Source: Wallemia ichthyophaga EXF-994 (Eukaryota; Fungi; Basidiomycota). Taken from it: a stretch of 32,000 nt of DNA. Position numbers and translations under genes: made by a program. Positions 1 to 32,000 of this stretch are shown here, one piece after another; positions within the stretch are counted from its first letter, which is position 1, and the number at the start of each line of letters is the position of its first letter. The stretch is from positions 60,001 through 92,000 of the forward strand of contig NW_008806284.1 in NCBI RefSeq assembly GCF_000400465.1. Direction: 5' to 3'. Below the pieces are notes generated by a model. It made no database searches. It was not told the origin of the DNA and saw nothing but the letters and a program-made list of their open reading frames with translations.

Positions 1-680
1 TCCCCATTTGTCTACATGGTGCATTGAGTACGCGGTGATATTGTGTTCTTTCAGCAGACGCTTTTCGCCATCATCCACATCGCGTAGACCTATATACACG
101 AGACGTGAAGGGTGCAGCTGCGACTTGATCCAGCTGAATTCGGGTATATCTCCGGCAATGCCGAGCAAGAAAGATAGCTGATAAGTAAGTGGGTTAGTTG
201 AGACGTCGCACGCATTCCGCACTTATCACTCACTGGACAACCATGCAAATTACCCGTTTCTGTTGTCTCGGGTGTATTCAAGTCGGCATGAGCATCCACC
301 CACACAACACACAGTTCTGGATGAGCGCTTAAGCTGCCCGAAATGGTCCCCATGGCTAGGCTGTGGTCCCCACCCAGTGTCACAGGAAGCTTGCCTGCTT
401 GGGCGTGTTTCTTTACCTCCTGGTACACTTTCTCAGTAGCCGCGCTGACTGTTCGTGGATACTTGAGCTTGCCGATGTCCGTATCATTCTCGAGCACGCT
501 AAATCCGCTATGATCCTCTATGGCGTCGACTGATAGTCCGAGTGTCTCCACCTGCTGCGCGAGGCCGTGCTTTATCAACTGCACAGGCCCAGTCTCCGTG
601 CCACGCTTAGGCTGTCCGTGACTAAATGGCGCATTAACGAATGCTACTTGTGGTTTTACGAATTTAAAAGGAGTGGACAT
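1..680 (-). CDS. CAR1: Arginase (3' end runs off the window); intron 178-233
   Basis: Motifs LGGDHS, WVDAHADLNTP and GNLHGCP. Removing the GTGAGT..CAG intron 233-178 restores HGCP|LSFLLG...RLVYIGLRDVD. Confidence 0.95.
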
Positions 681-764
681 GGCGGTTAGTGATGAACAGG
701 CGTATCGCGTGTTATCAATGATAAAATAAATTAAAAGTACAAAAGAAGAGCGAGACTAATCAAA

Positions 765-3546
765 TCACTCCTCTTCATCATGCTGGTCATCACGCTTGAA
801 CAGATCGAGCATCTCATTCAATCCAAGCTTGTTAGACACCGCCTTGCCGCTGAGTGCTGCCTCGGCCAGTTCGCGCTTTTTCTTTTGAAGCTCGAGTATA
901 CGATCTTCTACAGTCTGCACCACCGTTAATTTGTATATATGCACTTCGCGTTTCTGTCCGAGACGGTGGGCTCTGTCGAAAGCTTGGTCTTCGAGCGCAG
1001 GATTCCACCACATGTCAGACAAAATGACGCGCGAACATATATTCAGATTAAGCCCTGTCGATCCGGCTTTGAAGGATATCAGTATGACTGATGGTGTGTT
1101 AGAGAATCAACTTTTGCACTCAAGCATAAGCGTAAGCATATGCCCTAGCATTGGCACTCCCACCTGTTGTCTTATCATCCGACTTTATCTGATTAAGCAC
1201 AGCCTCGCGTTCGATTGGATTCATAGATCCATCGTATCTTACGTACTTGTAGCCAGCTGCTTTGACGAAGCTTTCAATGATATCGAGGAATGTGACGAAT
1301 TGTGAGAATATGATGGTTTTCTCTGGGGTATTCGTGATTTTGTGGCTGCTATTTTTGTCCTTGTGATTCTTGTGATTCTTTTGATCCTTATGACCGCTCT
1401 TGTTGTCCTTCTTTTCAGTGTCCTTTCTCAATTTCGCTTCCTTCCTTTCCTGCTCCCGATCGTCATCACTTTCACTGAGCACAATCTGCTGACTCTTTTT
1501 CTTCAGGATTGATTTCTTGCTTTTACTCTTCTCGCTTTTCTCGTTCTTCTCAACGCGCTTTCTGTCATCGTCATCCGCCTTTTTTATGTCCATCGACGCT
1601 GTACGCTTGATAATTGTGTCAAGATCGTCATTTTCGCTGCTACTGATATCTATAGCTTTAGACGGGAGGCCAGCCGGATCGAGGCGCGTTTGAGGGGTGT
1701 GTGGAGTGTACGAATCTGTCTGTGTCTGTGTCTTCTGTTGTGATCGCCCTTTGGTGTTTGGTTTAATAGCAGTGCTAGTAGAAGCTGCAGCAACATCAGT
1801 AGCGCTATGCACCTCTTCCAAAATACGCATAATAGCTCTAATCTTTGCACTCTCCACCAACCCCGTCGCATCACCCGACTTATCAACTCCACTACTCCCT
1901 ACTACCTTCGCTTTTCCCTTGTCGATCTGTAGATCCTCATCGACATGCTTCTTCTCACCTACACCTAACCCAGTGAAAAGATCCGCGAGCTCATCCGCCT
2001 CTTTCTCATCCTCCTCTTCCTCCACTTTACCTGGCTGTTGTGACCGCATAGCCGGTTCGTTAGCGACAAAGTCATCCTTGCTGTAAGCGCGCGTGACGAG
2101 ATGTGGATGACAGCAAGCCTGTCTCAAACGGAGCAACAGAGTTAAGACGCTAGTGTACCTGCTATTAATAGCGCCCTCTGTCACGAACTTGCTGATAGTT
2201 TGCTGAGCGCGATCGTGAACGTTATCGTAGAATCTGCGCTCCTCCTCATCGAACAAGCACGCAACATCCGTAACATGCTTCGGGGGTAGTGTGATAAGCG
2301 CCGATCCGTCCTCATTCAAGGTGTTCTTTGTACGTCGCAGCATAACCAATTTGAGAATCAGCTGTAAACGCGCTATCGCCACTTTGACACGGCCACTTTT
2401 CATAGGCGTGCTAATGCGCGTCTTGAACTCGTCATAATGACGAAAAGGCTCTATGCGCAGGAAACGTAGCAACGCATAGAGCTCGTCGACGTTGTTCTGG
2501 ATGGGCGTACCCGTCAGACACCATCTGTAGCATGCAGATAGCCCCGCACATGCTATGCTCGTCTTACTCGTCCGGTTCTTGATGTTCTGTGCTTCGTCGA
2601 GCACAACGCGTTGGAAATTGCCCTCAAAAAGGGCGCAAAGAGGCTTCTTCTGCTTGCCAGTTTTACCCGTTTTGCTTTTGGTACCGCTACTGCTCTTACT
2701 TTTGCTGCCACCTGGCTCCTCACTCTCGTACACGCGGTGCTCAGATGACACCGTCTGGTAGCTCGTTACGACGACATCGTAATTGGCAAAGGCAGCAGCG
2801 TCGCGCGTGCGTGCTGCGCCGTGGTGTGTGAGTACGCGCACGCCGTCGCACTTACTTTTGGCCTCCGTCTCCCACTGCGCCACCACAGCTAGAGGTGCTA
2901 CGATGAGGGTAGTTTTGGACCACTCACGTACAACTTGCTTATCAGAGCTATTGGAGAGGATGAGTGCGAGAGTCTGGACAGTTTTCCCAAGTCCCATCTT
3001 AACGCTGTCAGAGTGAGCGAGTTGGATGTAAAACGCGCAACTCACATCATCAGCTAGAATACCGCCATGCTTATTAGATACGCCACTCTCGCGGTCGCGC
3101 ATCCAAGCTACACCGGCTATCTGGTGCTGGAGAAGGGTGATGTCGGGCATTCCAGGGATAGTTGCGGTGGATGGGAGATCAACATCGTCGTAATCAGCAG
3201 TCACGCCTGAAATGAGCTCGTTGAGGTGTTTGTTCGCCTCGCTGGAAGTCGTCGCCGTCGTCGTGTCTGAGGATGACGGCGTATCTTCTCGCGGGAGCGG
3301 CGTGACTGGGGGCAAGGAAACACTTGCTAGTGGGGGTGGCGATACCTGGTGGACTGCTACACGTGATGCCAATGGTTGTGGCGGGCGGGCGTAAAGGTTC
3401 TTGGATACAGGCGCTGCCCAGCCATTAGGTGCACGCTGTGGTATGCCGTATGTAGGTGGTGGTAGACCTGCTGGACGTGTACTCTGTGTACCTTGTGTGT
3501 TGTGTGTTTTGTGTGCACCGCGTGCGCCCTGGTTACCAGTATACAT
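765..3546 (-). CDS. SNF2-family DNA-dependent ATPase/helicase (Rad5/16-Uls1-TTF2-like); introns 2998-3045 and 1088-1163
   Basis: GGILADD|MGLGKT (Walker A after removing a 48-nt intron), LDEAQNIKN, LTGTPIQN, LLRLRQACCHP, KTIIFSQF, ISFKAGSTGLNL, WWNPALEDQAFDRAHRLGQ. Confidence 0.9.
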
Positions 3547-3653
3547 GACAGTATCTACTTAAAGACAAAGACACTACCCTGAAAACAAAGCAAATGTGAA
3601 ATAAATTTGTATCAACACGCTCATGACATTCAGATTCATACAAAAAGTATAGC

Positions 3654-4464
3654 TTAAGCCTCGCGAGTTTGTTGAGTACCACGTAACAAACCGGTACGTC
3701 TGGCAGCAATAAGACCAGCCTTTTGACCAGAAGGAGCATCTCTGGCGATGGTAGAGGCGTGACCAATGTGTTGGTGGTTACCACCACCGTGAGGGTGGTC
3801 TACTGGGTTCATGGCAACACCACGAGTACGTGGCCAGCAGTTTCTCTTGACCTTGAACTTGTGGTGAGCGGCACCAGCCTTGAGGAGAGGCTTGTCAATA
3901 CGACCACCACCAGCGACAATACCAATTGAAGCTCTGGATGAACCGACGACAGCCTTCTTAGCACCGGATGGAAGACGGATTCTAGTCTTACCGTCGACCT
4001 CAGAGTGACCGATGATGGTGGCGTAGTTGCCTGAAGCTCTAGCCAATGCACCTCTGTCACCAGACTTCTCCTCAATGTTGCAGATGATGGTACCTTCTGG
4101 CATTTGGGAGACAGGCAAAACGTTACCGACGGCGAGAGCAGCCTTCTTACCGCAGTAGACGAAAGCACCGGTGTAGAGACCTTCGGTAGCGATGAAGGTC
4201 TCGGTACGGAGCTTGTAGCGGTATTGGTCACGGAAAACGACACGAGCCAAAGGAGCACCACGGCCAGCGTCGTGGATGATCTCCTTGACTATACCACGGA
4301 TGTAGCCGTTACGCTCAGCATAGTCGTAAGTACGGAGCTGGGCTGGGGCCTTGTTGTGGTGGGTGTGAGACTGGAAAATACCACCGTTTTTACGCTGCGA
4401 TCTGATGACTCTACCCCTGTTTAAATTGTGAGAATATGTTAGGGCGCCTGAATAAATTTTACAT
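3654..4464 (-). CDS. RPL2: 60S ribosomal protein L2 (uL2); 46-nt intron 4417-4462 splits the start codon
   Basis: The spliced model reads [10 protein letters not shown]...[18 protein letters not shown]...[21 protein letters not shown], the canonical uL2 sequence. Confidence 0.97.
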
Positions 4465-4627
4465 TTCGTCGACGCTGTGGCTTGAAGCTAAGAGAGAAGG
4501 ATTTTTTAGAGAAGGATAAAAACTGAAAAAATTGAAGGTAAAAAGAGTGAATGGAGAGAGATATAAAAATGAATACAGATACCCATAATAGCCAGCTAAT
4601 TGAGTTGAATATGCGTGTGCGTCATGG

Positions 4628-5225
4628 TTAGTATGGCGTAATCACACCGTTAGAGCTGTTGTGGATATGTGAGTGGTTGTACACTACCAGCACTCCCACC
4701 CACCCTCTCATTGGACCTTGTTCAAATTGAATATTGATTTCTTCAACCAATGGCAATTTATTTGGTGATCTTGCGTAGAGAACGATATTCCCGTCGTTGC
4801 TATGGTATTAGTAGGTGGCTGATTGGAATAAATAGTACTCCCGCGCACCTCATCGTTGGCTGCTGCGTTGAAACTAGATTAGCTTCCTCAATCCCAGGAA
4901 GACGTGGTTTGGCGCCTGTCTGACGACGATGACGCGAGATTGTAAGTGGGTTGCTTTGGACGTATCAATTGAGTTTCATCTCTTCCAATTGCCTCCCATC
5001 TCCGCCCATCAACCCAGAAATGGCGATATCAAGAGATGGAAATGAAGCACTTACACGTCGTAGTTGAGTGAATGCGTTGAGGGCGTTGCGGGCATAGAGT
5101 TTAAACCACTCGTGGTAATATGTGCAGCTGCTGCGATTGCTGGAGGTGTGTCAAGTGGTGTGATGTGAGATGTGTGTGTGTGAGTGTTATCAGTACCCAC
5201 CGATAAAGGGGATCAAGGAGAACAT
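4628..5225 (-). CDS. Putative small secreted multi-exon protein (not in ORF track); internal splicing uncertain
   Basis: ATG at 5225 plus intron 5200-5141 gives a signal-peptide-like MFSLIPFIAIAAAAH. There is a further GTAAGT donor at 5054, and 48-49-nt introns with CTAAT/CTCAC branch sites near 4850-4800 and 4703-4656. No homolog recognised. Confidence 0.3.
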
Positions 5226-5307
5226 CGATGTAGCTGATAAAGAAGGAATTTAAATAAAGAAATCAATTTATCAACTTTACATAGACGACGGGGGTGTCTA
5301 GATTGAG

Positions 5308-6498
5308 ATGCTCACAACCATGACGGGGGATCTCAATAGGATCTACAATACGCATAAATCTAAATCAAATGAGAATAAACTCAATAAATACAAAATACTT
5401 GGTTTCTTGTCCTCCGGGACTTACGGGAAGGTGTTCAAGGCAGAGGCTGTAGATGACGCTAATAAGGTCTACGCGATTAAAAAGTTTAAACCTGATAATC
5501 AGTTGTTCATGGGAATATCTCAGTCTGCTATTCGAGAAATCAGCTTGAATAGCGAGATTAACAGCGAAAATTTGGCAAAGTTAGTCGAAGTGCTGCTCAT
5601 GGATGGAGCTATCTACATGATATTCGAATACGCAGAGCATGATTTACTACAAATCATTTATCATCACTCTCAAATTGTTAGAAATGATATTGATCCACTC
5701 GTACTGAAATCATTCCTTTACCAGCTAACAAATGGTGTACACTACTTGCACTCAAACTTTATCATCCACAGAGACCTCAAGCCTGCCAATATCCTCGTCA
5801 CAAACACTGGGGTTGTTAAGGTTGGTGATTTGGGTTTAGCTAGGGTGTTTAAGGCTCCCCTACAGCCACTCTACAACGGCGACAAAGTCGTTGTTACTAT
5901 TTGGTACAGATCCCCCGAGCTTCTCCTAGGCACACGTCACTATACGCCTGCCATTGATATTTGGGCTATTGGCTGCATATACGCTGAAATGCTATCTTTA
6001 CGTCCATTATTCAAAGGTGATGAAGTCAGGCTGGATAACAAGAAATTGCCCTTCCAATCGCATCAAATGATCTGCATTATGGACTTGCTAGGTTTCCCAA
6101 ACACGACTAGATACCCAGACATAAAAAACCTGCCTGACTACAACGAGTTGATGCAATTCAATCCCCAACAATTCTCCTATAAACTCAATCACTGGTTTGC
6201 ACAGCGATCCAACTCACTCCAAGGATTCGATCTGCTTGATAAGATGTTACAGTATGACCCGACACAGCGACTGAGCGCCAAAGACGCGCTCAACCATCCA
6301 TTCTTCACCACCGAACAACCCCAACCTCTTTCAGCCCCACTTGCAACACACAGCGAGAATATCTACCCAACGCGGCGCGTCACACACGACGGCGAGCTCG
6401 ATGGGCTTAGTAGCCAGCACAGTGGTGTCTCGGGCGCAGGCGCAGGAGGTGGAAGTGCGCAGAGTGGTCCATCACGCAAGCGAAGTCGGTTAGTGTAA
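5308..6498 (+). CDS. SSN3: Cyclin-dependent kinase 8 (Mediator kinase Srb10/Ssn3), single exon
   Basis: SSGTYGKVFKA, GISQSAIRE cyclin-binding helix, HRDLKPANILV, GDLGLAR, DKVVVTIWYRSPELLLG. Confidence 0.9.
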   Translation: MLTTMTGDLNRIYNTHKSKSNENKLNKYKILGFLSSGTYGKVFKAEAVDDANKVYAIKKFKPDNQLFMGISQSAIREISLNSEINSENLAKLVEVLLMDGAIYMIFEYAEHDLLQIIYHHSQIVRNDIDPLVLKSFLYQLTNGVHYLHSNFIIHRDLKPANILVTNTGVVKVGDLGLARVFKAPLQPLYNGDKVVVTIWYRSPELLLGTRHYTPAIDIWAIGCIYAEMLSLRPLFKGDEVRLDNKKLPFQSHQMICIMDLLGFPNTTRYPDIKNLPDYNELMQFNPQQFSYKLNHWFAQRSNSLQGFDLLDKMLQYDPTQRLSAKDALNHPFFTTEQPQPLSAPLATHSENIYPTRRVTHDGELDGLSSQHSGVSGAGAGGGSAQSGPSRKRSRLV

Positions 6499-6574
6499 TA
6501 AAGTGTATTTTAATATGACCACATGATATATCTTGATCTTCACCACCACCACACGCTGCACACAACTCAAACGC

Positions 6575-7459
6575 ATGTCGAACAACCCCGTCTACACATA
6601 TCACGAAAAACAGCACTTCAATCTCGGTGGTAACTCGCGTAAGCGTAAGATCGGGATTGAGTCGCTGCGCCGATTCGACCATTGTGCGCTATGCCTCGGC
6701 GTAGCACGCGAGGCGACGAGTACCCCGAGGGGAATTATATACTGTAAAGAGTGCATATATGCGGATCTGTTAGCGCAAAAGCAGGAGATAAAGGCTGCGA
6801 AAACCACCCTGAAGCAGCTCAAGCAGGCGCAGAAGGATGGTTCAGCAAGACGAGCAGAAATTAGCAAACAGGGAAATGTGGAGAGGTTCGATAAGGCGCA
6901 GAAGCTGGGTGGGGACAATTCACAATCTCAATCGCAATCGCAACCAAACTCAAGCTCACAATCTCACCCCACTCTACCCAGCTTTTGGCTGTCTTCTCTC
7001 CAGCCTAACATCAGCGATGAGCAGAATATTGCTGATCGGATACGCGCGTTAGAGGCCCAGAAGATGGTGACTCTCTGTCGACAGGCTACCCCTCCTCATC
7101 CACTCACACTCAAGGATCTCACGCCTGTCAAGATTAAGTACACTGACAGCGCACGCGATGTTGCTGTGTGCAGTGGATGCAATAGGACACTTAACAATTC
7201 AACTAGAATGCTTCTCACTAAATCTTGTCATAATCTTCTCTGCGGCTATTGCATAGACACTCTCTACACACCATCGCAGCAGTGCCCTGTATGCGATGAA
7301 AAGGTTGATACAAATCCAGACGATTTGATTAGGATATCCGTTGAAGGTTGGCTATTTCATTTGATTCTATTCACTCACTCACACCTTCCAGGCACCGGTT
7401 TCGCTGGTGGTGGCGGTGTTATGCTCAAGAAGAGAACAGGAACACTCGGGCTCAATTAG
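6575..7459 (+). CDS. NOSIP-like protein (N-terminal U-box/RING-like region, C-terminal RING); in-frame intron 7347-7391
   Basis: VYTYHEK, FDHCALCL...G.IYCKECIYADLL, C-terminal CSGC...CHNLLCGYC...CPVC, and EG|TGFAGGG after removing a 45-nt intron. Confidence 0.75.
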   Translation: MSNNPVYTYHEKQHFNLGGNSRKRKIGIESLRRFDHCALCLGVAREATSTPRGIIYCKECIYADLLAQKQEIKAAKTTLKQLKQAQKDGSARRAEISKQGNVERFDKAQKLGGDNSQSQSQSQPNSSSQSHPTLPSFWLSSLQPNISDEQNIADRIRALEAQKMVTLCRQATPPHPLTLKDLTPVKIKYTDSARDVAVCSGCNRTLNNSTRMLLTKSCHNLLCGYCIDTLYTPSQQCPVCDEKVDTNPDDLIRISVEGWLFHLILFTHSHLPGTGFAGGGGVMLKKRTGTLGLN

Positions 7460-7573
7460 TTTGCTAATGTGTATTATTTATATAGAGTACATTTCTCGTT
7501 GCATCGCTTTCATGTCCTGTTTTCTTGCATTAGCTAACGCGCCAACGCACCATACACACCCCAGTTACACCAG

Positions 7574-7644
7574 TGTATCAGTAAAAGCGTTTAAAGTTTG
7601 ACTTCATGTGTTTGCAGAGATTGTTCACAATACCATCATGTTGT
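7574..7644 (-). ncRNA. Box C/D snoRNA, snR52-like (25S A-loop Um2921-equivalent guide), downstream copy
   Basis: Box C ATGATGG (7639-7633), guide GTGAACAATCT followed by D' CTGC, box D CTGA (7581-7578). The guide is complementary to the conserved LSU sequence GGAUUGUUCAC, and the fifth base from D' pairs with the A-loop U. Confidence 0.8.
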
Positions 7645-7856
7645 GTGCGCTGTGGGGTGTGCTGGATGTACACAAACCCACCTCATTGTCTCATCACCAT
7701 ATTTCGTTAACGTTTACTGGAAATTCCTGTCTTGGTCGTTTGTTAGTTGGGTTCAAAACGTCCCTCAGACTCCGCGACCGCTCTTCAATGTCAGCGAATA
7801 AGCGTTATAAAGAGTTGACTTCATGTGTTTGCAGAGATTGTTCACAAAACCATCAT
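7598..7856. repeat. 42-bp direct repeat (7598-7639 and 7815-7856, one mismatch), the duplicated core of the two snR52-like snoRNAs
   Basis: TTGACTTCATGTGTTTGCAGAGATTGTTCACAA(T/A)ACCATCAT occurs twice. Confidence 0.95.
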
Positions 7857-7861
7857 TCGAG
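7786..7861 (-). ncRNA. Box C/D snoRNA, snR52-like, upstream copy
   Basis: Box C ATGATGG (7856-7850), GTGAACAATCT-CTGC, box D CTGA (7794-7791). Flanked by a 9-bp inverted repeat GACCGCTCT (7776-7784) / AGAGCGGTC (7862-7870). Confidence 0.85.
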
Positions 7862-7951
7862 AGAGCGGTCTGGATTCTGAATAAATTGTACTCACCAATT
7901 GCGTTAGTTTTGCTTCTCAGTTACACCAACTCCTTCGCTCTCCACACATGA

Positions 7952-8033
7952 TTACATTTCAGTTAGAGCTAATACATTTTATCCCTCCTCTTCTCAATGA
8001 GAATCGAGTGATAATAACTTTTCATCCTTGTAA
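7952..8033 (-). ncRNA. Box C/D snoRNA, U44/SNORD44-like (18S Am166-equivalent guide)
   Basis: Box C variant AGGATGA (8028-8022), box D CTGA (7962-7959), 5-bp terminal stem TTACA/TGTAA. The guide ATGTATTAGCTCTA is complementary to conserved 18S UAGAGCUAAUACAU. The 3' end TTAGCTCTAACTGA matches SNORD44 as recalled. Confidence 0.8.
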
Positions 8034-8154
8034 ACGAGTGTGGAGTCGTCGAAGAAAGTGATAAAGCAATGGTAAAACTAACTTACATCTTCATCCTAAA
8101 AACGATAATTAGCAAGAACACTAATAATAACACCACGCAAGACACCATCACAAA

Positions 8155-8263
8155 CACCCTCAGAGAGAAGATTTATCCCTGATAATGTCGGTCATCAATC
8201 CGCGAGTGATGAATCACACCAGAAATCCCCACAAGAATGAATAGCGATTATCATCTTGGAGTG
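8155..8263 (-). ncRNA. Box C/D snoRNA, mgU6-47/SNORD7-like (U6 snRNA Am47 guide)
   Basis: Box D CTGA (8163-8160) is preceded by AATCTTCTCT, complementary to U6 AGAGAAGAUU; the D+5 rule hits the last A of ACAGAGA. Candidate box C ATGATAA (8254-8248), C' TTGATGA (8198-8192), stem CACTC/GGGTG. Confidence 0.75.
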
Positions 8264-8314
8264 AGACTAGCGAGTGGTGTCTAGCGTGAGGTGTGAATTG
8301 CACTCACATTGCAA

Positions 8315-9233
8315 CTAGACATCTTTCACGATTGGTGAGTTGTAACGCTGTGCGTAGCCAGTCCAGCTTTCATCGTAAATGGAGCTATGACCTCCAATAA
8401 CTTCCAGGGCAAGAGCTACGATCGCGGCTGTCATCCCTGAGCCGCAACTAGTAATGACATCTTTCTTCCCTTCGAGGACCATATCCAGCTGCTGCTTTCC
8501 GAGTGTATTTTCAAACACCGCACGAAGCTCTTCAGGGCTCTTAAGCTGGCCATCCTGAAGCAATTGGGGAAAAGCGAGCGAGAGAGCACCAGGCATATGA
8601 CCCGACGACAGGCCCTGTCTGGGTTCAGGCGCCGCGCCCGCAAAGCGAGGCTGCGGACGAGCATCGAGTATGACGCTATCTTTACGCTCAATGGTGTTGA
8701 GAATATCTATGTGGTCCTTGATAAAGTTCTTCTCCAGTGTAGGTACGGGGTACTCTGAGCGTTGGGAAACATACTCTCCCGACTCTACAGGTAAACCTTC
8801 CCTCTCATAGGCTGGGAGACCACCGTCGAGGACAGCGACATTTGGATGACCCATTGCGCGAAAGGTGAAAGCAGCGCGTGGAGCGCTAAAAACACCGACT
8901 GTGTCATAGAGGAGGACTTGAGAGTTGCGCTCAATTCCCAATTGGGAACACGCTGATGCAAAAATTGCAGGTGAGGGGAGCATATGACCGACAAAGCCAT
9001 CTGGGTGGTTCGAAGCAATTTTGTCGAGATCCCAACGCCTTGCTTGAGGGAGGTGCTTGGAGAGGTACTCGTCGTTTGGGTTGCGCGCGCTGTTAGGCAT
9101 GTGCCACGAAGCATCCTGGCAGAGATGAGCGTGAGCAAGAGCAGAGACCATCTCAGCTGCTCAGCTTGCTCACCAACGCAATGAAGTGCTTGAGGTCGCG
9201 CAGCTGGCGTGCTTTGACAATTCTCGTAGTCAT
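8315..9233 (-). CDS. TUM1: Tandem-rhodanese thiosulfate/3-mercaptopyruvate sulfurtransferase; intron 9116-9173
   Basis: L|DASWHMP, HMLPS, SAPRAAFTF...LDGGLP, LDARP...GHMPGA, catalytic SCGSGMTA, IYDESW. Confidence 0.9.
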
Positions 9234-9284
9234 CGTCGTTGCAGTTCAAGAAGCTTTTCTTGATTTTCTGTCAAATAACTTGAA

Positions 9285-10355
9285 ATGGAAAATAAAAAGT
9301 TGAACTTTGCAATCGCTAAATACCTCAAAAGCGCACAAGCTGGGTTAAGCGGCGAGAAGCAGGAATCACTCAGCGTTGCAATTGAGTCGTTGGAGGATGT
9401 CTTCGAGGTGGATGACACGCAGGCAGGTGCTTTGGATAGCCCAGTGGATTTGGCAGCCTTGTTCAAGAGTGCGCAAGTCGCTGAGAAGCCACAAGCAGCA
9501 GCTGGGCCAGCTAACCAATCAGAGCCATCCGCTCAAGACATGGCCAAAGCAGACACACTCAAGGCTCAAGGCAATGCCCTCATGTCTGCGCAGAAGTACC
9601 AAGAAGCTGTAGACGCTTACACCCAAGCTATAGCCCTGCACTCCACCAACAAGATTCTCTATTCGTACGTGTACACTTCCTTCTAGAATGTACCCTGCTC
9701 ACTTGCTCACAGCAACAGAGCAGCTGCGTACTCGCAGGCTGGTGACCAAGACGCATCCATCGCAGACGCTAAGAAGGCACTCGAAATTGACCCGGCTTTC
9801 GCCAGAGCGTACTCGAGATTAGGTCACGCGTACTTCAACGCTAAGCAGTACGATAATGCCGTCAGCGCATATGAGGATGGTCTCAAGTATGATACCGACA
9901 ATCAGACCATGAAGTCTAGCCTCATCACCGCTAGATCCAAGGTAGGCGGCTCTGTTCAACAGAGAGAATCTCAGGATGCCGGCGCAGGTGCTGGTGCTGG
10001 TGCTGGTGCTGGCGGTGGTGGTATGCCTGATCTCTCAGCTCTCGCAGGCATGTTTGGCGGCGCTGGCGGTGGTGCTGGCGGCGGCGGCGGCGGCGGTATG
10101 CCTGATATCGGTGCTTTACTCAATAACCCAATGATGCGCCAGATGGCTCAATCGATGATGTCCAACGGCGGTATGGAGAGACTTATGTCTAACCCTGGTC
10201 TCAGGAACATGGCGGAGAACATGAGAAGTGGTGGACAGATGCCATCCATCGAGGAGTTGGCAGGTAACCCCGAACTCAGAGGTCTCGCTGAGTCTTTCGG
10301 TGCTGGTGGTGCTGGTGGTGCTGGCCAAGGCAATCCTCCACCAGGCAATGCTTAA
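9285..10355 (+). CDS. SGT2: Small glutamine-rich TPR co-chaperone Sgt2; intron 9665-9712
   Basis: N-terminal dimerisation region (ESLSVAIESLEDVF), TPRs (KAQGNALM...YS|NRAAAY...AYSRLG), Gly-rich GGMPD repeats and a DP/STI1-like C-terminus. Confidence 0.9.
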
Positions 10356-10403
10356 TTTCCATTAAATAAAGGTTTATTAGTAAAGATATCTATATGTATA
10401 CAT

Positions 10404-11750
10404 CTATTCATCATCTTCCTCCTCTTTCTCCTCCTCTTCTTGCTCCTGCTCCTGCTCACTCTCATTCTCCTGTACGTCTTGGTCTTCACTCTCTTCTGCA
10501 TCTCCCTCATCTTCATAGCCCGCACTGGCAACATCAAGACATGTGAGTCTGGTGCCCTTTGTGTTATATGCCGCGACACACTCCAACTGCACCTGCTTGC
10601 TTGACTTTGTGAGCGCACTCAGATCGAAAGCTCTTACGAATCCATCCGATGAGATAGTGATAGCGAGTAGTAAGTCAGCCACCAATCCAAACCTGACACT
10701 CTTGATGCGGTTTTGGTGACCTACCAGCTCAGCCACGAAAGCACTCTCTTCACCCTCTTTAATTGCATAAAGCAGCACCCTCTTGTCCTCGCTTGCAACG
10801 GCAAAAAACTCAACACCATCGTCAAATCCCTGTGATTTGAGTGGTCTAGCGAAGCCAATGTCATTGAACTTAGTTGTCAATTTAGCTGGCAGCCATGGTA
10901 AAGGAGGGAGCAATTCGAAACCCTGCGTATTTCTCATCTCAACATGTTGTTTGAACATGATTGCGATTATGTTCCCAGATTTACTAAACTTGACCACTTC
11001 CGGATTACCTTTGCGACCCTCAATACCTAATTTCGTGCCTGCGATTCTACCAACATGGCCAGCTTGTCTATTCGACTCCTTCGAGTTCTTGCCCAATCTC
11101 CACAGCTGTCCCATTCTGTCGCTGCCGACAGTCATTGCGAAGCCTCCCTTAGGATGCACAGCTGCTGAGTCTACGCTACCCTTGTGAGCGCGGAATGACT
11201 TAAGCAGCTCCCATTCACCGCATTTAAAGATATATATGTTCGAGTGCGTCGTACCGATTACGAGGTGGGCATGATTGACGAAAGACATTGTGAGTGGAGT
11301 GCCTGTGTGGAGTGTGTTAGCCGTGCTAGTCTTGCTAACTGTGTCTGCTGCAGTCGTAAGACCGCGCAATGTCGCACCTTCTGTACCAGTCAAAGAACCG
11401 ACTTCGACTCTTCTGCGTACATCCCACACTTTGATAGACTCGTCAGTACCTCCGGTAATAAGCCACTTGCCGCCCTTAGATGAGCCTGGCGGCGGCGGTG
11501 ATAGCGCGACGCTCTTGATACACGTGATGTGCGCAGGGAACATAAACAGCGGCTTGAATTGGAGCTTGCCAGCTTGCATGCGTAAATTGAATCCATACAG
11601 CAACCGCTCGTAGCTCCCTACGGCAACATTCACGCTCACTGGGCCACTTGCAGCTTTTTTGGCTTCAGGATTCTGAATTTTCGCACTTTTCGTTGGCACG
11701 TCACTGGCAGCCTGGTTCTGTTGAAATCTAGCTCTCTTTTGCCCGCCCAT
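10404..11750 (-). CDS. MAK11: WD40 protein, Mak11/PAK1IP1-like 60S biogenesis factor; in-frame intron 11303-11377
   Basis: VAVGSYERLLYG, FMFPAH, TGGTDESIKVWD, AHKGSV...HPKG, GHQNRIK, GTRLTCL and an acidic tail. Confidence 0.75.
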   Translation of the reverse strand: MGGQKRARFQQNQAASDVPTKSAKIQNPEAKKAASGPVSVNVAVGSYERLLYGFNLRMQAGKLQFKPLFMFPAHITCIKSVALSPPPPGSSKGGKWLITGGTDESIKVWDVRRRVEVGSLTGTEGATLRGLTTAADTVSKTSTANTLHTGTPLTMSFVNHAHLVIGTTHSNIYIFKCGEWELLKSFRAHKGSVDSAAVHPKGGFAMTVGSDRMGQLWRLGKNSKESNRQAGHVGRIAGTKLGIEGRKGNPEVVKFSKSGNIIAIMFKQHVEMRNTQGFELLPPLPWLPAKLTTKFNDIGFARPLKSQGFDDGVEFFAVASEDKRVLLYAIKEGEESAFVAELVGHQNRIKSVRFGLVADLLLAITISSDGFVRAFDLSALTKSSKQVQLECVAAYNTKGTRLTCLDVASAGYEDEGDAEESEDQDVQENESEQEQEQEEEEKEEEDDE

Positions 11751-12171
11751 TTATGCACTCTGCTGATCGTTGAGAGGAAGGAAGAGGAAGATTCTCCAGA
11801 TTACATCATAACAGAGTGACGAGTTAATCAATCTAGATTTAGCACTCTCTGAGCTACTTATATCCTTGCCAAGTATTGTAGCGGTCTATTACAGCTTAAA
11901 ATAGTAGCTCAAAATTTGCACATTCCTCGGATACTGCAGTCTTCAACAATCGGGATGTCCCCAAGCCTTTACTGACATGGGACTTGCTAAATTCACGTAA
12001 TACCAGTAACCACGGGCATTTCCCAGCGTGTGCCTCGTTCGTGCTGGAATTAAAGACACCATACATGCATTAAGCGAAGTATCTTCTATAAATAATACAT
12101 CCAAAAATAAATACATTGCACATATAAAGCCGCATTGCGGTCATTACCTCCCTTTTTCATTCTATCTTCCT

Positions 12172-13599
12172 ATGTTCAAGCAAGTTGTCTACTTAGGATT
12201 ATTGGCGAGCGCAGCGGCGCAATCTAACGGAACAATTGACCTCACGGAGCCAGAGGCAGGAAGATGGGGTGGCAATAATGGTAAGACACCCACGCAGCAC
12301 TACAACGACTTCGACCATGAAGTCTTTCACAACCGCACCTACACCCCACAGCCCATTAGGTATGAAATGGGAGAAGTATATACGGTGAAAGAGAACGCGG
12401 ACTTAGATAGAATGTCTCCAGATACACTCGCACCGCCCACCGTCGATTTCGGCAGCATTGAAAATCCAAGATGGCACATGTCTGACTCGTACAACCGCCT
12501 GGCTATTGGGGGGTATGCAAGACAACAAACAGTCAGGGACCTACCTATTAGCAAGGATATTGCCGGTGTAGATATGCGCTTATCACCACATGCTTTTAGA
12601 GAGTCCCATTGGCACACACAGGCCGAATGGTCGTATATTTTTTCAGGACGAGTTATCATCTCAGCCATTATGCCAGATGGAAAGACCTTCATGAGCGAGC
12701 TGGGACCAGGCGACGTTTGGTTCTTCCCTCCATCCACCATACACTCCATCCAAGCTCTTGACGAAGGCGCCGAGTTCCTACTCATCTTCGACAGCGGAGC
12801 ATTCGACGAGAACGATACCTTTTTAGCTGCGGAGGCACTATCACGCATCCCTAAATCTGTGATCAAGTAGGTGGAAACTCGCTGACGACTAAAATTTTCC
12901 GCTCACATGCACCAGTAAAAATTTCGGTTTGAGCAAGAATGCAACTGATTTCGACAATATTCCGGCAGAGCAGCTCTACATTTTCAGAGGAGAAGCACCT
13001 GTACCATCTTTCAAGGAGCAGAAAGCGTCGATCAACAACCCCTTTGGCATGCTCGAAGACCACACTCTCGCGCTCAAATTCTCTGAGACACCATGGGAAG
13101 AGCATGACGGCGGCAAGGTGAAGATCGCAGACAGTAAAATTTTCAACGCGCCCAATCTCGACATTTCAGTTGCGCATCTGTCACTTGAAAGCAACAGTCT
13201 GAGGACACTGCACTGGCATGAGACTTGTGAGTTTGGAACTGTCCATTCGAGTACGAATACTCACAACACTCAGCCGAGTGGGATTTTGTCTTAAAGGGCA
13301 CACTTAGGGTGACCATCTACGCCGGCAACGGTAACAGCCGTACATACGACATCAACTCTCTCGACGTGCTCTATGTGGAGGCGAACAACCTTCACTATCT
13401 TGAATGTGTTAGCCCAGAGCCATGCGAGTTCCTCGCTGCTTTCAAGATCGACACGTACAACGACTTTGAATACGGTCAATTCCTCAGCGCCGCTCCTCGT
13501 TACACCGTCAAGCAGCATCTCAGAATCAGTGATGAGACACTAGACAAAGTCCAGGGCAGTGTTGCTAACAAACAGATTATCATGCCTGACAACTGTTAA
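12172..13599 (+). CDS. Secreted bicupin oxalate decarboxylase-like protein; introns 12867-12915 and 13227-13273
   Basis: Signal peptide MFKQVVYLGLLASAAAQ. GGYARQQTV, RESHWHTQAEW, GDVWFFP...HSIQ, lid FDENDTF, second cupin LHWHET|SEW...HYLE. Confidence 0.85.
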
Positions 13600-13726
13600 A
13601 GGAACAAGTAAGAAGAAAAAAGAGTTGTGATTCATGTGTAATAATAATCTTTTCATTACAGATCGATTCTGATTATCCTGTTATAGTTAATTTATGTGTG
13701 TCATGTCTCGCTCACATTTTCACATC

Positions 13727-15210
13727 TCAAGCGATCACCTCAGTGACAATACCAGTACCAATCGTCTTGTTGCCCTCTCTGAGCGTGAATCTAGAGTTGT
13801 TTTCCAGTGGCAAGTCGTGAACGAGTTCGCCGACCATCTCAACGTTGTCACCAGGCATGATCATCTTCTCGCCAGCGTCAGCAGTGCCTTCTGGGAACTT
13901 GAGAGAAATGGTAACGTCAGAGGTTCTGATGAAGAGTTGTGGGCGGTAATTCTCGAAGAATGGAGAGTGACGACCGCCCTCTTCCTTTGTGAGGATGTAG
14001 AGCTGAGCCTTGAACTTTTTATAGCTCTTGATAGAGTCAACTGCGGAAATGACTTGACCACGACGGATTTGCTCTCTCTTCACACCTCTGAGCAAGGCAC
14101 CCATGTTGTCACCGGACTCACCACGGTCCAACTCCCTGTGGAAGGACTCGATACCAGTGAGTGTGGTCTTGAATGAGTTACCGAGACCGAGAATTTGAAT
14201 TTCCTCACCCTTCTTGATAGTACCTCTCTCAACTCTGCCGGTGGCGACAGTACCTCTACCAGAAATGGTGAAGGTGTCTTCGATAGGCATCAGGAATGGC
14301 TTGTCGAGATCTCTCTCTGGGATATCCAACCAGCTATCGGAAGCTTCCATGAGCTCATCGATTGAGTTTGTACCAATCTCAGGGTTGCGGCCTTCGAGAG
14401 CAGCAAGTGCGGAGCCCTTAACGATTGGGGTGTTATCACCATCGTATCCGTACGTAGAGAGCAAGTCACGGATTTCCATATCTACGAGTTCCAACATTTC
14501 AGGATCATCAACTTGATCGACCTTGTTGATGTACACGACGAGTTTCTTGACACCGACCTGCTTGGCAAGGAGAAGGTGCTCTCTGGTCTGAGGCATCTGG
14601 CCGTCTGCAGCGGAGACTACAATGATAGCACCATCCATTTGGGCAGCACCAGTAATCATGTTTTTGATGTAATCAGCGTGTCCTGGGCAGTCAACGTGTG
14701 CGTAGTGTCTGTTCTCGGTCTCGTATTCGACGTGGGCGGTGGAGATAGTGATACCTCTAGCCTTCTCTTCTGGTGCCTTATCGATTTGGTTGTAATCGAG
14801 GAACTGGCCCTTGCCAGATTTCTCAGTGAGGTACTTTGTGATGGCTGCAGTGAGCGTAGTCTTTCCGTGATCGACGTGTCCAATGGTACCGACATTCAAG
14901 TGTGGCTTGTCGCGTTGGAAAGTTGCGTATGTGCGAGCTGAGTGGGTGCTAGCTCCGCGGGCTGGGTTTTTGGCGTGAGGATGAATATTTTCCCAATACC
15001 TAAAACTCACCCAATGCAGTTGGAATCACTGCAGAGCGCATGCTCATACGCTGGAGACCATTTGCGAGTGAACGAGTGGCTAAACCTGGGTGTTTTTCTC
15101 AGAAGCGTTTCCTCAATTTGATGGTGCAACCAACCTCTAGCAACGCCTCTAAATGGCTGTGGCTGGACGAAACGTCTGCCTGCTACACGCACAGCTGGTA
15201 CCCTGAACAT
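13727..15210 (-). CDS. TUF1: Mitochondrial elongation factor Tu; introns 15086-15134 and 14962-15010
   Basis: Arg-rich presequence MFRVPAVR..., [38 protein letters not shown]. Confidence 0.97.
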
Positions 15211-15747
15211 TTTGTAGATGGTTGGAAAGAGAAGACGACGCGGACGAGCTCCGAGGGATTCAGTTTAAAAATTGAGTGGAGTATAGTAGTATAGGGAATA
15301 GCTGGAAGTGGTATTAGAAGGTCAAATGGATTCCTTCTATTGGTATTGCTCGTGGTGCCACTCTGGGTGTTTGTTTTTACATCAAATGACTTGAATTTGT
15401 TATATTTATTGTGCACTGTCTTTGAGGTTCAAATACCTTTTATCTTGTAGCCTTCATGTCTGCATCATGCTGTCCAAAAATTTTGACTTTTGTTGGCCGA
15501 AACATTCCAGAGGCCGTATGGCTTTGGGAATAGCGTGGACTGGGTTTTTCGAAGCTTTGTATTATGTTGCTTTAGAGTTCATGCGCAAGTTAGTTGTTGA
15601 AAAGTGTCCATCTGTGAAGTAAATAATGTGATGTGATTCGAGTACTTGAAAGTATTCCATATAACGCCGACAATTAACACGCGCTATCACTTAATACACG
15701 CTAGCTACGCCCAAATTTACACCACTTGTGCGTCTTAAACAAATACC

Positions 15748-17161
15748 ATGACCACGATTACTTCCCAACCTTCGGCAACGACAGCAAGTATAAGATCAGA
15801 CCAATCCAGCAACCTGGAATGTCGTATCCCGAGCTATACGATCGAACTTGAAGGCACTTCGAACCAATTCGTCAACTACAACGTCGCTTACACCTCCAAC
15901 TCAACACTCTACGCCAGCAGCCACCAAGAGACCCAAAGGCGGTTCAAAGACTTTAAATTTCTCCACACGCAGCTCTCTCACTCTTTTCCTGCCTCTGTTA
16001 TTCCCCCCCTTCCCGATCAGCATAGACTGGAGTATCTCACAGGCGATCGATTCTCCAACGACTTTATTCAACGACGCAAACAGGATCTAGAGCGGTTTTT
16101 GCAGCGCATCAGCCGCCATCCGATACTCAAGCGCTCCAAGCTTGTCATAGACTTTTTCGTGTCGACAGAGTGGAACACAGTGATGCACAAACTCGGATCC
16201 CAGCCACTGTCTTACTCAACCAGCTCGATTGAATCGCACACACTGCTTGACAATATATCCGACAGTCTTGTCAATGCCTTCACAAAGGTCAAGAAGCCAG
16301 ACGATCGCTTTGTTGAGCTGAGAGACAATCTCAACAGGCTAGATGACTCGCTTAGTAATATAGAAAAGATAATTCAGAAGCTGCGTACAAAAATCAGCAG
16401 TCAGTCTTATATGCATATCAATCCCGAGAACTATGCACTGACGTACTTGTCAGGTGTGGACAATACAGCCATCGACGTTGACCTGAATGGAGACTACGAT
16501 GATGGTGCGGGTGCTACACAAGCGCTAGCATACTTGGAATCAGGTATCACTGAGCCATTAAATCGATTCGCTCATGCGCAGTTGGAAATGAGCAACATTC
16601 TAAAAGAACAGACTGTCTTAGCTTTCGAGCCTGTGCTCGATCATATTCACTCTCTTAGAGCATACGCTGCCGCTCACAAGTATGTTCTCAAACTGCGCGA
16701 TCAGAAACAACTGGATTTCGAACAGTTGACGACGTATCTCTCTCAACTCGCCCTGCAACACCAAAGACTTGTATCTGCACAACATATCAGCAGTGGTGGG
16801 ATTGGGGGATATATTCGCGATAAAGTGGATCACTTGCGTGGACAAGATGATGAGAGTTTGCGATTAGAGCGTATTAGAAAATTGGAGGAACAGATGAAGG
16901 AGCTCGAGAAAGCAGTTGAGAATTCATCGAAACAAAATGTTGAGTTCAGTCAGGCCGTGTTGAGAGAACACTCCATCTTCGATATGGCTAAGAGGATCGA
17001 AATGAAGGAGATTCTTCACCATTTGGCTGATGGTCATATTGTGGCTTATAAGAAGGTGCGCACGGTGGTTTGTTCATCGCACGACTAACATCACCCCACA
17101 GACGTCTGAGGAATTCGACAGACTGATACCACATTTACAACGTATACGCGTCGATGTCTAA
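15748..17161 (+). CDS. SNX4: Sorting nexin-4 (PX-BAR, Atg24); introns 16400-16453 and 17056-17101
   Basis: PX domain RRFKDF...IPPLPD...GDRFS.DFIQRR...RHP, followed by a helical BAR region (LRDQKQLDFEQLTTYL). Confidence 0.85.
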
Positions 17162-17210
17162 TTACCAGAAGTAGAGTGTAGAAGTAAATGTATTGCTATA
17201 TATATATATA

Positions 17211-18440
17211 TCACAACAGCCCATCAAATCTCATTTTGGCAGTTTGGAGAAGACCTAGCTCATCATTGCGCATCTGCATGAGCAGAGGGTTTGCTGCCTT
17301 GGTGTCAACCTGCGGTGGGTATTCTCCCAATCTCTCGTCTATCCTTTGGAGGAGCTGTTGAATTAATTGTCGCAGATAACCATCAGTGATAGTCTCAGAT
17401 TGCTGATACGCCAATACAATCAAATTAAGAACGTCGGTGTCGCACACCCCGAACAAACCGAGAGACACTCTGGCTTGTGAGTCAATAAAGGCATCTGGAT
17501 GAGCCACAAAGAGATCCTGATCGTCGTCTTGGAGCGTTTGAACAGTATAGATTGGTGGAATCGCGTCGAAAGTGACTCTGTCAGAATCGTTAGCCTCCAA
17601 CACGAATCCGTACTCGATAGCGAGGTCCACGTTATCGAGCGAGTCACCGTAGCTGTTGAAGAGTTCTTCAGCGGGCTGAGTGGTGTGTGTAGTGACGATA
17701 TCCAATGTTTGCGGGGGAGTGGTGAGATAATCTGTATTTGGCGACTGAATACACCCATTCAGCCACCCACAACAGTCGCAGACAACTAAATCAGACTCTA
17801 TAGCCACAGTAGGCTCTTCTAGGTGATTGAAAAGGTCTGCAACAGGCACCAAACCAACTTGGTGGTGTGTGTCAACTTGAAACAATCGTGATGAAGTAAT
17901 GGCATAGGCGTATAGAAATGCTTCGAATGTACTTGTGATGTTTAGCGTTGAGGCGTGTGCGTCGAATGTATCTTTGAGCTTCTGTTTCGTTTGCCTGCCT
18001 CTTATACCTTGATGCGAGTTGAGCATGCTATACCGCTTACACAGTTCAGTGCCAGCCATTTCAGGCGTAAAGGGCCAGAGAGAGGCAATATCTGGAGGTG
18101 TCAGGGGTAGGGATTGTATGTAGAGATGCCATTTTGATTGATTGGCAGATTGAATTTCGAAGACAAGTGCAAAAGAGAGAGCTACGACGTGAGTGAGTGG
18201 AATCTGAGAGAGTTGAGTTGAAATAGTAGACGTTTTAAGCGTAAGCAAAGAGTCTTTGGGTATTCTCGCCACTGAATAGAGTTAGATTGAGTAATAGGAA
18301 TGGTACAACAACCAACCAACGCTGTCTTTGAGTATAAAATCGTTTGATAGTATCTTTTCATCGCTTATATCCAATCTACCATCCAAATCAACGCCGTTTG
18401 ACTCGCACCAGCTAAGTAAACAACTACGACGACTATTCAT
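17211..18440 (-). CDS. SET-domain protein-lysine methyltransferase (Rkm/SETD3/LSMT-like); intron 18272-18316
   Basis: LLSWCESNGV, V|ARIPKDSLL, SKWHLYIQSLP, AYAITSSR.F, LVPVADLFNH, ELFNSYG...LAIEYGF. Confidence 0.75.
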
Positions 18441-18947
18441 CTGCGTTTTATACAAGGAATACAATACAAAAAGCTTAGCTCATTCAGATTCATAAATTGA
18501 TTTCCTTCAATATTAAATTAGGAAAGACTAATCGTTGAAACATCATGTGAGCAATTAAGCTTAGAGTATCGTTGAAAAGAGAAGCTACTGGTTTTAAAAG
18601 GGTTAAAAATTTACTACGAGATAAGAGCAAGTAATAATATAAACAATACTGTGTATGGTAGTAACATTCTGAGGCTGAATATTGAGCTAAATTTTATCAT
18701 TATAGACATTTTAACATATACAATTTGTGGTGAAATATGAAGAGGCGGAAAAGAGGGAAAATTTTGAAATAAATAAGCGAAGAAAGAAGAAAGATTTGTA
18801 AATATAAATAAAATCCCAGCTAATAAAACACCTATTATACCTTTTAAATTGTTGTTCACAGTGATTTTTAATTTCAGAGTACACCACGCAATGGTTCGTG
18901 GTGAGCTGGCTTTAACTGACACAGTCAAAGGTGAGGATATAAATTGA

Positions 18948-20238
<1,291 letters not shown>

Positions 20239-20481
20239 GCGTAATTCTCGCGGTGGACCTCGTACTGGTCTCAATCACGAAATGAAAAATTCAAATATAC
20301 GTTATTCCAAGTTTTTTCTTTCCAAAGTTCTTTATATTCTCTTTACCCTGTGTTGCAAGAATCAACAAATTTAAAAAGTGCTTTTGTTGTATTGTGTGAA
20401 TGTGCTGGTGTAGATGTGCAAGAACAATACATATGGTGCTAATGATACAAATAATTTAAAGGTGAGTTCATATCAACCCAC

Positions 20482-21490
20482 TCAATCAATATCCCCAGTC
20501 TGTATCTCATGATAAATAACATGTGGACCTGATCTATAGTGATTGTTGGTGGATTTCAGCGAACGATTCAACTTTGGTAGAGTGAGTTGTTTGAAGAATT
20601 CATTTGAAGCTGTGTCATTTATTTCATTTGCCATAACTTGAGAAAGCATCCTATCGTTTTCCTGTTCGAGTTGTTCGAGGACGTTTCTTTCATTATTGAG
20701 AACCTGACGAATAAGCTCATTGTTCTCTTCAACAACTTGAAATTGAGCAACAGCGAGAGTATATTCTGGGTAAAAGGGAGGTTCACCTGGTGCAGTGAGA
20801 ACAGTTTGAAAAGCCATTTCATCAGCTTGATCGATAAATAAAGATTCTTCTTCCTTCCTTTGATCATTTACTTGTTGTGGGTGATCGGCTTCGCCATCCT
20901 CACCATCTTCATTCTCCACTTTAGATTTTCTAGCTGATTTCTTCTCGCTTGGAGGTGGTGCTGCACCAGAACCTCTTACAGTTGGAAGGGTATCAACGTG
21001 ATGCTGCATTCTCATATGTTTAGCCAAAGCGTCAGACCTAGTGAAAGATCTATCACATTCTGCTTTCTCTTGCTGTAGAGTATGTGAATATGAAACACTC
21101 GCGTACACCAATAAAACTCACGCAAATAAAAGGTTTATCGGTGGTGTGAGATCTCAAATGAGCTATTAAAGCTTGTTTTGAAGACTGATTCTTTGATTTG
21201 CGTGAACAGCCAATCCATTCGCATGTGTATTTAGATTTATCGCCAACGTGGTCATTGTAGATGTGGTCAAGCATTAGATGCTGATCACCGAATATCATAG
21301 CACATCCATCCCAATCGCAGGTGGTTATCGGACCCCAATCAGGATTACCGTTTAAGTCAACTTGATTGGTTTGATTGGATTTATCTGATTGTGGATCTGG
21401 ACTTGGTGATCGTGATAGAATTTCACTCAAGTTGTCATCTTGTAGATATTCAATTGGACGCTTGATTGGTGTGGCAGTGGATAATGACAT
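20482..21490 (-). CDS. C2H2 zinc-finger protein resembling the fungal INO80 subunit Iec1; intron 21073-21121
   Basis: CDWDGC...HIYNDH, YTCEWIGC...HLRSH, KPFIC|QEKAECDRSFTRSDALAKHMRMQH, then a coiled-coil. The Iec1 assignment is by recalled similarity. Confidence 0.75.
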
Positions 21491-22524
21491 CTGCGAACTG
21501 TCTCGTCTTGGTGGTTGAGGTCAGAGAGGCGAAGTGAGGGAAGGAGAGGAAACCTAGTAGGAGTAACGCCAAAGTAGACTTTAACGGACTTGCAGGTCTT
21601 CGTTGAAGTTCAGAGAGAGCTAAGCGGGTGGAAATACAGCTTACTGGGAGCAGCGCAGACTATTTACAGGGAAAGGGTTATACCCGCCTTACTATGGCCC
21701 CCAAGACGGCGAACCACAATGAAAAGAGGAAATGAGTGTGGGCCGCTTGAATACCGTAGTATCAGCCGGGAAGCTAAATTTTCTTTGGATCACGTAGCTT
21801 GTGCCTTGCCTTTGTTGTGTTTCACGAATCCCGCTACCCTCGTTCCTAATCATCCGGTTGACGGCATTCATAAAGTTGCTCAGCTACTTATACTCAAAGC
21901 CTTCGATGTATTCATTCGGTCTTAATGTTGACTGTTGGTTCTCAAGTGCTCTCGCTCCTAGTCACATGGCTATCGGCATGCACAGCATACGCTAAGGCGT
22001 AGCAAATACACGTTCGTCTATACTGTTAGTATTTGCAGGGCTTTCTTTATCTGGCTTCCTGTCCAATTACGCAAGCACATCAAAGACATTGTATCAACAA
22101 TGGTAATCTTCCACTAAACACATCGCACTCAATTCTCAGATGAGAGAATAGATATGAAGATGTGTAATGTGTATTGAATGGATCATCAACGTTTTATACA
22201 CGCTAATATTTAAACAAATAAGCTTAAATTGAGTTAAGTTCTAGAAAGTTAACGAAAACTGATGAATAAAAGAGATGAATTGTTTTGGTTTTTATATCTC
22301 CTGTAAATATCGCGGAAATCAATAACCATCTCTCAAAAAAGATGCATCTCTCTTTCGTCATCAGTTAGCTCCGTAGATTTACATTTCCGAGGAGTGAGAT
22401 TACTAGAGGCGTACACATATTTACGTATCGCAATCTTTGAGTGGTAATTCAAATTATTTTATTTTCTTCAATTGGAGATGTCTGCTGTGACGCACACGCA
22501 TGCGTTTCTTAGCACAAAACAACC

Positions 22525-25137
<2,613 letters not shown>

Positions 25138-25268
25138 ATTTGTATCTATTTATAGCATTTAAATTTCTTTCCTAACATTGAAACAATTAAGCATTCTTAG
25201 ATTCAAATTCAAAAATTCAAACATTCTCACATTACCAGAAGTATATAAATAAATTAGCAAAATTAACT

Positions 25269-26537
25269 TTACTTTCCACCAATCCGCTTGGATTTACCTG
25301 GTCTAGATTTCTTATTACCCTTGAATGGAGCATTTGTAGAGTCTTTAGTGTTTGACTTTGCGTGCTTCTTTTTACCTCCATGGCCAAATTTAGCATCGCG
25401 TGCACCTCTTGACATTTTCCTCTTTTTATTGTCATCTTTACCTTCTTTACCACCTTCAAGGGCATCTTCTAATTGGATATCGAAGTCATCATCACCAGCT
25501 TCAAGGCCATCAACGCCACCTTTCTTACGCTTGAGAGATTTAACCTTATCGATCATATCCTTCTTGGATTGCTGTCTCTCCATCATCTTTTCATTCTGGA
25601 CCTTTTTACCGACCTTCTTCAATTCGCGTTGCTTACGTGCCTTTTCAGAAGCTTCAATGTTAGATTTCTCATCCATCATCTTTTGACGTATCTTCTCCAT
25701 CTGTACATCAGTCTTGACCATTTCTGCGAAAAAGTCATTCGGTCTACTGAAAGGAACGCCAGCTTTGAGTACTTGTGGCTTAGCTCTCTCGACGGCTTCT
25801 AATGATTGCTTGTAGAAGGCTAATTCACGTGAAAGATCGTCATACACGTCTTCTGCACCTAAGTCTTTGATGGATTTTGACGAGGTTACTGCGAGTGTTT
25901 CAATGAAAGGTAACTTATCTGAGAGTTTGAAGTCGTTGAGGATACGTGTGATTGCAGATTTGTTATTGACTGTTACTTTGGTTGTTATTTGTGCTCTAGT
26001 ATCTTCATCGACGTCTTGAGCATCTTCAAGGGTGAGTGGGTGGGTGGATTCGTCTTCTTCTTCTTCAGAGTTTTCTTCATCGTCATCCTCTTCCTCGTCG
26101 TTGATGAAACCAGCACCGTCTTCTTGGTCATCCTCTTCATCCTCATCGTCGTCTTCGCTATTGTCATCACCTGAGACGAGAGCTTCATTGTCGACAAGGT
26201 CTTCTTGATCCTCTTGATCGTCGTCATCGTCGTCGTCGTTGTCATCGCCATTTTGAGACTAGAGTAGGTGAGCAAAAGACTAGATAAAAAGCCATAAACT
26301 AACTCCTTCTAATTGATTCAAGTAAGCTAATTGGTCTAGAGCTTGTTGATCTAAGCCATCCTCACCTAAAACTTTAATAAGCTTCTGCATTGATTCCTCG
26401 CTAACGCCGTCGAAATCTTCTTCGCCTGAGGAAGAATCTTCTAATTCATCTTGTTTGAGGATGTTCTTGATATTCTTGTTATCCTTGTTATCCTTGTTAT
26501 CCTTGATGTTGGATTTAGTTGATTTAGATTTTGGCAT
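25269..26537 (-). CDS. EBP2: rRNA-processing protein Ebp2; intron 26259-26303
   Basis: Long acidic N-terminus, then DDLSRELAFYKQ, RPNDFFAEMVKTD..MEKIR, KFGHGGKKKHAKSN, RPGKSKR. Confidence 0.9.
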
Positions 26538-26579
26538 TGTTGGGTGTAACAAACCACCAAGTCGAAAGTCAAATATTCA

Positions 26580-27512
26580 ATGCACCACCTCCCAGATTTA
26601 GCTCAATTTAAGAAATTACTTGATAAATTTGATACTTTCTTATTCGATTGCGATGGTGTCCTTTGGAGGGTTGGTAGTGTGCTCTAGGTCTACGTCACTC
26701 ACTCTACAACTCAGGGGAATGAACTTATCCCAGGAAGTAAAGAATTCGTTGATAAGATTAGAAAAGCCGGAAAGGATGTCATCTTTGTTACAAATAACGC
26801 TTCAAACAGTCGTAATCAATATAAGCAAAAATTTGATCAACTTGGTTTTAAAGTTGATGTTGATGAGATATTTAGCAGTGCATACGCATCTGCTGTCTAT
26901 CTCAAATACAATCTAAAGTTCCCTTCCGATAAGAAGGTTTTCGTCGTTGGTATGTCTGGATTAGAGGAGGAATTAGATAGCGAAGGTATAAAGCGTATTG
27001 GTGGCACTGATCCAGCCTACAATAAACTCGCGCCTCATGTCAACTTTAAAGAGATTAAACAGAACCTCGATAAGGATGTTGGTGCTGTTATCGCTGGTTT
27101 TGATATCATGCTCAACTATACAAAGTTATCTTACGCGCACTCATACCTCACCAGCCCAGAGCATGATGTTAAGTTTATCTTCACTAATGATGATTCCACG
27201 TTCCCTCAAGCGTGTGGAGTGTTCCCTGGTAGCGGTGCAATGAGCTCACCTTTGGCAGTGTCTTCTAAGCGCACTCCAATCGTCGTTGGTAAACCTAATG
27301 CACCAATGCTTGAGTGTATTCTCAAGAAGAAGCAACTTAAACCAGAGCGAACACTGATGATTGGTGATAGATTGAATACTGATATTGCTTTTGGGCAGCA
27401 TGGTAACGTCAAGACAATGTTAGTACTCTCTGGGGTTTGCAAGAAAGAAGATATAATTGGTGAGGGTATATACCCAGATTACATAGCACATTCACTTGGA
27501 CATATACATTAA
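26580..27512 (+). CDS. PHO13: HAD-IIA phosphatase (4-nitrophenylphosphatase / phosphoglycolate phosphatase); intron 26670-26714
   Basis: FLFDCDGVLWR|G, FVTNNAS, VGKPN, MIGDRLNTDIAFG. Confidence 0.85.
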
Positions 27513-27729
27513 TTGTTGTGTTAAAATACATAAACACCTGAATGAAATTAGAATTGATATATCACCAGTAAAAGACCCCTCTTGAAAGATAACGCAGTTT
27601 TTGTAGTGATCATATTACGCATGCGGCTCTTATTCAAAGCTGGGCAGCTTCACACGTGTTGTTGTAAATTTTCAATCACCGGGGTCTTGTTGAGGATGGC
27701 TTACCTGTTGGCGTTGTAGGCGCTGAGGT

Positions 27730-28984
27730 ATGTCTATCTGGTTGGAATACCTCAACGCCTTGTCTTTGCATTTGTCTGATTCATTCCTCAACGTAAGTAA
27801 ATCACCCGCAGACGTCCAGACATCCGAAGAAATTCCTCAAATTAAAAATCTCAGTGTGACAAAAAAACTGAAATACGTAGCGCTGACGTTGGACACTACG
27901 CTTATGATAAAAAAGAGACAAGAAGAGGATACTAGTAGCACTAGTGGGAGTACTAGTGGGAGTACTAGTGGGAGCAGCAGCAGCACTAGCAGTAGCAGCA
28001 GTTCAACCACATCATCATCGTCTTCGTCGAGCAGCTCTTCGAGTGCTTCGCCAACAAGCAACACTCCTAGCAGCTCTAGCAGGTACGTGTGGATACCCCG
28101 TACACTTAGTTCCTGATTGACATCACTAGTGATTCCAATAGCCCAACCCGCACATCCAATGATAGCAGCAGCAGCAGCAGCAGTATTGATAGTAGTAGCA
28201 GCCAGAGCAACACCACCACCAATTCAGATAGTACTGCATCATCCACTCCAAATCCCACCACCTCAATTGTTACAGTAACGCTCTCAAACGGTGGGCAAAT
28301 ATTTATTATGAGATAACAAGTTATAACACAAGCAGGTTCATCAACAACATCCGCAACCACCATCGGTGGTACCACTGGCTCTGCTTCCGACAGCGGCCAG
28401 GATATTGGTGCGATTGTTGGCGGTGTGAGTGGATTTCTCATTGAAACATCGAAATCCTACTAAACTGCTTTTAGAGCGTCGGTGGTGGTATAGGTGCCAT
28501 CCTTATCCTCGTAGCTGCCATCTTCTTCTTTCGTCGCCGTGTCGCCAAGAAGAAGCACGACGAGTATGACGGTGATATCTTTGATCCTCAGCGCTTCAGG
28601 CCGGATAATGAGGACGAATTTGGTATTGATGGTGCTCCAACGCCCTACACGCAGCAGCCAGCGAGTGTGACTGCGGGGAGTGGTAGTGGGAGTGGGAATG
28701 TACCGGGGAATGTACCGGGAATGACAGGCATTGGTGCAGCCGCGGGAGGTGCGGCATCGATACCAAACTCATCAACCCATCAACCCTCCAACCCCTCCTC
28801 AAATGCTGCTGCTGCTGCTGGTATCAAAACTCGCCCACTTCCCACCTCTAAACCAAGCCAGGTCAACGTACACACAGACGCTGGTCGATACAACGTCAAC
28901 AACGGCGATGACAATCCAGCTAATCTCCACTCAGATATACCCCCGACTTACGACTCTATTCACGTATATCCAGATAACGCTTGA
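27730..28984 (+). CDS. Ser/Thr-rich single-pass membrane protein (Mid2/mucin-like sensor); introns 28083-28129, 28291-28335, 28425-28474; 5' end uncertain
   Basis: KRQ motif, long S/T tract, IGAIVGG|SVGGGIGAILILVAAIFFFRRR transmembrane segment with basic stop-transfer, cytosolic tail ending PPTYDSI. Confidence 0.65.
27908..28080 (+). repeat. Low-complexity coding repeats (ACTAGTGGGAGT units, AGC runs) encoding the STSG/poly-Ser tract
   Basis: Tandem ACTAGTGGGAGT/AGC units are visible from about 27940 to 27980, followed by AGC/TCA runs. Confidence 0.8.
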
Positions 28985-29073
28985 TGACCATGTGAATATT
29001 TATTTATTATTTAACATTTCCTTGTATCGACCCATTTATGATTGTTTGTTTGCTTGTATGAATTAACTCAGTT

Positions 29074-29162
29074 GGCGAAGTAGTGTAATGGAATTAGCAC
29101 GTATTGTTCGGGTGAGGAGCGTCTGCATCAATATAGTCTGGGTTCAATTCCCAGCTTCGCCC
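29074..29162 (+). tRNA. tRNA-Pro(CGG) with a 15-nt intron (29113-29127)
   Basis: Acceptor stem GGCGAAG/CTTCGCC, discriminator C, anticodon stem TATTG/CAATA, loop TT-CGG-G|T, T-arm CTGGG-TTCAATT-CCCAG, and a downstream T5 terminator near 29174. Confidence 0.85.
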
Positions 29163-29200
29163 CTAAATAATCATTTTTACGACAACCTCACCTCTCACAC

Positions 29201-30489
29201 ATGTACGTCAATGTACGCCGACTATCAAATGCCTACAAATTTCGCAACTCGCTTGGTGTGTGGTGGTGTTATTTAGGCGGCTGAGCTGAGTAATTAAACC
29301 CAAACAGGCACGGGCTCTTTCGCAGTCGAGCCACCTAAAGCGGTAGGTATGGCCATGAGCAGAGGTCAGCGGCTATATCAAGAGGACAGCGTGTCTGCCA
29401 AAGTGCTCAACCTGCCCATCACTCCCCACACACTTGACTCTCAATGCGCCTACTTCGGCATATTCGACGGACACGGTGGTGATTACGTTTCCCGCTATCT
29501 CCGCGATAGTCTGCCAGGAGTCATTGAAAGAATAACCACGCGTGACTGGAACCTTATCGACTATTTCAGAGTCTACGGTAGGCGTTGGCGTTGGCGGTTA
29601 ACGTGGTCTATCACTCACAACGTCACGACGTCATCCAGGCAACTATTTCCCTCAAGAGGAATTGGACGCAGAGAGTGCTACGAGAGATTCTCACTCTCAT
29701 CTTAGTCTCCACGATAGACTCAAACTGGCTTTTTTGAAGGTGGGCATGGTGTTGCGATCCAAGACACCGCTCACACACTCCTCACAGGCAGACAAGAGGA
29801 CAATCACCGATGCGCAGAACCGCGGCTACCTGTGCGGATCGACTGCCTCAGTTTTGTTGCTGCACAGTCTCGATGATCCACCCTCGCCGTACGCATTCAG
29901 TCGTCGTCTGCAGCTCACAACGGCGCACTGCGGCGACACGTGCGTGGTGCTCGTGAAAGCGCACGCTGGCAAAGCCCACCGCCTCACGCTCGACGACCAT
30001 GCCGACAACGTCGGTGAGATGGAGCGATTGAAATCCTTCCACGGCGCACTCGTGCAGGACTCTTACGGCGAATCCCTTTTTCTTGGCCAGCTCGCCAACA
30101 CGCGCAGTATCGGCGATGCCAAATATAAAAGCTGGGGCGTCACGCCCGAGCCCCATACCCAGAGTGTGGAGGTAGATGGAGATGCTTATAGCATGGCTAT
30201 CCTTCTCAGTGATGGTGTCACTGGCGTCGTTGGTGTGCAGGAGGCGGCTGATGTCGCTTCGAGCAAGTTTGGCCAGTCTTTGCAGTTCGGTAGAGCCGCT
30301 CAGGCAGCCGCGCAGGCTGTCGTCGATTTCGCTATCGATGTTGGCGCTGATGATAACTGCTCCGCTGTCGTTGTTCCGCTTCCAGGTTTCGCTAATGCTG
30401 GTAAAGGTAGAGATAGGACCCGCGATTTGCGCGATTATCGATTGCAGGTTGCCAACGACCCTAGCAACGTCAGACAGAAGAGGCAGTGA
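29201..30489 (+). CDS. PP2C-family phosphatase, probably mitochondrial (Ptc6-like); introns 29256-29307, 29578-29638, 29740-29787
   Basis: Basic presequence-like N-terminus, RGQRLYQED, FGIFDGHGG, CGSTA, AHCGD, LANTRSIGD, LSDGV, ADDNCS. Confidence 0.82.
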
Positions 30490-30621
30490 TGGGGTGGGGT
30501 GGTGGTGGGTCTGAGCCTGCTGCTATGAGCAATGCTATGCCTTCCACGCTAATATAACGACGATGTAATTATTCTATGTATTCTATCCATTATACCACCT
30601 CCTTCCTTTCCAACTACACGC

Positions 30622-32000
30622 TCATCCACCCCGACTGTCGCGCCACGTCTCGTATGCTGTGAGCATCTCTTGCGTGATGCGCCGACGCACGTTCCAGCAA
30701 GCCTGCACAAAGTGCTCCTTGCGTACATAAGCAGCGTGGAGATCCTGCTGCATTGCGCGCATCGCTGCATCTTGACAGACGCTGACTATCTCAGCACCAC
30801 TGCATCCCTGTGTCTGTATGGGGTGTTAGAATACCCCACTCAACGAGACAACCACCAACCATAACAGCCAACTCGTCAACATTCACACCCTCTTCCACTG
30901 CCATCTTGCTCAGTCGTATACTGAACAGCTCCCTGCGCGCTTCCAGCTCAGGTGGGCCGACGTAGCTGTGATTGTTTTTGTTAGTCTTTTGCTCGCAGAG
31001 GAGGGAGGAGAAAGGTGAGTGGATGCTACTCACATAATACGGTCAAGCCTTCCTGGACGCATGAGGGCGGAATCCTGTCGAGCAAATGAGTGAGTGAGCA
31101 AGTAAACAAACAAGTTGTTTATGCGTGCGCAATGCAATCACTCCGTCAGACTTACGATGACTTGTGGTTTATTCGTAGCAGCTAGAACAGTGACACCATT
31201 GAGTTCCTCTATGCCGTCCATCTGGTCATTGCGCGCGTCAGTCGGGTGTCTAAAGCTGACTACAATGTGCTATAAACCCACCTCATTGAGCATGCTTGCT
31301 ACCATGCCCGACGTTGTAGATGTGTTGTCATCACGCGCAGCTGCAATGCTGTCCATTTCATCCTGTCAGTGAGTGGTTGAGATGTGTAAGAGGTGAGAGA
31401 ATGGAGTTAAAGTGACGCACAAAAAAGATTATTGACGGCGCGGCTGCGCGGGCTTTGGCAAAAATATCACGAATAGCTTTCTCAGACCCGCCAACGAATT
31501 TGTCAAGCAGCTGTGTAGTATTAGCCATACCGACAACACCTCCACACGCATGTCATACTCACCTCTGGTCCCTTAACAGCGAGAAAATTGATTCCGCTTT
31601 CCCCCGCGAGAGCCTTTGCAGCGAGAGTTTTACTACACCCCGGTGGACCGTAGAGCAGCACGCCTCTGGGCGGTGTGAGGCCGAGGCGAGAGAAAGTATT
31701 TGCGTGGCTGAGTGGCCACATGACACTCTGCGTCAGCTGCTTCTTGACCTCTTCCTGTCCTGCTATATCACCGAAGCGAATCTCGGGGATGGTGAGCTGC
31801 ACGGATCGCAGAGCGGACGGGCGGATATGAGGAAGGCTATCGAGGAGATCCGTGTGTGTGAGATACGCCGATTGCTTACCTAAGATAGCACGCTTGATTG
31901 CAGTAGTAGATGCAGCGCGCACGAGAGATGCGAGATCCGCTCCAACAAATCCATGCGTCTTGCTTGCGACCGAGCGCAGATGCGTGTCGGAGGTTTGTGT
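30622..32000 (-). CDS. AFG2: Type II AAA ATPase, Afg2/Drg1 (SPATA5)-like, C-terminal part; several introns (e.g. 30966-31033); 5' end outside the window
   Basis: [43 protein letters not shown]|[18 protein letters not shown]. Stop TGA at 30624-30622. Confidence 0.78.

Follow-up and report, generated by a model that had tools for sequence, protein, structure and literature searches.

Four conserved box C/D snoRNAs predicted in introns downstream of the TUM1 stop codon of Wallemia

Results

The TUM1-NOSIP interval

The window, by which we mean the whole 32-kb stretch of Wallemia ichthyophaga DNA analysed here, contains a gene encoding TUM1/3-mercaptopyruvate sulfurtransferase. Its product is 100% identical to W. 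ichthyophaga E3P89_02289 and matches, nearly over its full length, both yeast Tum1 (3utn, E 1.7e-34) and human MPST (4jgt, E 1.8e-46). Pfam Rhodanese matches two stretches of the product, in agreement with the two-domain architecture of Tum1/MPST. TUM1 converges with a NOSIP-like gene, and the gap between them spans 852 nt and carries no annotated gene; the neighbouring gaps are 49-420 nt long. A preliminary description of this locus reported a GTGAGT donor 7 nt after the TUM1 TAG, and this can be read directly from the sequence as TAG, the stub TTGCAAT and GTGAGT (Table 1). The corresponding stub measures 1 nt in W. mellicola, 8 nt in Wallemia sp., 10 nt in W. hederae and 14 nt in a metagenome relative; the first donor lies 1-14 nt past the TUM1 stop in five taxa, including a relative at only 60% protein identity.

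Table 1. Coordinates of genes, predicted introns and exons, and snoRNA elements in and around the TUM1-NOSIP gap
Feature	Position	Strand	Details
TUM1/3-mercaptopyruvate sulfurtransferase CDS	8315..9233	(-)	product of 286 aa
TUM1 exon-intron structure	9233-9174; 9173-9116; 9115-8315	(-)	exon; 58-nt intron; exon including TAG 8317-8315
3' UTR stub between TUM1 stop and first donor	8308..8314	(-)	TTGCAAT, 7 nt
Predicted intron 1, carries snoRNA A	8096..8307	(-)	212 nt; GTGAGT 8307-8302; branch site CTAAT 8112-8108; acceptor TTTTTAG ends 8096
snoRNA A, ~100 nt	8156..8259	(-)	model R1; flanking stem
snoRNA A boxes		(-)	C AUGAUAA 8254-8248; C' UGAUGA 8197-8192; D CUGA 8163-8160
Predicted micro-exon	8087..8095	(-)	GATGAAGAT, 9 nt
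Predicted intron 2, 5' part, carries snoRNA B	7896..8086	(-)	GTAAGT 8086-8081; branch site CTAAC 7907-7903
snoRNA B, ~75 nt	7956..8030	(-)	model R2
snoRNA B boxes		(-)	C AGGAUGA 8028-8022; D CUGA 7962-7959
Predicted intron 3, carries snoRNA C	7727..7895	(-)	169 nt, or 165 nt via AAG/ at 7731
Intron 3 signals		(-)	GTGAGT 7895-7890; branch site CTAAC 7746-7742; tandem acceptors AAG/ACAG/ at 7731/7727
snoRNA C, ~70 nt	7787..7859	(-)	model R3; stem
snoRNA C boxes		(-)	C AUGAUGG 7856-7850; C' AUGAAGU 7824-7818; D 7794-7791
snoRNA C D' guide	7845-7835	(-)	GUGAACAAUCU + CUGC; complementary to fungal-type 25S GGTAAGCGTTGGATTGTTCAC
snoRNA C accessory element	7806-7799	(-)	AACGCUUA; complementary to 25S directly 5' of target
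snoRNA C external stem	7870-7862 / 7784-7776	(-)	GACCGCUCU / AGAGCGGUC
Predicted internal exon	7682..7726	(-)	most likely 45 nt; earlier alternative 9-nt GAATTTCCA 7726-7718
Predicted intron 4, carries snoRNA D	7517..7681	(-)	165 nt; GTGGGT 7681-7676; branch site CTAAT 7533-7529; acceptor AAAACAG ends 7517
snoRNA D, ~65 nt, paralog of C	7575..7642	(-)	model R3
snoRNA D boxes		(-)	C 7639-7633; C' 7607-7601; D 7581-7578
snoRNA D D' guide and element	7628-7618; within 7592-7583	(-)	guide + CUGC; element AACGCUU
snoRNA D external stem	7661-7653 / 7563-7555	(-)	CACACCCCA / UGGGGUGUG
Predicted last non-coding exon	7440..7516	(-)	3' end nominal; overlaps 3' end of NOSIP-like gene
NOSIP-like gene, convergent with TUM1	stop codon ends at 7459	(+)	

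Four conserved C/D RNAs in the gap

Profile models built without the window sequence matched four sites in the 32-kb window and no others. Model R1, made from other Wallemia species only, detected snoRNA A with an E value of 1.4e-25; R2, made in the same way, detected snoRNA B (E 9e-19), and R3 detected both snoRNA C (E 2.5e-23) and snoRNA D (E 3.1e-19). These are exactly the places at which four C/D RNAs had been described before. Comparison of four Wallemia species showed that the snoRNA blocks are 70-93% identical between species, whereas identity in the spacers is 23-51%. In all 18 snoRNA copies, the 5' flank pairs with the 3' flank, by a stem whose sequence differs from copy to copy. The predicted energies of these flanking duplexes range from -13.9 to -32.5 kcal/mol, with a mean of -24.4 kcal/mol for cognate flanks against -12.3 +/- 5.8 for non-cognate ones; the cognate pair ranked first in 14 of the 18 copies, and 20,000 permutations produced no mean as low as the observed one.

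All four RNAs have the C box, D box and terminal stem of the box C/D class. The D box is CUGA throughout, the C boxes (AUGAUAA, AGGAUGA, AUGAUGG) each depart from the consensus at one position and are unchanged across species, and the D' boxes, CUGC and GGGA, are non-consensus. Each RNA carries an antisense stretch of at least 10 nt before D or D', whose fifth nucleotide faces a residue known to be 2'-O-methylated; the duplexes comprise 10-11 bp with U6 for snoRNA A, 14 bp with 18S for B and 11 bp with 25S for C and D. Targets were checked against other eukaryotic rDNA, Rfam consensus sequences and the human U6 sequence from papers. Applied to these guides, the fifth-nucleotide rule specifies the same targets that had been named earlier, namely U6 A47, the 18S A166 equivalent and the 25S A-loop U2921.

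Predicted targets

The D guide of snoRNA A, AAUCUUCUCU, together with the D box is identical to the consensus of Rfam snoU6-47, snoZ30 and snoZ30a, and its predicted target is U6 Am47 (human numbering). The fifth position falls on the last A of the U6 ACAGAGA box, which is A47 in human and A41 in S. pombe and is methylated in both. A second element, UCAUUCUUGUG at 8240-8230, is followed by an invariant GGGA and could pair over 9-11 bp with CAAGGAUGA in U6. The nucleotide opposite the fifth position upstream of this GGGA is U6 A70 (human) or A64 (S. pombe), and it is possible that the second element serves as a guide for that residue. Searching for rRNA targets of snoRNA A returned only scattered chance 9-mers, consistent with a guide devoted to U6.

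snoRNA B has a D guide, AUGUAUUAGCUCUA, that matches 18S perfectly over 14 bp and is identical to the SNORD44 consensus AUUAGCUCUAaCUGA; the predicted target is the 18S A corresponding to human A166 and N. crassa A161. Its 5' element, AAAGUUAUUAU at 8021-8011, is complementary to the conserved 18S motif UCAUAAUAACUU, and was rejected as a methylation guide because the spacing between it and the putative D' differs from species to species. A scan of the window for further D-box rRNA guides found snoRNA B alone.

snoRNAs C and D pair over 11 bp with 25S GGAUUGUUCAC, and their predicted target is the U2921 equivalent: the fifth position pairs with the U before the only UG, which corresponds to U2921 and to E. 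coli U2552. This universally conserved A-loop U is the 25S methylation site of snR52 (PMC11121408). For 18S A420, the second target of snR52, no complementary guide was found.

Rfam searches and the possibility of chance motifs

A covariance scan of the whole window against Rfam gave nothing at gathering score. E-value mode on 1.2 kb returned only SNORD91 at E 2, and scans of each snoRNA only sub-threshold local matches of 13-20 bits. The families that the preliminary description had put forward (SNORD7/mgU6-47, SNORD44 and snR52) could not be recovered in this way, with scores of 13-14 bits against cut-offs of 40-80 and no match for snR52. snoRNA A reached 12.6-13.9 bits with the snoZ30, snoU6-47 and snoZ30a models (cut-offs 50-80), only the guide and D box aligning confidently; snoRNA B reached 13.4 bits with SNORD44 (cut-off 40), a local match confined to guide and D box; and a search for snR52 with a 91-nt query yielded no match even at E 10. 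Models of snoRNAs carry over badly from one phylum to another, and the comparison between species provides strong evidence; we therefore do not take the Rfam result as a refutation.

The missing Rfam families would fit an ordinary 3' UTR or intergenic spacer in which C/D-like motifs and complementarities had arisen by chance, but such a spacer would not be expected to yield cross-species model E values of 1e-19 to 1e-25, compensatory flanking stems, and guides that reproduce the consensus of curated families letter for letter and address known methylation sites. We regard this explanation as extremely improbable, and the comparative data rule it out. Judged by conservation across species, the four RNAs are genuine box C/D snoRNAs.

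Splice signals frame the snoRNAs

In the window, each of the four snoRNAs is preceded by GTRRGT 39-58 nt upstream of the C box, and a branch site follows the D box at 48-55 nt. Across five taxa, a GTRRGT-type hexamer lies 28-79 nt upstream in 18 of 18 copies, and a CTRAY-type branch site lies 35-61 nt after the D box, with an AG 9-24 nt further on, in 16 of 18. The two other copies have a branch-like site, found by eye, at ~29 nt (B2_Wmel) and ~60 nt (A_L015) after the D box. The spacing known for intron-encoded snoRNAs is found in the window and in the same 16 copies.

The donor, branch site and AG/GAT acceptor of intron 1 are kept in four Wallemia species. The micro-exon that follows has homologs of 10-15 nt that begin with GAT and are otherwise unconserved, while the boundaries AG/GAT...GT are kept in all four species. 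Two 9-nt exons had been proposed; the conserved boundaries support GATGAAGAT, whereas GAATTTCCA is doubtful, since the last donor is more likely, from its position and alignment, GTGGGT at 7681 than GTAAAC at 7717. The C box is 42 nt downstream of GTGGGT and 78 nt downstream of GTAAAC, compared with 39-58 nt for the donors of the other three introns, and it is GTGGGT that lines up with the GTGAG donors in the other species. Thus, within the run of 165-212-nt introns first proposed, the 212-nt intron 1 and the 169/165-nt intron of snoRNA C stand and the last donor has moved to 7681. The contrast drawn with coding introns of 45-76 nt holds with a narrower range, as those of the neighbouring coding genes that could be checked are 45-58 nt long. 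The last exon contains a poly(A)-like motif, ATAAAT (7481-7476), and GATGCAACGA, which is weakly conserved.

The initial view that each long intron holds one C/D RNA is borne out insofar as splice signals frame every snoRNA, but the B intron lacks a dedicated acceptor. Between its branch site (7907-7903) and the donor at 7895 that comes next, the sequence contains no AG, and a branch site followed by a donor without an intervening AG is found after snoRNA B in all four Wallemia species. Without an AG at that place, the previously suggested junction 8087/7726 would span two snoRNAs; going by these signals, it could arise only if splicing is nested and proceeds in two steps, or if one intron holds both snoRNAs. 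The C intron starts 7 nt after the B branch site, and its excision would bring an AG to 12-19 nt from the B branch A in four of four species; the chance expectation of an AG within 4-10 nt is ~40%. The B intron may be nested with the C intron.

TUM1 as the probable snoRNA host

We propose, with a probability of roughly 0.7, that the TUM1-NOSIP gap hosts snoRNAs in several introns and that this host begins within the transcription unit of TUM1, whose mRNA most likely doubles as the carrier of the four snoRNAs. From the sequences we infer that the snoRNAs and TUM1 are transcribed together, where the splice junctions lie and that the target residues are methylated. RNA polymerase II would transcribe TUM1 and continue beyond the stop codon, and the introns beginning 7 nt after it would be spliced out, debranched and trimmed by exonucleases to box C/D snoRNPs, whose assembly would be helped by the long stem formed from the flanking sequences of each snoRNA. 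snoRNA A would then direct 2'-O-methylation of the last A of the U6 ACAGAGA box, and its second element may direct methylation of the A in the U6 internal stem-loop (human A70, S. pombe A64); the residue methylated under the guidance of snoRNA B would be the 18S A that corresponds to human A166. For snoRNAs C and D it would be the 25S A-loop U (yeast U2921), with an 8-nt accessory pairing directly 5' of the target stabilising the interaction.

An unlikely alternative is that the snoRNAs are intronic but hosted by an independent, UHG/GAS5-like non-coding transcript, which would start inside the 3' coding end of TUM1 or be otherwise separate, while the TUM1 mRNA ends elsewhere, for example by polyadenylation inside the unspliced intron 1. 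Fungal snoRNA clusters typically reside in non-coding UHG-like genes (N. crassa clusters I-V), and an AATAAA-like string is present at 8176-8171, inside the guide region of snoRNA A. In addition, exon junctions 3' of the stop codon are expected to mark an mRNA for nonsense-mediated decay in many eukaryotes, so that several such junctions would be awkward for the production of TUM1 protein from the same transcript. We considered whether micro-exons could keep the junctions within ~50 nt of the stop and so evade decay, and rejected this, as the C-D exon of W. hederae measures ~75 nt (by eye, from the alignment). Against an independent host, the distance of 1-14 nt from stop to donor in five taxa is too short to accommodate a first exon of its own beyond the TUM1 CDS, meaning that such an exon would have to overlap the coding sequence in every lineage, and the genome is very compact, its gaps of 49-420 nt offering no promoter-like space. 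Contigs encoding the exact TUM1 protein of W. ichthyophaga, W. hederae, Wallemia sp. and W. mellicola were all genomic, none of them derived from transcripts.

Alternatively, the snoRNAs might be released without splicing, from a read-through or separately initiated polycistron that is cut by RNase III (Rnt1-type) at the flanking stems and then trimmed. The flanking duplex around each copy would suit such cleavage, and polycistronic clusters processed independently of splicing are well known in plants, trypanosomatids and yeast (PMC2780460). Yet the 16 of 18 copies with donor, branch site and acceptor at a spacing typical of intronic snoRNAs, and the preservation of the AG/GAT...GT boundaries where exon sequence itself is not kept, would be unexpected if splicing were irrelevant, and we consider release of this kind quite unlikely.

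The fullest version of the TUM1-host proposal is offered only tentatively, and it may well be wrong in some part: that the TUM1 mRNA is the obligatory carrier throughout Wallemia, that the cluster lies wholly in 3'-UTR introns separated by micro-exons of 7-15 nt, that B and C are nested with C spliced first, and that snoRNA A is a double guide for U6 A47 and A70. In fission yeast the equivalents of these two U6 sites are served by two separate RNAs.

Discussion

From this analysis W. ichthyophaga gains four snoRNA genes that had not been annotated, and W. mellicola five. In the one large survey that included this fungal class, represented by W. sebi, its snoRNA repertoire looked depleted (PMC5824354); guides for U6 A47, 18S A166 and the 25S A-loop U are retained in this early-branching basidiomycete. 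The locus provides a clean, conserved example of a protein-coding gene whose entire 3' UTR is a predicted snoRNA host, and it raises the question of how the TUM1 mRNA would escape, or make use of, the decay triggered by junctions after the stop codon. The acceptor-less B intron offers a natural test case for ordered nested splicing, and, for annotation, unusually wide gaps between convergent genes in compact fungal genomes deserve a search for intronic snoRNAs. In our view the locus arranges a familiar type of gene in an uncommon way and does not represent a new mechanism.

The full cluster is found in Wallemia, and the intron of snoRNA A also in the more distant metagenome relative. In Phaffia and Mrakia, the TUM1 loci with 3 kb on either side contained no guides and gave no model match. 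The synteny in related basidiomycetes raised in the preliminary description is therefore seen, among the taxa sampled, in Wallemia and one close relative, and does not extend to Phaffia or Mrakia.

The same guide functions have fungal precedents in N. crassa CD11, CD32 and CD42 and in S. pombe snoZ30. Within the mgU6-47/Z30 family (SNORD7, S. pombe snoZ30, N. crassa CD11; RF00288, RF01196, RF01221), the guide and D box AAUCUUCUCUCUGA are identical in snoRNA A, whereas the remainder of the RNA lies outside the family models, and its upstream element differs, perhaps serving another site in U6. N. crassa CD11, unlike snoRNA A, carries the U6 guide on D' and combines it with rRNA guides. The second element of snoRNA A would point to the same known methylated U6 A as S. 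pombe sno530, the U6 A64 guide. sno530 is a separate atypical RNA, while snoRNA A would combine an A64-type function with the A47 guide, using a non-canonical D' box and a pairing judged on non-Wallemia U6. With SNORD44/U44 (Arabidopsis snoR18, N. crassa CD32, the U44 homologue), snoRNA B has in common the D guide and D box AUUAGCUCUAACUGA, which are identical, and the 18S target A (human A166, N. crassa A161). The D' of CD32 also guides 18S Um167, and snoRNA B is without such a guide. S. cerevisiae snR52 guides the same A-loop U that snoRNAs C and D place at the fifth position. Of the two targets of snR52 (18S A420 and 25S U2921) they share only the one in 25S, and, unlike in snR52, the A-loop guide precedes a degenerate D' (CUGC), the D side providing an accessory pairing in place of a second guide.

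Described fungal stwintrons undergo consecutive nested splicing, which a B intron completed only after removal of C would resemble; in those cases a donor, branch or acceptor motif is interrupted by the inner intron, while here, from sequence alone, the inner intron would sit between branch site and acceptor. In common with UHG/GAS5 and with N. crassa clusters I-V, the TUM1 locus has one snoRNA per predicted intron and short, poorly conserved exons, and its distances from snoRNA to splice site fall within the reported range. Those hosts contain only short, non-conserved ORFs, whereas the first exon at the TUM1 locus would comprise a complete conserved enzyme CDS, with every snoRNA intron lying downstream of its stop codon.

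Four conserved islands downstream of TUM1

The gap between the TUM1 stop codon and the convergent NOSIP-like gene measures 852 nt, against 49-420 nt for neighbouring gaps, and carries no annotation in the W. ichthyophaga assemblies. We find that the four-snoRNA locus in this gap is real, and largely as the preliminary description had it. The stop-to-NOSIP interval was aligned among W. ichthyophaga, W. hederae, Wallemia sp. (Logan assembly) and W. mellicola; the TUM1 proteins of the latter three are 82%, 87% and 77% identical to the window's, respectively. The alignment revealed four near-identical islands (70-93% identity), denoted snoRNAs A-D, separated by spacers of 23-51% identity. Profiles built from the other species alone recovered all four in the region first proposed and had no match elsewhere in the 32-kb window (see table).

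All four islands open with a variant C box (AUGAUAA, AGGAUGA or AUGAUGG) that does not change between species, and they close with CUGA. Flank pairing was analyzed in 18 copies: five of A, five of B and eight of C/D. In every copy the 30-nt flank preceding the C box pairs with the 30-nt flank following the D box, with a cognate mean of -24.4 kcal/mol versus -12.3 ± 5.8 for non-cognate flanks; the cognate flank ranks first in 14 of 18, and none of 20,000 permutations reached the observed mean. The stems are unrelated in sequence between copies and species (e.g. GACCGCUCU/AGAGCGGUC in C and CACACCCCA/UGGGGUGUG in D), and are therefore kept by compensation. By these sequence hallmarks, the four islands are box C/D snoRNAs.

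Features of the TUM1-snoRNA locus and related sites
Feature	Position	Strand	Donor to C box (nt)	D box to branch A (nt)	Remarks
TUM1/MST-family ORF	ATG 9233; intron 9173-9116 (58 nt); TAG 8317-8315	minus			286 aa, two exons
snoRNA A	8259-8156	minus	53	51	other-species profile, E 1.4e-25
First micro-exon, GATGAAGAT	8095-8087	minus			counterparts of 10-15 nt in other species
snoRNA B	8030-7956	minus	58	55	other-species profile, E 9e-19
CTAAC-then-donor site	7907-7890	minus			homologues L003:5329-5345, L004:5204-5221, L010:5384-5407 (comparison contigs)
snoRNA C	7859-7787	minus	39	48	other-species profile, E 2.5e-23
snoRNA D	7642-7575	minus	42	48	other-species profile, E 3.1e-19
B2, W. mellicola	L010:5286-5358				tandem duplicate of B
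Metagenome relative	L015:1-1406, L016:1-1388				ENA metagenome contigs, SGTA-TUM1 synteny and snoRNA A intron

Predicted targets of the guides

Targets were called by the box-D+5 rule on rRNA and U6 sequences of organisms other than Wallemia, and the predictions agree with the U6, 18S and 25S antisense elements proposed earlier. In snoRNA A, AAUCUUCUCU followed by CUGA (8173-8160) is identical to the consensus of Rfam snoU6-47, snoZ30 and snoZ30a; its fifth nucleotide is predicted to face the final A of the ACAGAGA box in U6, a methylated residue in both human (A47) and S. pombe (A41, guide snoZ30). The snoRNA B guide, AUGUAUUAGCUCUA followed by (A)CUGA, equals the SNORD44 consensus and is a 14-bp perfect complement to 18S UAGAGCUAAUACAU in eukaryotic rDNA contigs. 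Its predicted fifth position is the 18S A known as human A166 or N. crassa A161, guided by U44 and CD32, respectively. At 8021-8011 (minus), the 5' element of B, AAAGUUAUUAU, shows complementarity to UCAUAAUAACUU, a motif conserved widely in 18S and located ~100-130 nt 3' of A166; how far the element stands from the putative D' (UCGA/UUGA) is not constant across species. W. mellicola carries a fifth snoRNA, B2, with the same 18S guide (AAGUAUUAGCUCUAG followed by CUGA), a canonical D' CUGA and, following a 7-nt micro-exon (ACGTAGT), a GTGAGT intron of its own.

snoRNAs C and D share GUGAACAAUCU followed by CUGC, which pairs with 25S GGAUUGUUCAC over 11 bp including one G-U. The predicted fifth position is the U before the loop's UG, equivalent to yeast U2921 and E. 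coli U2552, the snR52 site (PMC11121408). On the D side, a conserved AACGCUU(A) is complementary to 25S UAAGCGUU directly 5' of the target. Since it stands 6-9 nt from the D box depending on the C/D copy, we infer accessory pairing with 25S rather than a second guide; according to a citing paper, accessory pairing of this kind has been reported to stimulate methylation.

snoRNA A may also carry a second U6 guide, which we regard as a lead. Upstream of an invariant GGGA, UCAUUCUUGUG (8240-8230) can pair with U6 CAAGGAUGA, a stretch printed for human U6 (PMC5822900). The fifth position would face the A equivalent to human A70 and S. pombe A64, both methylated, the latter requiring a separate atypical RNA, sno530. 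The extended pairing uses the S. pombe U6 sequence. In W. mellicola and an AT-rich metagenome relative the duplex is shifted by a few pairs and the register to the next 4-mer is preserved. No conserved rRNA complement of this element was found.

TUM1 as the predicted host

The TUM1 product is 100% identical to a W. ichthyophaga rhodanese-domain protein, and its nearly full-length matches to yeast Tum1 (PDB 3utn, E 1.7e-34) and human MPST (E 1.8e-46) justify the TUM1/MST family label. Tum1 acts in tRNA thiolation in yeast. The TUM1 ATG lies ~51 nt from that of a divergent SGTA-like gene (plus, ~9285), making 9231-9287 an extremely compact bidirectional promoter region. Elsewhere in the window, the deposited W. 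ichthyophaga models at ~1120-5228 (minus; L001:8006 onwards) fuse the ribosomal protein uL2 (Ribosomal_L2_N/C) to an SNF2-family helicase in 1,249 aa. Two genes have probably been merged here; uL2 stands alone (355-373 aa) in one W. mellicola assembly and in W. hederae.

The first donor follows the TUM1 stop after 1 nt in W. mellicola, 7 nt in W. ichthyophaga (GTGAGT, 8307-8302, correctly placed from the outset), 8 nt in Wallemia sp., 10 nt in W. hederae and 14 nt in the metagenome relative. In every lineage, the first exon of a separate host would thus have to fall within the TUM1 coding sequence, and most simply the TUM1 pre-mRNA would itself be the snoRNA host. In the metagenome relative, whose TUM1 is only 60% identical, SGTA is again the upstream gene and the same intron again holds a snoRNA A homologue; a 26-nt exon follows, and the contig ends at GTGATGA, a possible further donor or C box. 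At the Phaffia and Mrakia TUM1 loci we found no guides, no model match and no linkage of TUM1 to snoRNAs. A search for transcript-derived contigs found none; co-transcription, the splice junctions, accumulation of the snoRNAs and methylation of the targets are hence all predictions from genomic DNA. In mammals, exon junctions downstream of the stop mark snoRNA host transcripts for NMD.

Intron signals and an intron without its own acceptor

A GTRRGT-type hexamer occurs at the matching place in 18/18 copies from five taxa (by our estimate, a chance GT[AG]AGT in a 50-nt window has a probability of ~2%), and the same branch-site and AG layout is listed for 16/18. In A, C and D an AG lies 12-13 nt downstream of the branch A. 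Splice-signal distances resemble those of N. crassa intronic snoRNAs (PMC2780460). The snoRNA introns span 165-212 nt versus 45-58 nt for the nearby coding introns checked, a contrast already noted in the preliminary description.

The 9-nt exons proposed there fared differently. The first micro-exon has counterparts sharing only its boundaries, as expected of a non-coding exon. For the exon between the C and D introns, GTGGGT at 7681 fits the donor spacing for D and aligns with GTGAG donors of other species, whereas the proposed donor GTAAAC (7717) is 78 nt from the C box and was set aside, which makes 45 nt (7726-7682) the probable length of this exon, in place of the 9-nt GAATTTCCA.

Downstream of B, a branch site at the proper distance (CTAAC, 7907-7903) is followed after 7 nt by the next donor, GTGAGT (7895), with no AG between. 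The motif precedes the next 5' splice site by 6-14 nt in all four Wallemia species, again with no intervening AG. The B intron thus lacks an acceptor of its own, and one intron per snoRNA is doubtful for B. When C is excised first, through the first AG past its branch site, the B branch A gains an AG 12-19 nt away in 4/4 species; in W. mellicola the acceptor after modelled removal reads UUUUUUUCAG. Removal of C before B, a nested, stwintron-like splicing, is possible and would give the junction 8087/7726 proposed earlier. The alternative is one 360-nt intron holding both snoRNAs; the tandem AGs argue weakly for nested splicing.

Comparison with known systems

The guide functions of A-D are already known, from mgU6-47/snoZ30, U44/CD32 and snR52. 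The Rfam search suggested in the preliminary description did not bear out family assignments: none of A-D reaches a family threshold, and C/D have neither a match to the snR52 model nor its 18S A420 guide. They are thus functional counterparts, not demonstrated family members. For snoRNA C the best Rfam match is SNORD91 (7862-7789, minus; 19.8 bits, E 0.16 with a 91-nt query); box spacing, not the guide, accounts for it, and it is most likely due to chance. The one large survey of fungi to cover a Wallemia (W. sebi) reported many snoRNA losses in Wallemia (PMC5824354); a term search of its text returned no mention of host genes. Hosts with several introns and one snoRNA in each are standard in fungi and animals (PMC2780460). 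The putative Wallemia host differs from these in that it has a complete, conserved coding sequence as its first exon, places every snoRNA intron in the 3' UTR with micro-exons between them, and includes one intron, that of B, without its own acceptor.

What the first reader, a model, noticed from the sequence alone, without database searches (positions are those of the whole stretch)
7727..8086. Nested (stwintron-like) intron: the outer 3' splice site exists only after the inner snoRNA intron is removed
Seen in sequence: the intron opened at 8086 (U44-like RNA) has a consensus ACTAAC branch site (A at 7904) followed by CGCAATTG and then directly the next donor GTGAGT (7895), with no YAG in between. 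Excising 7895-7731 joins ACTAACGCAATTG to ACAG and creates a CAG acceptor (7727) exactly 12 nt after the branch A. The other three introns show 12-13 nt. The exon left behind is 9 nt, the same length as the upstream micro-exon. Established: spliceosomal twin introns occur in fungi. Inference: ordered inside-out splicing releases two different snoRNAs in separate lariats. Alternatives are use of the GAG inside the donor (7891, 13 nt from the branch) or one 360-nt intron.
Basis: partly seen in the sequence, partly recalled or inferred. Interest (0 to 1): 0.88.

Follow-up and report, generated by a model that had tools for sequence, protein, structure and literature searches.

The report
Nested snoRNA introns sharing one acceptor
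In the 3' untranslated region of a Wallemia sulfurtransferase gene, one snoRNA-carrying intron has no splice acceptor of its own and can probably be removed only after the next snoRNA intron is spliced out; all five Wallemia genomes examined keep this layout, but no RNA data were available to confirm it.

Summary
On the minus strand, ACTAAC (branch A at 7904) is followed by CGCAATTG and then directly by the donor GTGAGT (7895). No YAG lies between them. Removing 7895-7731 places a CAG (7727) 12 nt after the branch A.

The window is Wallemia ichthyophaga. The introns lie in the 3' UTR of a rhodanese gene, and each carries one box C/D snoRNA with its own external stem.

One such motif pair is expected about once per 32 kb by chance. 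However, the acceptor-less junction is kept in five Wallemia genomes whose spacers are otherwise 28-41% identical between the deep lineages. The branch site keeps the species-typical spacing from its snoRNA. The shared 3' end carries two tandem acceptors in 5 of 5 genomes, against 1 of 12 ordinary acceptors.

This favours ordered inside-out splicing (confidence about 0.6). No transcript evidence could be reached.

It does not meet the strict stwintron definition, because no splicing motif is split. The closest precedents are the "second-order intron" of Onygenales and exon-loss snoRNA clusters of ascomycetes.

A 45-nt exon with donor GTGGGT fits the relatives better.

The parts
8315..8317 (-). 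TAG stop codon of the rhodanese (sulfurtransferase) gene. The snoRNA introns begin 7 nt downstream, so they lie in the 3' UTR.
8302..8307 (-). D1, donor GTGAGT of intron 1.
   Evidence: A donor follows the stop codon within 1-14 nt in all Wallemia loci.
8160..8257 (-). sno1, a 98-nt box C/D snoRNA (box C AAGATGA, C' TGATGA, box D CTGA).
   Evidence: Conserved in four species, each with a species-specific external stem.
8096..8113 (-). BP1 GCTAAT (branch A at 8109) and acceptor TAG (8098-8096, +13) of intron 1.
8087..8095 (-). 9-nt micro-exon GATGAAGAT. The homologous exon is 10-20 nt in relatives.
8081..8086 (-). D2, donor GTAAGT of the outer (acceptor-less) intron.
   Evidence: Conserved as GTAAGT or GTGAGT in all species.
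7959..8027 (-). sno2, a 69-nt box C/D snoRNA (box C GGATGA; guide plus box D GTATTAGCTCTAACTGA).
   Evidence: External stems of 8-13 bp differ in sequence between species. No Rfam hit.
7903..7908 (-). BP2 ACTAAC, branch A at 7904, 55 nt after the 3' end of sno2. CGCAATTG follows, with no acceptor before the next donor.
7890..7895 (-). D3, donor GTGAGT of the inner intron, 8 nt after the BP2 branch A. It contains the GAG at 7893-7891, the only AG within 26 nt of BP2.
7791..7856 (-). sno3, a 66-nt box C/D snoRNA. Its 9-bp external stem is GACCGCTCT (7870-7862) paired with AGAGCGGTC (7784-7776).
   Evidence: Weak SNORD91 match only, E=2.
7742..7747 (-). BP3 ACTAAC, branch A at 7743, 48 nt after sno3.
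7731..7733 (-). AG1 (AAG), +12 from BP3. Proposed acceptor of the inner intron 7895-7731.
   Evidence: A coding intron of the window uses an AAG at +10.
7727..7730 (-). ACAG. AG2 (CAG) is the proposed acceptor of the outer intron and lies +12 from BP2 only after the inner intron is removed.
   Evidence: A second YAG within 8 nt is seen in 5 of 5 genomes.
7682..7726 (-). Next exon, most likely 45 nt.
   Evidence: The homologous exon is about 48-55 nt in relatives. This is an inference.
7676..7681 (-). D4, probable donor GTGGGT of the last intron.
   Evidence: Inferred from exon homology and from retention of G at +5 and T at +6.
7578..7639 (-). sno4, a 62-nt paralogue of sno3 with the same guide elements.
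7517..7534 (-). BP4 GCTAAT (branch A at 7530) and acceptor CAG (7519-7517, +13) of the last intron. The last exon starts at 7516.

Best explanation
The 3' UTR of the Wallemia rhodanese gene hosts four introns, five in the W. sebi complex, each carrying one box C/D snoRNA. The small exon that once separated the sno2 intron from the sno3 intron has been lost, together with the acceptor of the sno2 intron. What remains is a nested pair.

Proposed order of events:
1. The inner intron (7895-7731; donor D3, branch A at 7743, acceptor AAG at 7731) is spliced first. Its 5' 'exon' is the still-unspliced sno2 intron.
2. That ligation puts ACAG directly behind ...ACTAACGCAATTG. This completes a 195-nt outer intron (donor 8086, branch A at 7904, acceptor CAG at 7727, +12).
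3. The outer intron is then spliced. Each snoRNA therefore leaves in its own lariat.

Shown here:
- the sequence anatomy;
- the conservation of all six signals;
- the branch-site spacing;
- that the snoRNA units have conserved boxes and guide elements and species-specific external stems.

Inferred:
- that BP2 and D3 are both used catalytically;
- that the order is inner first;
- that AG1 and AG2 are used in that order.

A likely reason the nest persists instead of merging into one intron is that each box C/D snoRNA keeps its own branch site about 50 nt downstream. That position is known to favour splicing-coupled snoRNP assembly.
For: 1. Anatomy. It is exactly as described.

2. Same layout in five Wallemia genomes. 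The W. mellicola and Logan SRR36086002 sequences listed here are the sno2b junction of the sebi complex.
- W. ichthyophaga: ACTAACGCAATTG|GTGAGT ... CCAAG-ACAG
- Logan SRR25399871 sp.: ACTAACGCAATTG|GTGAGT ... TGTAG-ACAG
- W. hederae: TCTAACCACATG|GTGAGT ... ATCAG-ATGCACAG
- W. mellicola: CTGACACGATTTTT|GTGAGT ... AACAG-TTCAG
- Logan SRR36086002 sp.: GCTGACACGATTTTC|GTGAGT ... GACAG-TTTAG
. Reconstituted branch-to-acceptor distances are 12, 12, 15, 15 and 15 nt. Distances in the ordinary introns are 9-13 nt.

3. Conservation against a diverged background. The spacers are 28-41% identical between the three deep lineages. The shuffle probability of an AG-free CTRAC 6-12 nt before the donor is 0.0017-0.009 per lineage, and the product over three lineages is 8e-8.

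4. The branch site is replaced, not lost. It reads CTGAC in W. mellicola, CTAAC at the same position in SRR31724827, and CTGAC in SRR36086002, while an overlapping upstream CTAAC decays.

5. Tandem acceptors. A second YAG lies within 8 nt of the first acceptor in 5 of 5 shared 3' ends. This is true of only 1 of 12 ordinary acceptors of the same host genes. Fisher p is 0.001, or 0.033 when only the three deep lineages are counted. AG2 changed from CAG to TAG in SRR36086002 and is still a YAG.

6. Branch spacing. The distance from sno2 to BP2 (55, 59, 61 and 33 nt) matches the spacing of the ordinary introns in each species: 48-51, 56-60, 50-54 (plus 77 for W. hederae sno3 with the CTGAC branch used here, 60 with the rival CTGAT) and 41-45 nt (35 for the extra sno2a intron of W. 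mellicola). This fits the known optimum of about 50 nt upstream of the branch point (PMC5519232).

7. Precedent in the window. A real coding intron uses an AAG at +10 and skips a CAG at +3.

8. Precedent in the literature. A branch element and acceptor separated by a nested canonical intron, spliced last, was verified by RT-PCR in Onygenales (PMC6616335).
Against: - There is no RNA evidence of any kind. The collection holds no transcript-derived contig for these genes.
- The tandem-acceptor signal is only moderately significant once shared ancestry is allowed for (p about 0.03).
- In W. hederae the inner branch site is ambiguous (CTGAT or CTGAC), so AG1 and AG2 cannot be assigned uniquely.
- The GAG inside D3 lies at +12 to +15 from BP2 in every species. 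Distance alone therefore does not exclude it as an acceptor.
- BP2 is transcribed before BP3, so co-transcriptional pairing of D2 with BP2 could occur before the inner intron is removed.
- In ascomycete snoRNA clusters with lost exons, only 5'-to-3' stepwise products were detected (PMC3596301). That is the opposite order.
Confidence: 0.6

Rival explanations
1. There is one long intron. The donor at 8086 pairs directly with the downstream branch site at 7743, and the whole 356-360 nt is removed in one lariat carrying both snoRNAs. These are then separated by nucleases. BP2 and D3 are not used for catalysis. They are either relics, or they bind U2 and U1 only to help snoRNP assembly.
For: - This is the simplest chemistry.
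- Luo et al. raise the same alternative for juxtaposed snoRNA introns: one functional donor choosing among several acceptors.
- Long external stems around each snoRNA can make box C/D assembly independent of splicing (PMC5519232).
- Distal branch use and large introns occur in basidiomycete yeast.
Against: - Relics should have decayed, because the spacers are near random identity. Yet CTRAC plus a perfect GTGAGT persist in every genome.
- The branch motif was replaced in situ rather than lost.
- A single intron does not predict the second YAG.
Confidence: 0.15
2. There are competing, mutually exclusive splices. On some transcripts the 8086 donor and BP2 splice to the GAG inside the next donor (7891, +13), which releases sno2 but traps sno3 in an exon. 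On other transcripts only the inner intron is spliced.
For: - The GAG (or the AG of any GTRAG donor) lies +12 to +15 from BP2 in every species.
- It is the first AG downstream of the branch.
Against: - From general knowledge of 3' splice-site preference, GAG is the least used acceptor.
- This route destroys D3, strands sno3 and would leave a 200-nt snoRNA-containing 3' UTR exon.
- It does not explain the conserved second YAG.
- U1 bound at D3 would cover the GAG.
Confidence: 0.1
3. Splicing is interrupted after the first step. The 8086 donor and BP2 form a lariat intermediate that never ligates exons. The intermediate is discarded and debranched, and sno2 is trimmed out of it at the cost of the rhodanese mRNA.
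For: - A conserved donor and branch site without an acceptor is the signature of interrupted splicing, as described for S. pombe TER1, S. cerevisiae BDF2 and SPBC530.07c.
- Some S. pombe snoRNA host introns show high levels of splicing intermediate.
Against: - Every rhodanese transcript carries these introns only 7 nt after the stop codon, so the enzyme's mRNA could then never be completed.
- The conserved D3 and tandem acceptors are unnecessary under this model.
Confidence: 0.07
4. A tiny conventional exon survives. An acceptor lies upstream of ACTAAC (AAG, ending near 7913-7912), served by a branch site GTAAC at 7924-7920. That leaves a 17-nt exon, CAAAACTAACGCAATTG, ending at 7896.
For: W. 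ichthyophaga and the SRR25399871 species both have TAACTGA(G/A)AAG upstream of ACTAAC.
Against: - W. ichthyophaga strain GCA_004918235 has C to A at 7920, which destroys that branch motif.
- W. mellicola has no AG at all between the box D of its sno2b copy and the donor.
- The conserved CTRAC would then be a coincidence.
Confidence: 0.03

Closest known systems
'Second-order intron' in the rtnA gene of Onygenales (Kavalecz et al. 2019, PMC6616335)
   Same: - The outer U2 intron has its branch element and its acceptor separated by a complete canonical intron.
- The outer intron therefore becomes functional only after the nested intron is removed and must be spliced last.
- Both arose through evolutionary loss of a small exon.
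   Different: - That case is in Ascomycota, inside a coding region, and carries no snoRNAs.
- Its outer donor is also separated by a [D5,6] stwintron.
- Its intermediates were shown by RT-PCR.
- Here the organism is a basidiomycete, the site is a 3' UTR, both members carry a snoRNA, and nothing has been shown at RNA level.
Stwintrons, classes [D], [A] and [L] (Flipphi, Fekete and co-workers)
   Same: Nested U2 introns, obligatory inside-out excision, and intron-definition splicing in fungi.
   Different: By definition the internal intron splits the donor, the branch element or the acceptor. Here it lies between an intact branch element and an intact CAG, so no motif is interrupted.
Juxtaposed snoRNA introns after exon loss in ascomycete snoRNA clusters (Mitrovich et al. 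2010, as cited in Luo et al. 2013, PMC3596301), and the zero-length exon in the S. pombe snoRNA61 host (Chen et al., bioRxiv 10.1101/226894)
   Same: - There is one snoRNA per intron.
- Internal exons shrink to nothing, so introns abut.
- The arrangement is conserved among related species.
- The W. sebi complex has such a junction with a 1-nt exon.
   Different: In those cases each intron keeps its own acceptor abutting the next donor, and the products indicate 5'-to-3' stepwise (recursive) removal. Here the upstream intron has no acceptor, so that order is impossible.
Nested splicing in Cryptococcus neoformans (Burke et al., bioRxiv 10.1101/224170)
   Same: A basidiomycete with 'intron within an intron' events detected on spliceosomes; 13 cases are reported.
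   Different: Those nested introns shorten a larger intron that is complete in itself. No dependence of the outer acceptor on inner removal is reported, and no snoRNA cargo.

Membership tests
Stwintron (spliceosomal twin intron) | A canonical U2 intron nested inside another U2 intron. | tested here: met
   The inner unit (GTGAGT 7895 ... ACTAAC 7747-7742 ... AAG 7731) lies inside the outer unit (GTAAGT 8086 ... ACTAAC 7908-7903 ... CAG 7727). This is at sequence level only.
Stwintron (spliceosomal twin intron) | [quoted passage not shown] | tested here: not met
   The inner intron starts 7 nt after the last base of ACTAAC and ends 1 nt before the CAG (the A of ACAG, 7730, lies between). All three outer motifs are intact.
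Stwintron (spliceosomal twin intron) | The external intron can be excised only after the internal one, shown by a splicing intermediate. | not testable with these tools
   No transcript-derived contigs were found. The sequence shows no YAG between BP2 and D3.
Second-order / BP-acceptor-split nested intron (Kavalecz 2019) | The branch element lies upstream, and the acceptor downstream, of a complete nested canonical intron. | tested here: met
   The same geometry is seen in five genomes.
Second-order / BP-acceptor-split nested intron (Kavalecz 2019) | The reconstituted intron has a normal branch-to-acceptor distance. | tested here: met
   The distances are 12, 12, 15, 15 and 15 nt, against 9-13 nt in the ordinary introns of the same host genes.
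Second-order / BP-acceptor-split nested intron (Kavalecz 2019) | The intermediate carrying the continuous second-order intron is detected. | not testable with these tools
   This needs RT-PCR or RNA-seq for junction 7896|7730.
Recursive (zero-length-exon) snoRNA host introns | The acceptor of the upstream intron directly abuts the donor of the next intron. | tested here: not met
   TTG|GTGAGT in the window; ATG|, TTT| or TTC| in the relatives. The feature is met only at the separate sno2a junction of the W. sebi complex (TAG-T-GTGAGT).
Box C/D snoRNA (the cargo) | Box C and box D with C'/D', a size of 60-100 nt, and a terminal or external stem. | tested here: met
   There are four units in the window. 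Boxes and guide segments are conserved across species, and the external stems of 8-15 bp differ in sequence between species.
Box C/D snoRNA (the cargo) | At least 10 nt of guide complementarity to rRNA ending at box D or D'. | not tested
   No Wallemia rRNA was in hand. The match of GTATTAGCTCTAA to the 18S segment UUAGAGCUAAUAC is from memory only.
   There was no hit at the gathering threshold or at E<=10. Other loci with the same guide also gave no hit.

The most novel reading that the evidence does not exclude
The acceptor-less intron is not merely waiting for the inner intron. It acts as a branch point in RNA fate. If the 8086 donor and BP2 react before the inner intron is removed, the spliceosome stalls after step 1. 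The lariat intermediate is discarded, so the transcript yields snoRNA but no rhodanese mRNA. If the inner intron goes first, the transcript yields both snoRNAs and the mRNA. Splicing order would then set the ratio of enzyme mRNA to snoRNA from a single gene.
Probability: 0.08. Interest if true: 0.75.

Novelty: new variant of a known kind. Interest (0 to 1): 0.5.

Why it matters
- If confirmed, this would be, as far as the literature searched here shows, the first nested intron pair in which both members deliver a snoRNA. It would also be the first branch/acceptor-split ('second-order') intron in a basidiomycete.
- The arrangement has been held stable across a whole genus, so it is not a transient stage of decay.
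- It gives a natural substrate in which the order of intron removal is dictated by sequence. That is useful for testing intron definition, co-transcriptional splicing order, and the rule that each box C/D snoRNA needs its own branch site about 50 nt downstream.
- It shows a second outcome of exon loss in snoRNA host genes, alongside the known zero-length-exon recursion. Both outcomes occur side by side in the W. sebi complex.
- It identifies a protein-coding mRNA whose 3' UTR, starting 1-14 nt after the stop codon, is a multi-snoRNA host.

Tried and rejected
- Rfam. At the gathering threshold on the whole window, and at E<=10 on 7300-8500, only a weak SNORD91 match (E=2) appeared on sno3. Six metagenome loci with the same guide also gave nothing.
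- Transcript evidence. Exact-protein look-ups were run for the window ORF, four cluster representatives (W. ichthyophaga, W. mellicola, W. hederae, SRR25399871 sp.) and two Logan members of the W. mellicola cluster. All returned unspliced sequence, mostly long genomic contigs. Logan contig L139 (1978 nt) is also unspliced.
- Metagenome scan with the sno2 guide GTATTAGCTCTARCTGA. It gave at least 120 loci from unrelated eukaryotes and bacteria. None had the sno3 motif nearby, so it added no Wallemia relatives.
- Rhodanese loci of Phaffia rhodozyma and Coprinopsis cinerea. They have no such snoRNAs downstream, so the host relationship is not general in basidiomycetes.
- A regex survey of introns in the window, meant to give a branch-to-acceptor distance distribution. 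It was too sparse and noisy to use.
- A tiny 17-nt exon upstream of D3. Rejected.
- A hairpin AATTG/CAATT around D3. It is not conserved in the closest relative.
- The ENA contigs L015 and L016 (60% rhodanese identity). They show a sno1-like intron after the stop codon but end before the junction.
- The DNA search with a variable gap.
Full report
**Observation.** The feature lies on the minus strand. Reading 8086 downwards (coordinates re-checked):
- The donor GTAAGT (8086-8081) opens an intron that contains a box C/D snoRNA.
- ACTAAC follows at 7908-7903, with the branch A at 7904.
- CGCAATTG (7903-7896) contains no AG.
- It is followed directly by a perfect donor, GTGAGT (7895-7890). The only AG within 26 nt of the branch A is the GAG inside that donor (7891, +13).
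- The second unit contains another snoRNA, then ACTAAC (branch A at 7743), AAG (7731, +12) and ACAG (7727).
- Deleting 7895-7731 (165 nt) gives ...ACTAACGCAATTG|ACAG. This is a 195-nt intron whose CAG is 12 nt from the branch A.
- The flanking introns have distances of 13 nt.

All statements of fact in the finding are therefore correct.

**Chance.** A loose version of the motif pair (CTRAY, a 3-12 nt AG-free gap, then GTRAGT) is expected 0.97 times per 32 kb. Two other such matches occur in the window; the one read in sequence is an ordinary coding intron. The single instance is not significant on its own. Its position and its conservation are what count.

**Context.**
- The ORF at 8315-9151(-) is 99% identical to the rhodanese-domain protein of Wallemia ichthyophaga.
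- The first donor (8307) starts 7 nt after its TAG stop. In W. hederae, W. mellicola, two unnamed Wallemia from Logan assemblies and a more distant metagenome relative, a donor follows the stop within 1-14 nt. The snoRNA introns therefore sit in the 3' UTR of a protein-coding mRNA, not in a dedicated non-coding host.
- Phaffia and Coprinopsis lack them at this locus.
- The window holds four box C/D units: sno1 8257-8160, sno2 8027-7959, sno3 7856-7791, and sno4 7639-7578, which is a paralogue of sno3.
- Boxes and guide segments are conserved across species. Each unit is flanked by an 8-15 bp external stem whose sequence differs from species to species.
- Rfam recognises none of them.
- sno2 ends at the first CTGA (7962-7959). 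The first base of the CTGA at 7920-7917 is polymorphic among W. ichthyophaga strains.

**Comparative test: the junction.** The junction between the sno2 intron and the sno3 intron lacks an acceptor in every genome (for the two sebi-complex genomes the junction shown is that of the sno2b copy):
- W. ichthyophaga: ACTAACGCAATTG|GTGAGT
- SRR25399871 sp.: ACTAACGCAATTG|GTGAGT
- W. hederae: TCTAACCACATG|GTGAGT
- W. mellicola: CTGACACGATTTTT|GTGAGT
- SRR36086002 sp.: GCTGACACGATTTTC|GTGAGT

- Between the three deep lineages the spacers are 28-41% identical, which is essentially unalignable.
- The chance that a shuffled spacer carries an AG-free CTRAC 6-12 nt before the donor is 0.0017-0.009 per lineage. 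The product over three lineages is 8e-8.
- In the W. sebi complex the branch motif is exchanged in place: CTGAC, then CTAAC in SRR31724827, then CTGAC. An overlapping upstream CTAAC decays over the same comparison.
- The distance from the 3' end of sno2 to BP2 is 55, 59, 61 and 33 nt in the four species measured. The distances of the ordinary introns in the same species are 48-51, 56-60, 50-54 (plus 77 for W. hederae sno3 with the CTGAC branch used here, 60 with the rival CTGAT) and 41-45 nt (35 for the extra sno2a intron of W. mellicola).
- This agrees with the documented preference of intronic box C/D snoRNAs for about 50 nt upstream of the branch point (PMC5519232).

I conclude that BP2 and D3 are both under selection and are not relics.

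**Comparative test: the shared 3' end.** A nested mechanism needs two successive acceptors, and all five genomes have them:
- W. ichthyophaga: AAG-ACAG
- SRR25399871 sp.: TAG-ACAG
- W. hederae: CAG-ATGCACAG
- W. mellicola: CAG-TTCAG
- SRR36086002 sp.: CAG-TTTAG

- A second YAG within 8 nt occurs at 5 of 5 of these ends, but at only 1 of 12 ordinary acceptors in the same host genes. Fisher p is 0.001, or 0.033 when only the three deep lineages are counted. The shuffle product is 0.006.
- The reconstituted branch-to-acceptor distances are 12, 12, 15, 15 and 15 nt.
- In the W. sebi complex the ligation would create ...ACGATTTTT|TTCAG, a textbook pyrimidine tract plus acceptor.
- A coding intron in the window uses an AAG at +10 while skipping a CAG at +3. 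The AAG at +12 is therefore a credible inner acceptor.

**Mechanism.** The best-supported reading is ordered inside-out splicing:
1. D3, BP3 and AG1 splice first.
2. D2, BP2 and AG2 splice second.
3. sno2 and sno3 leave in separate lariats.

The sequence anatomy and its conservation are shown. Catalytic use of the sites and the order of use are inferred.

Rival readings:
- A single 360-nt excision from D2 to BP3. It does not explain why BP2, D3 and AG2 are kept.
- Use of the GAG inside D3. The distance is acceptable, but this is the poorest acceptor, it destroys D3 and it strands sno3.
- First-step-only 'interrupted' splicing (precedents). It would prevent completion of every rhodanese mRNA.
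- A residual 17-nt exon. It is contradicted by a strain polymorphism at 7920 and by the complete absence of AG in the W. mellicola spacer.

**Comparison with known systems.**
- Stwintrons are defined by an internal intron that splits the donor, branch element or acceptor (PMC6616335). Here no motif is split, so the strict definition is not met.
- The layout is that of the 'second-order intron' of Onygenales rtnA, where the branch element and acceptor lie on either side of a nested canonical intron and intermediates were verified.
- Loss of internal exons in fungal snoRNA host clusters is also known (PMC3596301), as is a zero-length exon in the S. pombe snoRNA61 host. There each intron keeps its acceptor and removal runs 5' to 3'.
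- Nested introns exist in Cryptococcus.
- No paper in the library combines stwintrons or nested introns with snoRNA cargo in this way.

I therefore rate this as a new variant of a known kind.

**Corrections to the finding.**
- The 9-nt exon 7726-7718 with donor GTAAAC is unlikely. The homologous exon is about 48-55 nt in the relatives and ends at a GTGAGT or GTGAGA donor. In the window, GTGGGT (7681-7676) gives a 45-nt exon and keeps G at +5 and T at +6.
- The 'U44-like' label rests only on a remembered complementarity of the guide to 18S rRNA.

**Limits.**
- No RNA-level data could be reached. All look-ups returned unspliced sequence, mostly long genomic contigs.
- The metagenome scan added no relatives.
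- The W. hederae inner branch site is ambiguous.
- The statistical tests treat deep lineages as independent. The near-random spacer identity supports that assumption but does not prove it.

Noticed in passing
L008 about 5237-5246 (W. mellicola); also L139 about 1735-1752 and L140 about 2335-2352: The W. sebi complex has an extra snoRNA intron (sno2a) with the same guide as sno2. Its acceptor TAG (+12 from ACTAAC) is followed by a single T and then GTGAGT. This is a 1-nt exon, in effect a recursive junction, and it lies immediately upstream of the acceptor-less junction.
   Followed up: partly
window 8302-8317 (-) and the same position in L003-L016 and L140: A protein-coding rhodanese mRNA serves as a multi-snoRNA host. 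Its first 3' UTR intron starts 1-14 nt after the stop codon in every Wallemia locus. Several exon junctions downstream of a stop codon could make the mRNA a target of nonsense-mediated decay.
   Followed up: partly
window about 8282-8326 (-); protein P0124: The reference annotation of W. ichthyophaga EXF-994 (291 aa, ending ...SPITPLASLTPR) implies a predicted 40-odd-nt intron from GTGAAA to CTAG. Its last exon reads into box C of sno1. This is probably a gene-model artefact caused by the unannotated snoRNA host structure.
   Followed up: partly
window 7920, 8049-8051, 8130 and 8143: These are the only differences among three W. ichthyophaga strains across the 890-nt host region: three SNPs and one 3-nt indel. 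None touches a splice signal or a snoRNA box. The SNP at 7920 removes a second CTGA that could be mistaken for box D of sno2.
   Followed up: yes
window 7578-7639 versus 7791-7856 (-): sno3 and sno4 are tandem paralogues with the same two guide segments (GTGAACAATCT and AACGCTT). From memory, these are complementary to adjacent stretches of 25S rRNA (AAGCGUU..GAUUGUUCAC). Both copies are kept in all species.
   Followed up: partly
L008 5286-5358 (sno2b) versus 5132-5203 (sno2a): The duplicated sno2 copy in W. mellicola keeps the 3' guide and box D. Its 5' half is completely different (GGATCCACGTTCTGTGGAACTGA), which suggests a newly acquired D' guide.
   Followed up: no
L034 7225-9273; L037; L126: Marine metagenome contigs carry tandem arrays of 3-6 box C/D-like units. 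Each ends in the same GTATTAGCTCTAACTGA and is flanked by terminal stems. None is recognised by Rfam at the gathering threshold.
   Followed up: partly
window 7459-7516: The last exon of the host transcript runs head-on into the 3' end of the convergent NOSIP-like gene (ORF 6533-7459, +). Fewer than 60 nt separate the last acceptor from that gene's stop codon, so the two 3' UTRs must overlap or share a terminator region.
   Followed up: no
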